From an uncultured Bacilli bacterium (GTDB taxonomy: Bacteria > Bacillota_I > Bacilli_A > RF39 > UBA660): DNA of 64,000 nucleotides. The stretch is from the NCBI GenBank assembly GCA_910588195.1, contig CAJUPN010000003.1, positions 42,842 through 106,841 on the forward strand, in the 5' to 3' direction. Made by a program: the position numbers and the translations under genes. Every line of letters begins with the position of its first letter. Within the stretch, counting starts at the first letter, position 1. The notes under the pieces were generated by a model. That model worked only from the letters and a program-made list of their open reading frames with translations, made no database searches and was not told where the DNA came from. Shown piece by piece: positions 1 to 64,000 of the stretch.

Positions 1-864
1 AAAATTTATAAACATACTTATTTTAATGAAAAAAAAGTTGTAAAGATAATAATGGATATAATACTTATATATTTAAGAGAATGCAAAAGTACAAATAGTA
101 TAGATTTTGATGATATGATTACTGAAGCAGCTAAAATAGTTAATAAAAAGAATATAGCATATAAATATATAATTATTGATGAATTTCAAGATACTTCTTA
201 TGTTAGATATAATCTTATAAAAGAAATTATTAAAAAATGTGATTCATATGTTTTTGTTGTTGGTGATGACTGGCAAAGCATCTATAGGTTTTCCGGATGT
301 AATTTAAATATATTTGTTAATTTTAAAGAGTTTTTTTCTGATGTTAATATTTTTAATTTAAAATATACTTATAGGAACAGCAATGAATTAATTAACATTA
401 GTTCAAGATTTATTATGAAAAATAAAAAGCAATTAAAAAAAGAGATTATTTCAAACAAAAATTTAAATAAACCTATTAAAATTGTAATAGGATATAATAT
501 AGATGAAACTATTAAATTAATTAATGATAAAGATATTTTAATAATTGGAAGAAATAATTCAGATATTAAAGATATAAAATGGGATAATCTACTTACGATT
601 CATCGATCTAAAGGGTTGGAGGCCAATAACGTAATACTAGTTAATTCTGATAATATTCCGTCCAAAATAAAGAATGAAAAAGTTTTGCGATATGTTCTTC
701 AAGAAAAAGATTATATTCCTTTTGAAGAAGAAAGAAGATTATTTTATGTTGCTCTTACTAGAACTAAAAATAGCATTTATATTATGGTTAATAAAACTAT
801 GAGTCCTTTTGTAAAAGAGTTATTACATGACAATAAAAATGGTATTCAAATATTAAAAAAGTAG
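1..864 (+). CDS. UvrD/Rep-type superfamily-1 DNA helicase, C-terminal part (5' end outside window)
   Basis: The frame of ORF 52..864 stays open back to base 1. Motifs IIIDEFQDTS, VVGDDWQSIYRFSG, TIHRSKGLE and YVALTRTK are typical of UvrD-like helicases. Confidence 0.75.
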   Translation, partial: KIYKHTYFNEKKVVKIIMDIILIYLRECKSTNSIDFDDMITEAAKIVNKKNIAYKYIIIDEFQDTSYVRYNLIKEIIKKCDSYVFVVGDDWQSIYRFSGCNLNIFVNFKEFFSDVNIFNLKYTYRNSNELINISSRFIMKNKKQLKKEIISNKNLNKPIKIVIGYNIDETIKLINDKDILIIGRNNSDIKDIKWDNLLTIHRSKGLEANNVILVNSDNIPSKIKNEKVLRYVLQEKDYIPFEEERRLFYVALTRTKNSIYIMVNKTMSPFVKELLHDNKNGIQILKK

Positions 865-885
865 AGACTATTTTCTCTACTTTTT

Positions 886-1425
886 CTAATAATTTTCTGC
901 TTTAACTTCAAAATAACTTTGTGGGTGAGCACATACTGGACAAACTTCTGGAGCTTGTTTTCCAATAACAATGTGTCCACAGTTTCGGCATTTCCAAATT
1001 GTATCTCCATCTTTTGAGAATACAAGTCCACCTTCAACATTCTCAATTAACTTACGATATCTTTCTTCATGTTCTTTTTCAATTGCCGCAACACTTTCAA
1101 ATAAGAATGCTATTCTATCGAAACCTTCTTCTTTGGCAGTTTTAGCAAATTCATCATACATGTCAGTCCACTCAAAGTTTTCACCTTCGGCAGCAGAAAC
1201 TAAATTATCAAGAGTTGATGGTACTTCTCCTCCATTTAATTCTTTGAACCATAATTTAGCATGTTCTTTTTCATTCTCTGCAGTTTCTAAGAATATTGCT
1301 GCTATTTGTTCATACCCTTCTTTTTTTGCTTTTGATGCAAAATATGTATATTTATTTCTTGCTTGTGATTCACCAGCAAAAGCAGTCATTAAATTTTGTT
1401 CTGTTTTACTTCCTTCTAATTTCAT
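886..1425 (-). CDS. rbr: Rubrerythrin
   Basis: 179 aa. Ferritin-like diiron part ([26 protein letters not shown]) plus a C-terminal rubredoxin-like CRNCG...CPVC. Confidence 0.9.
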
Positions 1426-1537
1426 ATAAAATTCCTTTCTACTAAGTAATTGCTTACTCAGTTTAATTATAACATATTTTTTGTTTTATTTTGAAGTAAA
1501 TTTAGTGTTTTTATGTAATAAATATATAGGAGGATAT

Positions 1538-1816
1538 ATGAATACTTGGAAAGAAATTAATGAGATAAATTTGTATTACATCAAATATAATGTAGTTCCA
1601 AATCTTGTTGCTTTTGGTCTTGCCTATTCATACTATAATAAAATAACTTTAAATTGTAGTATGGATGAATATTTTAATAATGTTTTTGCATTATTTAATA
1701 TTGTTAATATTAATATAAAAGATCAGTTTAAATTAGTTGATAACATATTAATAAATAGATATAAACTTATAATAATAAAAACTGATTCAATTGAATTAAT
1801 TAAAATAAGGAAATAA
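1538..1816 (+). CDS. Small hypothetical protein immediately upstream of essC
   Basis: ATG at 1538 is preceded by AGGAGG. 92 aa with no recognisable motif. Position suggests co-transcription with the T7SS ATPase. Confidence 0.4.
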   Translation: MNTWKEINEINLYYIKYNVVPNLVAFGLAYSYYNKITLNCSMDEYFNNVFALFNIVNINIKDQFKLVDNILINRYKLIIIKTDSIELIKIRK

Positions 1817-1882
1817 GTCTTCTTTAACTTTCTTATTATAAATTGATATGTTATAATTTAACTATGATAAAAAGGTGGTAAC

Positions 1883-4800
1883 ATGAAGCTTTATATAGCC
1901 GATAAAACAAAGATATATGATTTTAATTTGCCTGCAAGAGTGGAGGATTCTTTTTTAATTAATTATGTTTCGCCAGAAGGAGTTTCAGAAAATATTACTT
2001 TAATAGCTGATAATGGAAAATGGACTTTAAGAAAAAACCAAAACTATATTGTTAAAAAAAATGTGTTTGATATTGATGTTGATATTGTTGAAAATTTATC
2101 TTTTTATGATATTTCTTTTAATGATATAAAAGACCCTATTAAAATGTTTTTTTATGAAGCTCCAATAAATTATAATAGATACTCTATTATGGGTAAGACA
2201 AGAATAGTTATAGGTGGAGAAGAATGTGATATCATTTGCAAGTCTATAGGGATTAATCAAAATCAGGTTGTTATAGAACTTACTAATGGATTTTGGGAAA
2301 TTAAGTCTTTAGATAATTTAGTATATACTTATGTTAATTCTAAAAGGATTCTTTCCTCAAAATTAAATGCTGGAGACATAATTTTTATAGATGGCATAAA
2401 AATAATCTGGATGGTAAGCTTTATTCTTATTAATGATGTTCCAGATAAATTACAAGTTTCTTTTCCGATTGATGAGAGTCAAAAATTATTACATGATGAT
2501 AATTTATGTGAACCAGTTGATGGTACTGAAAAATACGCTACACTTTATAATGATAATGATGTTTTTTTTCATACCCCAAGATTAAAATCAGAATTTAAAA
2601 AAACACAGGTCCATATTGATGCTCCACCTGATGTCATTAAAGATGATGGTCCACCAGCAATACTAACTTTAGGTGCAACAATAATGATGGGTGTATCTTC
2701 TTCTATAACAGGAATAGTAGCAATATTTAGCGTGGTTTCTGGTCAAAGAAGTTTAGTAGGTTCTATATCAGAAATTATTATTTGTATTGCACTAATACTT
2801 GGATGTATTTTATTTCCTATATTATTGGATAAGTATCAAAGGAAAAAACTTCAGACAAAAGAAAACAATAGACAAAATAAATACAGTGAATATCTAAAAA
2901 AGAAAAAAAGTAAAATTAATGATTTAATGCAAAGAGAAAAAGAAATTCTTTTTCAAAATAATCTTAATTCTGAAGAATTAATTGACAATATTCAAAAAGT
3001 AACTAATAAAATTTGGAGCCGTGAAATAGGTGATAATGATTTTTTAACTTTTAGATTAGGTATTGGTAATAAAAAAGCAGATTTGGAAATTGATGCTACT
3101 ATTGAAGATTTTAGAATTGAAGATGATAATTTAAAAGAAGAAGTAGAGTCATTAGTTAATACTAAATTTATTTTAAATGATGTTCCAATTACCATATCAG
3201 CAATTGAAAATAGAATATTACCAATTATAATAGATGAAACATTTTCTAATAGAAAAGAAGTAATTGACAACATTATGGCTCAATTAATCTCTTTCTATAG
3301 TGGTATTGATTTAAAAATTGTTGTTTTTACTGATGAAGAAAATTATAGTAAATGGGAATATTTGAAATATTTGCCACATTTAAAAAGCAATGATAGTGAT
3401 GTAAGATTTTTTGCAACAAATGAAGATGAGATGAAGCAAGTATCATCTTATTTAGAAAATATATTTGTAGAAAGAAATATTAAAATAAAAAATATTGAAC
3501 GCACAGAAGAGGAACAAGATCCTAAAGAAAATAATCAGTATTACAAAAACTTTGATGAATACTATTTAATTGTTACTGATAATTATCTATTAGCAAAAAG
3601 ATCAGGTATAGTAGATAAAATATTAAATAGTAAAGCAAATACTGGTTTTTCTTTAATGATGATTGAAGAGTCTTTAAAAAATATTCCTAGTAGATTTAGC
3701 CAATTCATACAGTTTAAGAATAATGAATCTGGTATATTTAGCAAGGATTTAAGTGCATTGCAAGATTATAGTTTTAAACCAGATTTATTTATTGGAGATA
3801 TAGCAATTTCTTCGTTGACTATTGCTAATATTCCAGCTTCTTCTATAAATTTAGCTAATCAACTTCCAAATACTATTAACTTTTTAGAAATGTACAATGT
3901 TGGAAAAATTGATCAACTTAACATTGTTAATAGATGGACTAAAAATGATCCAACTAATAGTTTAAAGGCTCCTATTGGAGTGCACCCTGATGGAAAGCTT
4001 TTTGAATTAGACTTACATGAAAAATTTCATGGTCCTCATGGTTTAATTGCTGGATCTACTGGTTCTGGTAAGAGTGAGTTTATTATTTCATTTATCTTAT
4101 CTATGGCGGTTAATTATCACCCTGATGAAGTTCAATTTGTTCTTATTGATTATAAAGGTGGTGGCTTAGCTGGAGCCTTTGAAAATAGAGAAACTGGAAT
4201 AAAGATTCCTCATCTTGTTGGAACTATTACAAATTTAGATACGGGAGAAATGAATAGAACACTTGTATCGATTAATAGTGAACTCAAAAGACGACAAAGA
4301 ATGTTTAATGAAGCTAGAGATTTACTTGGTGAGAGTACTGTTGACATTTATAAATATCAAAAATTTTATCGTGATGGCAAAGTTAAAGTACCTATTTCTC
4401 ATCTATTTATAATATCTGATGAGTTTGCAGAATTAAAAAGTCAACAGCCTGATTTTATGGATGAATTAATATCAGCTGCTAGAATTGGTAGATCTCTTGG
4501 AGTTCATTTAATACTAGCAACTCAAAAGCCAAGTGGAGTTGTCGATGATCAAATCTGGTCTAACTCTAAATTTAAAATATGTTTAAAAGTACAAACATCA
4601 GAGGATAGTATGGAATTACTAAAAAGGTCGGATGCTGCAAGTATTAAAGAAACAGGACGATTTTATTTACAAGTTGGATTTGATGAATTGTTTGAAATTG
4701 GTCAATCAGCATGGTCTGGAGCCAGATATATTCCTCAAGATAGAATGGAAAAAAATATTGACGATTCAATAAAAATTGTTGACAATAGTGGTAATTTGAT

Positions 4801-6469
4801 CAAAGAAATTACTGATACAATAAAAATAGAAAGCCAAGTAAACTATGGTGATCAGTTAACGAATATTGTTAAATCTTTATATGAAATATCAAAACGTGAA
4901 AATATAAATACGAGACAATTATGGTTACCAAGTATTCCTCCAGAAATATACTTAATAAACACGATTAAAAAATATAGCTATAAACCACAACCTTATCTAA
5001 TAAATCCTGTAATTGGAGAATATGATATACCAGCATCTCAGCTACAAAATATTTTAACAATTGATTTTACTAATTCTGGTAATTTAATTATTTATGGAAA
5101 TGCGGGCACAGGAAAAGAAAATCTTCTAATGACTTTAGTTTATTCTATCTGTATATTTCATACTTCAGCAGAAATTAGTCTTTATATAATGGATTTTGGT
5201 GCAGAGGTTTTAAAGATTTTCTCTTCAATTCCGCAAGTAGGAGATGTTGTTTTACTAGAAGAAAATAATAAAGTTAGAAGTCTATTATTAATGATAGAAA
5301 GAGAAATAAATAGAAGAAAAGAACTATTTTCAAAACATGGTGGAAGTTACATTTCATATATAAAAAATTCAGATGAAAAAATGCCTTTAATGATGATTAT
5401 TCTAAATGGTTATGAAACATTTATAGAGAGTCATGGCGATTATGATGATTTCTTTGCTCATCTAGTTCGAGAGAGTTCTAAATATGGAATTGTATTTGTT
5501 ATGACAGCCATTTCTCCATCATCTGTAAAGACAAAGATTAGTCAGTCATTCCCAAATAAGATAGCTACACAATTGTCAGATAATTTTGATTATAAATTCT
5601 ATTTAGATGCACCAGAGGGTCTAACTCCATCTAAATATTTTGGTCGAGGAATTATTAGTATGGATGGTTCTGCTTATGAAATGCAAAGTTGTTTAATTGC
5701 TCAAAAAAATTTAATTAATCAATGTATAATAACAACTTTTGAAAAATATGCTAAGACAGCATCTAAAACTCCTCCTATCCCTGTTATTCCTAAAGTAATT
5801 ACTTCTGATACTTTATCAAGTTATATTGATAGCATAAAAAATGTGCCAATCGGTATAAATATTTATGACGCAAGTGTTAATAAGTTTGATTTTACTGCTA
5901 ATAAGATATCACAAATAATAGGTAATAATTTATTAATTGAAAATGCTTTTATTACTAATTTTGTTTCCATAATGTCTTCCATTCCAAATGTAAATGTAAA
6001 AATTATAGATTTCGTTGGATGTATTTCAGACAATTATGGATTAGATTATGTTAGTGGTGAATTCACTGCTAACATTAGTCAGATAGAAAATGAAAGTAGC
6101 GAAAAATCAATCGTTTATATTTTATTAGGAGTTGGTTATATTTACGATAAAGTTTTAGATGAAGGAATTGATAAATTGTTTAGTATTTTAGACAATTTAA
6201 ATAATTTACAAAATAAACATTTTATCTTTGCAGATAATTATTCTTCGTATAAGCGAATTATGAAAGAAGATTGGTACAGTAAAATTGTTAACAACAAATC
6301 TGGAATTTGGATTGGTAAAGGCGTTGATATTCAAAATGCAATTAAGTTTAATTCAATGTCTTTAAGTGATGTTAATGAGAACTTTAAAGGACTAGCATAT
6401 GTTTCAAATAATGAAATATATCATGTTATAAAGAGTTTAGGTACTGAAGATGGAGGCGATATTTATTAA
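1883..6469 (+). CDS. essC: Type VII secretion FtsK/SpoIIIE-family ATPase EssC/YukB
   Basis: 1528 aa. N-terminal FHA-like region, two TM helices (about aa 255-315) and three tandem FtsK/SpoIIIE ATPase modules. D1 has a canonical Walker A GSTGSGKS (nt 4052-4075) and Walker B IISDEFAEL. Confidence 0.9.
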   Translation: MKLYIADKTKIYDFNLPARVEDSFLINYVSPEGVSENITLIADNGKWTLRKNQNYIVKKNVFDIDVDIVENLSFYDISFNDIKDPIKMFFYEAPINYNRYSIMGKTRIVIGGEECDIICKSIGINQNQVVIELTNGFWEIKSLDNLVYTYVNSKRILSSKLNAGDIIFIDGIKIIWMVSFILINDVPDKLQVSFPIDESQKLLHDDNLCEPVDGTEKYATLYNDNDVFFHTPRLKSEFKKTQVHIDAPPDVIKDDGPPAILTLGATIMMGVSSSITGIVAIFSVVSGQRSLVGSISEIIICIALILGCILFPILLDKYQRKKLQTKENNRQNKYSEYLKKKKSKINDLMQREKEILFQNNLNSEELIDNIQKVTNKIWSREIGDNDFLTFRLGIGNKKADLEIDATIEDFRIEDDNLKEEVESLVNTKFILNDVPITISAIENRILPIIIDETFSNRKEVIDNIMAQLISFYSGIDLKIVVFTDEENYSKWEYLKYLPHLKSNDSDVRFFATNEDEMKQVSSYLENIFVERNIKIKNIERTEEEQDPKENNQYYKNFDEYYLIVTDNYLLAKRSGIVDKILNSKANTGFSLMMIEESLKNIPSRFSQFIQFKNNESGIFSKDLSALQDYSFKPDLFIGDIAISSLTIANIPASSINLANQLPNTINFLEMYNVGKIDQLNIVNRWTKNDPTNSLKAPIGVHPDGKLFELDLHEKFHGPHGLIAGSTGSGKSEFIISFILSMAVNYHPDEVQFVLIDYKGGGLAGAFENRETGIKIPHLVGTITNLDTGEMNRTLVSINSELKRRQRMFNEARDLLGESTVDIYKYQKFYRDGKVKVPISHLFIISDEFAELKSQQPDFMDELISAARIGRSLGVHLILATQKPSGVVDDQIWSNSKFKICLKVQTSEDSMELLKRSDAASIKETGRFYLQVGFDELFEIGQSAWSGARYIPQDRMEKNIDDSIKIVDNSGNLIKEITDTIKIESQVNYGDQLTNIVKSLYEISKRENINTRQLWLPSIPPEIYLINTIKKYSYKPQPYLINPVIGEYDIPASQLQNILTIDFTNSGNLIIYGNAGTGKENLLMTLVYSICIFHTSAEISLYIMDFGAEVLKIFSSIPQVGDVVLLEENNKVRSLLLMIEREINRRKELFSKHGGSYISYIKNSDEKMPLMMIILNGYETFIESHGDYDDFFAHLVRESSKYGIVFVMTAISPSSVKTKISQSFPNKIATQLSDNFDYKFYLDAPEGLTPSKYFGRGIISMDGSAYEMQSCLIAQKNLINQCIITTFEKYAKTASKTPPIPVIPKVITSDTLSSYIDSIKNVPIGINIYDASVNKFDFTANKISQIIGNNLLIENAFITNFVSIMSSIPNVNVKIIDFVGCISDNYGLDYVSGEFTANISQIENESSEKSIVYILLGVGYIYDKVLDEGIDKLFSILDNLNNLQNKHFIFADNYSSYKRIMKEDWYSKIVNNKSGIWIGKGVDIQNAIKFNSMSLSDVNENFKGLAYVSNNEIYHVIKSLGTEDGGDIY

Positions 6470-6725
6470 TAATAAGGTTTTTATAAAATTATTAATCCCT
6501 GAAATTGATAAAAGTTATGATGTTTCATTACCTGTTAATAAAAGAATTGGAAACATAATAAATCTTTTAAATGCAACAGTTTCTGAAATGTCTAATGGTG
6601 AATTAACGCTTTCAAAAAACAGTGTCCTTTATAATGCAAGAACTGGAGAAAAATATATGCCAAACACACTATTACTTAATACTAATATTCGCAATGGTAC
6701 TATATTAGTTTTACTTACAAATTAA
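6450..6725 (+). CDS. esaB: EsaB/YukD-like small ubiquitin-fold T7SS protein
   Basis: 91 aa, overlaps the essC 3' end by 20 nt. Pattern of beta-strand hydrophobics and the C-terminal NGTILVLL resemble YukD/EsaB (GDxLxLL tail). Confidence 0.6.
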   Translation: MEAIFINNKVFIKLLIPEIDKSYDVSLPVNKRIGNIINLLNATVSEMSNGELTLSKNSVLYNARTGEKYMPNTLLLNTNIRNGTILVLLTN

Positions 6726-6749
6726 AATCACTTCATACGAAGTGATTTT
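6724..6749. terminator. Bidirectional rho-independent terminator between the convergent essC-esaB and WXG operons
   Basis: 11-bp perfect stem aaaatcacttc / gaagtgatttt with loop atac, flanked by A/T runs on both sides. Confidence 0.7.
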
Positions 6750-6754
6750 AATTA

Positions 6755-7081
6755 TTAACTCTTTACTGAATCAGACACATCTCTAATTACATTTGATGAT
6801 GTATCATATTTAGAATAATTACTTGCTAATGTAGAAATTCTATTTTGGAATCTATCTAAAGATTGAAATAATACAGTTATTTGTTGATCAATTGTATTAA
6901 TCAAAGTTGTAGCTTGAGCTTCAACTGAAGTTCCTTTTATAGCAGCTTGTATTTCTGACTTAGATGCAGAAATATTTGTTAATTTTACTAAACTATTTTT
7001 ATAATCTTGAACTGCTTGTTGCATTTTCGCAATACCTGCAGTGTTAATACCAGTTATTCCTGTTGCCATTTTATTCACCAT
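6755..7081 (-). CDS. WXG100-superfamily-like small helical protein lacking the WXG motif
   Basis: 108 aa, no signal peptide, predicted helix-turn-helix hairpin. Lies directly downstream of a WXG protein. The central turn reads IKGTSVEA instead of WxG. Confidence 0.5.
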   Translation of the reverse strand: MVNKMATGITGINTAGIAKMQQAVQDYKNSLVKLTNISASKSEIQAAIKGTSVEAQATTLINTIDQQITVLFQSLDRFQNRISTLASNYSKYDTSSNVIRDVSDSVKS

Positions 7082-7086
7082 TCTTT

Positions 7087-7392
7087 CTACTTATTATTGG
7101 TTTGGAATTTCATAAATGCACTTTGTTCAGTATCGAATGCATCTACATATTTCTTAAAATTAGATATATTTTTATTTAAAGTATCTATTTGTTTTTCAAG
7201 ATCTTTAATAAATGCTGTTGCATCTTCTCCTACCCAATAATTGTTGATTGTATTTACCATTGACTTATAGCTGTCACTTGTTGGAGTTAATTTTTTTGTA
7301 ACTGCTGTAATGTCTCCAATTAGGTTTGCTTTTAAATTCTTTATGCCTGTAGTACTACGTGCATAAGTTGCGTTTGACATTGTTAAACCCAT
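7087..7392 (-). CDS. WXG100 (ESAT-6-like) protein
   Basis: 101 aa with a central W-V-G (NNYWVGEDATAF) at aa 53-55. No signal peptide. Adjacent to essC. Confidence 0.65.
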   Translation of the reverse strand: MGLTMSNATYARSTTGIKNLKANLIGDITAVTKKLTPTSDSYKSMVNTINNYWVGEDATAFIKDLEKQIDTLNKNISNFKKYVDAFDTEQSAFMKFQTNNK

Positions 7393-7414
7393 AATGTACC
7401 TTCTTTCTAATTAA

Positions 7415-7443
7415 AGTTTAACAAAGCCATGTAAACGTTTCAA
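7415..7443 (-). promoter_or_regulatory. Candidate sigma-A promoter for the WXG gene pair
   Basis: On the minus strand: TTGAAA (7443-7438), 17-nt spacer, TAAACT (7420-7415). GAAGG RBS before the ATG. Confidence 0.4.
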
Positions 7444-7477
7444 GGAAAAATGACAAATATTTACATTTTATTTTCAC

Positions 7478-8026
7478 TTATTTACTGAGTTTAAGTTTTT
7501 TTATTCTATCTTGGATAATTTGCATAGTTTCAGTAACTTCTTCTTTTGATATTTCACGATCTTCATTGAATTTTTCGACTATAACTCCAGCTTCTCTAAG
7601 CATTATATGACTAATTTCTACTTCATCAGGCTTAGAATAGTTTCTTAAATAAACTATCTTTTTTATACCAGATTGAATAACTTCTTTTGTACACTCTGTA
7701 CAAGGAAACCAAGTAACATAAAGTGTTTTCCCTCTCAAATCTCCATTATAGTTTAAAATGGCATTTCTCTCTGCATGAACTGTATAATAATCTTTAATAT
7801 TCTTTTTTATACCTGTTTTTTCTCCTGATGATGCCCAATCAAATGTATCATCATTCATACCACGTGGTAATCCATTATAACCAATAGATAAGATTTTATG
7901 ACTTTCTTCATCAATTATACATGCACCAACTTGATTTGATGGATCTTTACTTCGTAAAGATGCAAGCAACGCATTACCCATAAAGTATTCTTCCCAATCA
8001 AGATATTGTTCTCTTTTTGTTGACAT
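7478..8026 (-). CDS. comEB: dCMP deaminase (ComEB family)
   Basis: Zinc-deaminase motifs HAERNA and PCTECT. 182 aa. Confidence 0.85.
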   Translation of the reverse strand: MSTKREQYLDWEEYFMGNALLASLRSKDPSNQVGACIIDEESHKILSIGYNGLPRGMNDDTFDWASSGEKTGIKKNIKDYYTVHAERNAILNYNGDLRGKTLYVTWFPCTECTKEVIQSGIKKIVYLRNYSKPDEVEISHIMLREAGVIVEKFNEDREISKEEVTETMQIIQDRIKKLKLSK

Positions 8027-8038
8027 AATAAAACTCCT

Positions 8039-8866
8039 TTAAAATAATGATAATTGATATTTATCTTCAATTTTTTTTGCATTCCATATTGGTGCTAAAT
8101 ATTCATATAGGCTTTTAATTTGATCATTGTATTTTTTTGATAATATTGATTTGTCATAAATAGGCAAATTAAGAGAATCTATTAGTGTTGAAATTTCAGT
8201 ACAAAATTCAAAAAAAGTTTCTTCATTATAGTTTCTAACTAAAAGACTACGCAAACGTTTAACAACTTTTTCCTTTCGATAATAATTGGTTTTAGACATT
8301 TTCTCCTTTAATTTGTCTTTTTTCTCAATAAAATCTATATCTGGTATTGTTTCTTGAGCATAGTCAAGAGACTCTGCGATGTCTAATGAGGATAAGCGCT
8401 CTACTATACAAATATTTTGGCTTATGTACTTTAAAAATTCTGTCTTAAAATATTCAGGTGAAGCTGTGGTATATGATTCAACGGCATTACATAGATGAGT
8501 TAAAACCTCTATTTCTACTCTTCTTGCAAGGTCAATTTGTATATCCTCTAAACTTGCCCATATGACTTTAGATATGGCATTATAGTGATCATGTCCGCTA
8601 CATAATGATACTAAATAACTTCCAAAAGTAAAAAGTGTTTCTTCAGTTTTATAATATGCCATATTATTAAATAAGAAGAAAAATATTTGAGCTTTATTGT
8701 ATGTTCCTGTATCTTCTTCATATTCTATACTGTTATGGTTTTTCATATTTTTATTTTCTAATAAAATAGAATCAGTTGTTTGTTTAAATTCTTCTAATGT
8801 TATTTTATTTTCTAATGATTTATTTAACATAACCAAAGCCATTTTTAAAGCCAATGTTCTATTCAT
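8039..8866 (-). CDS. Hypothetical protein
   Basis: 275-aa ORF just upstream of comEB on the same strand. No motif recognised. Confidence 0.45.
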   Translation of the reverse strand: MNRTLALKMALVMLNKSLENKITLEEFKQTTDSILLENKNMKNHNSIEYEEDTGTYNKAQIFFFLFNNMAYYKTEETLFTFGSYLVSLCSGHDHYNAISKVIWASLEDIQIDLARRVEIEVLTHLCNAVESYTTASPEYFKTEFLKYISQNICIVERLSSLDIAESLDYAQETIPDIDFIEKKDKLKEKMSKTNYYRKEKVVKRLRSLLVRNYNEETFFEFCTEISTLIDSLNLPIYDKSILSKKYNDQIKSLYEYLAPIWNAKKIEDKYQLSLF

Positions 8867-8952
8867 ATTATCACCTAGTGCTATTTATTATAAATGTATA
8901 TTTAAATTAAGTAAAGAGTTTTATTTGATTGTGATATAATGTGTATGGTGAT

Positions 8953-9813
8953 ATGATGAAAATACTTAATTTGTGGCAAATTCAAGTTTTTATATACTTG
9001 ATTTCAGCTTGTATATTTGCAAGAACATTTAAACTGGCAAATCGTGATATGAAAGATGCAAATGCATTAACAGTTTTATTAGAATTATTTACTGCATTAT
9101 TTGCAATCTTTTTAATTCCTCTATTTGAAATTAAATTTCCTGGAGAGATAAAAGTCTATATTATTTTATTGATTACAACACTAATATATGCAATCACGGA
9201 TAGATTAAATATTGAAGCAAGATATGGTTTAAAACCGTCAACCTTTAGTATGCTAAAACAATTGTCAACAGTCTTTATGATTATTTTTGGCTTAGTCTTT
9301 TTAAAGGAAAAATTTGTTCCTTTAAAAGTAATTGGAGCTTTATTAATAATACTTTCAAATTTGCTTATAAGTTATGATAATGGAAAATTTGAGTTTAATA
9401 AATATTTCCTTATGGCTTTTATTTCTAATTTTTTATTTGCTGTTGCCATGCTTATAAATGTTAATATATCTGACTACTTTAATTTAGCAATATACACAAT
9501 AATAACTGTGTCTGTTCCTGCTATTATTATTTCTCTTTTTAATAGACTCACTTTTAAAAATTTAATTAAAGAATTTAAGTGTTATAACAAGAATGCTTTT
9601 ATCTTAGCTGCTTTAACTTGGTGTTTAATGTTAATTTCATCAGTTAGAGCTTACCAATTAAAAAGTGTTACTATTGTAGCTCCACTTTTTGCTCTTACTT
9701 CTATAATAAATGCTGTAGTAGAATTAATATTTGATAAAGATAGAAAAAACTTTTTAATTAAAATTATCTCAGGTATCTTAATAATTGTAGGTGTTATTCT
9801 AATAAAATTATAA
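8953..9813 (+). CDS. EamA/DMT-family transporter
   Basis: About 286 aa with about 10 hydrophobic helices arranged as two EamA-like halves. ATG at 8953/8956 preferred over the GTG at 8941. Confidence 0.65.
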   Translation: MMKILNLWQIQVFIYLISACIFARTFKLANRDMKDANALTVLLELFTALFAIFLIPLFEIKFPGEIKVYIILLITTLIYAITDRLNIEARYGLKPSTFSMLKQLSTVFMIIFGLVFLKEKFVPLKVIGALLIILSNLLISYDNGKFEFNKYFLMAFISNFLFAVAMLINVNISDYFNLAIYTIITVSVPAIIISLFNRLTFKNLIKEFKCYNKNAFILAALTWCLMLISSVRAYQLKSVTIVAPLFALTSIINAVVELIFDKDRKNFLIKIISGILIIVGVILIKL

Positions 9814-9921
9814 AAACCATGTATAATATTTTAACTTTGATCAATAATAATAATGTAATAATAAATTGATTAATTTCAAGACGTATTATTACGGAATATC
9901 TAGGGAAGAATTGTCTAGATA

Positions 9922-9950
9922 GAGACTTACATTACGTAAGTCTTTTTTTA
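9922..9950 (+). terminator. Rho-independent terminator after the DMT transporter gene
   Basis: Stem gagacttac / gtaagtctt (9922-9930 / 9936-9944), loop attac, then a T-run. Confidence 0.6.
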
Positions 9951-9962
9951 TTAAGAAACATT

Positions 9963-10268
9963 CTATTTAAATAGCATTATAAAAAATAATATTATTGTTA
10001 GAAATGATATTAAAATAGGTATCGCATTTAGTATAAAATAGATTTTCTTGATTGGTGGTTTTTCTTTCTTTTTTCTTAGCGAATCATAGTCTATATCAAA
10101 GTCTTCACAAATTTGCTTCAATATTTCTTCTGGTGGTAAAGGTTTAGCTCTTTCCCATCTTGCAACTGATTGAAAACTTACATTATATTTATCACCAAAT
10201 TCACGAGAAGACAAACTATTTTCATATCTTATCTGTCTAATTAAGTTTCCTATTTCATTATCTGTCAT
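9963..10268 (-). CDS. XRE-family HTH regulator with C-terminal membrane anchor
   Basis: HTH_3-like LSSREFGDKYNVSFQSVARWE plus a C-terminal TM helix. Start moved to the ATG at 10268 (RBS GAGGT) because a consensus promoter lies inside the longer ORF. Confidence 0.7.
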   Translation of the reverse strand: MTDNEIGNLIRQIRYENSLSSREFGDKYNVSFQSVARWERAKPLPPEEILKQICEDFDIDYDSLRKKKEKPPIKKIYFILNAIPILISFLTIILFFIMLFK

Positions 10269-10293
10269 ATCTGTTACCTCAACTAATATATAG

Positions 10294-10322
10294 ATTATAA
10301 TAGTTGAAATACTTTTTGTCAA
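10294..10322 (-). promoter_or_regulatory. Consensus sigma-A promoter of the XRE regulator
   Basis: On the minus strand: TTGACA (10322-10317), 17 nt, TATAAT (10299-10294). Confidence 0.55.
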
Positions 10323-10408
10323 AGTTTGAAATAATTTACCGTTTTTATATCTTCACAAAAAGATAACTTTTTAGTATAATTATTTTAATATAAGGGAGTG
10401 AGCATAAA

Positions 10409-11698
10409 GTGAAGGATGTATTTAATAATAAGTATTTATTATTAATTATCGGTATACTTATTTTTGTTGGAAGTGTAATGATTGGCATGAGTGTTTTATC
10501 AGAAGAGGAAGAAAAAGGAATTCCCAAAAAAGAAGTTAAAACTTATCAATATAAAATGTATGTAAAAAGTAGTTCAATTATAAAATTTATTTTTGAAACT
10601 TCATATGATGAATGTACAGATTCCCATGGTAAAAAGTATGCATGTGGAAATTATTCTGATAAAATCATTAATCATGAGATTTTTGACCAAGAAAATAATT
10701 TATTTAGCAATATAAATTTTAATGGAAAAACAGTTATTGAAGCTCTTAGTACAATAGTCGAAGTTGCTAACACTAATAATATTGAAGATAAATCGTTAAA
10801 GATTATTACTAATTATGAATTTAGTTATAAAGAAATAACTGATGAATTAAAAAGTCAATTTAACTTGGGAGATGATTTTAAGATTATTGGTATAACAAGA
10901 AAAGAATTTAAAGAAGAAGATGTAATTAAAGAATTAAATGAGGAAAAAGAACTAATTACATTTAAGGTTATATTTAATAGTGATGGTGGATCTTTAGTTA
11001 CAGAACAAGAGATTGTGGAAAATGAATTAGTAATTCAACCAGTTGTTCCAGAAAAAGATGGATTTATATTTGTAGAATGGCAGTTGAATGGTACAAAATT
11101 TGATTTTAATACGCCTATTGTTAGCGATATTACTCTTACCGCAATTTGGAAAGAGGAAGAAAAAAATAAAGAACAAATTACGACAACAATTCCTACAACT
11201 ACTTCTGTTCAAGAAAATATAAAACCTACTGCATCGACTACTACAAAAAAAACAACTAAACCTATCTCAACAATTAATAATATTAATTTAAATGATGAGA
11301 TTATTGTTCATATAGAAAATATTAATTCAAAGTGTGGATATTATTATTTCTCAAAAGGACAAGATGATGATGGAAATATAATATATGATGAAGAAAAAGA
11401 AAGGGAAGTACAAACTAAAATTAATAATATCATTAATAAACTACCAACTGGTGTAAAAGATTTTAAATATAGTTTTAATGATCATCAGTTATTAGTTGAT
11501 TATAAGGCTTTAGTAATTAATAATAAGTATAATTATGATACACTTTACAATAGTTGGAAAAAAGATTTAAAAAGATTAACTGATATTTTTGGTGATGCTA
11601 GTTTTGCAAATAGTGGTTCTTGCAATTCGCAAAATAAATCAATTCAATTAAATGAAACAATATGTTCTGAATACAATTTAAAGTGTTCTAGATGGTAA
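10409..11698 (+). CDS. Membrane-anchored protein with a Listeria-Bacteroides (Flg_new) repeat and Thr-rich linker
   Basis: GTG start after AAGGGAG and an N-terminal TM. The segment FKVIFNSDGGSLV...PEKDGFIFVEWQLNGTKFDFNTPIVSDITLTAIW matches the Flg_new repeat pattern. Confidence 0.6.
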   Translation: MKDVFNNKYLLLIIGILIFVGSVMIGMSVLSEEEEKGIPKKEVKTYQYKMYVKSSSIIKFIFETSYDECTDSHGKKYACGNYSDKIINHEIFDQENNLFSNINFNGKTVIEALSTIVEVANTNNIEDKSLKIITNYEFSYKEITDELKSQFNLGDDFKIIGITRKEFKEEDVIKELNEEKELITFKVIFNSDGGSLVTEQEIVENELVIQPVVPEKDGFIFVEWQLNGTKFDFNTPIVSDITLTAIWKEEEKNKEQITTTIPTTTSVQENIKPTASTTTKKTTKPISTINNINLNDEIIVHIENINSKCGYYYFSKGQDDDGNIIYDEEKEREVQTKINNIINKLPTGVKDFKYSFNDHQLLVDYKALVINNKYNYDTLYNSWKKDLKRLTDIFGDASFANSGSCNSQNKSIQLNETICSEYNLKCSRW

Positions 11699-11734
11699 AA
11701 GACAGGAAAACCTGTCTTTTTATTTATAAATTTC

Positions 11735-12673
11735 TTAACGTTTTTTTAATACTTCACTATCTTGTATTCCTGGAATTCTAGGATCCGAAGTTTCTATATA
11801 TTCAAATTCTTTTTCATAAAAACATTTTTGAAGTTCTTCTTGAGATATGGATAGTAACCCACTATTTGGATTATAGTAGTAATATTCTGTTTGGCTCTTA
11901 TCAGCATCAAATCCTATTTTGTTTAAAGCTATAATTGCAACAGCTGTTGCGATTCTATTATCAGAATATTCATTTTTTCTAATTATTGAAATACTAATAT
12001 TATTCTTTTTCTCTTCCTCATCAAATAAAATCTTTTTTAATTGTAAAACGTAGGATAAAGAATCAACTCCTACTATTTTTTTTGAATTAACTTTTTCAAT
12101 TAGTATTGAAAGTTTTTCATCAAGACTTATAGGTTTGATATTAGAAGTGGTTTGCTGATATTCACATATAAGTTCCTCAAAGGTCTCAATATGGTTAATC
12201 GGAGCATCACTAGAATTTAATTCTTGTTCTGCTATTAATTTGTAAATTTTGTCAACAGCATTTTTAAACTCTTGTTGTGTTTTCTTGTTTTTATTAATAC
12301 ATTTTAATCCAACTAATGGTTGATTTAATTTAGCTCGCATAATATCGCCTAAAAGAATAGAAGTTACGGAATCGGCTATCACCAAAAATTTATCACTTCT
12401 AAACTCCAGATTAGCATGTCCAGATCCATATACTTCGTTTACAAAGTTTTGATAATCAGCTTTAAAATTTATGCCTAATTCATCTAATAGTTTTGAATAT
12501 ATCAAATTAAATTCAAAACATACTACTCTATTATTTGTTAAATTGATATTAGAAACATAATTAACATCTTTATGCTTTTCTGTAGCAGGACCTTTTTGAT
12601 TAACCGCAAAATATTCATCATCATATGTTAATAATTTACACATTTTTATATAGATATAAATTGCTTTTTCCAA
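11735..12673 (-). CDS. Transglutaminase-like (Cys-His-Asp) domain protein, probable C-terminal portion of a split gene
   Basis: VCFEFNLIYSKLLDELGI ... GHANLEF ... IADS spacing fits a transglutaminase-like cysteine protease core. The annotated start is a TTG. Confidence 0.5.
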   Translation of the reverse strand: MEKAIYIYIKMCKLLTYDDEYFAVNQKGPATEKHKDVNYVSNINLTNNRVVCFEFNLIYSKLLDELGINFKADYQNFVNEVYGSGHANLEFRSDKFLVIADSVTSILLGDIMRAKLNQPLVGLKCINKNKKTQQEFKNAVDKIYKLIAEQELNSSDAPINHIETFEELICEYQQTTSNIKPISLDEKLSILIEKVNSKKIVGVDSLSYVLQLKKILFDEEEKKNNISISIIRKNEYSDNRIATAVAIIALNKIGFDADKSQTEYYYYNPNSGLLSISQEELQKCFYEKEFEYIETSDPRIPGIQDSEVLKKR

Positions 12674-12714
12674 TTGACTAATATCTTGAGGCAGGGAAGA
12701 TATTATTGCACTTC

Positions 12715-13461
12715 TTAAATCTTCATTAATTTCAACTTTTTAAATGTTTGATCTGTTGTTTTTTTATGTCTATTTATAGCTTGTAGGTCAATTTTTTGAA
12801 GAGATTTAATATCTTTAAATCTTGTTTTTATATTTTCTGGAATAACAAAGTTTTGAAATATTTTATTATCTCTAAAAAACTTGTATGAAGCATATATAAA
12901 ATATTCTTTTGGTATTCCATTGATTGTTTTTATTTCAGAATTATTACATATTTCATCAAAATTTTCATCTGGTAAATCCATAATATCTATCATCTTTTTA
13001 ATCGGTATTGAATAGGATATTCCATCCATTTCTATACTAAAACAACTATCTTTTGTTTTATCTAAAAGTTTCTCATATGAAATGGTATTTCGTAGATTTT
13101 CATATCGAATTTCTTCTTCAGGATTTAATACTAAATTTTTAGAATTAATAAGTTCTTGTATTCCTTCTACAATAGTTGATTTAGAATATTTAATTGTTCT
13201 TCCTGTGTCTCCACCAATTATATAGCTTACGCCAAACGTTGGTATTTTATCTTCTAAAAACTTCTTGGCATAATTATAATAATTATTATTTTGAATAATT
13301 CTTTTTAAAAATTCTACTAAAACGTCCTCCCCGTTAAATAATATATGTTCACCATTATCCATATTTTTCATATCATCAGAAGTTGTTAAAATTATGGATT
13401 CTGTTATTTTCCTAAGATATGGATATTTTTCCAACGATTCTTCTATTGTTAATTCTTCCAT
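12715..13461 (-). CDS. Hypothetical protein, probable N-terminal portion of a frameshift-split gene
   Basis: 248-aa ORF. Its stop lies just after an A5 run (coding strand; plus-strand T5 at 12737-12741). The downstream ORF's frame is already open from 12739. Confidence 0.5.
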   Translation of the reverse strand: MEELTIEESLEKYPYLRKITESIILTTSDDMKNMDNGEHILFNGEDVLVEFLKRIIQNNNYYNYAKKFLEDKIPTFGVSYIIGGDTGRTIKYSKSTIVEGIQELINSKNLVLNPEEEIRYENLRNTISYEKLLDKTKDSCFSIEMDGISYSIPIKKMIDIMDLPDENFDEICNNSEIKTINGIPKEYFIYASYKFFRDNKIFQNFVIPENIKTRFKDIKSLQKIDLQAINRHKKTTDQTFKKLKLMKI

Positions 13462-13565
13462 AAAACCTCCTCGTATAAAGAATGTTATGTCTTCTTACAC
13501 TTAATAGTATAACATATGAAAAAAATATTATTTTAATTTTATTAGATATTTTGAATTCATTTTAC

Positions 13566-13675
13566 AAAAAAATGAGCCAGCTTTCGCTGACTCTTCAGGG
13601 GGTTTTGGTTGATATACCATAACATTGAAGTGATCGTTATGATATACCGGTATGATATTGCTATCATACCTATAA
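13566..13675 (-). ncRNA. Candidate small RNA A (unknown family)
   Basis: On the minus strand: TTGACA (13706-13701) and TGTATAAT (-10 at 13685-13680, spacer only 15 nt). Two stem-loops follow, one a 13-bp stem that needs two G-U pairs on this strand only. Terminator is gagtcagc-GAAA-gctggctc (13593-13574) plus a T7 run. Confidence 0.35.
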
Positions 13676-13737
13676 TAATATTATACAAATTTTACAAATT
13701 TGTCAATTGTTATTCGTAAATAAGAAAAAGATAACAC

Positions 13738-14421
13738 TTATTTTCTTATTAATCTCTTTCCTGTTGAAATAAAATTAGTTTTATTTTCTTGCTTTTGTTC
13801 AAGAAAGCTTTTAATCATAGCTTCATACATTTGTAAACTTTCTTTGTCTGCTACATTATATCTTTCTGATAAGAAATTTTCTAACTTTCCTGATTTTCTA
13901 GCTCTAATTAGTTTATGCATATTTGAAGCACATGTATCTAATTCATTATCAACTATGTATTTTACCCCATAATTTATATTTTCTAAAGGAATTGTATCTT
14001 TGTCATAATAATTAGATGTTTCATTTAACTTTTCTAATTCTTCTTCTTCATAAGCTTTTCTTGTTATTGCAGTCTTTAATAGTTTTTTATCTTTGCGTTG
14101 GATTTTATGATATTCATTAAAATCAGATATATCAGACATAATAGAAAGTGGTATTCCTAACAATGACATTGAAGCAAAAGGAATTGTTACTATGAAAATC
14201 GGCCAAATTATAGTTCCAGATACAGCAAATCCCTTGAAAATAATTGAAGATATACCTCCAATTCCAAATAAAATTAAATTTCTAAAAATCGATTGTTTTA
14301 TTTCCTTTTTACGATAACTTTTATTTTCCTCTGTTCTTGTTGTATATTGCTCAATTGTTGCATTCAGATAAGCGATTATTTCTCTCTTCTTTTCTATTTT
14401 TTCTTCCATATTTCCTCCCAA
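13738..14421 (-). CDS. Hypothetical membrane protein (two TM helices, coiled-coil tail)
   Basis: 227-aa ORF with no family motif recognised. Confidence 0.45.
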   Translation of the reverse strand: MGGNMEEKIEKKREIIAYLNATIEQYTTRTEENKSYRKKEIKQSIFRNLILFGIGGISSIIFKGFAVSGTIIWPIFIVTIPFASMSLLGIPLSIMSDISDFNEYHKIQRKDKKLLKTAITRKAYEEEELEKLNETSNYYDKDTIPLENINYGVKYIVDNELDTCASNMHKLIRARKSGKLENFLSERYNVADKESLQMYEAMIKSFLEQKQENKTNFISTGKRLIRK

Positions 14422-14476
14422 AAAATAAGTTATTTTCCTATCCTATCAAAAATCTTTACTTTATGCAAATTTATTA

Positions 14477-16468
14477 CTAAGAATTAATTACATCATTTAA
14501 AATTTCTTGGAAGTTTTCATAATCTCGAAAATTTGTCTCGATATTATTTAAAATAAATTCTTCTGTATCTTTTTTGCATTGAAGTAATATTTTATAATCT
14601 CTCCTAATATCAGCAATTTTAAAAGTCATTTCTCCAGATTGTTTAACACCAAATAAATCTCCAGAACCTCTTAATTTAAAATCACACTCAGAAATATAAA
14701 AACCATCATTACTATTTTCCATTACAGATAGTCTTTCTGTATCTTTATCAGATATTAATAAGCATTTTGATTGTAAAGAACTTCTGCCAACTCTACCTCT
14801 AAGTTGATGAAGTGTGGCTAATCCAAAACGTTCTGCATTGAATATTGTCATTATAGTAGCATTTTTGACATCTACTCCAACTTCAATTACTGTTGTTGAA
14901 AGTAATAAATTAATTTCTCCATTTTTAAATTTGTTCATAACTCTATCTTTTTCAACTTGTTTCATTTTTCCATGAAGAGTGCCAATTTGATATTTCCCTT
15001 TAAAATTACTAGTTAAAATTTCCTCTATATTTTTTAAGTCCTTTAATTCATTGTCTTCTTCACTTTCAATTAGTGGTGCTACAACGTATGCTTGATAACC
15101 TAGTTTTAGTTCGTCTTCTATAGTTTCTACAGCTTTTTTTATGTCTTTAAATTTATATTGCTTAGTTATTATATCTTTTCGTCCAGCAGGTTTTTCCTTA
15201 ATATAAGAGATATCCATATCACCATAAATTGTTAAAGCATATGTTCTTGGTATTGGAGTTGCTGACATATAGAGTACATCTACTTTATTCCCTTTATTTT
15301 GAAGTGATTTTCTTTGATTAACACCAAAACGATGTTGCTCATCAGTAATGACTAATCCTATATTTGCAAATTCAACATTATCTTCTAACATGGCGTGAGT
15401 ACCAATAAGTAAGTCTATTTCATTATTTTTTAATTTAACGAGTATATTCTCTTTTTCTTTTTTGGTTAATGATCCAACTAAAAGACCGACTTTTATATCT
15501 TTAAATAGATTAGTAAAATTATTTAAGTGTTGAGTAGCTAAAACTTCAGTTGGTGCTAATAAAGCACTTTGAAATCCTGCCTTTTTATTCAATAGTATCG
15601 CGATAAACGAAACGATTGTTTTTCCTGAACCAACATCTCCTAATATAAGTCTATTCATTCGTTTTAAATTTTTAAAATCTTTTAATATATCATTTATAGC
15701 GTCTATTTGATCCGTAGTTAATGAAAATGGTATTTTATTTAATATTTCTTGTAAATCATTTTTTGTTAATTCTTTAATAATGAAATCATCAAATATTTGA
15801 TTTTTATATTTAATTAGGTTTATTTTAAACATGAATTCGAAAAGTTCTTCATAAATAAGTTTTAAACGAGCTTGCTTTAAAGTATTAGTATTACTTGGGT
15901 AATGTATTTCTTTAATCGAAGAATATGTATCAAGAAATTTATACTTATCATTAATATACTTAGGTATTACTTCTCTAACATGTGGACATTTCTCTAAAGC
16001 ATTCATAATACATTTAGAAATCGTCTTTACTGATATTCCTGAGCTTATATGATAAACTGGCTCTACTTTTGTTGAAATTAATTTATATAATAAAATATCT
16101 GCCGCTACAAACTGATTATTTATTTTATTATATTTTCCAATAACAGTTACAAATTTTCCTACTTTTAAATTTCGTGCTAAAAATGCTCGATTAAATATAG
16201 AAACATTAATAATTGTTTCTTCTGTCTCAAATTGGAAAGATACTTTATTAAAATTTCTTTTTATATAGGATATTTTAGGTTCTGATACAATTTTCCCTGG
16301 GATAATTATTGTAGACTCAGCAGAAGTTGTTTCATCTATTTTTGAAGGAGTAAAAATGTTATATCGATAAGGATAATAGCGAATTAGAGAATCGATATTA
16401 TAAATATTTAACTTATTTAAATGCTCAATTGTTTTAGGTCCAATTCCCTTAATTTCATTTAAATTCAT
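14477..16468 (-). CDS. recG: ATP-dependent DNA helicase RecG
   Basis: Wedge domain plus SF2 motifs GDVGSGKT, DEQHRFG, SATPIPRT and QLRGRVGR. ATG at 16468 preceded by GGAGG. Confidence 0.92.
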   Translation of the reverse strand: MNLNEIKGIGPKTIEHLNKLNIYNIDSLIRYYPYRYNIFTPSKIDETTSAESTIIIPGKIVSEPKISYIKRNFNKVSFQFETEETIINVSIFNRAFLARNLKVGKFVTVIGKYNKINNQFVAADILLYKLISTKVEPVYHISSGISVKTISKCIMNALEKCPHVREVIPKYINDKYKFLDTYSSIKEIHYPSNTNTLKQARLKLIYEELFEFMFKINLIKYKNQIFDDFIIKELTKNDLQEILNKIPFSLTTDQIDAINDILKDFKNLKRMNRLILGDVGSGKTIVSFIAILLNKKAGFQSALLAPTEVLATQHLNNFTNLFKDIKVGLLVGSLTKKEKENILVKLKNNEIDLLIGTHAMLEDNVEFANIGLVITDEQHRFGVNQRKSLQNKGNKVDVLYMSATPIPRTYALTIYGDMDISYIKEKPAGRKDIITKQYKFKDIKKAVETIEDELKLGYQAYVVAPLIESEEDNELKDLKNIEEILTSNFKGKYQIGTLHGKMKQVEKDRVMNKFKNGEINLLLSTTVIEVGVDVKNATIMTIFNAERFGLATLHQLRGRVGRSSLQSKCLLISDKDTERLSVMENSNDGFYISECDFKLRGSGDLFGVKQSGEMTFKIADIRRDYKILLQCKKDTEEFILNNIETNFRDYENFQEILNDVINS

Positions 16469-16542
16469 AATTAACCTCCAAAACATATAAAAAAATTAAA
16501 AAAAGTGTTGACAAAATGACCCTTTTCAATTAGTATATTAAA

Positions 16543-16640
16543 TACCAATTCACTTACAAGCGAATTGGTGCTAGTATCACACTAGCCAACCCCTTTTTAT
16601 TCTTTGAAGCAGTTCTCAGGGGGACTGCTTCTTTTGTTTG
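16543..16640 (+). ncRNA. Candidate small RNA B (C-rich, RsaE/RoxS-like in style)
   Basis: TTGACA (16508-16513), 17 nt, TAGTAT (16531-16536). Two short hairpins, a single-stranded AACCCCUUUUU, and terminator gaagcagt/actgcttc (16606-16631) plus UUUUGUUUG. No plus-strand CDS follows. Confidence 0.35.
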
Positions 16641-16676
16641 TATTATATAATTAATTATAACATAAAAAAGAAAGTG

Positions 16677-17207
16677 TTATTCACTTTCTTCTATAAAATT
16701 GAATATGACTTTCTCACTGTCTTCATAATTGTATAAGGGAGAATTTGCTTTAAAATGAAATTCTTTATCTCCACAAGTTAGAAGATATTTTTTATTTAAT
16801 CCATTTATTATTTTTTCATTGAATCTGTTAATTACTATTTCTTTATTATTTAAGTAGCAATAATTAATTGAGGAACTCCAATTCATAATTATGAGATTGT
16901 CTTCGTTTAGATGATTCTTTAATATATCTATGTCTGTTATTATTTTATAATTCAACAATCCCATATTCTCAAATACATATCGATAAACAAATATATCTGA
17001 ATTACACAAAAGATTATCTAGTATAAAGATATATCTTTTTTTTATAAAGTTTTTATTTATTAATCTGTTTAGATACAAAATCAGTTTATGAACATTATCT
17101 ACTTTACCATCTTTTATATATTTAGATTCATATTTTTTTAATTTTTTATTAACATATGTATAAATAAAGTTGTCCGTTATTTTAACATACATATTTTTTC
17201 TACTCAT
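16677..17207 (-). CDS. Hypothetical protein
   Basis: 176-aa ORF, start/stop-coupled to the upstream M23-like gene. Confidence 0.45.
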   Translation of the reverse strand: MSRKNMYVKITDNFIYTYVNKKLKKYESKYIKDGKVDNVHKLILYLNRLINKNFIKKRYIFILDNLLCNSDIFVYRYVFENMGLLNYKIITDIDILKNHLNEDNLIIMNWSSSINYCYLNNKEIVINRFNEKIINGLNKKYLLTCGDKEFHFKANSPLYNYEDSEKVIFNFIEESE

Positions 17208-17839
17208 TAGTTCATTTCTTCTATTTCTTTATCATAGTAGTCTTCTGGATTAACATATTTACCATCACAAATCATTTCAAAGTATAACATATTTTCTGAA
17301 ACACTTGTAACTTTGTTAATTCCACTTGTTCCAATTATTTCACCTGTATTAACAGTGTCTCCAACATTGACTTTTGCATCTTTAATGCTAGAATATTTTG
17401 TTGTTAAATTATTATTGTGTTTAATTGTTATTATTGTTCCAAATACTTCATCTTGTTTAATATCTTCTACTTTTCCTTCAGCAATAGCCAATATATCAAA
17501 AGATGATTCATTGGAATAAATTATACCTGTACTTGGCATATATGTATTATCGTATAATATAAGAGCTTTTTCTTGGTCTTCTTTTGAGGAATCTTTACTA
17601 TAAAATTTTACTTGTATGTTTGTTTTTTCATCATTAAATGGTTTTTCTATTTTTTTTGCTACTTCATTTACTACAGGTAAATCTGTTGATGCAAGATCTT
17701 TTAAGATAAAAGAATTATCATCACCTTTTAATGCATAAAATACATTTTTTGATATAAATGATGTTACTCCAATTATACCAACCACAAATAATATAAGAAC
17801 ACTTAAACTAACTATTTCTACTACTTTTCTAGACTTCAT
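17207..17839 (-). CDS. Membrane-anchored degenerate LytM/M23-domain protein (SpoIIQ-like)
   Basis: N-terminal TM and a C-terminal M23 fold (GDTVNTGEIIGTSG, YFEM..DGKYVNP) lacking the HxxxD and HxH zinc ligands. Located next to spoIID. Confidence 0.55.
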   Translation of the reverse strand: MKSRKVVEIVSLSVLILFVVGIIGVTSFISKNVFYALKGDDNSFILKDLASTDLPVVNEVAKKIEKPFNDEKTNIQVKFYSKDSSKEDQEKALILYDNTYMPSTGIIYSNESSFDILAIAEGKVEDIKQDEVFGTIITIKHNNNLTTKYSSIKDAKVNVGDTVNTGEIIGTSGINKVTSVSENMLYFEMICDGKYVNPEDYYDKEIEEMN

Positions 17840-17886
17840 ATTATCACCTTCCTAATAAAAGTGTTAGCAAAAAGTGATAAATTATA

Positions 17887-18762
17887 CTAATAATTTTTTA
17901 ATTCAATGTTTCCATAATAATATTTAAGAATTTCTTCGTAAGTTTTATTTTCTTTAGCAAGCATATTAGCACCAAATTGACTCATTCCTACACCATGGCC
18001 ATAGCCTCTTGTTGTTATTTCATAGGAACCATTTTTCTTGGTTATTTCAAAGTCTGTACTTCGTAAATTTAATAATTTTCTAAATTCAATTCCTGAAATA
18101 ATTTTATTATCTATTGTTACTTCTTCTACATGATTTGTCTCATTTCTTTTTCCAACATTAATGCTATTAAAGCCTCCAAAAATTTCTTCTAACATACTTT
18201 TTTCAAATGAAGTTGTTACTTCATAATTTTTATTTTCTTTATCCCAAGGAGAGGAAACTGATTCTAAATTTCCCTCTTTAAAAACAGTTAAAGATGATTC
18301 TGTATAGCCATTAGATGTTGAAAAGTAAAAGCTTTTGAACAATTCATTATTTTTTTTCATAATTATACCTTTAGTTGCATTTACTGCAGAAACAATTATG
18401 TCATAATATTTTTGATAGTTATCCCCCCATTTAGAATGCATTTCTTCATCGCTTAATAAGCATTGATCTTGACTAGTTAAATTAACATTATTTATATCTC
18501 TTTGATATAATGCATATGTTCTTGAAGCAATTGCTTGTGCTTTTAATGCTTCGTTTAAATATAAAGCGGGCATTTCACAAGCTACTACTCTAACTAAATA
18601 ATCTTCTAATTCTTGATTATTATCTATTTTTATTTCTGTTGTTGGTTCTTGTTTAGGAGAAACTAAAGCTTCCTTTGTCGATGCATTAATATATGTAAAA
18701 AAACTTATTAATGATATACCTATTAAAGTAAATATACTTACATTGATAATTGTTTCTTTCAT
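17887..18762 (-). CDS. spoIID: Stage II sporulation protein D (SpoIID/LytB domain)
   Basis: ALKAQAIASRTYA and GYGHGVGMSQFGA motifs. N-terminal TM. Confidence 0.85.
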   Translation of the reverse strand: MKETIINVSIFTLIGISLISFFTYINASTKEALVSPKQEPTTEIKIDNNQELEDYLVRVVACEMPALYLNEALKAQAIASRTYALYQRDINNVNLTSQDQCLLSDEEMHSKWGDNYQKYYDIIVSAVNATKGIIMKKNNELFKSFYFSTSNGYTESSLTVFKEGNLESVSSPWDKENKNYEVTTSFEKSMLEEIFGGFNSINVGKRNETNHVEEVTIDNKIISGIEFRKLLNLRSTDFEITKKNGSYEITTRGYGHGVGMSQFGANMLAKENKTYEEILKYYYGNIELKNY

Positions 18763-18817
18763 AAAAAAATATCACCTATTAATAAGGTAATATATTTTTG
18801 ATAATTATTTTGTCAGA

Positions 18818-19030
18818 TTATGATAAAGGCATTAAATTTATTGAACTTATATCAATTATAAAATTAGCTAACAAGTATGTTAAAGCTAAAGATATAATAA
18901 GTATAAAACATTTGGATTCATTTATGTGGCCTTTTTTAAATATGTGATTTATATTAAGTCCGCTTACTGCAAATATTGATAACATTAAAGAAATCATATA
19001 AACAAATAATTTAAACATTTTGATTTTCAA
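18818..19030 (-). CDS. Small two-TM hypothetical protein
   Basis: 70-aa ORF overlapping the rpiB 3' end by 20 nt. Hydrophobic helices only. Confidence 0.3.
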   Translation of the reverse strand: MKIKMFKLFVYMISLMLSIFAVSGLNINHIFKKGHINESKCFILIISLALTYLLANFIIDISSINLMPLS

Positions 19031-19457
19031 TTTCCTTAATTTTATTTAATCGTCTTACATGTCTTTCATCATTTGTATATTCTGTTTTTAAATAATATTT
19101 TAAAATTTCTTTTAATTCATCAATAGGCATCTTATAGCTTAAAGCAATAACATTTGCATTATTGTGTTCTCTTGCTAATATAGCTTCTTCTTTGGTAGAT
19201 ATTTTAGCACATCTTATTCCTTTAAACTTGTTGGCAGTAATTGACATTCCTATTCCAGTTCCACACATCAAGATACCTTGTTCTATCTCATTATTTATGA
19301 CTGCCCTAGAAACTTGAGCAGCAAAGTCTGGATAGTCATCTATTGGAGTATTATTAACACTGTAATCTTTAACTTCATATCCAAGTTCACTTAAATATTT
19401 TGTTAGTATTTTTTTCTCTTCTACACCATTATGGTCTGTTGCTATTCCAATTTTCAT
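19011..19457 (-). CDS. rpiB: Ribose-5-phosphate isomerase B (RpiB/LacAB family)
   Basis: MKIGIATDHNG..., CGTGIGMSITANK. Confidence 0.85.
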   Translation of the reverse strand: MKIGIATDHNGVEEKKILTKYLSELGYEVKDYSVNNTPIDDYPDFAAQVSRAVINNEIEQGILMCGTGIGMSITANKFKGIRCAKISTKEEAILAREHNNANVIALSYKMPIDELKEILKYYLKTEYTNDERHVRRLNKIKEIENQNV

Positions 19458-20456
19458 TTATTTTCCTTCTTTCATGGCTTTTTCAAATTCTGGAAGTAAT
19501 CCATAATTATCTTTTCTATGTACAGGTAATTGATATAAATCGTGCCCTGGAAAATCGTTTCCTTCAATTAAGAATGGTTTTTCTTCACCCAAACATACGT
19601 CCCACCCAGCGTAACCTAGTTCAGGTACAATATCACATGCTTCAATACATAACTTTTTTACTTCGTTCCACATTGGTATTTTTATACCAACTATTTTTAC
19701 ATTTGTTTCAGGATGTACTTCATAAACATTTCCAACTTTATCAATTGCTGGATATTTTATTTCTCCAGTTTCAATATCAACTGTTGTAACCATTCCATCA
19801 TGATTAAAATTATCAACAACATTTCCTTTATTTCCAACGCGAAGTAAAGCAGCCACAACAACTTTATTTAAGGTGACTATTCTAAGAGTATTGACTGAAT
19901 GAGGATATAAATCACTAAGAACTTTGTTTTGAATAGCTACATCCTCTACAAGAGTTTGATCTGTCTGCATAAGGTGATTATATAATTCTTCTGGGTTATA
20001 ATCTTTTACAACTATTTTTTCGACACCTTTTCCACAAGAAAGCGATAATGGTTTTACTATTACTTCTTTTTTTCCTTTTAAGTATTTTTTAAAATCCTCA
20101 ATACTAGATTCTTTTATATATATCCATTCACGATTTAAGTATTTATTAAATAGGTTATTAAATAAGGCCTTATCTTCAAACTTATAAGCATAAGTCATGT
20201 CATTATATTTTTTTATAATCTCATTATTAATTCCTCTAGTTACAACAGTTTTTCTTTCATCTTTATTCATTTTATACATTTCATATAAATTATAATCAAC
20301 ATATCCTGCTTGATATTTTATTCCGCAATTAATTATATCAAAAAATATAGATATCTTTGATTTGTTTGTTTTTTTATTTACTAAATCAATTGTTTGAAAC
20401 ATTTTGTCAAAATTCATATTTTTTACTCTTTTAATTAAATATCCTAGTTTTCCCAT
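19458..20456 (-). CDS. ATP-grasp domain protein (sugar-transfer-associated type)
   Basis: 332 aa, abuts rpiB. N-terminal region and the KPLSLSCGKGVEKI / EGNDFPG pattern fit an ATP-grasp fold. Confidence 0.55.
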   Translation of the reverse strand: MGKLGYLIKRVKNMNFDKMFQTIDLVNKKTNKSKISIFFDIINCGIKYQAGYVDYNLYEMYKMNKDERKTVVTRGINNEIIKKYNDMTYAYKFEDKALFNNLFNKYLNREWIYIKESSIEDFKKYLKGKKEVIVKPLSLSCGKGVEKIVVKDYNPEELYNHLMQTDQTLVEDVAIQNKVLSDLYPHSVNTLRIVTLNKVVVAALLRVGNKGNVVDNFNHDGMVTTVDIETGEIKYPAIDKVGNVYEVHPETNVKIVGIKIPMWNEVKKLCIEACDIVPELGYAGWDVCLGEEKPFLIEGNDFPGHDLYQLPVHRKDNYGLLPEFEKAMKEGK

Positions 20457-20522
20457 TGTATCACCTATTTTTATTATAACAAATTTATTAAATTTAAAAA
20501 ACTAGCGATTGCTAGTTTAATG

Positions 20523-20723
20523 TTAATTAAGGTTGTATTTTTGGTTGAATTGTTCAATTTTTCCAGTCTTTTTACGATTTCCTTGAGAACCTTTGTAGAA
20601 TGGATGACATTCTGAACATACTTCTAATAGTTGTTCTTCTTTATTACTTTTAGCTTTGAATGTTGCTCCGCAAGCACATTTGAAAGTGCATTCAACTTGA
20701 TTTGGATGTGTATTTTTTTTCAT
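20523..20723 (-). CDS. rpmE: 50S ribosomal protein L31 (zinc-binding type A)
   Basis: MKKNTHPN..., paired C-x-C and CSECHPFY motifs. Confidence 0.9.
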   Translation of the reverse strand: MKKNTHPNQVECTFKCACGATFKAKSNKEEQLLEVCSECHPFYKGSQGNRKKTGKIEQFNQKYNLN

Positions 20724-20845
20724 CTAAATCCTCCTTCCGCCATAACCCATACACAGGTTATAGAAATTCATTACTTGTTTAGTATAGCATATTCTAAGAT
20801 TTTTGCAAGATTATTTTACATTCACGAATGTTTTTTTGAAAAATT

Positions 20846-22111
20846 TTAGATATTTTCTTCATCTTCAACTAATTTTATTTGAACACCAACCTGGGATAAC
20901 TTATCTACTATACGTTCGTATCCCCTTAAAAGATGTTCAATATTATATATTTCTGTTCTTCCATCAGCAATTAATCCAGCAACTAGCATACTTGCTCCAG
21001 CTCTTAAATCTGTTGCCTTTACTTTTTTACCATGGAGTGGAGTTTTTCCAAGAATCAAAGCTTGATTATCAAATACTTTAATATTGGCTCCCATTGAGTT
21101 TAGATGAGGTATATGTCTCAATCTATTTTCATAAATAGTTTCCTCAAAAAGACACTCCCCTTCACATTGAGTTAAGAGTGTTGACATTGGCTGTCCAAGA
21201 TCTGTTGGAAATCCTGGATAAACAGTTGTCTTTATATTGATAGGTTTTAAATTTTTTGCTGCTGTAATAGTTATAGAGTTTCCCTTAGATTCATATTTAA
21301 TACCCGCTTCTTTTAATTTATAAAGCATTGACTCAATGTGACTTTCAATTATATTTTCAATTGTTAAATTGTTCCCTAAAAGAGACCCTATTATTAGGTA
21401 AGTTCCAGCTTCAATACGGTCTGGAATTACTTCAACAAATCCATCATAAAGCTCATCTACACCATCAATTATAATTTTTGATGTACCAGCTCCAAATATT
21501 TTTGCCCCCATTGAATTTAGGAATGAGGCAACATTGGCTATTTCTGGTTCTTTTGCCGCATTTTCAATAATGGTTTGTCCCTTAGCTAAAGTAGAAGCTA
21601 TCATAATGTTAATAGTAGCACCTACTGAGGGAAAGTTTAAATAAAAATGATTTCCTTTTAATTCATCAACAGTCATAACAAATTTACTTTGCTGTTCGTC
21701 TATTTCTATGCCCATTTTTTTAAAAGAATCTAAATGTATATCAATTGGTCTTGATCCAATAACACATCCCCCTGGGCAAGCAATATCTACTTTATGAAAT
21801 TTACCAATTAATGATCCCATAAAATAATAAGACGCTCTTAATTTTGAAGCAAATTCTTCTGTTATTTCTTTGTTTTTTACGTTACCGTTATCTATTATTA
21901 TTGTTTCATTTTCAAAAGTTATTTCTGAACCTAGTTCTCGCATTATTTCTAATAGTATTCTTACATCGCTTATATCTGGAACATTCTTTATAACACATTT
22001 TCCACTTGTTAAAATACTAGCAGGAATTAAAGCTACTATAGAATTTTTAGCCCCACTTATTTTTATTGTACCACTTATTTCTTGTCCACCATCTATTATT
22101 ATTTTTTTCAT
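20846..22111 (-). CDS. murA: UDP-N-acetylglucosamine 1-carboxyvinyltransferase
   Basis: Full-length MurA pattern (ISGAKNS, active-site loop PGGCVIGSRPID, LRGYE). ATG at 22111 has the better RBS spacing. Confidence 0.92.
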   Translation of the reverse strand: MKKIIIDGGQEISGTIKISGAKNSIVALIPASILTSGKCVIKNVPDISDVRILLEIMRELGSEITFENETIIIDNGNVKNKEITEEFASKLRASYYFMGSLIGKFHKVDIACPGGCVIGSRPIDIHLDSFKKMGIEIDEQQSKFVMTVDELKGNHFYLNFPSVGATINIMIASTLAKGQTIIENAAKEPEIANVASFLNSMGAKIFGAGTSKIIIDGVDELYDGFVEVIPDRIEAGTYLIIGSLLGNNLTIENIIESHIESMLYKLKEAGIKYESKGNSITITAAKNLKPINIKTTVYPGFPTDLGQPMSTLLTQCEGECLFEETIYENRLRHIPHLNSMGANIKVFDNQALILGKTPLHGKKVKATDLRAGASMLVAGLIADGRTEIYNIEHLLRGYERIVDKLSQVGVQIKLVEDEENI

Positions 22112-22260
22112 ATTATCATCCACTCGATTTTCTTTATTTTAATTATAGTATTTTCTCCTACTTTATTCAATAACATGATGTAAATGAAATGAAAATATCT
22201 CACCTAATTGTTATATCATATTTATATTCATTAAAATTAAATTTAAGTATAAAAAAAATG

Positions 22261-22776
22261 TTAGAATTTGTATTTATCTAACATATCTTGTACTAGCGTT
22301 GTATATTTAACATCTTCTGTATCCTCATCAATTAAGCACAATGGAGGATACATTACACACCACCAATTAACACCTTGCTTATTTCCTAAAGATAAAACAA
22401 GGGAATCATAGTATCCAGCATCGTAGTTTATACCTTTATAATTCTTTTTTTCAAAATAATTTTTCCCAATATTTAAATCATAATTTAAATTAAGGTTGTT
22501 ATTATTTAAATATTCTTTAAGATATTTATCTATTGTATTATAATTTTCGTTTAATACTTTTGTTGCTTCTTCTTTAGAAGAAGTTTCCTTAATTAAATTT
22601 GAAACAAAAGAACTTAAATTTTTACTTATTTTATTCTTAGTTGTTTGATCCTCTAAAGTATTGGAGTTTGCTATAACTCTAAATCTTATTGAACTTTCTG
22701 GTATTATTATATTTTCTTCTTTATTGCTTATTATAATTATCATTATTATGGCTAGAAATACAAGTACTTTTTTCAT
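22261..22776 (-). CDS. spoIIR: Stage II sporulation protein R
   Basis: IRFRVIANSN and NWWCVMYPPLC signature. Signal anchor. ATG at 22776 after AAAGGGGA. Confidence 0.85.
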   Translation of the reverse strand: MKKVLVFLAIIMIIIISNKEENIIIPESSIRFRVIANSNTLEDQTTKNKISKNLSSFVSNLIKETSSKEEATKVLNENYNTIDKYLKEYLNNNNLNLNYDLNIGKNYFEKKNYKGINYDAGYYDSLVLSLGNKQGVNWWCVMYPPLCLIDEDTEDVKYTTLVQDMLDKYKF

Positions 22777-22821
22777 ATGTATTCCCCTTTCTACAATATA
22801 CATGGGGAATTTTTTTAATTT

Positions 22822-23562
22822 CTATTCATTAATTATAAATAAATATCTATCTTTACCAGATAAATCTGTTTCTATACTGATTTTTGCCTTTTTATAATAT
22901 TTTTTTGCTAATTTTTCTAAATAAGCACCTTGTTTATAACCTATTTCAAAAGCTAATATACTTTTTTTATTCATGATATTAGGGCTTATTTTTAAAATAT
23001 GTTCATAAAAAGCTAGTCCTTTATTATTTGCATAAAGAGCCATAGAAGGTTCATATTTACACTTCTCATCTATTATTTCATCTTCACTTATGTATGGGGG
23101 ATTACTTATCAAAACATCAAATCTATCAGAAATTTGATACTTAAAAATATTCTGTTTTAACAAATTTATGTTAACTGTGTTATTTTTTATATTCTTTTTT
23201 GCTACTTTTAAAGCTTTAGGAGATTTATCTATTGAAGTTATTTTCAGACCATTTAACTCTTTTTTTAAAGCTATTGAAATGCAAGCTGATCCTGTACCTA
23301 TCTCTAGTACATTACCTTCTATTAGATTGTTTTGTTTAATATAGTCTATTGTTTTTTCGACAAGTGTTTCAGTTTCAAAACGTGGGATTAAAACATTTTT
23401 ATTTACAATTATTTCATATCCATAAAAATTTACATTTCCAATTAAATATTGCACAGGATAATTTTTATTTAACTTTTTTATTACCCTGTGCATATTTTTA
23501 TATTTTTTGGTTAATAATTCCCAATCATTTTGTGTTAAATAGTTTGGTTTAACTATTTTCAA
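22822..23562 (-). CDS. prmC: Release-factor glutamine methyltransferase PrmC/HemK
   Basis: SAM motif LEIGTGSA and NPPY. Overlaps the prfA stop. Confidence 0.85.
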   Translation of the reverse strand: MKIVKPNYLTQNDWELLTKKYKNMHRVIKKLNKNYPVQYLIGNVNFYGYEIIVNKNVLIPRFETETLVEKTIDYIKQNNLIEGNVLEIGTGSACISIALKKELNGLKITSIDKSPKALKVAKKNIKNNTVNINLLKQNIFKYQISDRFDVLISNPPYISEDEIIDEKCKYEPSMALYANNKGLAFYEHILKISPNIMNKKSILAFEIGYKQGAYLEKLAKKYYKKAKISIETDLSGKDRYLFIINE

Positions 23563-24604
23563 GTTTTCTCCTTTGATCCTCAGTTATTAAAGCTTCTATA
23601 ATAGCATCTATATCTCCATCCATTACTTTATCTAAATTCATAACACTAAAACCTATACGATGATCTGTTACACGATTTTGAGGATAGTTATAAGTTCTGA
23701 TTTTTTCAGCTCGATCTCCAGTTCCAATTTTATTTCGTCTTTCTTCCCCTTCAGCTGCTTCCTTTTCACGTAATTTTAAATCATATAAACGTGTTTTCAT
23801 TATTTTTAAAGCTATTTCTTTGTTTTTTATTTGAGATCTTTCGGTTTGACTGTAGACGATTGTACCAGTTGGAAGATGTGTTAATCTTACTGCTGAATCA
23901 GTAGTATTTACACCTTGTCCACCACAACCTGATGAACGAGTAATATCAATTCTTATTTCATTCATATCTAATTCAAAATCTAAATCTTCTGCTTCAGGCA
24001 TAACAGCTACTGTGGCTGTAGATGTTTGTATTCTTCCTTGAGATTCGGTTGTTGGAACTCTTTGAACGCGGTGAGAACCACTTTCAAACTTTAGTTTAGA
24101 ATAAACATTATCTCCTTTTATGGAAAATTCTACTTGAGCATATCCACCTGATGCCCCTGGAACTTCATTTATTACTTCAATTTTCCATCCTTGTTTTTCA
24201 GCATATCTTGTGTACATTCTATAAAGATCTCCAGCAAAGATATTTGCTTCATCTCCACCTGCTGCTCCTCTTATTTCCATAATAATATCTTTTCCATCAT
24301 TTTCATCTTTTGGAATAAGTAGTACTTCAATTTCATGTGTAAGAATTGGCAATCTTTCTTGCTTTTCAGCTAATTCTAAAGAAGCCATCTCTCCCATTTC
24401 AGGATCATTTATCAATTCTTTTAATTCTTCTATTTCACTTGTAATAGTTTTATATTCTTGATATTTCTCAACAGTAGTCTCTAAATCTGATTTTTCTTTA
24501 GATAACTTTGTCATTTTAGTATAATCATTTAATACTTCTGGAGAGTTTAATTCATTTTCAATATCTTTATAGTGGTTATATATAATTTCTAATCTTTCTA
24601 GCAT
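23549..24604 (-). CDS. prfA: Peptide chain release factor 1
   Basis: GGQ motif (SGCGGQGVNT) and the PxT-type decoding region (RVPTTESQGR). Confidence 0.95.
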   Translation of the reverse strand: MLERLEIIYNHYKDIENELNSPEVLNDYTKMTKLSKEKSDLETTVEKYQEYKTITSEIEELKELINDPEMGEMASLELAEKQERLPILTHEIEVLLIPKDENDGKDIIMEIRGAAGGDEANIFAGDLYRMYTRYAEKQGWKIEVINEVPGASGGYAQVEFSIKGDNVYSKLKFESGSHRVQRVPTTESQGRIQTSTATVAVMPEAEDLDFELDMNEIRIDITRSSGCGGQGVNTTDSAVRLTHLPTGTIVYSQTERSQIKNKEIALKIMKTRLYDLKLREKEAAEGEERRNKIGTGDRAEKIRTYNYPQNRVTDHRIGFSVMNLDKVMDGDIDAIIEALITEDQRRKLENS

Positions 24605-24637
24605 TTTTTGCCACCTCCAATTTCTCCAAAAGGTTTA

Positions 24638-25072
24638 TTACATCATATCTTCACTTTCGCCATCGTCCATGATAACTAGATCTTTTAAATCATCCTCATC
24701 GTCGTCATCATCAACTGTGTCATCATCGTAGTTTATTTCTTCTTCAACAATTTCATCAGTTACTTCTTCGTCTTCATCTACAACAATATCATCTTCTTCT
24801 TCATCTTCAATAATAACTTTTGTTGAATGATTATCTTTTAGGTCCCAAAAACCTTTTTCTAACATAATAAATCTTTTATCTGTGGATAATAATCCAAAAA
24901 AATCACCAATTTTACTTTCAAAATAACTTTCAGGAAGACTCATTATTCTAATTACTTCTTTAAATAAATCTTGAATAGTCATTTTTTTACCATTTTCTTT
25001 TAGAACAATATTAGCAACATCGGCATGTGACATTTGCTCAAGTTCCTCTGGTGATAATTTAACTTTTTTCAT
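24638..25072 (-). CDS. rpoE: RNA polymerase delta subunit
   Basis: N-terminal HARE-HTH-like domain plus a long Asp/Glu-rich tail. Confidence 0.85.
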   Translation of the reverse strand: MKKVKLSPEELEQMSHADVANIVLKENGKKMTIQDLFKEVIRIMSLPESYFESKIGDFFGLLSTDKRFIMLEKGFWDLKDNHSTKVIIEDEEEDDIVVDEDEEVTDEIVEEEINYDDDTVDDDDDEDDLKDLVIMDDGESEDMM

Positions 25073-25182
25073 AATTTTCCTCCTAATTACAAAAACATTA
25101 TATGTAAGTTATCAAAAAAATGTTATTGATACTTAAAACAATACTAATTTTATCATATAATTATGTGTTGTCAATAAAAATA

Positions 25183-25521
25183 TTAAAATTCTATAATTAT
25201 CGTATTCTCTAGTTCTTCTTCACTATCTAAACTGTAGCTAAAAAACACTTTGGAATCGCTGATTTCTGTCGTAATTACATTAATAGGATAATCAACAGAA
25301 ATTCCTTCTTTTATTACTTCAATTATTATAACTTTTTCATTAATTTTTATAACTAATTCTTTTTCTTGATCTTTTTTTCTTAATATAACATTTTTTTTAT
25401 CAAATTTATAAACATCTCCTTTAATACAAAAATTAATTGTATTATCTTTTTCATAATAAGATGTTTTTTCATTAATGATTTCTATTCCATTAGAGATTAA
25501 TTTAAAACTAATTTCTTTCAT
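25183..25521 (-). CDS. DUF1934/YwiB-like beta-barrel protein
   Basis: About 112 aa, size and position next to rpoE as in Bacillus. Weak sequence pattern only. Confidence 0.45.
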   Translation of the reverse strand: MKEISFKLISNGIEIINEKTSYYEKDNTINFCIKGDVYKFDKKNVILRKKDQEKELVIKINEKVIIIEVIKEGISVDYPINVITTEISDSKVFFSYSLDSEEELENTIIIEF

Positions 25522-25589
25522 TATAATCACTCTCACGCGTATTTTATCATATTTTTTTTGTTTTGTCTCAATATATTAATGGTGATTTA

Positions 25590-27509
25590 ATGAAACATGT
25601 AAAACGTATAATTAAAATAGGCTGTATTTTATGTGTATTGGGATTTATGTTCTTAATAGGTCTTTACATATTCGCGTATTTTACTGAACCTATTGCTCTT
25701 AATACAGCTAATTCCTATTATATATATGATAATAAAGATAATGTAATCTATCAAGGTTCTAATAATTCTGAATGGGTTTCCTTAGATAATATAGATGATA
25801 AGTTTGTAGAATATATAGTTAATGTAGAAGACCAACATTTTTATCAGCATAAAGGTTTCGATGTATTAAGAATTCTTAAAAGTCTTTATCTAAATTTTAA
25901 ATCAGGAAAAATCTTAGGTGGAGGATCATCAATTTCTCAACAATATGTAAAAAATTTATTTTTAGAATTTGATCAAACTTGGGAAAGAAAAATTGAAGAG
26001 GCTTTTTTAACTATTAGATTAGAAACTCATTATTCAAAAAAAGAAATATTAGAGGGTTATTTAAACACAATATATTTTGGACAAGGTATTTATGGCGTAA
26101 AAGATGCTGCTCAGTATTATTTTAATAAAGATATAAGTAATATAACTATTGAAGAAGCAATAACTTTAGCAGGTATTCCTAAAAGTCCTAATAATTATAA
26201 TCCTATAAGTAATAAAGAAGCTTTTTTTAAAAGAGTAAATGTTGTTTCAAAATTTTTAAAAGATAATGATGTTATAAGTGAAGAGGAGTTTAATTCTCTT
26301 AACTTTAACAATTTAGAACTTCATGGAAAACATCAGAATAATAATTTGGATACATTGATGTATTATCAAGATGCTGTTATAAGTGAATTAAAAAATATTA
26401 AAGGTGTACCTAAAAGTTTACTGGATGATGGAGGATTAAGAATATACACTAATTTGGATATGGATGCTCAAACAGCGATGGAGATGGCTATTAAGGAAAA
26501 TGATATAGATGATGATAATCAAATTGCTAGTGTATTAGTTAATCCTAATACAGGGGGAATAATGGCTCTTGCTGGTGGAAAAAATTATGTAAAAAGTCAG
26601 TATAATCGTGTTACGCAAGCAAAAAGACAAGTTGGATCTACAATTAAACCTTTTTTATATTATGCTGCTTTAAATAACGGTATGACGGCTGCCTCAACGT
26701 TTAAATCGGAAAAAACCTCTTTTGTATTTGGAGAAAATAAAACATATTCTCCAACAAACTATGGGGATTTATATGGAAATAAAGATATAACAATGGCAGC
26801 TGCTCTATCTTATTCAGATAATGTCTATGCTGTTAAGACTCATCTTTTCTTGGGAGAAAATACATTAGTTGATACTCTAAAAAGTTGTGGGTTAAAAGAG
26901 GAATTAATGCCAAATCCATCCTTAGCTCTAGGAGCTAAAGAAATTAATATGTTAGATTTTGCCACTGCTTATACTACGTTAGCTTCTGGAGGGCTAAAAA
27001 GAGATCTATTTTTCATCAGAAGAATTGAAGATATTAATGGTAATAAAATTTATGAAAAAGAATTAGAAGAGACAAGAGTTTTAGATGAATCGATTACTTA
27101 TATCGTTAATGAGCTTATGACAAACACTTATAATTATAATTTTGTTGATTACTACTCTCCTACAGTTTTATATCTTAATGGAAAATTAAGTCATAAGTAT
27201 GCTTTAAAAAGTGGTACTACGGATAATGACTACTGGCTTGCTGGATATAATAAAGAAGCTTTAATGCTTGTTTGGGCTGGTAATGATCAAAATGCAGAAA
27301 CTCCTAAAACCTATTCTAAAGCAATTAAGAATATATGGTTAGATACGATGGAAAATGTTGAAAAAGATATGGATGAAGTATGGTATACAAAACCTGATAA
27401 TGTAGTTGCTGTTCCAATGGATCCAATTACAGGAAAATACAACTCTAAGTCCAAAAGTTTATTTTATTTTTTATCTGGAACAGAACTTGCTTACATAAAT
27501 AAAAACTAG
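25590..27509 (+). CDS. Class A penicillin-binding protein (glycosyltransferase + transpeptidase)
   Basis: GT51 motifs EDQHFYQHKGFD and GGSSISQQ. Transpeptidase motifs STIKP, SDN and KSGTT. ATG at 25590 after GGTGA. Confidence 0.9.
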   Translation: MKHVKRIIKIGCILCVLGFMFLIGLYIFAYFTEPIALNTANSYYIYDNKDNVIYQGSNNSEWVSLDNIDDKFVEYIVNVEDQHFYQHKGFDVLRILKSLYLNFKSGKILGGGSSISQQYVKNLFLEFDQTWERKIEEAFLTIRLETHYSKKEILEGYLNTIYFGQGIYGVKDAAQYYFNKDISNITIEEAITLAGIPKSPNNYNPISNKEAFFKRVNVVSKFLKDNDVISEEEFNSLNFNNLELHGKHQNNNLDTLMYYQDAVISELKNIKGVPKSLLDDGGLRIYTNLDMDAQTAMEMAIKENDIDDDNQIASVLVNPNTGGIMALAGGKNYVKSQYNRVTQAKRQVGSTIKPFLYYAALNNGMTAASTFKSEKTSFVFGENKTYSPTNYGDLYGNKDITMAAALSYSDNVYAVKTHLFLGENTLVDTLKSCGLKEELMPNPSLALGAKEINMLDFATAYTTLASGGLKRDLFFIRRIEDINGNKIYEKELEETRVLDESITYIVNELMTNTYNYNFVDYYSPTVLYLNGKLSHKYALKSGTTDNDYWLAGYNKEALMLVWAGNDQNAETPKTYSKAIKNIWLDTMENVEKDMDEVWYTKPDNVVAVPMDPITGKYNSKSKSLFYFLSGTELAYINKN

Positions 27510-27532
27510 AAATTTAAACATTTCTAGTTTTT
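27501..27532. terminator. Bidirectional terminator shared by the PBP and parB-family genes
   Basis: 13-bp perfect stem aaaaactagaaat / atttctagttttt that contains both stop codons. Confidence 0.65.
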
Positions 27533-28663
27533 GTCTTTGTCATTATATACTCTTACAATAAATTGATAGAATTTGTCAAAACTAAATTCTTCTAATTCAA
27601 TTGGAACTTCATTAGCTTTGGCTTTAGTAACAATTTTTTTGATGCCCATAATAACATCGTCCATTGTTTTATAATCTTCTTCAATAAAGACTTTTTCTAC
27701 TTCTTGATTTTTTTCTGAAGAAGTTTCTTCCTCTAAAATATCTTCATCTTCTTCATCAAGTTCTAAAAGTTCATAATCTCTTTCAATGGCTTTTTCAGTA
27801 GTTACACTATTTTTAAATGGATTAAAACCAAAATTCAAAGTTGGATCCATATTAGCTGCTTCATTTTCTAAGTTATTAAAGAAAAGAGAATCTTTCTTTT
27901 TATTATTTTCTTTAATGTTTGATTGATATTGATAATTTACTGGAGTAAATTCTTCTTCCATAAATATATCCGTAGAGTTATTAACAATATCATCTACATT
28001 AACATCAATTCTTGTATTGGCATTTATAGCACCTGTGATTGGCGTGTCTTTTTTATAGGTTCCAAGTAATTTATCAATTTCTTCATCTAATTTTCTTACT
28101 GGCCATTTTTCATTTATTATCTTATTTAATAAATCCACTTGTTTAAACTTGTCTGTAACACGTAAAAGACTTCTGGCATGTCTTTCACTTATTTGTTCTT
28201 TTAATAAAGACTCTTGAACAGTAGCATCAAGAGATAATAATCTTATTTTATTAGCAATGTTTGATTGGCTTGTTCCTAAACGTGTTGCAAGTTGATCTTG
28301 GGTTACGTATTTTCTGTCTAATAATTTCTTATATGATTTTGCTTCTTCTATTGGTGATAAATCTCTTCTGTGTGTATTTTCAATAATTGCGACTTCTGCT
28401 GATTCATTATCATCTAAATCAGAAATTACCGCTGGAACACTAGTTAATCCTGCTAGAGTTGCAGCTTTAAATCTTCTCTCTCCTGCAATTATTTCAAATT
28501 TATCTCCAACTCTTCTTAAAACCAAAGGCTGAATTATTCCATGTTCTTTAATAGATTCTGATAATTCATTTAAAGCCAATTCGTCAAATTGAAGTCTTGG
28601 TTGAAATCTATTTGGAATAATACTGTCGATATTAATTAATCTTATTTGTGATTCCATCTTCAT
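27524..28663 (-). CDS. noc: ParB-family protein, Noc-like (nucleoid-occlusion type) with a long acidic insert
   Basis: ParB box IAGERRFKAA, HTH GTSQSNIANKIRLLSL and ISERHARSLL (Noc-like). C-terminal EEFSFDKFYQFIVRV resembles the Noc tail. Located directly after rsmG as noc is in B. subtilis. Confidence 0.7.
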   Translation of the reverse strand: MKMESQIRLINIDSIIPNRFQPRLQFDELALNELSESIKEHGIIQPLVLRRVGDKFEIIAGERRFKAATLAGLTSVPAVISDLDDNESAEVAIIENTHRRDLSPIEEAKSYKKLLDRKYVTQDQLATRLGTSQSNIANKIRLLSLDATVQESLLKEQISERHARSLLRVTDKFKQVDLLNKIINEKWPVRKLDEEIDKLLGTYKKDTPITGAINANTRIDVNVDDIVNNSTDIFMEEEFTPVNYQYQSNIKENNKKKDSLFFNNLENEAANMDPTLNFGFNPFKNSVTTEKAIERDYELLELDEEDEDILEEETSSEKNQEVEKVFIEEDYKTMDDVIMGIKKIVTKAKANEVPIELEEFSFDKFYQFIVRVYNDKDKN

Positions 28664-28708
28664 GAAATATTTCCCCTTTTTTATTTTATTTCCTATTATA
28701 ATATTACT

Positions 28709-29428
28709 TTATTTTATATATTTTTTCAATGACTTTTTAATTTTATCATAACTTCTAGGATATCCTTTAGGGTTAGAAGCAGTCTTTCTTATTTTAATTA
28801 TTGTTCTAGTTGAATTTTCCTTTGGTAAAGAAAAATTATATGTATTTTCAACAGTTCCATTTAAGGTAGTTAATATGCTACTTGATATATTTATTTCTTC
28901 GGAAGCATTTCCTTTTAATGGAACAAATAAACCATTAACTTTAACCAAAGGAAGACATAGTTCAATAAGAGCTGGAAGTGTTGTTACTGCACGAGCTGTT
29001 ACTAAATCAAATGAATCTAAATTATTAAGTGCGTATTCTTCGCTTCTTGTTAAGACTGTAGATATTTTTTCTAAATTTAATTTTTTTATTAATTCATCTA
29101 AGAATTTTATCTTTTTATTATTAGAATCTATTAGGGTTACATGCAAATGGTTAAAGACAATTTTTAAAACAATTCCAGGAAATCCAGCTCCTGTACCAAC
29201 ATCACATAATGAATTTATTTCATGCATATCAATAAATTTAGCAAGAGTTAAAGAGTCATAAAAATGTTTTAAATATATATCTTCTTTATTTTTTATGGCA
29301 GTTAAATTTGTATGACTGTTATATTCCATTAAAAAAGAAGAATAAATGTTTAACTTATTCATAATGTCATCAGTTAATTCTATTTTGAATTCTTCTAAAA
29401 CGATATTTTTAAATTCATTTTCAGTCAT
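28709..29428 (-). CDS. rsmG: 16S rRNA (guanine527-N7)-methyltransferase RsmG
   Basis: DVGTGAGFPG SAM motif. The ATG at 29428 overlaps the mnmG stop (ATGACTGA). Confidence 0.9.
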   Translation of the reverse strand: MTENEFKNIVLEEFKIELTDDIMNKLNIYSSFLMEYNSHTNLTAIKNKEDIYLKHFYDSLTLAKFIDMHEINSLCDVGTGAGFPGIVLKIVFNHLHVTLIDSNNKKIKFLDELIKKLNLEKISTVLTRSEEYALNNLDSFDLVTARAVTTLPALIELCLPLVKVNGLFVPLKGNASEEINISSSILTTLNGTVENTYNFSLPKENSTRTIIKIRKTASNPKGYPRSYDKIKKSLKKYIK

Positions 29429-31295
29429 GAATTTCCTCTTTTCCATATTCTTTTTTTAAATAAATTGTTAATATTGAAATATCTGTTGGATTTACTCCGC
29501 TGATTCTTGTGGCTTGAGCAATCGTTTCTGGTCTTATAGCTTCTAATTTTTGTCTTGCTTCACTGGCTAAATTTTTTACTTTAGCATAGTTTATATCTTT
29601 AGGTATTTTTTTACTTTCTAGTTTTAACATTTTTTCTACTTCACGATTAGTTTTAGCAATATAACCTTCATATTTAATTGCTATTTCAACAATTTCAAAT
29701 ATTTCTTCAGTGTATTCGTTTTTTAAATATTCTTTCAAAAAAGAAATTTTAATTTGGGGTCTTTTTAGTAATTCATAAAGATTCATACCAGAAGATAATT
29801 CCTCAATTTGAAGAGCTTCTTTTATTTCAGTATTTATTTCTTTAGGATGAATTTTAATATTTTTTAATTCTTTTGTTAGAGAGGCTATATTTTGTTCTTT
29901 TTCTCTTAATCTTTGCATTTGCTTTTCACTTATAAGTCCAGTTTGATAGCCATATTTTCTTAATCTTAAATCGGCATTATCATGTCTCAAGATAAGACGA
30001 TATTCTGCACGAGAGGTTAATAAACGATAAGGTTCTTGTGTCCCTTTTGTTACTAAATCATCAATTAAAACGCCTATATATGATTCATTTCTTTTTAATA
30101 TTAACGGGTCTTTTCCTTTTAATTTTAAACCCGCATTTATTCCAGCTATTAATCCTTGCCCTGCTGCTTCTTCATAACCACTAGTACCATTTATTTGTCC
30201 AGCAGTATAAAGATTTTTAATTAATTTTGATTCTAAAGAAGGATACATTTGTAATGGGTTGATTGCATCATATTCTATAGCATAAGCATATTTCAAAATT
30301 TTTGCGTTTTCTAATCCTACTAAAGAATGAACCATTTCCTCTTGAATATCTATTGGCATAGAAGTTGAAAAACCTTGAAGATATAAATCTGGATAAAAGT
30401 CACTTTCTGGTTCTAAAAATAATTGATGACGTTCTTTATCACTAAATCTGACAACTTTATCTTCGATTGAAGGACAGTATCTTGGCCCGATTCCTTCGGC
30501 ATATCCCCCATACATTGCAGACCTTGTTAAGTTATCTCTAATGATTTGATGAGTATTAGCATTTGTGTAGACTAAATAACATTTTCTTTGATTATTAACG
30601 TCATATGAGGCTTCATTATCAAAAGAAAATGTTAATGGTATTAAATCCCCATTTTCCTCAATTAATTTGGAATAATCTATAGTATTTGGATCAAGTCTTT
30701 GAGGAGTTCCTGTTTTTAATCTTTGAATTTCAAAACCTAAAGATGCTAGCTTGTCTGATAAATGCTTTGATGATACCTCACCGTGAGGACCTTCTTGTTT
30801 ACTAGTGTCTCCAATGAGTATTTTACTTTTTAAATATGTTCCTGTAGTTAAAATTAAAGCTTTACAATAGTATTTTTCTCCAGTTAGAGTAACAACACCT
30901 TTTATTTCATTGTTTTCAACAATTAGATCTTCCACCATCGCTTCTATAATATCTAAAGTTTCGATAGATTCTAATTCTTTAACCATATTTTTAGGATATG
31001 TAACTTTATCTCCTTGAGCTCTTAAAGATTTTACTGCAGGTCCTTTTCCAGAATTTAACATTTTAATTTGCAAGTGAGAAATATCTGCTATTTTTCCCAT
31101 TAAGCCACCTAAGGCATCAATTTCTCTTACGACGATTCCTTTAGCTGTTCCACCAATTGATGGATTGCATGGCATGTCTGCAATATTACTTTTATTTGAT
31201 GTAATAAGTGCTGTTTTTAATCCTTGTTTAGCTGATGAAGCAGCTGCTTCACATCCAGCATGTCCTCCACCAACGACTATAATGTCATATTTCAT
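29421..31295 (-). CDS. mnmG: tRNA uridine 5-carboxymethylaminomethyl modification enzyme MnmG
   Basis: FAD motif VVGGGHAGCEAA. Full-length GidA pattern. Confidence 0.95.
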   Translation of the reverse strand: MKYDIIVVGGGHAGCEAAASSAKQGLKTALITSNKSNIADMPCNPSIGGTAKGIVVREIDALGGLMGKIADISHLQIKMLNSGKGPAVKSLRAQGDKVTYPKNMVKELESIETLDIIEAMVEDLIVENNEIKGVVTLTGEKYYCKALILTTGTYLKSKILIGDTSKQEGPHGEVSSKHLSDKLASLGFEIQRLKTGTPQRLDPNTIDYSKLIEENGDLIPLTFSFDNEASYDVNNQRKCYLVYTNANTHQIIRDNLTRSAMYGGYAEGIGPRYCPSIEDKVVRFSDKERHQLFLEPESDFYPDLYLQGFSTSMPIDIQEEMVHSLVGLENAKILKYAYAIEYDAINPLQMYPSLESKLIKNLYTAGQINGTSGYEEAAGQGLIAGINAGLKLKGKDPLILKRNESYIGVLIDDLVTKGTQEPYRLLTSRAEYRLILRHDNADLRLRKYGYQTGLISEKQMQRLREKEQNIASLTKELKNIKIHPKEINTEIKEALQIEELSSGMNLYELLKRPQIKISFLKEYLKNEYTEEIFEIVEIAIKYEGYIAKTNREVEKMLKLESKKIPKDINYAKVKNLASEARQKLEAIRPETIAQATRISGVNPTDISILTIYLKKEYGKEEIHD

Positions 31296-31313
31296 ATTTT
31301 CACCTCCAAATTA

Positions 31314-32669
31314 TTATTTACCTAAGCAAAAATTGGCAAATAATTCATCTAACAGTTCATCTTTATAAGTTGCCCCTATTATTTCACCTAATAAATCATA
31401 AGCTTCTTTTATATCTGTTGCAATCATTTCAAGTGGAACTTCTTCTTCTACACTTTTTATTGCTTCTTCTATAGAATTTAAGGAAGACGTTATAAGAGCA
31501 ATTTGTCTTGCATTAGATAATAAATTAAAGTTTTTGCTCCCTATTTCATCTAGGTTGAACATTTCAATTATTTTATTCTTTAATTCATCTAGTCCATCTT
31601 TAGAAACTGTATTTCCAAATACAACTGGATATTCGCTGATAGATGATAAATCTATATTGCTTTCTAAATCTGATTTGTTAATAAGTACTAACTTTTTAAC
31701 ATTTTCCATTTGTTTAAGCAATTCTATTTCTTCTGATGTGATTTTTTCATTATTATTAAATACATAAATAATTAAATCTGCTTTTTTTGAGATATCAAGG
31801 GATTTATCTACACCTATTTTCTCAACAATATCATCAGTTTCTCTTATTCCAGCTGTATCAATTAAGTTTAATTTAATACCCGATAAAGATATTACTCCTT
31901 CAACTATATCTCTTGTTGTTCCAGCAACATTTGTTACGATAGCCTTTTCTTCATCTAATAGATGGTTTAATATACTACTTTTTCCTACATTAGGGCGACC
32001 GAGAATAGCAACATCAATTCCCTCTCTAATAATTTTTCCATCCTTGCTAGAAGATAAAAGTTTTTTTAAATTATCTTTAATAATCATTAAATCGTCTAAG
32101 ACTAGTTTATGAGTCATCTCAATATTATCTGCTTCCTCTGGATAATCAAAGTTAACTTCAAGTTTAGCTTGTAATCCTACTAATATTTTTCGATTATCAA
32201 TAATTAATTTAGAAAGATTTCCTAAAGTTCTATTAATAGCATATTTTCTTTGGGCTTCTGTTTCTGCCAAAATTAAATCGTTAATTCCTTCTGCTTCTAC
32301 TAAATCAATACGACCATTTAAATAAGCTCTTTTACTAAATTCTCCCCTATCAGCTAAACGCATACCATTAATAATTAGTATTTCTAGTATTTTATTAGTT
32401 GTTGAAATTCCTCCATGAGAATTTATTTCAACAATGTCTTCTTTTGTAAAAGTTTTGGGAGCTTTCATAATTGATACCAATACTTCATCTATTACTTCTC
32501 CATTATTGACAATATGTCCATAATTGATAGTGTGACTTTTTACTTTTGTAAGATCTTTTGAATCAAACACTTTATTAACTATTTCAATTACATTTGGGCC
32601 ACTACACCTTATTATAGAAATTGCTCCTACACCTAAAGCTGTTGATATTGCACAAATATTTTCTTTCAT
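31314..32669 (-). CDS. mnmE: tRNA modification GTPase MnmE
   Basis: G-domain GRPNVGKSS and DTAGIR. C-terminal CLGK. Confidence 0.95.
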   Translation of the reverse strand: MKENICAISTALGVGAISIIRCSGPNVIEIVNKVFDSKDLTKVKSHTINYGHIVNNGEVIDEVLVSIMKAPKTFTKEDIVEINSHGGISTTNKILEILIINGMRLADRGEFSKRAYLNGRIDLVEAEGINDLILAETEAQRKYAINRTLGNLSKLIIDNRKILVGLQAKLEVNFDYPEEADNIEMTHKLVLDDLMIIKDNLKKLLSSSKDGKIIREGIDVAILGRPNVGKSSILNHLLDEEKAIVTNVAGTTRDIVEGVISLSGIKLNLIDTAGIRETDDIVEKIGVDKSLDISKKADLIIYVFNNNEKITSEEIELLKQMENVKKLVLINKSDLESNIDLSSISEYPVVFGNTVSKDGLDELKNKIIEMFNLDEIGSKNFNLLSNARQIALITSSLNSIEEAIKSVEEEVPLEMIATDIKEAYDLLGEIIGATYKDELLDELFANFCLGK

Positions 32670-32764
32670 CTGTTACTCCCCTTTCGCGATTGATATTATA
32701 ACATAAAGTTTTATATTCTACTATATTTTAGTTTACTACAAACTTAAATAATAAAAAAGAGGAT

Positions 32765-33376
32765 TTAGTCCTCTTTTGGTTTTATTACAATATGTCTTTC
32801 AGGTTCTTCTCCGATACTCTCTGTATAAACCTTATTGTTATCAGTTAAGACATTATGAATTACTCTTCTTTCATATGAGTTCATATTTTCTAGCTCAACT
32901 GGATTTTTTGTCTCGGCAACTTCTTTTGCCAAATTCTTAGCAAGTCGTTCTAAGTACTTGATTCTCTTTTCCTTATAATCTTCAACATCTAATACGATAT
33001 ATGGATATGTCTTAATGTTGTTATAAACAACTTGTTTTACAACAGTTGTTAATGCTTTAAGAGTTTGACCGTTTTTTCCGATCAATATTTTATTATTATC
33101 TGAATACATTTTTATAGTAATTTGACTATCGCGAATTTTTGATTCAAAAGTTACGTTAAGTCCCATAGATTTTGTTAAATCTTCTAAATATTCTTTTATA
33201 AATTTAATTATGTTTTCTAATGTCGCTACATAAACTTTAACAACTTCTTTTTTTAATAGTCCACCTTTTTCTTTTTCTGTATAATAAAGAATTTCGCTTT
33301 CTTCTACGCCTAAGCTTTCTAAAGCTAATTCTAAAACCTCTTTTTCTTCTTTTCCTTCAAATACTTCTACTTGCAT
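32765..33376 (-). CDS. jag: Jag/KhpB RNA-binding protein (KH + R3H)
   Basis: KH-like GKNGQTLKAL and R3H ERRVIHNVL. Follows yidC. Confidence 0.85.
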   Translation of the reverse strand: MQVEVFEGKEEKEVLELALESLGVEESEILYYTEKEKGGLLKKEVVKVYVATLENIIKFIKEYLEDLTKSMGLNVTFESKIRDSQITIKMYSDNNKILIGKNGQTLKALTTVVKQVVYNNIKTYPYIVLDVEDYKEKRIKYLERLAKNLAKEVAETKNPVELENMNSYERRVIHNVLTDNNKVYTESIGEEPERHIVIKPKED

Positions 33377-33380
33377 TTTA

Positions 33381-34310
33381 CTAACCTCTTTTCTTCATTA
33401 AATTCATCTGAATTACATTAAATGCATTTGTTACAACCCAATATAAAGCGATAGCTGATGGTAATTGGAATGATGCAATACCAATAAATACTGTCATAAA
33501 TATCAACATATATTTTGTTTGTTTTACTTGTTCAGATGAGGAAGACATGGATGCCATACTTTGTTTAAATGATAAGGCTGTAAATACTAATATTAAAATA
33601 ATTAAAATAACATAGTAATAATTTCCATCTTTAATTCCTATTAAAGGAGTTGTTCCCAATTGGAATTTCCAAAAATAATTTTCAAATATTGCTGGAACTC
33701 TATTTATTGCCTCTAAAAAAGCAAAGAATAAAGGAAGTTGAATAAAAGATACAAGACAACTACTCATTGGATTAATATTGTATTTTTGATATAATGCTAA
33801 AGTTTCTTGACTCTTTTTCATCATTGATTCTTGATCGGTCTTATTTTCATATTTTTTTTCAATTCGTGACATTTCTGGTTGAATTTTCTTCATATTTTCT
33901 TGTTGTTTAGCCGTTTTTGCAGAAATAGGAAGCATGATTATTCGAATTATTAAACCAATAATCATTACTGATAAACCATAATTACCAAAAACTTTTCCTA
34001 ATTTAATGATACACCAAGCAAGAGGTCGAACAAATAATCCAACCCAAAGTCCATTATATGATTTTTTCTCATAAATTTTCATTTCTGTACACTTTGGTAA
34101 CTCTTCTATCTTTATCGGAAGATTTTTTTCATATTTCTTATATTCTTCTAAAAGTTTATTGTCTTCTGGCAAGCATAAAATATTTGCTGTTAAATTTTGA
34201 CCAGTTTTTTCATTCACTACTCTTTTATTATTATCATCTGATAGATATTTGGTACATCCTGTTAATGTTAATAAAACAATTGCGAATAATACTACTATTT
34301 TCTTTTTCAT
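33381..34310 (-). CDS. yidC: Membrane protein insertase YidC/SpoIIIJ (lipoprotein type)
   Basis: Lipobox LTLTGC. Conserved PMSSCLVSFIQLPLFFAF and ALYWVVTN regions. Confidence 0.9.
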   Translation of the reverse strand: MKKKIVVLFAIVLLTLTGCTKYLSDDNNKRVVNEKTGQNLTANILCLPEDNKLLEEYKKYEKNLPIKIEELPKCTEMKIYEKKSYNGLWVGLFVRPLAWCIIKLGKVFGNYGLSVMIIGLIIRIIMLPISAKTAKQQENMKKIQPEMSRIEKKYENKTDQESMMKKSQETLALYQKYNINPMSSCLVSFIQLPLFFAFLEAINRVPAIFENYFWKFQLGTTPLIGIKDGNYYYVILIILILVFTALSFKQSMASMSSSSEQVKQTKYMLIFMTVFIGIASFQLPSAIALYWVVTNAFNVIQMNLMKKRG

Positions 34311-34318
34311 ACATTCAC

Positions 34319-34639
34319 CTATTTTTCTAAAGTTCTTTTTAATTCTATTTCTAAATCTTGAAATTTTGCTTCTAATGAACTTCTTTTAACTATTATAATA
34401 TAATCTACTCCTTTTGAAAATAATTTTTTATTAGAAGTAATCAACATTCTATATTGTCTTTTTAGTTTATTTCTTATAACAGCATTCCCTACTTTTTTTC
34501 CAACAGCAATACCAAAGCGGGGAAATTCAAAATTACTTTCCTTATTATATATAATAAAATATTTACTTTTTATGTATTTTCCTTTTGCAATTATATCATC
34601 AAAATGCTTATGCTCTTTTACAATTTCATATTTTTTCAT
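34319..34639 (-). CDS. rnpA: RNase P protein component
   Basis: 106 aa with AVIRNKLKRQ (RNR motif). Confidence 0.9.
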   Translation of the reverse strand: MKKYEIVKEHKHFDDIIAKGKYIKSKYFIIYNKESNFEFPRFGIAVGKKVGNAVIRNKLKRQYRMLITSNKKLFSKGVDYIIIVKRSSLEAKFQDLEIELKRTLEK

Positions 34640-34692
34640 ATAATTGCCTCTCTTTCCTTTTTTTAAAAGAAAAAGCCACTGTGTGGCTTAAC

Positions 34693-34815
34693 TTATTTGC
34701 AAAGTACCTTACGTCCTTTAGCTCTTCTAGATTTTAGAATTTTTGTATTTTTACGTGCAAAGAAACCATGTTTTTTTGCTTTTTTTCTATTATTTGGTTG
34801 ATAAGTTCTTTTCAT
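34693..34815 (-). CDS. rpmH: 50S ribosomal protein L34 (below the ORF-track size cutoff)
   Basis: Hand translation gives [51 protein letters not shown]. Terminator-like hairpin agccac/gtggct just downstream. Confidence 0.9.
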
Positions 34816-35001
34816 AAGTGCTCCACCTCCGGTTCTAAAAATATCAGTTTATTTAATCTGACATCAATCTCAAAGCAAGGTTATTATATTATATTAAGGA
34901 GATTAAGTCAACAAAATTGAAGATTTTTTTATGCTTTTATAATATTTTTATAATTGTTAATAAATATAACGATTTTATGTTCTTTTTCTTAGTTTTAAAC
35001 A

Positions 35002-35178
35002 CTTTCAACGTTGAAAGTTGATAACTTATAAACTTAATTGAAAACTTTTTTTATTAATTTGTTGAAAAGGTTGAAAACTATTTCAAAATACTATATTATA
35101 GTACATTAAGAGTTGAAAACTTTGTTGAAAAATGTGGTAAAAAGTCTTTTTTCAATATTTTTCTTTACTTTTTCAACT
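35002..35178. other. oriC part 1: cluster of at least 10 variant DnaA boxes upstream of dnaA
   Basis: Repeated TT(T/A)TCAAC / GTTGA(A/T)AA 9-mers at about 35002, 35009, 35017, 35037, 35060, 35070, 35112, 35123, 35149 and 35170, plus TGTGGTAAA at 35133. An AT-rich tract lies at 34921-34990. Confidence 0.75.
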
Positions 35179-35230
35179 AAAAAGTTATAAAATTTAATTA
35201 GTTAGAAGGCTATGACAACAGGGTGGTTAT

Positions 35231-36592
35231 ATGGACAGAGTAGAGTTATGGAATAGTTGCTTAGAATATTTAAAATCAAAAACAGATAATATATCTTTTA
35301 GTATTTGGTTTAAAGATGCTGAACTTGTAAAAGTACAAGATAGAATTTTAGTTATAAGAGTACCAACAATTTATATAAAAGATCATATTAATCAATTTTA
35401 TACTGAACTATTGGAAGAAATGATAGAAAAATGCTCTGATGTTCCATATGAATATGAGGTTGTAATTCAAGAAGATTTAGAAAAGGAAGAAGTAAAAAAT
35501 GAACCTGTAATTATAGAAAGTGGTATAGATTTACCAAAATTTAAGGAAGATAATTCAAATTTAAATTCTTCTTATACTTTTGATAATTTTGTAGTAGGGG
35601 ATACTAATAGATTTGCAGCAACCGTTGGTTTATCGGTTGCTGAACAACCTGGAAAAGTCTATAACCCATTATTTATATATGGAAAAAGTGGACTTGGAAA
35701 AACACATTTAATGCATGCGATTGGAAATTATATAAAGAAAAATACGCAAAAATCTGTTTTATATGTTACAAGTGATACTTTTATATCAGATTTTACTAAT
35801 TTATATAAAAAAGATGAAGAAAAATATGAATTAGAACAACGATTTAAAGATAAATATAGAAATGTTGATGTTCTGATAATAGACGATATCCAATTTCTAG
35901 GTGGAGCTACGAAAACACAAGATGAATTTTTTAACACTTTTAATTTCCTTCACCAAGGACAGAAGCAGATAATTATAAGTAGTGATAGATCACCAGATGA
36001 TTTAAAAGTCTTAGAAGATCGTTTGAAAACGCGATTTAATTGGGGAATAACAGTAAATATTATGCCTCCAGACTATGAACTAAGATTAAAAATTATAAAA
36101 AATAAAATAGCAGGTAAAGAAGCTTCTGCTCTTATTAAACAGGAAGTTTTAGAATTTATTGCTAATAATTGTGAAAGCGATGTCAGACACTTAGAAGGAA
36201 CTATAAATCGCTTATTTGCTGTCACAGCAATGTATTCTCCAAAGGAAATAAATTTAGAATTTGCTCAAGAAAATTTAAAAGATTATATAGGAAATTCTCT
36301 TTATATAACAAATAATATAGCCAAAATTCAAAAAGCTGTTGCGGAATACTATGATTTAACGGTTGAAAATTTAAAAAGTAAAAAAAGAACTGCTAATATT
36401 AATAAAGCTAGGCAAATTGCGATGTATTTATGTAAAATGACTACAGAAGAGACGATTGAACGAATTGGTTTAGAATTTAATAGAGATCATGCAACAGTTA
36501 TACATGCCTGTGATAAGATTGATGAAGAATACAAAAAAAATGATGAATTAAAAGAACAAGTTAAAGAGATTAAGATGAAAATATCTAATTAA
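35231..36592 (+). CDS. dnaA: Chromosomal replication initiator DnaA
   Basis: AAA+ GKSGLGKTHL, DDIQFL and domain IV HATVIHA. Confidence 0.97.
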   Translation: MDRVELWNSCLEYLKSKTDNISFSIWFKDAELVKVQDRILVIRVPTIYIKDHINQFYTELLEEMIEKCSDVPYEYEVVIQEDLEKEEVKNEPVIIESGIDLPKFKEDNSNLNSSYTFDNFVVGDTNRFAATVGLSVAEQPGKVYNPLFIYGKSGLGKTHLMHAIGNYIKKNTQKSVLYVTSDTFISDFTNLYKKDEEKYELEQRFKDKYRNVDVLIIDDIQFLGGATKTQDEFFNTFNFLHQGQKQIIISSDRSPDDLKVLEDRLKTRFNWGITVNIMPPDYELRLKIIKNKIAGKEASALIKQEVLEFIANNCESDVRHLEGTINRLFAVTAMYSPKEINLEFAQENLKDYIGNSLYITNNIAKIQKAVAEYYDLTVENLKSKKRTANINKARQIAMYLCKMTTEETIERIGLEFNRDHATVIHACDKIDEEYKKNDELKEQVKEIKMKISN

Positions 36593-36672
36593 ATGTTAAT
36601 AAGTCTTAAGTTTTTAACAAAAAAAACTAATAAAAATCAGCAAAAATAACGTAAATTAATAGGAAATTAAAG

Positions 36673-36725
36673 TTATCAACTTTTTCAACCCTAATAATAA
36701 TAACAATATAATAATAAATAAAAGA
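36673..36725. other. oriC part 2: two DnaA boxes, GC cluster, TAA-trio / AT-rich unwinding element
   Basis: TTATCAACT (36673-36681), TTTTCAACC (36682-36690), CCC (36689-36691), then TAATAATAATAA CAATATAATAATAAATAAAAG. Confidence 0.55.
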
Positions 36726-36741
36726 AAGAAGGAAAAATTTT

Positions 36742-37863
36742 ATGAAATTCTCAATAAAGAAAAATATTATATTAGAACAATTAACAAATGTAAGTAAAGC
36801 TATTTCGACAAGAAATATTATTCCTATTTTAAATGGAATCAAATTTGATTTAACTAAAGAAGGATTGAATCTAACAGCAAGTGATTCTGATTTAACAATA
36901 AAATCATTTATTCCTGCAGATAAAATAGAAAATATTGATGTAGAAGGGGAAATTATTATACAAAGTAAGTATATTCTTGAAATTATAAAAAAATTGCCAA
37001 GTGATATTGTTAATTTTGAAGTTATTGATAGTTTAAAAATACTTATATATACTGAGACTAGTCAATATAATTTAAATTGTTTAAATAGTGTAGATTATCC
37101 ACAAATAGAATTAAATGATAATACTTCCCATATTGAATTAAAATCTGGAGATTTAAAAAAGATGATAAAGCAAACAATATTTGCAATATCTACTCAAGAG
37201 TCAAGACCATTACTTACAGGTATTAATATAAAAATAAATGGAAGTATTTTAGAATGTGTTGCAACAGATTCATATCGATTAGCTAAGAAAACACTTACTT
37301 TAGATTCTCCTTACAGTGAAACTATAGATATAGTAATACCAGGGAAGAATATTAATGAATTAGATAAAATAATGACTGAAGATGATAAAAATGTAGAAAT
37401 CCATATTTTTGATAATAAGATTATGTTTAAATATGAAGGAATAAAATTTCAATCTAATTTATTAAATGGAAGTTATCCAAATACATCTAATTTTATTCCA
37501 GCTGACTTTGCTTATATCATATCTACTAAATTAAATGATTATAATTTGGCAATTGATGGTGCTTCTCTTTTAACACAGAGTAAAGAAAAGAATATTGTAA
37601 AAATGGAAGCTATTGCTAATGAATTAATTATTAGTTCTTTTGCATCAGAAATAGGTAAGGCTGAAAATAGAATAACAGTTGAAAGAAATGTTCAAGATGA
37701 TTTATCAATTTCTTTTAGTGCAAAATATATGATGGATGCATTAAAAACATTTGATGAAGAAGATATTATTATCTGTATGAATAGTGATTCTAAACCTATC
37801 GTTATTAAATCAGCGACAGATGAATCTTTGATTCAATTAGTTTTACCAATAAAGACATATTAA
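36742..37863 (+). CDS. dnaN: DNA polymerase III beta sliding clamp
   Basis: 373 aa, three-domain clamp pattern. Position after dnaA. Confidence 0.95.
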   Translation: MKFSIKKNIILEQLTNVSKAISTRNIIPILNGIKFDLTKEGLNLTASDSDLTIKSFIPADKIENIDVEGEIIIQSKYILEIIKKLPSDIVNFEVIDSLKILIYTETSQYNLNCLNSVDYPQIELNDNTSHIELKSGDLKKMIKQTIFAISTQESRPLLTGINIKINGSILECVATDSYRLAKKTLTLDSPYSETIDIVIPGKNINELDKIMTEDDKNVEIHIFDNKIMFKYEGIKFQSNLLNGSYPNTSNFIPADFAYIISTKLNDYNLAIDGASLLTQSKEKNIVKMEAIANELIISSFASEIGKAENRITVERNVQDDLSISFSAKYMMDALKTFDEEDIIICMNSDSKPIVIKSATDESLIQLVLPIKTY

Positions 37864-37864
37864 T

Positions 37865-37893
37865 AGACTTTTTCTAAAGTCTATTTTTTTTCG
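37865..37893 (+). terminator. Terminator after dnaN
   Basis: Stem tagacttt / aaagtcta with loop ttct, followed by T8. Confidence 0.6.
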
Positions 37894-37950
37894 ACAAATT
37901 TTTACATAGGGTAGATGATAGAGTAGCCACTTAAAGAACGGAGGTGAGTT

Positions 37951-38409
37951 ATGAGCGATTATACTATTAATAATGAAACTCTAGCAATTATATCCTGTGG
38001 AAATGATATTTCGTTAGTATATGAGGGAAAGGAAATGTTTGTTATTAATGAAAGACCAAATAACATTATAAAGAAAAATTGTTTAAAATATGGTAGTTCT
38101 TTTGAAGGAAGATTAAAAAGTGCAGAAATTATTACAGGATGTAAGTATAAATCTCCTATTGTAGTGAGTGGTTCAAAAAGATTAATATTTTTTCCAACAT
38201 CTTCCCCAAGGTTAAAATCCGTTAGTTGGATTAATATGATGAATATTGATAGAGTTTATTATAATGCTTTAAAAAAAGTGACAGTTATTGTATTTCAAAA
38301 TGATGTTTTATTGGAATTAAAGGTCAGTTTAAACATTTTAAACAATCAAATATTAAAATCAATGCAATTAGAACATTATTTAAGAAAAAAAAGGTATAAT
38401 AGAGCATAA
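37951..38409 (+). CDS. comK: ComK-family competence transcription factor-like protein
   Basis: CLKYGSSFEGRLKS, KYKSPIVV and LIFFPTSSPRLKSVSWIN align with the ComK core (CRFFGSSYAGRK, HKPPIMV, IFLFPT...CGWIS). Confidence 0.7.
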   Translation: MSDYTINNETLAIISCGNDISLVYEGKEMFVINERPNNIIKKNCLKYGSSFEGRLKSAEIITGCKYKSPIVVSGSKRLIFFPTSSPRLKSVSWINMMNIDRVYYNALKKVTVIVFQNDVLLELKVSLNILNNQILKSMQLEHYLRKKRYNRA

Positions 38410-38509
38410 ATTTCTTTTTTATATATCTAATTTGTGATATAATTAGTATGTGGTATAGGTGTACATTAATGGTGCAAAATCACTTAAAATTGCATTTAAG
38501 GGGGTTAAA

Positions 38510-41513
<3,004 letters not shown>

Positions 41514-41525
41514 GAGGTGAGTTAA

Positions 41526-43988
41526 ATGAATGGAAATGTTGTAAGACGTAATATAGTAGATGAAATAAAAGATTCTTTTCTAGAATATTCAATGAGTGTA
41601 ATTGTTGCAAGAGCTTTACCTGACCTTAGAGATGGTTTAAAACCTGTTCACAGAAGAATTCTATATTCTATGTATGAGAATGGCTATACCCCTGATAAAC
41701 CTTTTAGAAAATGTGCTAAAACGGTTGGAGAGGTTATGGGTAATTATCATCCTCATGGAGACACATCAATTTATGATGCAATGGTTCGTATGGCTCAACC
41801 TTTTTCAATTAGAAATGTTTTAGTTGATGGACATGGTAATTTTGGTTCTATGGATGGTGATGGTGCAGCAGCAATGCGTTATACAGAAGCTAGACTTTCA
41901 AGACTATCGTTAGAAATATTAAGAGATATAAGGAAAGATACAGTTGATTTTGTACCAAATTTCGATGATACAACTACTGAGCCAACTGTTCTTCCTTGTC
42001 GTTTCCCTAATATTTTAGTTAATGGTACTGTTGGTATAGCAGTTGGTATGGCTACTAACATTCCTCCTCATAATTTAGGAGAAACAATTGATGGCTGTAT
42101 TGCTTATATTGATAATCATGATATTACTACTGAAGAATTAATGGAATATGTTAAAGGACCGGATTTTCCAACTGGTGCTGTAATTTTAGGTAATTCGGGA
42201 ATCAGAAGAGCATACGAGACTGGAAAAGGAACAATAACAATCCGTGGTAAAGTGGCGATTGAAGAACATAATGGACATCAATTAATAGTAATTACAGAAT
42301 TACCATATCAAGTTAATAAGAAGTTGTTTCAACAGAGAATTGCTGAACTTGTTCGTGATAAAATGCTTGATGGAATAGCAGATTTACACGAAGAAACAAA
42401 CTTAGAAAATGGTGTTAAGATAGTAATTACTCTTAAGAAAGAGGCAAATGCTAATGTAGTTTTAAACAATTTATATAAACAAACATCATTACAAACAAAT
42501 TTTAGTATAAATTTATTAATGTTAGATCAACAAAAGCCTAGAACAATGGGACTTAAAGAGATTATTTCTAAATATATTGAATATCAAAAAGAAATAATTA
42601 TTAGACGTACTAAATATGACCTAGGTAAAGCAGAAGAAAGAGTGCATATTTTAAATGGATATAAAATAGCTCTTGAAAATATTGATGATGTAGTTCAAAT
42701 TATTAAGAATTCTAAAAGTGATGATCAAGCTAAACAAACTTTAATGGATAGATTTGGTCTTACTGATATTCAAACTGAAGCAATCTTAGAAATGCGTTTA
42801 AGAAGATTAACTGGTTTAGAAAAAGATAAAATATTAGCAGAACTTGAAGAATTATTAAGAAAAATTGAGGAATATAAAGCAATTTTAGCTGATGACCAAT
42901 TAGTTTTAAATATTATAAAAGAAGAGTTAACTGAAATTAAGGATAAGTTTGCTGATGAAAGACGTACTTATATCGATATGACAGCTATTGACTTTATTGA
43001 TGATGAGTCTTTAATACCAGAAGAAGATATTATTATTAGTATAACTGATAAAGGATATATTAAAAGATGTGTTTCAGGAACATTTAAATCACAACATCGT
43101 GGTGGTGTTGGAGTTAAAGGAATGTCTACAAATGAAGAGGACTTCGTTAAACATTTGATTAATTGTTCTACGCACGACTATGTAAGTTTCTTTACCAATA
43201 AGGGTAAAGTTTATAGAATTAAAGGATACGAAATTCCTGAGTATTCTAGACAAGCTAAAGGTTTACCAGTAATTAATTTACTTCAAATTGATAAAGATGA
43301 GAAAATTAATTCTATAGTTTCTTATAGCAAGGAATCATCTTCTAAATATTTAACATTTGCAACAAAAAATGGAATTGTAAAACGAACTTTAGTTGATGAA
43401 TTTGAAAATATTCGTGCTAGCGGGAAAATAGCTATTAGTTTAAGAGAAAATGATGAGCTTTTAGATGTTAAATTAACTGATGGAGAATCAAAGATTATTT
43501 TAGCTAGTACATCTGGACGTATGGTAGTATTTGATGAAAATGAAATAAGACCAATGGGAAGAACAGCATCAGGTGTAAGAGGAATTAACTTAGAAGATAC
43601 TGCTAGTTGTACTGGTATGGAAGTTGGAAAATTAGAAGATAATATTCTAGTTGTAACAAAACATGGATATGGAAAGAAAACATTTGTTAGTGAATACAGA
43701 ATGACTAAGAGAGGAAGTAAAGGAGTTAAGGCTTTAAGTATAACCGATAAGAATGGTCCTTTAGTTGCTCACAAAGTAGTTAACAATGAGTCTGATTTAA
43801 TGATTATAACTGAATCTGGAATGTTAATACGTCTTCCAATTGATCAAATATCTCAATTGGGACGTGTTACTCAAGGAGTTAAGCTTATAAATTTAAAAGA
43901 AAATCAATATGTATCAACAATTAGTGTGGTTGATAGAGTTGAAGAAAATGAAGAAACGGAAGAATTAAACGAAGAAACTGTTAATTAA
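41526..43988 (+). CDS. gyrA: DNA gyrase subunit A
   Basis: DGLKPVHRR, active-site [10 protein letters not shown] and C-terminal beta-pinwheel repeats. Confidence 0.97.
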
Positions 43989-44087
43989 CAGTTTCTTTAA
44001 CCACTCATCTTTTTAACAAAATGTTAATAAGATGAGTGGTTTATTTATTTTAATTTTTATAAAAAAATCAATAAGATAAATTTTTAT

Positions 44088-44763
44088 AGTTTCACGTGAA
44101 ACATTACTCTAATGCAAATTTGAATATTTGTTATTTTTTTCTGTATTAATACTAATTTTAAATGTTCCACGTGAAACATAATACTTAATCAGAACAAAGA
44201 CTTAAATTTTATAAATAAGATATAGTTAACTTTTTTATTAAAATATTTGTTTTATTACTTTTTAAATCAAATATATGTTTCACGTGAAACATGTATTTGA
44301 TAAGATACTATATTTTTTAAGAAAACAACTTAATTTTTAATGTTTCACGTGAAACATTAAAAAAATCTTGGTTTAATACTTAAAATATTAATTTTTGCTA
44401 TATTTTTTATACATACAACTAAACTTGAATATTTTTTATCAGCTATATTCCAACTAGAATATAACTAACCTTAATAATAAAGACATCTTTTTGTTTTATG
44501 ATGTTTCACGTGAAACATACATATATAGTATTTTTTTGTATCAAAATATTAATTTATATATATTTTTCTTTAATATGTGCACAATTATCTCTACCATTTT
44601 TGTTTTTTTTGTTAACTATGTTCCACGTGAAACATCAAAACTAAATAAAAAAAGATATAATTAAAATTTATATTTTATATATTTGAATGTTCCACGTGAA
44701 ACATCTAACAATATAATTATTGTACAATTCTTTACTTTTTATAATAATGTTTCACGTGAAACA
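44088..44763. repeat. Array of eight parS (ParB/Spo0J centromere) sites in non-coding DNA
   Basis: 16-mers at 44088 (AGTTTCACGTGAAACA); 44163, 44619 and 44688 (TGTTCCACGTGAAACA); 44276, 44341, 44502 and 44748 (TGTTTCACGTGAAACA). Seven of the eight are flanked A...T, giving an 18-bp unit. Spacings are 75, 113, 65, 161, 117, 69 and 60 bp. Confidence 0.85.
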
Positions 44764-44954
44764 TTATTATTGTGGAATATACAAAAAAAGCATATCTGTT
44801 TAACTTTTTTGACAGTTTTTTCTTTTTTGAGTAGTTTTATCATGATTTATATAACAAATTTTAATAAATTGTAGTATTTTATGAGAAAAAAATAAGATAT
44901 TTAAAATTTGTAAGAAATTATAGTATGTCTTTAACAAAAAATGTGTTATAATTA

Positions 44955-45031
44955 GCTTGCACAACAAATATGCTATAAACTGGTCAGGATCGGAAGATAG
45001 CAGCCACATTAGTCTCTATTTGTGTGTGCTT
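44955..45031 (+). ncRNA. ffs: Small (4.5S-type) SRP RNA
   Basis: Conserved domain IV core GGUCAGGAUCGGAAGAUAGCAGCC, closing helix gcacaacaaata / tatttgtgtgtgc and a T-run. TGTTATAAT -10 upstream. Same position (before tadA-dnaX) as scr in Bacillus. Confidence 0.75.
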
Positions 45032-45052
45032 TTTTTATGAGGTGAAATAAAA

Positions 45053-45478
45053 ATGGATGAATATGTATTTAAAATACTTGAATTAGCAGATAAAGCATAT
45101 AAAAAAAATGAGGTTCCAGTCGGAGCAATTGTAGTTTTCAACAATAAAATTGTTTCACAAGCTTATAATAAAAGAACTAAATATAGTGATATAACAAATC
45201 ATGCTGAAATTATGGCGATAAGAAAAGCAGCTAAGAAACTTGGCGATTGGAGATTGGATAAATGCGATTTGTATGTGACTTTAGAGCCTTGTAACATGTG
45301 CAAAGAAGTTATTAAACAATCACGCTTAAGAAATGTATATTATCTTATAGAAAAATTGGATTATAAAAAAGATTATAATAAAACTGTGTTTGAAAAGATT
45401 GCAGAAAAAGAAAGTTATCAACAATTAAAATACAAAGAAAAGTTATCTTCTTTTTTTAAATATAAATGCAAAAGATAA
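45053..45478 (+). CDS. tadA: tRNA-specific adenosine deaminase TadA
   Basis: HAEIMAI and PCNMC zinc motifs. Confidence 0.9.
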   Translation: MDEYVFKILELADKAYKKNEVPVGAIVVFNNKIVSQAYNKRTKYSDITNHAEIMAIRKAAKKLGDWRLDKCDLYVTLEPCNMCKEVIKQSRLRNVYYLIEKLDYKKDYNKTVFEKIAEKESYQQLKYKEKLSSFFKYKCKR

Positions 45479-45514
45479 CTAAATTTATGTTATAATTTAG
45501 TTAGGTGATATAAA

Positions 45515-47101
45515 ATGGATTACAAAGTTTTATACAGAAAATATCGACCAACGAACTTTGACGAATTAGTTGGACAGGAACATGTAAAAAAAATATTAAA
45601 AAATTCAGTTATTAACAATAAAATTGCTCATGCTTATATGTTTACTGGACCAAGAGGAACAGGAAAAACAAGTACAGCTAAAATTTTTGCTAGAACACTT
45701 AATTGTCTTGAACCAAAGGAAGGACTTCCTTGTGGGACTTGTGAAAATTGTGTTAATTTTAATACTTCTCCTGATGTTTTGGAGATGGATGCTGCTAGTA
45801 ATAACAGTGTAGATGATATTAGAGAAATTGTAGATAATATAGGTATAGCTCCAACAAGTAGTAAATATAAAGTTTATATTATTGATGAAGTACATATGCT
45901 ATCTAATCAGGCTTGGAATGCTTTTTTAAAGACACTTGAAGAACCGCCTTCTAATATTGTCTTTATATTAGCAACAACTGATATTCAAAAAGTGCCCATT
46001 ACAGTACTATCGAGATGTCAAAGGTTTGATTTTCAAAGAATTGATCGCAATTTGATATTTGCCAATTTAAAGAGAATATGTGAGTTAGAAAATATATCTT
46101 ACGAAGAGGAAGCTTTAACGGAAGTTGCTTTTTTAAGTGATGGCTGTTTGAGAGATGCTTTAAGTATACTTGATCAACTCTCTAAGGTTTCTGATAAGGT
46201 AGATATGGAAGTAATTAAATCTAATTTTGGAACAGTTACATCTGCTGAATTAGATGTTCTTTATACTTTTATAATAAAAAATGATTTAGACGGTGTTGTG
46301 AGTATTTTAAGGAGTATAAAAGAAACAGGAATAGATGTAAAAATATTTATAGATAAAATATTAGATAACTTTATTGAGAAAGCTATTAATATGAAAAGAA
46401 AAAATATTTCTTCGTCAGCTTTTAATCAATTAAAAAAGATTATAGAGGTGTTGAATCAATTGTATAGTAAACTTAATTATAGTAGTAATGGTTTTCTTTT
46501 ACTTGAATTGGAGTTAATATCATTTATAAATGATGAAGAAAATCAAATTTCTAACAGAGAAATAAATCAAATTATTTCCCGGGAAATAATTAAAGTTGAC
46601 ACAGAAGTTGACGTTAATAAGATGATTAATACAAACAGTGAACATCAAATATATCGTATGAATGAGGATTTTGTTAATGTTAGGATAAACAATACATTTG
46701 TTAACTGTAATAAGGAATATAAGAAATCTTTTTCAGAATTATGGAATAATTTTATTAAAAATTTAAAGTCTGAGAATGTTATTGATTTTTTAAATATTGT
46801 TAGTAAATCTATTCCTCAAGTTGTAAGTGATTCTTATGCAATATTTTTGACAAAATCTGAGAGTATAAAAATTGTTGGCAATTCTAAGCTTTATGATCTA
46901 GAAAATAGATTTAGTGCTATTACTGGTTCAAGTTATAAGTTTATTTTTATATCTGATGATGACTGGAAAAAATTCATGGAAAGTTATGATAAAACAAAAA
47001 AATATGATATCATTGATGAAACAGAATATATTAATACTGAGAGTAATTCGATTACATTAGCTGAAAATATATTTGGTAATGAAAATTTGAAAATAGATTA
47101 G
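45515..47101 (+). CDS. dnaX: DNA polymerase III subunits gamma/tau
   Basis: GPRGTGKTS, zinc module CGTCENC, DEVHML and SRCQRF. Confidence 0.95.
   Translation: MDYKVLYRKYRPTNFDELVGQEHVKKILKNSVINNKIAHAYMFTGPRGTGKTSTAKIFARTLNCLEPKEGLPCGTCENCVNFNTSPDVLEMDAASNNSVDDIREIVDNIGIAPTSSKYKVYIIDEVHMLSNQAWNAFLKTLEEPPSNIVFILATTDIQKVPITVLSRCQRFDFQRIDRNLIFANLKRICELENISYEEEALTEVAFLSDGCLRDALSILDQLSKVSDKVDMEVIKSNFGTVTSAELDVLYTFIIKNDLDGVVSILRSIKETGIDVKIFIDKILDNFIEKAINMKRKNISSSAFNQLKKIIEVLNQLYSKLNYSSNGFLLLELELISFINDEENQISNREINQIISREIIKVDTEVDVNKMINTNSEHQIYRMNEDFVNVRINNTFVNCNKEYKKSFSELWNNFIKNLKSENVIDFLNIVSKSIPQVVSDSYAIFLTKSESIKIVGNSKLYDLENRFSAITGSSYKFIFISDDDWKKFMESYDKTKKYDIIDETEYINTESNSITLAENIFGNENLKID
46571..46590. 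promoter_or_regulatory. Perfect 20-bp palindrome containing the Noc-binding-site core ATTTCCCGGGAAAT
   Basis: attatttcccgggaaataat lies inside dnaX and encodes I-I-S-R-E-I-I using the TCC and CGG codons. Confidence 0.6.
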
Positions 47102-47112
47102 GAGAGAATATT

Positions 47113-47412
47113 ATGAATATGAATGCTTTGATGCAACAAGCTCAAAAAATGCAAAGAGATATGCAAAAAAAACAAAATGAATTAAATTCTACAGAATTTG
47201 TTGGTGAAAGCCAATTAGTTGAAATAGTGTTAATGGGAAATAAATCATTAAAAAGTATAGAATTTAAAAATATGGAAAGTTTTGACAAAGATGATTTAGA
47301 AATTTTACAAGATATGATTAAAATAGCTCACAATGATGCGTTAGCTAAAATTGAAAAAGAAATCAAATCTAAGATGGGACCATATGCTGATCAATTAGGT
47401 GGTTTATTCTAA
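47113..47412 (+). CDS. ybaB: Nucleoid-associated protein YbaB/EbfC
   Basis: 99 aa with MQQAQKMQRDMQK. Position between dnaX and recR. Confidence 0.9.
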   Translation: MNMNALMQQAQKMQRDMQKKQNELNSTEFVGESQLVEIVLMGNKSLKSIEFKNMESFDKDDLEILQDMIKIAHNDALAKIEKEIKSKMGPYADQLGGLF

Positions 47413-47413
47413 T

Positions 47414-48013
47414 ATGTATCCAGAAGTACTTAATGATGCTATAGCTTCTTTTGAAAAAATTCCTGGTGTAGGTAAAAAAAGTGCTGAGAGATATGCTTTA
47501 TCTATTTTAGATCTTTCTGAGGAAGATATAGATAGTTTTGCTAATAATTTAAAACAATGTAAAAAGAAATTAACTCGCTGTATCATTTGTGGACATTTAA
47601 CAGATAAAGAAGTTTGTCCAATTTGTTCTGATTCTAGTCGAAAAGAGAATTTGATATGTGTTGTTGAAGATTATAAAAGTGTATTTATGTTTGAAAAATC
47701 TGGTTCATTTGAAGGTAAGTATCATGTTCTTAATGGACTTATTTCTCCAATGGATGGTATTTTTCCAGAAGATATTAATATTTCTTCATTATTGGAAAGA
47801 TTAAAAGGCAAGGAAAAGAATTCAGAGGTTATTTTAGCATTAAAACCTTCTATTGAAGGCGAAACTACAACTTTGTATATAAAAAAAATATTTGAAAATA
47901 AGAAAATAAAAGTTTCTCGATTATCTTATGGTATTCCAATGGGAGTAGACATTGACTATCTTGATTCTATTACGTTAGATCGTGCTTTATTAGATAGAAA
48001 AGAGATATCATAA
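47414..48013 (+). CDS. recR: Recombination protein RecR
   Basis: HhH LPGVG-like IPGVGKKSAERYA, a C4 zinc finger and a Toprim domain. ATG at 47414 after AGGTGG. Confidence 0.93.
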   Translation: MYPEVLNDAIASFEKIPGVGKKSAERYALSILDLSEEDIDSFANNLKQCKKKLTRCIICGHLTDKEVCPICSDSSRKENLICVVEDYKSVFMFEKSGSFEGKYHVLNGLISPMDGIFPEDINISSLLERLKGKEKNSEVILALKPSIEGETTTLYIKKIFENKKIKVSRLSYGIPMGVDIDYLDSITLDRALLDRKEIS

Positions 48014-48050
48014 TTTATAATTAAATTAATATAATTTATTGGTGTTAGCT

Positions 48051-48236
48051 ATGTCTTTTGTGAAAAAAGTTTTAAAAAGATTTGTTTTTTCAATAATACT
48101 AGTTTATTCTTTAAATTGTTTATTGATTAAATATGATTTTTTTATTCCAATTAATTATATTAGTGTTCTTATTTATACTTTTCTTGGATCTCCAGGGGTA
48201 TTAATTTATATTTTCTTGATGATTAGATATAGGTGA
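48051..48236 (+). CDS. bofA: BofA-like pro-sigma-K processing inhibitor
   Basis: IPINYISVLIYTFLGSPGVLIYIFL resembles BofA VPINLVTTAISGILGIPG. Position after recR as in Bacillus. Confidence 0.55.
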   Translation: MSFVKKVLKRFVFSIILVYSLNCLLIKYDFFIPINYISVLIYTFLGSPGVLIYIFLMIRYR

Positions 48237-48238
48237 TT

Positions 48239-49096
48239 ATGAAAATAGAAGAAATAAAAGATATGATTATAAGTTCATTTCATGAGAAAAATAATTCTCA
48301 TGCTTTTTTGCTTTCTACAAATAATATTGACAAAGCTTTAAATGATGTACTTGATATTGTTAAAAAAGTTAATTGTTTAGGTGATGGTAATGATTCTTGT
48401 AATGTTTGTACCACTATAGATAGTAGTACTAATCCTGATGTAATTGTTGTTAGAGCAGAGGGCAAAGAGATAAAAAAAGATCAGATATTAAATATTATTT
48501 CTTCTTTTTCAACAAAGCCGTCGATTTCAAAATATTCAACATATATTATTTGTAATGCTGATAAAATGAATGATTTTTCTGCAAATAAGATGCTTAAATT
48601 TTTGGAGGAACCCGAAGGAAATATTGTTGGTTTTTTTATTACTGATAAATTGAATGGTATTATACCAACAATACGAAGTCGATGTGAGATTTATAATTAT
48701 CATTTTGGTAATAATTCTATTTTAGACTTGTTAGATATTAATGAAGAAGAGTATGCTTTAGCATATGATTTAGCTTTAAAATTGACTATTCGTTTAAATG
48801 ATGAGCCTAAATATTCTTTGATGGCTGACAGCAAAACTATTTCTAAAAGGGAAAGAGATGAGATAGATTTATTATTTAAGTTGATAAAAAAGTTTTATGT
48901 GTTAAAATATGAAAATATTCAATTAAATATGTATAATGATTTAGAATATGTTGAAAACATTTTAGATTCTATTACAACAACTGATCTTTCAATTATTGTC
49001 AAAAGAATTAAAATATTAGATAATATCATTAATGAAATGAATATTTATGTTAATCGAGATTTAATTGTTAATAAATTTTTTATATTATGGGAGTAG
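48239..49096 (+). CDS. holB: DNA polymerase III delta-prime subunit
   Basis: AAA+-like fold without an intact P-loop, KMLKFLEEP and SRCEIY. Confidence 0.8.
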   Translation: MKIEEIKDMIISSFHEKNNSHAFLLSTNNIDKALNDVLDIVKKVNCLGDGNDSCNVCTTIDSSTNPDVIVVRAEGKEIKKDQILNIISSFSTKPSISKYSTYIICNADKMNDFSANKMLKFLEEPEGNIVGFFITDKLNGIIPTIRSRCEIYNYHFGNNSILDLLDINEEEYALAYDLALKLTIRLNDEPKYSLMADSKTISKRERDEIDLLFKLIKKFYVLKYENIQLNMYNDLEYVENILDSITTTDLSIIVKRIKILDNIINEMNIYVNRDLIVNKFFILWE

Positions 49097-49103
49097 TGAT
49101 TAT

Positions 49104-49892
49104 ATGGGAAACATCTGTGGAGTAAAATTTAAAGATTCTGGAAAAATATATTATTTTAAAGCTGATGGTTTTGATTTAAAAAAAAATGTAACTGTAGTTG
49201 TAGATACTGAAAAAGGAGAACAATTTGCTAAAGTTGCTGAAACGCACGTTACGATGTTAAAACATTTTGATGTTGATTCGATGAAATCAATAATAAGAAT
49301 ATCTTCCAAAAATGATTATAATAAATATCTTAAAAATTTGAAAGATGCTGCAGAGGCCTTATCTTTTTCTAGAAAGTTGGTAAAGGATAAAAAATTAGAT
49401 ATGCGTCTTTTAGATGCGAGTTTTACTCTTGATAAAAAGCAATTAACAATTAATTTTATTGCAGATTCTAGAATAGATTTTAGAGATTTAGTTAAAGAGA
49501 TTGCTGCAAAATATAAAACGAGAATTGAACTTCATCAATTGGGAGTTAGAGATAAGTCTAGGGAAATTGGAGGATTAGGACAATGTGGACGTGAATTATG
49601 TTGTTCTAAGTTTTTAAATGGTATTGAAACTATTAGTATTAATATGGCTAAAAATCAAAATATTGCATTGAATCCATCAAAAATTAATGGTGCTTGTGGT
49701 AGACTTCTTTGTTGTTTATCTTATGAAGATGAGGTGTATTCTGAACATCGCTCTTATTTACCAAAAATAGGAGATGTTATTAAAACTAAAGATGGATCAG
49801 GAAAAGTTGTATATTTAGATGTTTTAAATAATAAATATACAGTTTTAATAGATGGAGATAGAAAAGAGTATGAGCTTGATCGAGATAAATGA
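49104..49892 (+). CDS. ricT: PSP1-domain protein RicT/YaaT
   Basis: VKFKDSGKIYYF and GQCGRELCCSKFL cysteine cluster. Confidence 0.88.
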   Translation: MGNICGVKFKDSGKIYYFKADGFDLKKNVTVVVDTEKGEQFAKVAETHVTMLKHFDVDSMKSIIRISSKNDYNKYLKNLKDAAEALSFSRKLVKDKKLDMRLLDASFTLDKKQLTINFIADSRIDFRDLVKEIAAKYKTRIELHQLGVRDKSREIGGLGQCGRELCCSKFLNGIETISINMAKNQNIALNPSKINGACGRLLCCLSYEDEVYSEHRSYLPKIGDVIKTKDGSGKVVYLDVLNNKYTVLIDGDRKEYELDRDK

Positions 49893-50577
49893 TTTGTTTG
49901 ATTATGGGTTTTCGATTTGTCAAAACTCTGATTATTTTAAATTTTCAATAGATTCAGTATTATTAGCAGAATTTGTAGAACTTAAAAAAGGAAAGTCAAA
50001 GGTTTTAGATTTATGTTCAGGAAATGCTCCGATACCTCTAATTTTACATAAAAAATATGGAGAAATAGATATAACAGCTATAGAGTTACAAAAGGAAATA
50101 TATGCTTTAGCTATAAAATCTTTAGAAATAAATAAGATAGATTCTATTAAAGTATTAAATGATGATGTTCAAAATGTAAAAAGTATTTTTAAAAATGAAA
50201 AATTTGATGTTGTAACATGTAATCCACCATATTTTAAAGTTAATAACAGTTATATTAATGAAAATCCTATTAAGGCAATTGCTAGACATGAGTTAAGGTT
50301 AAGTTTAGATAGTTTGATTGAAAATGTTTCTAAGATAATTCAAAATCAAGGTTATTTTTATATGGTTCATCATACAACCAGATTGGCTGAGGTTATAGAT
50401 ACTCTTCATAAGTATAACTTTGGTATAAAAAGATTAGTTTTTATCCATGATGATAAAGATACACCAGCTTCTTTATTTTTGGTGGAATCTATGTTTAATG
50501 GTAAAGATTTTGTGAAGGTTTTAGCTCCAGTTATTTTAAAAGAGAATTTAACTTATAAAAATATTTTTAAGAGGTGA
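49870..50577 (+). CDS. SAM-dependent methyltransferase, TrmN6/YabB-like
   Basis: LDLCSGNAP and CNPPYF motifs. Confidence 0.75.
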   Translation: MSLIEINDLFDYGFSICQNSDYFKFSIDSVLLAEFVELKKGKSKVLDLCSGNAPIPLILHKKYGEIDITAIELQKEIYALAIKSLEINKIDSIKVLNDDVQNVKSIFKNEKFDVVTCNPPYFKVNNSYINENPIKAIARHELRLSLDSLIENVSKIIQNQGYFYMVHHTTRLAEVIDTLHKYNFGIKRLVFIHDDKDTPASLFLVESMFNGKDFVKVLAPVILKENLTYKNIFKR

Positions 50578-50582
50578 TATTA

Positions 50583-51128
50583 ATGAAGTTAGTAGTTGGT
50601 TTAGGAAACCCCGGAAATGAGTATAAAAAAACACGTCATAATGTTGGGTTTATGGTGCTAGATTCATATCTTGGTGAAGTTCATTGGAGTAATAAATTTA
50701 AAGGTCTTTATTATGAAAAAAATGTTAATGGAGAGAAATATGTGTTTCTAAAGCCTCAGACTTATATGAATTTGTCTGGAATTTCTGTTTCTTCATTTGT
50801 TAAATTTTATAAATTAACTTTTAAAGATGTGTTGATAATTCACGATGATTTGGATTTACCAGTAGGAAAATTTAGAATCAAAATTAATTCTTCTTCTGGG
50901 GGACATAATGGTATTAAAGATATTATAGCTTCTCTTCACACAGATGCATTTGCTAGAGTAAAAATTGGTATATCTCAGGATACCAACAAAGATACAAAAG
51001 ATTATGTGCTTGGAAATTTTTCTAAAGAGGAGTTAACAAAAATAGAAAATAATTTTAATTCTATATTTGATATTATAGAAAATTTTGATTATGAAGATAT
51101 AACTAATTTAATGAGTAAATATAATTAA
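50583..51128 (+). CDS. pth: Peptidyl-tRNA hydrolase
   Basis: VGLGNPG, TRHNVGF and GGHNG. Confidence 0.95.
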   Translation: MKLVVGLGNPGNEYKKTRHNVGFMVLDSYLGEVHWSNKFKGLYYEKNVNGEKYVFLKPQTYMNLSGISVSSFVKFYKLTFKDVLIIHDDLDLPVGKFRIKINSSSGGHNGIKDIIASLHTDAFARVKIGISQDTNKDTKDYVLGNFSKEELTKIENNFNSIFDIIENFDYEDITNLMSKYN

Positions 51129-51147
51129 TTATTTTGAGGAGAAGAAA

Positions 51148-54100
51148 ATGAATTTTTTAGGGGAAATATTTAAATATGAAAATCATGCAAGAGTATGTGG
51201 TTTAACTAGTGAGTTACAAGCTCAGTATTATTATCATTATTTTAAACAAAATGATGATAATATTTTAATTGTTACAAATTCTTTATATGATTCGAATAAA
51301 ATATATCAAAAATTAAAAACATACACAGATGATGTATGTCTTTTTCCTATGGATGATTTTTTATCTTCTGTAGCTCTTGCTATATCTCCTGATTTGAAAG
51401 TGAATAGACTTGAAACTTTAGAATATTTAAAAAATCATGATAAAACAATTGTGGTAACTAATTTAATGGGATATTTGCGATTTTTGCCTTCGTATGAAAA
51501 ATCACAAAATTTGAAAGTAAGTTTAAAAAAAGGATTAACAATAGATCGTGATAAAATTGTTAATGAATTAGAAGAGTATGGTTATGTGCGAACATCTTTA
51601 GTTACTTCAACTGGTGAGTATGCTTTGAGAGGTTTTATAATAGATATTTTTCCTATTGAAGCTGATCATCCTATAAGAATTGAGCTATTTGGTGAAGAGG
51701 TTGAAGCTATTCGTGTATTTAATGAAGAAACACAATTATCAATAAATGAAATCTCTAAAATTGATATACTACCTATACAAGAGTTGAATTTTGATGAACA
51801 TAGTAGTTTGTTTGAATATATGCATAATCCTTTTGTATTTTTTATAAATGAAAATCAAATAAATAATGGCTACAATAAAATCCTTAAGGACATTGAGGAA
51901 TATTCTGGTAATAAAGATGTATTAATTTCTGATTTTATATATTCTTTTGAAGAAATTAATCCAAATAATTATATGTATATTGAAACTATAAATAACTTTG
52001 ATAATTCTATTTCCTTTAATTCTAAAGAAATAATAAAATTTAAAGGTGACTATGATACTTTTAAAGACTTTTGTCTTACACATAAAAATACGAATGTTGT
52101 AATTATATGTCTTTCTAAAGATAAGCAAATAGATTTAGTAAAAGAACTTTTTTCTGATGTTAATATTGGAAGTATAAAAGAAAATACTATAAATATACTT
52201 AAATTTAAATTAAATGAAGGATTTATTATAGATAAATACATGGTTATATCTGAATTTGATATAGATAATTTTAAAATTACAAATGTTTATAAAAATAATT
52301 TTAAAATAGGACGTAAGATAAAAGGTTTTGAAGATATTAAGATAGGAGATTATGTTGTTCATTCTCAACATGGTATTGGTGTATACGCAGGAATAGAGGC
52401 AATAACTAAGAATGGATTAGTGAAAGATTATATTAAAATTAATTATTTAGGTAATGACAAGATTTATATTCCAGTAGAAAAGATTACAACTATTTATAAA
52501 TATTCTGATAAAGATGGGACACCGCCAAAACTAAATAAACTTAATTCAACATCTTGGGCAAAGACAAAGATGAAAGTTAGAAATAGAATTAAAGATATAA
52601 GTGATGAATTGATAAAACTATATGCAACTAGAACGAGTATCAAGGGACCTGTTTTTAATAATTTTGATGAAGAGTATACATTTGCTGCAAATTTTAATTA
52701 TAATGAAACTAATGATCAATTAAAAACTATAAAAGAGATTGATAATGATTTGAAGTCAAGTATTCCAATGGATCGCATACTTTGTGGAGATGTAGGTTTT
52801 GGAAAGACAGAAGTAGCTTTTAGAGGTATGTTTAAAACAATTGTTAATGGGTATCAAGTTGCATATCTTTGTCCAACTACATTATTATCAAGACAACAAT
52901 ATAATAATGCTTTAAGTAGATTTAGGGAATTTCCTGTTAATATTGCTCTTTTAAATCGTTTTACATCAACTAAAGAAGTAAAAAGAATTTATGAAGGATT
53001 AAAGAGTGGTTCGATTGATATAGTATTCGGAACTCATAAATTGCTTAATAAAGAAATCGAGTTTAATAATTTAGGACTATTAGTTGTAGATGAGGAACAG
53101 AGATTTGGTGTTACGCATAAGGAAAGAATAAAAGAAATTAAAAATGATGTTAATGTATTAACTTTATCAGCGACACCAATACCAAGAACTTTAAAAATGG
53201 CGATGAGTGGGCTTAGAGATCTTTCTATTATAGATACTGCTCCAATTAATAGATATCCTGTTCAAACTTATGTAGTAGAGGAAAAGGAAGTATTAATTAA
53301 AGATGCAGTTTATAAAGAATTATCCCGAAATGGACAAGTTTTTGTATTATATAATAGAGTTTCATCTATTCAAGATGAAGTTGATAAGTTATCTAGTTTA
53401 GTACCAGAGGCTAGAATTGTTATGGCCCATGGTCAAATGGATAAAAATGAACTTGAAAATATTGTATCTGATTTTGTGGATTATAAATATGATATTTTAG
53501 TATGTACTACAATAATTGAAACAGGAATAGATATACCTAATGTTAATACCTTAATTGTGATTGATGCAGATAATTTTGGTCTTTCACAATTATATCAATT
53601 AAGAGGTAGAGTAGGTCGTAGTGATAAGATTGCTTATGCATATTTAATGTATAATCCAGCAAAAGTTTTAACTGAAACAGCTATAAAAAGACTTCAATCA
53701 ATAAAAGATTTTACTGAATTGGGTAGTGGCTATAAAATAGCGATGAGAGATTTGTCTATTCGTGGAGCAGGAGACTTATTAGGTGCAGAACAAGCAGGTT
53801 TTGTTGATTCTGTTGGCTTAGAGTTATATACTCAAATGGTTAGTGAAGAAATAAAAAGGTTAAATGGGGAAGAAGTTTTAGAAGAAGAAAACTCAAATCC
53901 ATTAATAGAAGTTGCAAATCACATTAGTGATGAATTTGTTAAAGAAGAAAGTATTAAAATTGAAATTCATCAACTTATAAATGAAATAAAAGATCAAACT
54001 AGTTTGGAAAAAGTAAAATCAGAAATTCTTGATAGATTTGGTAACATAACGTCTGAAATGGATATTTATATGCATGAAGAATGGTTTTCTGAATTAGCAA

Positions 54101-54345
54101 ATCAACTTAATATAAAGAGAGTAAAACAAACAGAAACATTGCTAGAATTAGAATTGCCTGCTGATATATCAGATAAAATTCAAGGCGATAAATTATTTCT
54201 TATTGCATATAATATAAATCCTAAATTTCGATTGAGTTATCGAATGAAGAAAATATATGTTAGTTTATCTTTAGTTAATTTAGAAAAACATTTTGTGTAT
54301 TATTTAGTTCCTCTTCTTGATGAAATAAAGAATATGATTGCATGA
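51148..54345 (+). CDS. mfd: Transcription-repair coupling factor Mfd
   Basis: 1065 aa. CarD-like domain (GDYVVHSQHGIG), SF2 motifs GDVGFGKTE, DEEQRFG and QLRGRVGR, and a TRCF C-terminus. Confidence 0.95.
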   Translation: MNFLGEIFKYENHARVCGLTSELQAQYYYHYFKQNDDNILIVTNSLYDSNKIYQKLKTYTDDVCLFPMDDFLSSVALAISPDLKVNRLETLEYLKNHDKTIVVTNLMGYLRFLPSYEKSQNLKVSLKKGLTIDRDKIVNELEEYGYVRTSLVTSTGEYALRGFIIDIFPIEADHPIRIELFGEEVEAIRVFNEETQLSINEISKIDILPIQELNFDEHSSLFEYMHNPFVFFINENQINNGYNKILKDIEEYSGNKDVLISDFIYSFEEINPNNYMYIETINNFDNSISFNSKEIIKFKGDYDTFKDFCLTHKNTNVVIICLSKDKQIDLVKELFSDVNIGSIKENTINILKFKLNEGFIIDKYMVISEFDIDNFKITNVYKNNFKIGRKIKGFEDIKIGDYVVHSQHGIGVYAGIEAITKNGLVKDYIKINYLGNDKIYIPVEKITTIYKYSDKDGTPPKLNKLNSTSWAKTKMKVRNRIKDISDELIKLYATRTSIKGPVFNNFDEEYTFAANFNYNETNDQLKTIKEIDNDLKSSIPMDRILCGDVGFGKTEVAFRGMFKTIVNGYQVAYLCPTTLLSRQQYNNALSRFREFPVNIALLNRFTSTKEVKRIYEGLKSGSIDIVFGTHKLLNKEIEFNNLGLLVVDEEQRFGVTHKERIKEIKNDVNVLTLSATPIPRTLKMAMSGLRDLSIIDTAPINRYPVQTYVVEEKEVLIKDAVYKELSRNGQVFVLYNRVSSIQDEVDKLSSLVPEARIVMAHGQMDKNELENIVSDFVDYKYDILVCTTIIETGIDIPNVNTLIVIDADNFGLSQLYQLRGRVGRSDKIAYAYLMYNPAKVLTETAIKRLQSIKDFTELGSGYKIAMRDLSIRGAGDLLGAEQAGFVDSVGLELYTQMVSEEIKRLNGEEVLEEENSNPLIEVANHISDEFVKEESIKIEIHQLINEIKDQTSLEKVKSEILDRFGNITSEMDIYMHEEWFSELANQLNIKRVKQTETLLELELPADISDKIQGDKLFLIAYNINPKFRLSYRMKKIYVSLSLVNLEKHFVYYLVPLLDEIKNMIA

Positions 54346-54374
54346 TTCAAAAAAATGTGATAAATTATATTTGT

Positions 54375-54569
54375 TAAACAGCGAAGGAAAGAAGCTAAAG
54401 GAATTTTTATTAGAGAGTTTGGTTAGGTGAAAACAAACAAAAATGAATTTAGTCGAATGGGTCTGGAGTTTAAATCGTATTATCGCGTTAAGATTTTTAA
54501 GATGATTTAAAATCATGAATTAAGGTGGTACCACGAGTTTCTCGTCCTTAAGTTCATGATTTTTTTTGT
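54375..54569 (+). promoter_or_regulatory. T-box leader (tRNA-sensing riboswitch) with terminator/antiterminator
   Basis: Stem I with AGAGAG bay and GGUGAAAA distal loop. T-box sequence GAATTAAGGTGGTACCACGAG (54517-54537). Terminator aatcatgaattaagg / ccttaagttcatgatt followed by T8. Confidence 0.8.
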
Positions 54570-54587
54570 TAAAATGGGGTGATTAGA

Positions 54588-55019
54588 ATGCCTGGAGTAG
54601 GTGTTGGAATTATTATATTAAATGAGATTAAACAAGTTCTTTTGATATTAAGAAATAGTGATGCTGCTTTAGCAGATAGTGCGTTACACCTTGAAGGAAC
54701 TTGGACTTTGCCTGCGGGGAAAGTTAAACTTAATGAGACTATTTTTGAATCAGCTAAGAGAAAGGTATTAGAGGAAGTTGGTTTAAAAATAGATAATTTG
54801 GACGTAATTTCAGTTGCAGATGATTTAAATGAGTATGCTCATTTTGTGACAATTGGGGTATTAGCACGGATGTGGAGTGGAAATATTAATTTAGGAGATA
54901 CAGATGAGCATGTAGATTTTGGTTTTTTTGATTTAGATAAATTACCAATAAATCTATGTGAACCTTCTAAAAAGATATTGAGAAATTATATAAATGCTTC
55001 AATCTATAAAGAAGGTTAA
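54588..55019 (+). CDS. NUDIX hydrolase
   Basis: Nudix box GKVKLNETIFESAKRKVLEEVGL. ATG at 54588 after GGGGTG. Confidence 0.8.
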   Translation: MPGVGVGIIILNEIKQVLLILRNSDAALADSALHLEGTWTLPAGKVKLNETIFESAKRKVLEEVGLKIDNLDVISVADDLNEYAHFVTIGVLARMWSGNINLGDTDEHVDFGFFDLDKLPINLCEPSKKILRNYINASIYKEG

Positions 55020-55025
55020 CTTTTG

Positions 55026-55475
55026 ATGAAAATAATGAAAAAAATTAATTATATTTACATATTTGGGATAATTTTTATATTAGTGGGGTTTGAATGTATT
55101 ATTTTGGAGTCGTTAAATATTTCCTATTTAAAAATAGCTAAATATAAAGAGATTATAGAAAGTAATGTAATATCATTAAAAGTTGAAAAAGATGATTATT
55201 GGTTTAATCATTTTGAAATAAGTAGTATGTCTTTAGATTCTAAAGTTTGGGTAACAAAAGAAGAAATTAAAATAAATGGTAATATATTATCTTATCAAGG
55301 AAGATATTCGAGTGATCCAGGGGATAAAATAAAACATACTATGGTTAGTAATGATGGTGTGAATTGGACTGTATATGAAAGAAATAAATGGAATCTTGTT
55401 ATAGGGATAATTTGTACTTTAGTTGGATTATTTTTGGTTGTATATGGAAAAAAGAAAAGACTAAAAAAGAAGTGA
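55026..55475 (+). CDS. Hypothetical membrane protein (N- and C-terminal TM helices)
   Basis: About 149-aa ORF between the NUDIX gene and metG. Confidence 0.45.
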   Translation: MKIMKKINYIYIFGIIFILVGFECIILESLNISYLKIAKYKEIIESNVISLKVEKDDYWFNHFEISSMSLDSKVWVTKEEIKINGNILSYQGRYSSDPGDKIKHTMVSNDGVNWTVYERNKWNLVIGIICTLVGLFLVVYGKKKRLKKK

Positions 55476-55525
55476 AAAAATCAATACTTTTAATTAATAA
55501 AAGTTATAAAGGAGAGAATTAAATT

Positions 55526-57073
55526 ATGGAAAAAGAAAAATATTATATAAGTACAGCGATTGCTTATACCTCTAGTAAGCCTCATATTGGAAATACATAT
55601 GAGATAGTTTTAGCAGATGCAATTGCAAGAAATAAGCGTTTAGAAGGGTATGATGTTTATTTTCAAACGGGAACTGATGAACATGGTGAAAAAATAGAAC
55701 TTAAGGCAAAAGAAGCAGGAATTGAGCCACAAAAGTATGTTGATAAAGTTGCAAGTGAAATTAAAGTTATTTGGGATTTAATGGATACTACTTATGATAA
55801 TTTTGTAAGAACAACTGATAAAAATCATGAAAAAGTAGTGCAACATATATTTAAAAAAATGTATGATAAAGGGGATATTTATAAGGGCGAGTATAAAGGA
55901 CTTTATTGTACTCCATGTGAGTCATTCTGGACAGAAACTCAGTTAGTAGATGGCAAGTGTCCTGATTGTGGAAGAGAAGTTCTTTCAAAGTCAGAAGAAG
56001 CATATTTTTTTAAATTATCAAAATATCAAGATAAATTGATTAAGTATATTGAATCACATCCTGAATTTATTCAACCAGAATCTAGAAAAAATGAAATGGT
56101 TAATAATTTCTTGAAACCTGGGTTACAAGATTTATGTGTATCTCGTACTTCATTTAAATGGGGAATACCTGTTGATTTTGATGATAAACATGTTGTTTAT
56201 GTTTGGTTAGATGCTTTAACTAATTATATTACTAATATTGGTTATGATGTTGATAACGCAACAGAAGAATTTACTAAAAAATGGCCAGCAGACTTACATT
56301 TAATAGGTAAAGATATAATTCGCTTTCATACTCTTTATTGGCCTTGCTTTTTAATGAGTTTGGAATTACCTCTTCCAAAACAGATTTTTGGACACCCTTG
56401 GTTATTATCAGGTGGTGATAAGATGAGTAAATCAAAAGGGAATGTTTTATATGCCGATGACTTGGTAGAAAAGTATGGTGTAGATACTATTAGATATTTT
56501 GTCTTACATGAAACACCATTTGCTGATGACGGAATTATTACAGAGGATTTAATTATTGAACGTAATAATACGGATCTTGCAAATATTTTGGGAAATTTGG
56601 TTAATAGAACTATTTCAATGTCACATAAGTATTTTGATGGTGTAGTGTCTAAGACAGATATCTCTACAGAATTTGATGCTTCGTTGATAGATAAACTTTC
56701 ACATTTGGGCGAGAATGTTAAATCTAAAATGGATAATTTGCGTATTGCTGATGCAATTGATGAAATATTTAGTTGTTTAAGAGCCTCTAATAAATATATT
56801 GATGAGACAACTCCATGGCTTTTAGCTAAAGATGAGAAAGAACTAGATAAACTAAGAACAGTTTTATATAATCTAATCGAATCCATTAGAATATGTGCAG
56901 TTTACTTACAACCTTTCTTGCCACAAACAGCATTAAAAATATTTAAACTAATTAATACAGATTTAACTAGTTATGAATCAACAATAGATTTTGGTGCTTA
57001 TGTATCAGGTACTAAAGTAGGTGAAGCTGAGATATTATTTGGAAGAATAGAAAAAGAATCAAAAGAGTCATAA
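55526..57073 (+). CDS. metG: Methionyl-tRNA synthetase (short form)
   Basis: HIGN (HIGH) motif, zinc knuckle CTPCE...CPDCG and KMSKSKGN. Confidence 0.95.
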   Translation: MEKEKYYISTAIAYTSSKPHIGNTYEIVLADAIARNKRLEGYDVYFQTGTDEHGEKIELKAKEAGIEPQKYVDKVASEIKVIWDLMDTTYDNFVRTTDKNHEKVVQHIFKKMYDKGDIYKGEYKGLYCTPCESFWTETQLVDGKCPDCGREVLSKSEEAYFFKLSKYQDKLIKYIESHPEFIQPESRKNEMVNNFLKPGLQDLCVSRTSFKWGIPVDFDDKHVVYVWLDALTNYITNIGYDVDNATEEFTKKWPADLHLIGKDIIRFHTLYWPCFLMSLELPLPKQIFGHPWLLSGGDKMSKSKGNVLYADDLVEKYGVDTIRYFVLHETPFADDGIITEDLIIERNNTDLANILGNLVNRTISMSHKYFDGVVSKTDISTEFDASLIDKLSHLGENVKSKMDNLRIADAIDEIFSCLRASNKYIDETTPWLLAKDEKELDKLRTVLYNLIESIRICAVYLQPFLPQTALKIFKLINTDLTSYESTIDFGAYVSGTKVGEAEILFGRIEKESKES

Positions 57074-57101
57074 TGGACTCTTTTCTTAAAGGAGAATTTT
57101 T

Positions 57102-57851
57102 ATGCTAATAGATACACATTGTCATTTAACGAACGAATTTTTTCAAGATATAGATAAAATTATAGAAAATGCTAAAAATAATGGTGTAAAACGATACATT
57201 AGTGCCTCTGATTCAGTACTATCTGCAAGAGAGACGATATTACTTGGTCAAAAATATGAAGATGTTTATATTGCTTTGGGAATACATCCTGAAAATTGTT
57301 TTGATTCTCTTGAAGAAATGACAAAAATTCTTGAAGAAAATTGGAATAACCCCAAATTAGTGGCAATTGGCGAAATTGGGTTGGATTATTATTATGGAAA
57401 AGAAAATAAACAGCGTCAAATAGAAGTATTTGAATATCAATTGTCGCTTGCAGAAAAATATAAATTACCAGTGGTGGTTCATTCAAGAGAAGCAACTCTT
57501 GATACTATAAATTCAATAAAAAAATATAATGTTAAGGGAGTAATGCATTGTTTTTCTGGTAGTTTGGAAACTGCTAGAGAACTTATTAATATGGGTTTTT
57601 TTATAGGGGTTGGAGGAGTTACGACTTTTAAAAATTCTAAAATTGATCAGATAATTAAAGACATACCGTTAGAAAAAATAGTTTTAGAGACAGATGCTCC
57701 ATTTTTAACTCCTGATCCTTATAGAAAGTTTAAAAATGAACCAAAATATATACGAATTATAGCTGAATATTTAGCAGAGTTAAAACATATAGATATAACA
57801 GAAGTGGAAAATATTACAACAGATAATGTTTTTAAAATATTTTCTATATAA
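57102..57851 (+). CDS. tatD: TatD-family metal-dependent DNase/hydrolase
   Basis: IDTHCHL, GEIGLDYYY, VVHSREA, HCFSG and ETDAPFL. Confidence 0.9.
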   Translation: MLIDTHCHLTNEFFQDIDKIIENAKNNGVKRYISASDSVLSARETILLGQKYEDVYIALGIHPENCFDSLEEMTKILEENWNNPKLVAIGEIGLDYYYGKENKQRQIEVFEYQLSLAEKYKLPVVVHSREATLDTINSIKKYNVKGVMHCFSGSLETARELINMGFFIGVGGVTTFKNSKIDQIIKDIPLEKIVLETDAPFLTPDPYRKFKNEPKYIRIIAEYLAELKHIDITEVENITTDNVFKIFSI

Positions 57852-57915
57852 AGTTAATGTAAAATATTTACTTTATACTTGCAATTTGTTATAATTTATA
57901 TATAAGGTGATAGTA

Positions 57916-58461
57916 ATGAAAAAGATAACTCATAAATTTAATAAGGCATCAAAGATTTTGTTATTATTGTTTGCTGTTATGGCTTTGCAAAAAGTTAATG
58001 TTGTTAATCAAAACGAAAAAGTTGTAAATGAAAACTTAAATAAAACTTTAGATTTAACCGCAATGGTTTTAAAGATGAATGAAATAAATATGGCTGATAA
58101 ATATTATCCTTTAGATACTTTTACGGGAGATTTGACAGGATATTCTGCTGATTGTCCGTTGTGTACTGGTTATCTAGCTTGTACAGGTGCTTATGTTGCT
58201 AATGGAACAACCAGTTTTAATGACAAAGAATACGGGGATGTTGTTATATTAGCTTCTTCGAAGAATTTACCTTGTGGCTCAATTGTTACATTTGATGCAT
58301 CATATGTTTCTGATAAGAAAGTTACAGGAATTGTTCTTGATAGAGGTGTGTTAGGGAATGATTTAGACTTATTAGTTCCTAACAGTGATTATGCTTTAAA
58401 AAAGATAGGACGACACAAACTTACATATGACGTTTTAAGATTTGGTTGGGAAAGAAAATAA
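57916..58461 (+). CDS. 3D-domain (YabE/MltA-like DPBB) secreted protein
   Basis: Signal anchor. TGYSADCPLCTG...CGSIV...GIVLDRG pattern. Position equals yabE in Bacillus. Confidence 0.6.
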   Translation: MKKITHKFNKASKILLLLFAVMALQKVNVVNQNEKVVNENLNKTLDLTAMVLKMNEINMADKYYPLDTFTGDLTGYSADCPLCTGYLACTGAYVANGTTSFNDKEYGDVVILASSKNLPCGSIVTFDASYVSDKKVTGIVLDRGVLGNDLDLLVPNSDYALKKIGRHKLTYDVLRFGWERK

Positions 58462-58463
58462 AA

Positions 58464-58498
58464 GAGACTAAAACTTGTTTAATTTAGCCTCTTTTTTT
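58464..58498 (+). terminator. Terminator after the 3D-domain gene
   Basis: Stem gagactaaa / tttagcctc (one mismatch) followed by T8. Confidence 0.55.
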
Positions 58499-58705
58499 TG
58501 TTCAAAAATTTCAATTATTTCTTTATCAAAGTATTTACCATATTTTTCTAAAATATCATAAATTAAATCAATTACATATTCGTTCAATTTTTTTCTTGTT
58601 ATATTGTAATCAATTTTCATAGTTATCATCTGAAGATATTATAACACATCGCTTTAATATTGCCATAAATTATGTTAAAATTATTTTATTGAATTGGTGA
58701 TTTAT

Positions 58706-59488
58706 ATGAAATTTAATTTCAAAAAAAAGTTTGGACAAAATTTTTTACAAGATTCTAAAGTTATTGATAAGATAATTAATTCTTTAAGTGCATGTGAAAA
58801 AGATTTAATTATTGAAATTGGTCCTGGGAGTGGAGCATTAACTAAAAGATTAGTGAAAAAGGATGCAAGTTTTATTGCTTATGAAATAGATGAAGAGTTA
58901 AAAGATTGTTTATCAATATATGAGGGTGATAAAACCAAAGTAATATATGATGATTTTTTGAAAAGAAATATTAAAGAAGATATAGAAAAAATATCGTATG
59001 GTAGGCTGTTTGTAATAGGAAATTTACCGTATTATATTACAACTCCTATAATTACTAAAATTATAGATGATAAAATTTTCCCAGAAGAAATGATTTTTAT
59101 GGTTCAAAAGGAAGTTGCATTAAGATTTACAGCTAATGTTGGAACACGTGATTATGGAGCTATTACAGTTTTTTTAAATTATTATTTTGAAGTTAATCTT
59201 GAATTTATCGTAAATCGAGATAAGTTTTATCCTGTTCCAAATGTTGACAGTGCCGTTATTAAATTTAAAAGAAGAAATTCTCTTTTAGATGTAGATTTTT
59301 CAAGATTTAATAAATTTGTCAAGGATGCCTTTACTTTTAAGAGAAAAAACTTACGAAATAATTTAAGAAGTTATGATCAAGATAAGTTAGGACTAATTTT
59401 AAATAAACTTAATAAATCTTTAGAAAACAGAGCAGAAGACTTATCTTATGAGGATTTTGTATATTTAACAAATGAATATTATAGATAA
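58706..59488 (+). CDS. rsmA: 16S rRNA dimethyladenosine transferase RsmA/KsgA
   Basis: KKFGQNFL, EIGPGSGALT and GNLPYYITTP. Confidence 0.93.
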   Translation: MKFNFKKKFGQNFLQDSKVIDKIINSLSACEKDLIIEIGPGSGALTKRLVKKDASFIAYEIDEELKDCLSIYEGDKTKVIYDDFLKRNIKEDIEKISYGRLFVIGNLPYYITTPIITKIIDDKIFPEEMIFMVQKEVALRFTANVGTRDYGAITVFLNYYFEVNLEFIVNRDKFYPVPNVDSAVIKFKRRNSLLDVDFSRFNKFVKDAFTFKRKNLRNNLRSYDQDKLGLILNKLNKSLENRAEDLSYEDFVYLTNEYYR

Positions 59489-59499
59489 GAGTGAATTTT

Positions 59500-60525
59500 A
59501 TGGATAGAGAAATAATGAACAAATTAGAGAAAATTAACTATAGATTTATCACAGATGATGATTTTGTTTATAGTGCATCAGAAGTTTTAAAAAATAATTC
59601 TGGAAATTGTTGGGAACAAGTAGAATTGGAAAGAAAACTATTTGCAGATTATGGTATTGATACACAGACTTATTTTGTATCTATGAGTGATGAAACAGGT
59701 AAATATCAAACCCACACTTTTTTAGTGTATATTAAGAATGAAAAGTATTGTTGGTTCGAGCATGCTTGGGAAGAATATGTAGGAATTCATGAATATTTGT
59801 CTTTGGAGGATTTATTAAAAGATGTAAAAAGAAAGCTTCTTAAATCTTTTAGTGGAGTTGGAGAAGTTTATTGTTTTGTTTATCTTTATCCACAATGTAA
59901 TAAAAGGATGAATGCTATTGCTTTCTTAGAATATGCTCAGAGTGGAACTTTAATAAAGCTTAATGAGCCACTTTATTTTTATCATTTAGTGGATAAATCG
60001 GCAAATCTAGATATTGGTATTTTAAGTTTGAAATACTTTTATGATAACGAGATGTATAAAGAATTTGATGAGTATGCAGAAAAATATAAAAGAAGAATAG
60101 TTAATGATTGGGGAATTGAAAAATTTAAAGATACTCCTGAAGAGCTTTTAAGTAGAGAAGACATACTTGATGCTCTTAAAATATTTAGAGGAGATAATGG
60201 AGCAAGTTACATTTATTTTTTTAGATTTCCTCCTTATTCTGAATTGGGTCAAAATATGAAAGAAATATTAAAAAATAAAGATATCTATTGTATAAACCTA
60301 AATGATGAAGAATTGCAATTGCAAATTAAAGATATATTTTATGGGTATGAGAATATTCATAGTGATAATAAAAAACTTGATAAGTCTTATTATGAAAATG
60401 TTACTAAAGAAGAATATTTTTCTTCGTATGAAGATAATGTATCAATGAATTATGCTAAGTTAAATCATATTTCTATAGCTTTTAAATATGATTATTGTCC
60501 TGCTAATTTAATTAAGAAGTGTTAA
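59500..60525 (+). CDS. Hypothetical protein with N-terminal transglutaminase/papain-like Cys-His core
   Basis: SGNCWEQVELERKLFADYGI ... THTFLVY ... CWFEHAW spacing. The remainder is unrecognised. Confidence 0.45.
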   Translation: MDREIMNKLEKINYRFITDDDFVYSASEVLKNNSGNCWEQVELERKLFADYGIDTQTYFVSMSDETGKYQTHTFLVYIKNEKYCWFEHAWEEYVGIHEYLSLEDLLKDVKRKLLKSFSGVGEVYCFVYLYPQCNKRMNAIAFLEYAQSGTLIKLNEPLYFYHLVDKSANLDIGILSLKYFYDNEMYKEFDEYAEKYKRRIVNDWGIEKFKDTPEELLSREDILDALKIFRGDNGASYIYFFRFPPYSELGQNMKEILKNKDIYCINLNDEELQLQIKDIFYGYENIHSDNKKLDKSYYENVTKEEYFSSYEDNVSMNYAKLNHISIAFKYDYCPANLIKKC

Positions 60526-60567
60526 CGCACTTTTTTCTTTTTGCATAGTATACCATAGGTGAAGTGT

Positions 60568-60849
60568 ATGAAAATAGATAAAGGTTCAATTGTTACGCGA
60601 AATAGTTATAATAATGATGTTATATTTGTTGTAACTAAGATTGAAGGTAACGTTGCTTATTTAAAAGGGACTGATGTTAGATTATATGCGGATGCGTTAT
60701 TAGAAGATTTAGTGTTAGCAGAAGCAACAGATGACTATAGACCAGAAATTAGTAATGAATTACTAGAAAGAGATGAGTATTTCTATCTTCCAGGTAAAAT
60801 ACTTCATATTGATGCTGTCTATGATTTATGTAGTAAATTTATAAACTAA
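60568..60849 (+). pseudogene. yabG: yabG remnant: N-terminal domain only of the sporulation peptidase YabG
   Basis: GSIVTRNSYNNDVIFVV...LKGTDVRLYADALLEDLVLA...YFYLPGKILHIDA parallels the B. subtilis YabG N-terminus. The ORF stops where the peptidase domain should begin. A downstream out-of-frame trace reads LFTGH. Position after rsmA is syntenic. Confidence 0.55.
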
Positions 60850-61050
60850 AGATTAACAGTAAAGTCCCTGTTTACTGGACATTTATCCCATTTAAGAATA
60901 TTTACTTAATGCTTAAAATATGGTTTAATATATAGTAGATAATGGTAAAATAAATTAAATATTTAAAGTTGTTATAAAATAGGGGGTAATGATATTACTC
61001 ACTGTTTTATATAAATGAATATAATTAATAAGAAAGGAGTGTGTAAGAAC

Positions 61051-61099
61051 TTGCATTTATCGAAAAATATGATATAATATCTTGAAATTTCGATAAATG
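61051..61099 (+). promoter_or_regulatory. Promoter of the large surface-protein gene, bracketed by a perfect 12-bp inverted repeat
   Basis: TTGCAT (61051-61056), 16 nt, TGaTATAAT (61070-61078). Inverted repeat catttatcgaaa (61054-61065) / tttcgataaatg (61088-61099). Confidence 0.5.
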
Positions 61100-61112
61100 G
61101 AGGGATTATTAG

Positions 61113-64000: not shown

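Follow-up and report, generated by a model that had tools for sequence, protein, structure and literature searches.

The four genes at positions 1883-7392 of the 64,000-nucleotide stretch of DNA analysed here (the window), which comes from an uncultured low-GC gut bacterium, form a type VII secretion system (T7SS) module in which all open reading frames (ORFs) are intact, and this module is probably a new, minimal T7SS variant. On balance, we favour reading the locus as a functional, self-contained four-gene T7SS module, a reduced relative of the Firmicute T7SSb operating with no homologue of EssA, EssB/YukC, or EsaA/YueB. More tentatively, and with slightly less than even confidence, we propose that EssC and a free ubiquitin-like (Ubl) protein constitute a complete, autonomous translocon, that these two and an EsxA/EsxB-like pair make up a four-gene cassette which a large clade of uncultured gut Bacilli with small genomes gains, loses, and duplicates as one unit, and that the whole represents an undescribed subtype beyond the published types a-j. 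An earlier note on this DNA had proposed a "minimal or differently built T7SS"; all four genes were re-located at the positions it gave, its gene assignments and its local absences stand, and the minimal or different reading itself is favoured by the comparison of 80 related loci, the presence/absence behaviour of the cassette, and purifying selection on the four genes. Its suggestion that neighbouring 92-aa and 275-aa proteins might be T7SS components does not survive. The features are collected in Table 1.

Table 1. Coordinates of the T7SS module, its signals, and the two neighbouring genes within the window.
Feature	Position	Strand	Basis
essC, membrane FtsK/SpoIIIE-type T7SS ATPase, 1528 aa	1883..6469	+	TIGR03928, Pfam, YukB match
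Ubl beta-grasp T7SS protein, YukD/EsaB/'TsxB' analogue, 91 aa	6450..6725	+	Fold, weak Pfam, synteny
WXG100-superfamily partner, EsxB/CFP-10-like in role, 108 aa listed	6755..7081	-	ESAT-6 match, HMM cross-match
WXG100 protein, EsxA/ESAT-6-like, 101 aa	7087..7392	-	W53-V-G55 at helix-turn-helix turn
Presence/absence cassette	1816..7527	.	Swapped for ~57 bp in relative GCA_964636965.1 (L084)
Bidirectional intrinsic terminator (probable)	6720..6753	.	Perfect 15-bp hairpin between convergent units, U-rich tracts on both strands
Promoter-like site, weak evidence	7415..7443	-	TTGAAA-17-TAAACT with TG, upstream of WXG pair (consensus scan)
92-aa neighbour gene	1538..1816		
275-aa neighbour gene	8039..8866		

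The ATPase is a full-length EssC, as had been claimed from the sequence, and scores 926.5 bits against the NCBIfam equivalog TIGR03928 ("type VII secretion protein EssC"; cut-off 778.4), along with Pfam matches to FtsK_SpoIIIE (1.4e-43) and FHA (4e-5). Its closest solved relative is Bacillus subtilis YukB (9qks, E 8e-127). The protein comprises one or more N-terminal FHA regions, two transmembrane (TM) helices (residues ~263-310), and then the ATPase domains, with Walker A motifs in D1 (GSTGSGKS at 724) and D2 (GNAGTGKE at 1072). Among 77 orthologues, conservation reaches 0.8-0.9 in D1 (the Walker A motif and its surroundings), whereas the C-terminal D3 is variable. The phmmer match to YukB begins at residue 290, and by the same method the N-terminal ~290 residues have no detectable sequence similarity to the YukC-binding FHA region of YukB. 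The ATG of essC is preceded by a good ribosome-binding site (RBS), AAGGTGG, and hundreds of contigs carry the identical EssC sequence.

The adjoining Ubl gene overlaps essC by 20 nt. An AlphaFold2 model of its product (pLDDT 92.1) has a beta-beta-alpha-beta-beta beta-grasp fold, and Foldseek matches this model to ubiquitins and to the Ubl domain of EccD5 (7np7_D2, E ~2e-5); the protein lacks a C-terminal Gly-Gly and ends in LVLLTN. At the sequence level, the ORF alone matches Pfam YukD weakly (E 0.015, below the cut-off), and 19 of 55 orthologues have PF08817 YukD as their best-scoring family, always under the Pfam cut-off. A profile of the family searched against PDB sequences did not find the solved YukD and returned nothing at E <= 1. 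Taken together, the predicted fold, the weak Pfam matches, and synteny suggest a YukD/EsaB-like protein, in agreement with the earlier assignment of an overlapping EsaB/YukD-like gene. In public data, the family comprises 489 clusters, every one of which is unnamed or annotated as "hypothetical".

The convergent pair of WXG100-sized genes described previously is likewise borne out, with an invariant WxG in the 101-aa protein and a conserved YxxxD in its 108-aa neighbour. W53 and G55 are invariant across 17 orthologues of the 101-aa protein, six of which match PF06013 WXG100 (best E 1.3e-7), and the family profile matches the WXG100 crystal structures of SAG1039 (3gvm), EsxA (2vs0, 3zbh), and EsxB (4j7j), so that this protein is a member of the WXG100 family. 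For the 108-aa protein, size, helical character, and remote matches fit such membership, but the WxG is replaced and the turn reads AIKGT; a K-G in this place is also seen in many partner proteins. This ORF probably starts at the ATG at 7069, giving 104 aa; its orthologues begin with "MA..", and a length of 104 aa is annotated by one source. Near its C-terminus it carries YSKYD (residues 89-93), a predicted YxxxD/E signal of T7SS substrates (motif defined in PMC10765036), and YxxxD/E is present in 14 of the 17 family members. The best PDB match of its family profile is ESAT-6 (3fav_B/1wa8_B, E 1.4e-3), the c2 HMM finds the protein at E 1.5e-4, and the families of the two small proteins cross-match. 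As judged from these profiles, the 108-aa protein fits the role of a paralogous helical partner of the 101-aa protein. The small proteins of the cassette are annotated as "hypothetical" in uncultured gut lineages.

Within the cassette, the intergenic gaps of 66, 29, 5, and 85 nt leave no room for hidden ORFs, EssA included. The flanking rubrerythrin and dCMP deaminase genes, noted earlier as housekeeping flanks, were verified by Pfam. In the relative L084, the order rubrerythrin, 92-aa gene, dCMP deaminase, p269 is found with the four T7SS genes absent; by blastn, window positions 1-1815 match L084 6438-8278 at 77.5% identity and 7528-8296 match L084 8336-9125 at 70.5%. Since L084 thus has the same neighbourhood minus the four genes, the module is a discrete 5.7-kb presence/absence cassette. 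A search for insertion scars found no direct or inverted repeats of at least 10 nt at the cassette borders, so that gain and loss are indistinguishable. The module contains RBSs and a strong terminator hairpin between its convergent units (RNA folds of -16.5 and -16.0 kcal/mol; z -9.3 and -7.2 versus shuffles). The earlier note had also credited the WXG pair with its own promoter; this claim comes down to a consensus match, and such sites are not enriched in this 26% GC DNA (58 found versus 62.3 expected from shuffles).

The same comparison with L084 removes both neighbours that had been put forward as possible missing components. The 92-aa gene, directly upstream of essC, is a real gene (strong RBS, dN/dS 0.086), but the relative without T7SS genes still has it next to rubrerythrin and dCMP deaminase, and its family is restricted to 15 close clusters. 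The structure-based comparison that had been proposed for it gave a model of three helices and a beta-hairpin with weak winged-helix-like matches (best E 0.08). The 275-aa gene, whose product has a weak MG284/MPN403-domain match, is also retained in the T7SS-less relative and is ruled out as a T7SS part. Both genes are restricted to about genus level.

The search for further components covered the 64-kb window and up to 10 kb on either side of essC in relatives. As the earlier note had stated for EssA, EssB, EsaA, and LXG genes, none is present locally: no ORF tested across the window matches the EssA, EssB/YukC, EsaA/YueB, or LXG families in Pfam or NCBIfam. The only window ORFs longer than 800 aa are EssC, GyrA, and Mfd, with no EsaA/YueB-like ORF among them, and six-frame translation of the 64 kb revealed no further WXG-like ORF. 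The window also gave no Pfam/NCBIfam match to the EccB, EccD, EccE, and mycosin families, none to DUF5050 or Tad families among the ORFs scanned, and none to the T7SSf families (PPM phosphatase TsfF, DUF6382-FHA TsfJ, and TadZ-like AAA+ TsfV). The organism has peptidoglycan and sporulation genes and is a spore-former.

The comparative genomics proposed earlier was carried out on 80 species-level loci from uncultured Bacilli/"Tenericutes" metagenome-assembled genomes (MAGs), all comparative data coming from MAGs or metagenome contigs. Across these loci, essC and the Ubl gene are the only constant pair, and the remaining neighbours all differ; the Ubl gene lies directly 3′ of essC in 60 of the 63 loci with enough sequence. 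WXG-like genes occur within 4 kb of essC in 41 of those 63 and were undetected near essC in the other 22. Several MAGs contain two modules, each with its own Ubl gene. No recurrent membrane partner emerged: among 123 representatives of TM neighbour clusters, no family was found in more than two (among the matches listed, the batch Pfam listing giving the 25 most frequent families), and ~40 neighbour proteins scanned singly with Pfam/NCBIfam matched no YukC/EssB (PF10140/TIGR03926), EssA, or EsaA model. Proteins with EssB/EsaA-like topologies in related loci proved to be an ABC ATPase, a ZIP transporter, MurA, SufB, RNase Y, a histidine kinase, a glycosyltransferase, and similar proteins, or had no match, and those with EsaA-like topologies sit in ABC-type permease neighbourhoods and do not recur.

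The arrangement can be placed against the known T7SS types. It resembles T7SSb (Ess of Staphylococcus aureus; Yuk/Yue of B. subtilis) in its EssC with an FHA region, two TM helices, and three FtsK-like ATPase domains, in the small ubiquitin-like EsaB/YukD encoded beside the ATPase, in the WXG100 substrate genes, and in the variable EssC C-terminus, which recalls the essC variants of S. aureus. EssC, EsaB/YukD, and EsxA counterparts were found, whereas EssB/YukC, EsaA/YueB, and EssA/YueC are missing from the cassette, the 64-kb window, and the surroundings of the 80 related essC genes. Unlike T7SSb, which has a single homodimeric EsxA, the locus has two WXG-type genes that differ from each other, one with WxG and one with YxxxD; this genome region has no LXG toxin/immunity island, and the FHA region has no detectable sequence similarity to that of YukB.

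T7SSg of Acetivibrio/Paenibacillus, the simplest published arrangement (A1, A2, B, and C; Garrett, Higginson & Palmer 2024, PMC11217815), shares two WXG100 proteins (A1, A2), a ubiquitin-like B, and an ATPase C with the locus. However, FHA domains are missing from TsgC but present, by Pfam match, in the EssC of the locus, and neither the DUF5050 beta-propeller TsgL nor the constant Tad pilus neighbours of T7SSg occur among the scanned window ORFs (PMC11217815). T7SSf of Clostridia similarly has A, B, and an FHA-bearing C, and its ATPase clusters phylogenetically near T7SSb EssC, but it has its own TsfF, TsfJ, and TsfV, none of which is in the window or the closest relatives (PMC11217815). A ParA/TadZ-like (ParA/CbiA-like) ATPase adjoins essC only in distant loci (L042, L048, L053, L055, and L083), where it may correspond to TsfV. 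The T7SSa (ESX) systems share the heterodimer-type WXG100 pair, with WxG on one protein and YxxxD/E on the other, and the structural match of the Ubl protein to the N-terminal domain of EccD5; in contrast, EccB, EccD, EccE, and MycP are absent here, the Ubl is a free protein, and a single FHA-bearing polypeptide makes up the ATPase. In the literature, the published subtypes a-j, a catalogue built from RefSeq isolates, do not include this arrangement, and no description was found of it or of a T7SS in RF39-like or uncultured Bacilli.

Two readings in which further proteins complete the machine deserve weight. An unlikely one, though still of appreciable probability, is a differently built T7SS whose extra parts, in the membrane or spanning the wall, have no homology to known components and are unlinked or too variable to cluster. 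Each newly described T7SS subtype brings additional parts of its own, such as kinases, TsdI, and TsgL (PMC11217815), and because the organism has peptidoglycan and sporulation genes, substrates must also cross the wall. Candidates would be the unannotated single-TM proteins of 390-550 aa close to essC in some distant loci (398 aa in L017, 421 aa in L027, 433 aa in L043, 392/481 aa in L045, and the c47 family at 480-610 aa), but none of them is common to the loci or present in the window, no family recurs among the 123 TM neighbours (among the matches listed), and the gaps of the four-gene cassette are too small for hidden ORFs. The retention of the Ubl and of an FHA region could also point to an unrecognised YukC-like partner, as the role described for YukD in B. 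subtilis is to help YukB associate with YukC (PMC12637312).

That retention bears equally on the rather unlikely reading of an ordinary T7SSb with a split gene set, in which canonical essA, essB/yukC, and esaA/yueB lie elsewhere in the genome and their products assemble with this EssC. EssA, EssB, and EsaA are needed for secretion in every experimentally studied T7SSb (PMC10765036), FHA region and Ubl both serve YukC binding in B. subtilis (PMC12637312), by NCBIfam score EssC is of the T7SSb type, and our view of the genome spans 64 kb. Nevertheless, the core genes of the described types a-j cluster with essC, and none of the 80 species-level loci has such genes within 10 kb despite very different neighbourhoods. 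Moreover, gain or loss takes in a block of exactly these four genes, no common partner lies beside either module in genomes with two essC-Ubl copies, and the N-terminal ~290 residues of EssC lack detectable similarity to the region through which YukB binds YukC.

It is very improbable that the locus is a decaying T7SSb remnant that has stopped secreting. A T7SSb stripped of four of its six canonical core genes would normally be inactive, and the host lineage appears genome-reduced, but purifying selection on all four genes is strong, with dN/dS values, relative to the 87%-identical orthologous locus L004 at which dS is saturating, of 0.053 (essC), 0.040 (Ubl), 0.18 (108-aa), and 0.057 (101-aa). 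The intact ORFs, the exact EssC sequence on hundreds of contigs, the catalytic D1 motifs conserved in 77 orthologues, and the maintenance of the module in ~80 species, at times in duplicate, likewise argue against decay. That EssC is instead a translocase of DNA or another substrate, FtsK/SpoIIIE-like, acting in conjugation or sporulation and unrelated to protein secretion, is scarcely credible: its superfamily, the HerA/FtsK-like ATPases near essC in seven loci, and the spore-forming host are outweighed by an equivalog score of 926 bits versus 50 bits for FtsK, constant linkage to a YukD-type Ubl gene and WXG100 genes, and Rhs and WXG-fused putative toxins in distant loci.

The analysis itself shows the gene identities, the fold of the Ubl protein, the motifs, the purifying selection, the behaviour of the cassette, and the lack of other conserved neighbours in ~80 species. 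Under the favoured reading of a self-contained four-gene module, we infer from there an oligomeric state, protein contacts, export as such, and a machine that needs no other membrane proteins, and the mechanism would run as follows. EssC would oligomerise, presumably as the hexamer proposed for EccC/YukB (the 2025 YukB-YukC-YukD structure gave no hexamer; PMC12637312), the two TM helices of each subunit would line a membrane channel, and the D1 ATPase would power export. YukD contacts chiefly YukB, through FHA and DUF, with ~30% of its surface buried (PMC12637312); the co-translated Ubl would similarly bind between the FHA region and DUF/D0 of EssC and lock it in an assembly-competent shape, as YukD does for YukB. 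The two small proteins would form an EsxA/EsxB-type antiparallel helical-hairpin heterodimer, bringing the WxG turn of the 101-aa protein alongside the YxxxD "export arm" of its 104/108-aa partner. It is established that T7SS substrates carry a bipartite WxG plus YxxxD/E signal and dock on D3 by their C-terminal tail (PMC10765036), and the composite signal here may dock on the variable D3 of EssC, with the heterodimer being exported and/or activating the ATPase.

Which part of T7SSb forms the channel and which of its components are indispensable is unsettled, and no intact T7SSb complex has been resolved. The occurrence of the bare module in ~80 related species suggests that a T7SS machine can be much simpler than thought. 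The compact four-gene construct (5.7 kb) offers a means of asking whether EssC alone can be the pore, and a natural combination of ATPase, Ubl, and WXG pair would show which roles of EssA, EssB, and EsaA (for example, wall spanning, target contact, or regulation) are accessory. The T7SS subtype catalogue would likewise be extended into uncultured gut lineages outside the sampling of RefSeq isolates. If the proposal is true, the four-gene cassette defines how little machinery type VII secretion across a Gram-positive membrane requires.

The cassette consists solely of an FHA-bearing, T7SSb-like EssC, a ubiquitin-like protein (Ubl, the B component) and two WXG100-type proteins (A1 and A2). It lies in a window of about 26% GC that also contains the replication origin region, with dnaA and a GC-skew switch. 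EssC scores 926.5 bits against the NCBIfam equivalog TIGR03928, "type VII secretion protein EssC" (cut-off 778.4 bits), confirming the full-length EssC/YukB ATPase of the earlier note. Its Pfam matches are FtsK_SpoIIIE and FHA. Among solved structures B. subtilis YukB (9qks, E 8e-127) comes closest, with EccC proteins next. Both D1 (GSTGSGKS) and D2 (GNAGTGKE) carry a Walker A motif. Across 77 full-length orthologues, D1 conservation is 80-90% and the C-terminal D3 region varies most, a pattern familiar from EssC variants that differ in substrate selection. The N-terminal ~290 residues share no detectable sequence similarity with the YukC-binding FHA region of YukB, which fits a different partner or none.

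Features of the cassette and its surroundings in window coordinates; dN/dS is against the orthologous locus L004 (EssC identity 87%), where synonymous sites approach saturation
Feature	Position	Strand	Description	dN/dS
Rubrerythrin gene			flanking, for comparison	0.036
92-aa gene	1538-1816	+		
essC	1883-6469	+	1528 aa	0.053
Ubl gene	6450-6725	+	91-aa ORF; 20-nt overlap with essC end	0.040
Hairpin	6720-6753		perfect, 15 bp; between the two convergent units	
YxxxD partner gene	6755-7081	-	108 aa (104 aa from second ATG, 7069); convergent to Ubl gene	0.18
WXG100 gene	7087-7392	-	101 aa; convergent to Ubl gene	0.057
275-aa gene	8039-8866	-		
EamA-type transporter gene	8941-9813	+		
312-aa ORF	11735-12673	-		
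248-aa ORF	12715-13461	-		
SpoIID homologue	17887-18762			
SpoIIR homologue	22261-22803			
dnaA	35231			
ComK-family gene	37951-38409	+		

The Ubl gene, which overlaps essC as previously described, encodes a sequence-divergent T7SS-type ubiquitin-like protein of the EsaB/YukD/"TsxB" class. Alone it matches Pfam YukD only weakly (E 0.015), and a profile of 55 orthologues found no solved structure by sequence. The assignment is made because YukD is the commonest Pfam family among these orthologues (19/55, other matches being ubiquitin-like domains), because an AlphaFold2 model built from 47 sequences has a beta-beta-alpha-beta-beta grasp fold (pLDDT 92), because Foldseek returns ubiquitin and ubiquitin-like proteins with probability 1.0 (rank 2 being the ubiquitin-like domain of the T7SSa component EccD5), and because the C-terminus lacks Gly-Gly.

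The convergent WXG100-sized pair is likewise upheld. In the family of the 101-aa protein the sole invariant residues are G16, W53 and G55, Pfam WXG100 is matched by 6 of 17 members (best E 1.3e-7), and the best PDB matches of the family profile are the WXG100 crystal structures SAG1039, EsxA (S. aureus, Geobacillus) and EsxB (B. anthracis). The partner, whose start is more likely the second ATG since orthologues and one source's gene call begin there, has no WxG; its family profile best matches ESAT-6 (E 1.4e-3), the two family HMMs match each other, and YxxxD/E is kept in 14 of 17 members about 15-20 residues from the C-terminus (YSKYD in the window). In EsxA/EsxB-type dimers the bipartite signal is made up of WxG from one partner and YxxxD/E from the second (PMC10765036). 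By these motifs the pair therefore resembles a T7SSa-type heterodimer, not the lone homodimeric EsxA found in T7SSb. The hairpin between the convergent units (-16.5 kcal/mol, z = -9.3 on one strand and -16.0 kcal/mol, z = -7.2 on the other; U-rich flanks) is plausibly a bidirectional terminator; the separate promoter once proposed for the pair found no support beyond a consensus match. The cassette's intergenic gaps of 66, 29, 5 and 85 nt leave no space for a hidden small gene.

Local absence of the remaining T7SSb components, as stated in the earlier note, was borne out: Pfam and NCBIfam scans, covering every sizeable ORF between 1 and 20.5 kb as well as the unassigned or membrane ORFs elsewhere in the window, matched no YukC/EssB, EssA, EsaA, LXG, Ecc or mycosin family, and HMMs of WXG-like and other small-protein clusters from related loci found nothing more in the 64-kb six-frame translation. 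The other ORFs could be recognised as genes for housekeeping, cell wall or sporulation. Among them, SpoIID and SpoIIR homologues, MurA, a class A PBP and an M23 peptidase point to an organism that has a wall and probably forms spores, even though its GC is very low and relatives are labelled "Tenericutes". A ComK-family gene (PF06338, E 2.7e-33) lies between dnaN and a recF-like gene beside the origin, an unusual location for a competence regulator. A single 575-aa ORF (10397-12124) in L003, another strain of the same species, matches both the 312-aa and the 248-aa ORF at 97-98% identity; in the window this gene is thus broken by a frameshift or stop, and it has no family match.

The four T7SS genes, and no others, are present or absent as one block. 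In GCA_964636965.1 (locus L084), which has no T7SS genes, the order is rubrerythrin, the 92-aa gene, dCMP deaminase and a 269-residue gene (p269), matching the flanks reported earlier. Window 1-1815 aligns at 77.5% DNA identity and the alignment restarts at 7528, with ~57 bp in place of the intervening 5.7 kb. No repeats were found at the borders, so insertion and deletion are both compatible. The 92-aa and 275-aa genes, earlier considered as missing components, belong to this conserved backbone and were rejected as secretion-system parts. Homologues of the 92-aa protein form only 15 close clusters, at about genus level, one of them represented in GCA_964636965.1; its confident model (pLDDT 92; three helices and a beta-hairpin), with weak winged-helix-like matches, is possibly a small winged-helix protein. 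The 275-aa protein weakly matches the C-terminal domain of the Mycoplasma MG284/MPN403 family (NCBIfam, E 0.0035), which hints at lineage affinity with Mollicutes. The window and L084 differ a second time in gene presence, at the EamA-type transporter gene, where the alignment jumps from 8922 to 9819.

The window's exact EssC occurs in hundreds of metagenomic contigs and two NCBI MAGs. Scanning one genome per species gave 80 loci, all metagenomic, with EssC 35-87% identical and labelled as uncultured Bacilli, Tenericutes/Mollicutes, Erysipelotrichaceae and Clostridia, including Clostridium sp. CAG:451 and Candidatus Coprovivens. After ORF calling and clustering in all 80, only EssC and an ~85-aa ubiquitin-like gene are general. 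In 60 of 63 loci with enough downstream sequence the latter immediately follows essC; WXG-like ORFs occur within 4 kb of essC in 41 of these 63, and at least two in 31 loci. Any other neighbour cluster occurs in at most 14 loci and is housekeeping or unrelated (ABC ATPase, rRNA methyltransferase, ZIP transporter). About 40 neighbours of EssB-like or EsaA-like size or topology, scanned singly, matched no T7SS family, and a batch Pfam search of 123 transmembrane neighbour-cluster representatives gave no family in more than two, among the 25 most frequent families listed. An unrecognised membrane partner is kept in view mainly because FHA and Ubl are retained; we consider additional partners non-homologous to known components unlikely. 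The proposal of a minimal or differently built system is favoured by this comparison of 80 loci, by the cassette's presence or absence between related species and by purifying selection on all four genes; its alternative, canonical T7SSb components encoded unlinked elsewhere in the genome, is unlikely on the evidence of the 64-kb window and the essC neighbourhoods of relatives. A decaying remnant is very unlikely given the dN/dS of essC, Ubl and the WXG100 gene, comparable to that of flanking rubrerythrin.

In several MAGs two essC-Ubl modules occur on different contigs (L024+L027, L007+L041, L028+L067, L015+L071) and two essC side by side in L060 and L024, which suggests duplication and diversification of a minimal module. 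Distant loci encode probable toxin substrates, namely ~210-aa proteins with an N-terminal WXG100 domain and, located downstream of essC and small WXG-like genes, a 1308-aa protein with Rhs repeats and a helical N-terminus (L046:11548-15474); nothing comparable to the latter is found in the window. At most a few genes away from essC, 7 of the 80 loci (L010, L019, L020, L023, L026, L047, L060; e.g. L047:6907-8670) encode a HerA/DUF87 and FtsK-like ATPase of 583-661 aa, which could be a second ATPase linked to the modules or part of a mobile element. A "Clostridia"-labelled subgroup (L042, L048, L053, L055, L083; EssC ~40% identical) has, beside essC-Ubl, a ParA/CbiA-like 274-aa gene, an unannotated 480-610-aa single-TM protein and ~210-aa WXG100-domain proteins (e.g. 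L053:14858-15682, L083:6537-8003, L043:7224-7853), and may be T7SSf-like or a further variant.

Beyond the observed parts, fold, motifs, selection and modularity, the working of the cassette can be pictured by analogy with T7SSa/b structures: EssC would oligomerise, its transmembrane helices forming a channel, and Ubl would sit between the FHA region and the DUF/D0 domain. The WXG/YxxxD heterodimer may use its C-terminal arm to dock on EssC's variable D3, and would then be exported and/or activate the ATPase (PMC10765036).

Garrett, Higginson and Palmer (2024) extended T7SSa/b by subtypes c-j from RefSeq genomes, in which A, B and C occur almost throughout and every subtype has further components of its own, the simplest being T7SSg with A1, A2, B, C and L (PMC11217815). 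T7SSg has an ATPase without FHA domains, unlike the cassette EssC, and a DUF5050 propeller, and adjoins Tad genes; T7SSf combines an FHA-bearing ATPase with a phosphatase, an FHA protein and a TadZ-like ATPase, whereas the cassette has EssC, B, A1 and A2 alone; and T7SSb has one homodimeric EsxA where the cassette has two non-identical partners. The arrangement matches none of the subtypes compared and comes from MAG lineages outside RefSeq, and our literature search found no paper describing it; the cassette is therefore probably a new T7SS variant.

What the first reader, a model, noticed from the sequence alone, without database searches (positions are those of the whole stretch)
44088..44763. 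Eight parS centromere sites packed into one 676-bp intergenic tract next to oriC
The non-coding gap between gyrA and the SRP RNA gene carries eight copies of the palindrome (A)TGTTYCACGTGAAACA(T).
- Four copies are the perfect palindrome TGTTTCACGTGAAACA.
- Three are TGTTCCACGTGAAACA, all in the same orientation.
- One has a single 5' mismatch.
This is the 16-bp parS sequence defined for B. subtilis Spo0J/ParB (TGTTNCACGTGAAACA).

In the well-studied Firmicutes, parS sites are single copies scattered over hundreds of kb, often inside genes. A tandem non-coding array with irregular 60-161 bp spacing, about 9 kb from dnaA, looks more like a plasmid centromere. It could act as a very strong ParB clamp and SMC loading zone.

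Several copies sit in longer palindromes of 28-32 bp (sites at 44276, 44341 and 44748). I saw no other full parS elsewhere in the window.
Basis: partly seen in the sequence, partly recalled or inferred. Interest (0 to 1): 0.85.

Follow-up and report, generated by a model that had tools for sequence, protein, structure and literature searches.

The report
Dense origin-proximal parS centromere cluster
The eight palindromes are real, conserved ParB-binding (parS) sites packed about 9 kb from the replication origin of an uncultured low-GC gut bacterium. Clusters this dense turn out to be common in bacteria, so this is an ordinary chromosomal centromere rather than a new kind of element.

Summary
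Eight parS sites lie at 44088-44763, seven perfect and one with a single mismatch. There are none elsewhere in the window or in about 18 kb fetched further left.

The sites are under selection. A sister species keeps 7-8 sites while the spacers have drifted to near-random identity. At least 15 more distant low-GC Bacilli lineages carry 2-9 parS in the same gyrA-ffs-tadA spacer.

The density is not exceptional:
- Both collection scans stopped at their 120-locus limit.
- 15 of 120 metagenome contigs holding a tight parS triple have 8-12 sites within 700 bp.
- Myxococcus xanthus is already known to hold most of its 24 parS within 3 kb.

The array is not plasmid-like. Spacers are unrelated, spacing is irregular, and no par operon is adjacent.

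The only ParB-family gene in the window (27524-28663) has Noc-type specificity residues (Q/K/S/R), and a perfect Noc-binding site sits in dnaX. The cognate parS-binding ParB must therefore be encoded elsewhere. I could not locate it.

In relatives, NBS sites interleave with parS in this same spacer, which is the most novel lead.

Verdict: a new member of a known kind, of modest interest.

The parts
44088..44103 (.). parS-1, AGTTTCACGTGAAACA (one 5' mismatch)
   Evidence: identical in strains L001-L005
44163..44178 (.). parS-2, TGTTCCACGTGAAACA
   Evidence: This site holds the only within-species polymorphism found inside any site: the degenerate N position is T in L003.
44276..44291 (.). parS-3, perfect palindrome. 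Sits in a 36-bp palindrome at 44266-44301 with one mismatched pair.
   Evidence: I24; the palindrome is perfect in L001
44341..44356 (.). parS-4, perfect palindrome. Sits in a 30-bp perfect palindrome at 44334-44363.
44502..44517 (.). parS-5, perfect palindrome
44619..44634 (.). parS-6, TGTTCCACGTGAAACA
44688..44703 (.). parS-7, TGTTCCACGTGAAACA
44748..44763 (.). parS-8, perfect palindrome. Sits in a 30-bp perfect palindrome at 44741-44770.
41526..43988 (+). gyrA, the left boundary of the island. Its terminator-like hairpin is at 43999-44041.
   Evidence: NF004043, 1175 bits; I20
44953..45038 (+). ffs (small SRP RNA), the right boundary of the island
   Evidence: The same gyrA-parS-ffs-tadA order is seen in L011, L035, L110 and L130. 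In L017 the parS sites lie downstream of ffs.
27524..28663 (-). The only ParB-family gene in the window (379 aa), next to rsmG. It is Noc-type by its specificity residues (Q/K/S/R). It lacks Noc's N-terminal amphipathic helix and has a C-terminal extension of about 180 aa. It is predicted to bind NBS, not parS.
46574..46587 (.). Perfect Noc-binding site ATTTCCCGGGAAAT inside dnaX (codons ISREI), 1.8 kb from the array
35061..35177 (.). Cluster of five TTTTCAAC repeats (DnaA-box-like variant) upstream of dnaA. This is the likely oriC.
   Evidence: GC-skew switch

Best explanation
The tract is the chromosomal centromere, a ParB loading zone, of an uncultured low-GC member of the Bacilli (Erysipelotrichales-like) from gut metagenomes.

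Proposed mechanism:
1. A canonical ParB (Spo0J-type, with Arg and Gly at the two invariant specificity positions) is encoded outside this window.
2. It binds each 16-bp palindrome as a dimer, closes into a CTP-dependent sliding clamp and slides onto flanking DNA.
3. Eight loading sites within 0.7 kb raise the loading flux and make nucleation robust to the loss of individual sites.
4. The result is one compact partition complex about 9 kb from oriC.
5. That complex recruits SMC-ScpAB, and ParA if the genome has one.

What is shown:
- the sequence identity to parS
- the origin-proximal position
- purifying selection on the sites
- conservation of the island across a clade

What is inferred:
- that a cognate ParB exists
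- clamp loading
- SMC or ParA recruitment
For: **Sequence and position**
- All eight sites match the parS consensus with at most one mismatch, against 0.03 expected by chance.
- The array is 9 kb from dnaA/oriC.

**Selection**
- Within the species, 1 of 128 site columns varies, and that one is the degenerate N position. Outside the sites 43 of 946 columns vary.
- A sister species (gyrA in the same 90%-identity cluster) keeps 7-8 sites. Overall spacer identity is 58%, against 53% for shuffled sequence.
- The same gyrA-[parS]-ffs/tadA-dnaX island, with 2-9 sites, occurs in 15 further lineages. These have gyrA 53-66% identical over the aligned part and GC 0.22-0.30.

**Comparison with other genomes**
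- 99 of 120 other genomes with parS pairs carry them beside parB, rsmG, mnmG, dnaA or gyrB.
- Of the ParB-family ORFs on those loci, 52 have the R...G residues.

**Two separate binders**
- Only pure parS and pure NBS palindromes occur in the clade. No hybrid half-site combination was found among the 37 clade sites examined. This is what two distinct homodimeric binders would give.

**Literature**
- Clustered origin-proximal parS is the rule (PMC8357415).
- More parS copies give more ParB clamp loading and stronger DNA condensation in vitro (PMC8299390).
- A dense M. xanthus cluster is bound by ParB in ChIP-seq.
Against: - No parS-type ParB was found. The window, about 18 kb to its left, and the loci of relatives hold only a Noc-type paralog.
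- No ParA Walker-A motif is present in the window.
- The whole genome could not be scanned. So it is unknown whether this array holds all of the genome's parS, and whether ParB, ParA and SMC are encoded.
- No binding data exist.
Confidence: 0.85

Rival explanations
1. The Noc-type ParB paralog at 27524-28663 is the only ParB-family protein of the clade. It reads both parS and NBS, or has regained parS binding, so the array would be its loading zone rather than that of a canonical ParB.
For: - It is the only ParB-family gene found in the window plus about 18 kb to its left. The same holds within 10 kb of the gene in two relatives.
- It deviates from canonical Noc. Position 184 is S/T/N/Q rather than K, K171 is mostly T, and the N-terminal amphipathic helix is missing.
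- NBS and parS sites are interleaved in the same spacer in relatives.
Against: - Q173, K179 and R201 are invariant in 120, 120 and 119 of 120 orthologs.
- In Jalal et al. 2020, Q173 plus R201 with a single Lys at position 179 or 184 gives NBS-specific binding. R173 and G201 are invariant in parS-binding ParBs. Dual-specificity variants mostly carry T or S at position 201.
- No hybrid parS/NBS half-site combination occurs among the 37 clade sites examined.
- Elsewhere, Q...R proteins sit next to a separate R...G ParB.
Confidence: 0.07
2. The palindromes are operators for an unrelated CACGTG-binding regulator, or structural hairpins or terminators controlling gyrA or ffs, and only resemble parS.
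For: - In relatives the last site lies about 28-35 bp upstream of ffs.
- Several sites sit in longer palindromes.
Against: - Identity extends over the full 16-18 bp of the parS consensus, not only the CACGTG core.
- The same motif clusters beside parB, rsmG or dnaA across many phyla.
- In the window the last site is 190 bp from ffs.
- The stems lack the T-tracts expected of terminators, and the only terminator-like hairpin on the gyrA strand is a separate one at 43999-44041.
Confidence: 0.04
3. The array is a neutral or selfish palindromic repeat, or a relic left after loss of ParB, and has no present function.
For: - Copy number varies between strains. L131 lost one unit by recombination between two sites.
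- Some relatives have regular tandem arrays.
Against: - The sites stay perfect while the spacers drift to near-random identity.
- A GC-rich core is maintained in a 26% GC genome.
- The repeat is confined to one locus within the window and about 18 kb to its left.
- The island is conserved across deep divergence.
Confidence: 0.03

Closest known systems
Myxococcus xanthus chromosomal parS cluster (24 sites, most within about 3 kb, about 30 kb from oriC)
   Same: - Many canonical parS packed at roughly one per 100 bp.
- A single origin-proximal chromosomal locus.
- Bound by ParB as one compact partition complex in ChIP-seq.
   Different: - A different phylum, and there the par system is essential and includes ParA.
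- Here there are 8 sites in 0.68 kb, 9 kb from oriC.
- No parAB operon is nearby, and the cognate ParB is not yet located.
Bacillus subtilis parS / Spo0J (Lin & Grossman 1998 consensus TGTTNCACGTGAAACA)
   Same: - An identical 16-bp consensus.
- A Firmicute with Noc plus (inferred) ParB.
- ParB-dependent SMC loading is the expected role.
   Different: B. subtilis has eight sites scattered over about 0.75 Mb, an arrangement described as a lineage-specific exception (PMC8357415). Here the eight sites lie in 676 bp of non-coding DNA.
ParB-only systems of Staphylococcus aureus and Streptococcus pneumoniae
   Same: - Bacilli with noc next to rsmG (my recollection for S. aureus).
- ParB without ParA, with ParB-parS serving SMC loading (bioRxiv 10.64898/2026.03.06.710092).
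- No ParA is visible near the origin here either.
   Different: - S. aureus has five parS spread over about 400 kb.
- Whether this organism lacks ParA genome-wide is unknown.
Plasmid centromere repeat arrays (for example F sopC, twelve 43-bp tandem repeats; from my own knowledge)
   Same: Several ParB-family binding sites within less than 1 kb of non-coding DNA.
   Different: - Plasmid arrays are tandem units of uniform length next to their parAB operon.
- Here spacing is irregular (60-161 bp), spacers are unrelated and the flanking genes are chromosomal housekeeping genes.
- There is no plasmid similarity.
Noc-NBS nucleoid occlusion system of B. subtilis
   Same: The window encodes a ParB paralog with Noc-type specificity residues and holds a perfect NBS.
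   Different: - The eight array sites carry the parS bases, not the NBS bases, at both discriminating positions.
- The paralog lacks the membrane-targeting helix that Noc function requires.
- In the sequence surveyed, the clade's NBS sites cluster beside the parS island rather than being scattered.

Membership tests
Chromosomal parS (ParB-binding centromere site) | Match to the 16-bp palindromic consensus TGTTNCACGTGAAACA | tested here: met
   Seven perfect sites and one with a single mismatch; chance expectation 0.03.
Chromosomal parS (ParB-binding centromere site) | Origin-proximal location | tested here: met
   8.9 kb from dnaA. GC-skew switch and DnaA-box-like cluster at about 35 kb.
Chromosomal parS (ParB-binding centromere site) | Sites conserved under selection in related genomes | tested here: met
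   Cores are kept while spacers diverge. The island is present in at least 15 further lineages.
Chromosomal parS (ParB-binding centromere site) | A cognate ParB with parS-type specificity residues (R173/G201 equivalents) is encoded in the genome | tested here: inconclusive
   None in the window, in about 18 kb to its left, or in relatives' loci; only a Q/K/S/R paralog.
Chromosomal parS (ParB-binding centromere site) | ParB binding, spreading and SMC loading at the sites | not testable with these tools
   Needs ChIP-seq, an in vitro binding assay or Hi-C.
Plasmid-type centromere repeat array | Tandem repeat units of uniform length with homologous spacers | tested here: not met
   Spacing is 60-161 bp. 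Only about 18-21 bp around each site is shared, and the spacers are unrelated.
Plasmid-type centromere repeat array | Adjacent to its own parAB operon on a mobile replicon | tested here: not met
   Flanked by gyrA and ffs/tadA/dnaX. No ParA motif in the window. No meaningful plasmid match.
Noc-binding site (NBS) | A at position 1 and C at position 6 of each half-site (ATTTCCCGGGAAAT) | tested here: not met
   All eight array sites are parS/parS at both discriminating positions. The only NBS in the window is at 46574.
Noc (for the protein at 27524-28663) | Specificity residues Q173, K179, K184 and R201 | tested here: met
   Three of four are present (Q, K, S, R). One Lys at position 179 or 184 suffices for NBS specificity according to PMC7383237.
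Noc (for the protein at 27524-28663) | N-terminal membrane-targeting amphipathic helix | tested here: not met
   The ORF starts 16 residues before the PNRFQPR motif with a good ribosome-binding site. The alignment to Noc begins at about Noc residue 26. The same holds in 113 of 120 orthologs.

The most novel reading that the evidence does not exclude
In this low-GC Bacilli clade the gyrA-ffs spacer may be a dual loading island for two paralogous CTP clamps. One is a canonical ParB on parS. The other is a Noc-derived protein that has lost the membrane helix and loads on NBS sites placed among or next to the parS sites.

Supporting observations:
- One relative has a 62-bp tandem unit alternating parS and NBS.
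- The clade has 16 perfect NBS in 220 kb, and nine of them lie within 1 kb of a parS.
- There are none in 1.62 Mb of other parS-cluster loci.

The Noc paralog would then be an origin-organising factor rather than a nucleoid-occlusion factor. In the extreme version no canonical ParB exists and the paralog serves both site types.
Probability: 0.3. Interest if true: 0.6.

Novelty: new member of a known kind. Interest (0 to 1): 0.3.

Why it matters
- Compact, sub-kilobase parS islands occur inside the Bacilli, the class whose model organisms made scattered parS look typical.
- The work defines a clade-wide, positionally fixed centromere in the gyrA-ffs spacer with natural copy-number variation of 2-9 sites. 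That is a natural series for asking how the number of loading sites sets ParB flux and SMC loading.
- The side observation could open a new question about what Noc paralogs do. It consists of a helix-less Noc-type paralog, NBS sites interleaved with parS, and a parS/NBS swap at one dnaX codon position.
- For the finding as submitted, the answer is that it is an ordinary chromosomal centromere.

Tried and rejected
1. **Looking for the cognate ParB or ParA.**
   - A six-frame Walker-A search and phmmer over all window ORFs found neither a ParA motif nor a second ParB-family ORF.
   - Look-ups extending about 18 kb left of the window found no ParB.
   - The neighbourhoods of two orthologs of the Noc-type gene, 71% and 57% identical, also held none.
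   - A homology search with the Noc-type protein listed only its own orthologs among the best 120.
   - Further walking was judged too unlikely to succeed for its cost.
2. **Plasmid or mobile origin.** A blastn search against 72,556 plasmids gave one trivial hit. Rejected.
3. **Tandem-duplication array.** Repeat families extend only about 18-29 bp around each site, and the spacers are not homologous. Rejected for this species, although some relatives do have regular tandem arrays.
4. **The array as part of oriC.** No canonical or variant DnaA-box cluster lies in the spacer. Exact matches to the variant box cluster at 35.06-35.18 kb, with one more in the dnaA-dnaN spacer at 36682. Rejected.
5. 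**Reading Livny et al. 2007.** The paper is not held.
6. **Looking up the QKSR variant** in the supplement of Jalal et al. 2020. It is not listed in the held text.

Full report
**Observation**

The pattern TGTTNCACGTGAAACA, allowing up to two mismatches, matches eight places in the window: 44088, 44163, 44276, 44341, 44502, 44619, 44688 and 44748. It matches nowhere else in the 64 kb. Dinucleotide-preserving shuffles give 0.03 matches on average.
- Four sites are the perfect palindrome.
- Three are TGTTCCACGTGAAACA, in one orientation.
- One has a 5' A.
- Spacing is irregular: 75, 113, 65, 161, 117, 69 and 60 bp.

The tract starts 47 bp after a hairpin that follows the gyrA stop (I20). It ends 190 bp before the SRP RNA gene at 44953-45038.

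**Context and organism**

The gene order is mnmG-mnmE-jag-yidC-rnpA-rpmH | dnaA-dnaN-comK-like-recF-gyrB-gyrA | array | ffs-tadA-dnaX-ybaB-recR.
- GC skew changes sign at about 34-36 kb.
- Five exact copies of a DnaA-box-like variant, TTTTCAAC, cluster at 35061-35177 upstream of dnaA.
- oriC is therefore about 9 kb from the array.

The genome has 26% GC and carries spoIIR, spoIID, yabG and the RNA polymerase delta subunit. Sources label orthologs 'Bacilli bacterium' or 'Erysipelotrichales bacterium'. The gyrA protein is identical in hundreds of metagenome contigs and MAGs.

**Are the sites under selection?**
- Four strains with the full spacer carry all eight sites. A fifth contig ends inside the array.
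- Across five spacers of the species, 1 of 128 columns inside sites varies, and that one is the degenerate N position. Outside the sites 43 of 946 columns vary.
- A sister species, whose gyrA falls in the same 90%-identity cluster, has 7-8 sites with different spacing and flanks. One strain has lost a unit by recombination between two sites.
- Between the two species the spacer is 58% identical, against 53% for shuffled sequence. The site cores, the ffs promoter and ffs itself are kept.
- Four species representatives share the gyrA-tadA-dnaX-ybaB-recR gene order. Three have gyrA about 64% identical; in the fourth only a 62-residue piece aligns, at 53%. They carry 2, 4, 4 and 7 parS, and in three of them the sites lie between gyrA and ffs.
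- Eleven metagenome contigs (gyrA 54-66% identical, GC 0.22-0.30) carry 3-9 sites in the same place. Some are regular 38-, 39-, 61- or 62-bp tandem arrays.

This is a positionally conserved centromere island of a whole clade.

**Is the density unusual?** No.
- A scan of 185,579 species representatives for two parS 35-65 bp apart stopped at its 120-locus limit, with hits from many phyla. In those loci the largest number of sites per 700 bp was 2 (68 loci), 3 (33), 4 (10), 5 (6) and 6 (3). 99 of the 120 loci carry parB, rsmG, mnmG, dnaA, gyrB or a neighbouring origin gene.
- A metagenome scan for three such sites also hit its limit. 15 of 120 contigs have 8-12 sites per 700 bp, and one has 21 sites in 3 kb.
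- M. xanthus holds most of its 24 parS within 3 kb, and ParB forms one peak there (bioRxiv 10.1101/2021.05.05.442810).

The plasmid comparison also fails. Only about 18-21 bp around each site is shared, the spacers are unrelated, no par operon is adjacent, and there is no plasmid similarity.

**Who binds the sites?**

The window holds one ParB-family gene (27524-28663, next to rsmG) and no ParA motif.

That gene matches Noc structures better than Spo0J: 197 against 164 bits. Aligned to B. subtilis Noc and Spo0J, its four specificity positions read Q, K, S, R. The mapping is checked by the fact that the Noc sequence itself reads QKKR at those positions and Spo0J reads R..G.

According to Jalal et al. 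2020:
- R173 and G201 are invariant in parS-binding ParBs.
- Noc has QKKR.
- A single Lys at position 179 or 184 is enough for Q173 and R201 to read NBS specifically.

Further evidence that it is Noc-type:
- In 120 orthologs (56-98% identity), Q, K and R are kept in 120, 120 and 119.
- A perfect NBS (ATTTCCCGGGAAAT) lies in dnaX at 46574. The same NBS is kept at the same position in the sister species and in a more distant relative.
- In the other collections, 52 and 35 ParB-family ORFs on parS-cluster loci are R...G. The six Q...R proteins among them either sit beside a separate R...G ParB or are the only ParB-family ORF held on their locus.
- Across the clade only pure parS and pure NBS palindromes occur, with no hybrids among the 37 sites examined.

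I conclude that the local gene is an NBS binder and that a separate canonical ParB reads the array. I could not find that ParB. It is absent from the window, from about 18 kb to its left and from 10 kb around the paralog in two relatives. This is the main gap in the analysis.

**Mechanism**

Each site is expected to load a ParB dimer, which closes as a CTP clamp and slides away.
- In vitro, more parS copies give a higher loading rate and more stable condensation. Condensation was seen with 7 or more sites (PMC8299390).
- A single compact cluster also avoids the SMC collisions that dispersed sites cause (PMC8357415).
- Binding, spreading and SMC or ParA recruitment are inferred, not shown.

**Beyond the finding**
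- The Noc-type paralog lacks the N-terminal amphipathic helix that Noc needs for membrane binding. It carries a C-terminal extension of about 180 aa with a conserved motif.
- Perfect NBS sites number 16 in 220 kb of clade DNA, where composition predicts 0.0004.
- Nine of them lie within 1 kb of a parS (binomial p = 8e-4), and all lie within 5.4 kb.
- None occurs in 1.62 Mb of parS-cluster loci from other lineages.
- One relative has a 62-bp tandem unit alternating parS and NBS.
- Another relative has a parS (VSRET) exactly where three lineages have the dnaX NBS (ISREI).
- Palindromy extends beyond the 16-bp core far more often than mismatched flank pairs predict. This holds in the clade (27% against 1% with an extension of 5 bp or more; permutation p <= 5e-5) and in other phyla (10% against 0.6%).

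**Verdict**

This is a real, functional-looking chromosomal centromere cluster. It is a new member of a well-known kind and is not plasmid-like. Its density is not exceptional once broad sequence collections are examined. Interest for the finding itself is modest. The parS/NBS co-localisation and the helix-less Noc paralog are the parts worth following up.

Noticed in passing
window 46574-46587 (inside dnaX); L130 10946; L110 3571; L017 2209: A perfect Noc-binding site encodes ISREI in the variable linker of DnaX and is kept at the same alignment column in three lineages. In L017 the same column holds a perfect parS encoding VSRET. So one coding position has switched between the two paralogs' sites while keeping the Ser-Arg-Glu residues.
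   Followed up: partly
L170 13110-13312; also L011 2034-2102, L158 419-571, L232 3559-3806, L244 2276-2523: In relatives, NBS sites are interleaved with parS in the gyrA-ffs spacer, and L170 has a 62-bp tandem unit alternating the two. The clade has 16 perfect NBS in 220 kb, all within 5.4 kb of a parS. There are none in 1.62 Mb of parS-cluster loci from other lineages.
   Followed up: partly
window 27524-28663 (-): The ParB paralog has Noc-type specificity residues but no N-terminal amphipathic helix and no ParB N-terminal peptide. It has a C-terminal extension of about 180 aa containing a highly conserved motif, SLFFNNLENEAANMDPTLNFGFNPF. At least 120 orthologs of 360-400 aa exist, none with soj/spo0J beside it in the two loci examined.
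   Followed up: partly
window 44266-44301, 44334-44363, 44741-44770; L130 9109-9148: Palindromy extends 5-12 bp beyond the parS core with site-specific flank sequences, including a 40-bp perfect palindrome in the sister species. This is significant against mismatched flank pairs both in the clade and in other phyla. It may reflect template-switch 'perfecting' of quasi-palindromes or a preference of ParB for symmetric flanks; neither was tested.
   Followed up: partly
window 35061-35177 and 36682-36689: The canonical DnaA box TTATCCACA is absent from the rpmH-dnaA and dnaA-dnaN spacers. Instead, five exact TTTTCAAC repeats, plus near-variants, cluster upstream of dnaA, and one lies before dnaN. 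This is likely a variant DnaA box of the lineage.
   Followed up: partly
window 37951-38409 (+): A ComK-family gene (152 aa; Pfam PF06338, E = 2.7e-33) sits between dnaN and recF. It is conserved at that position in the sister species and in a relative whose Noc-type ortholog is 71% identical.
   Followed up: no
L131 9038 versus L130 9062/9121; L005 end at 13018: One strain of the sister species has lost a unit by recombination between two parS sites: the left flank of site 7 is joined to the right flank of site 8. One MAG contig ends inside the array, so the repeats probably break assemblies.
   Followed up: yes
window 1883-7392: A block of about 5.5 kb holds a 1528-aa FtsK/SpoIIIE-family protein and three small ORFs. 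It is absent between the same flanking genes in another strain (L133), so it is a strain-variable island, possibly related to type VII secretion.
   Followed up: no
window 43900-45100: Sigma-70-like promoter matches are fewer than in shuffles of this AT-rich spacer (5 against 13.4 +/- 3.6). In three relatives the last parS ends only about 28-35 bp upstream of ffs, so ParB could touch the ffs promoter there.
   Followed up: no
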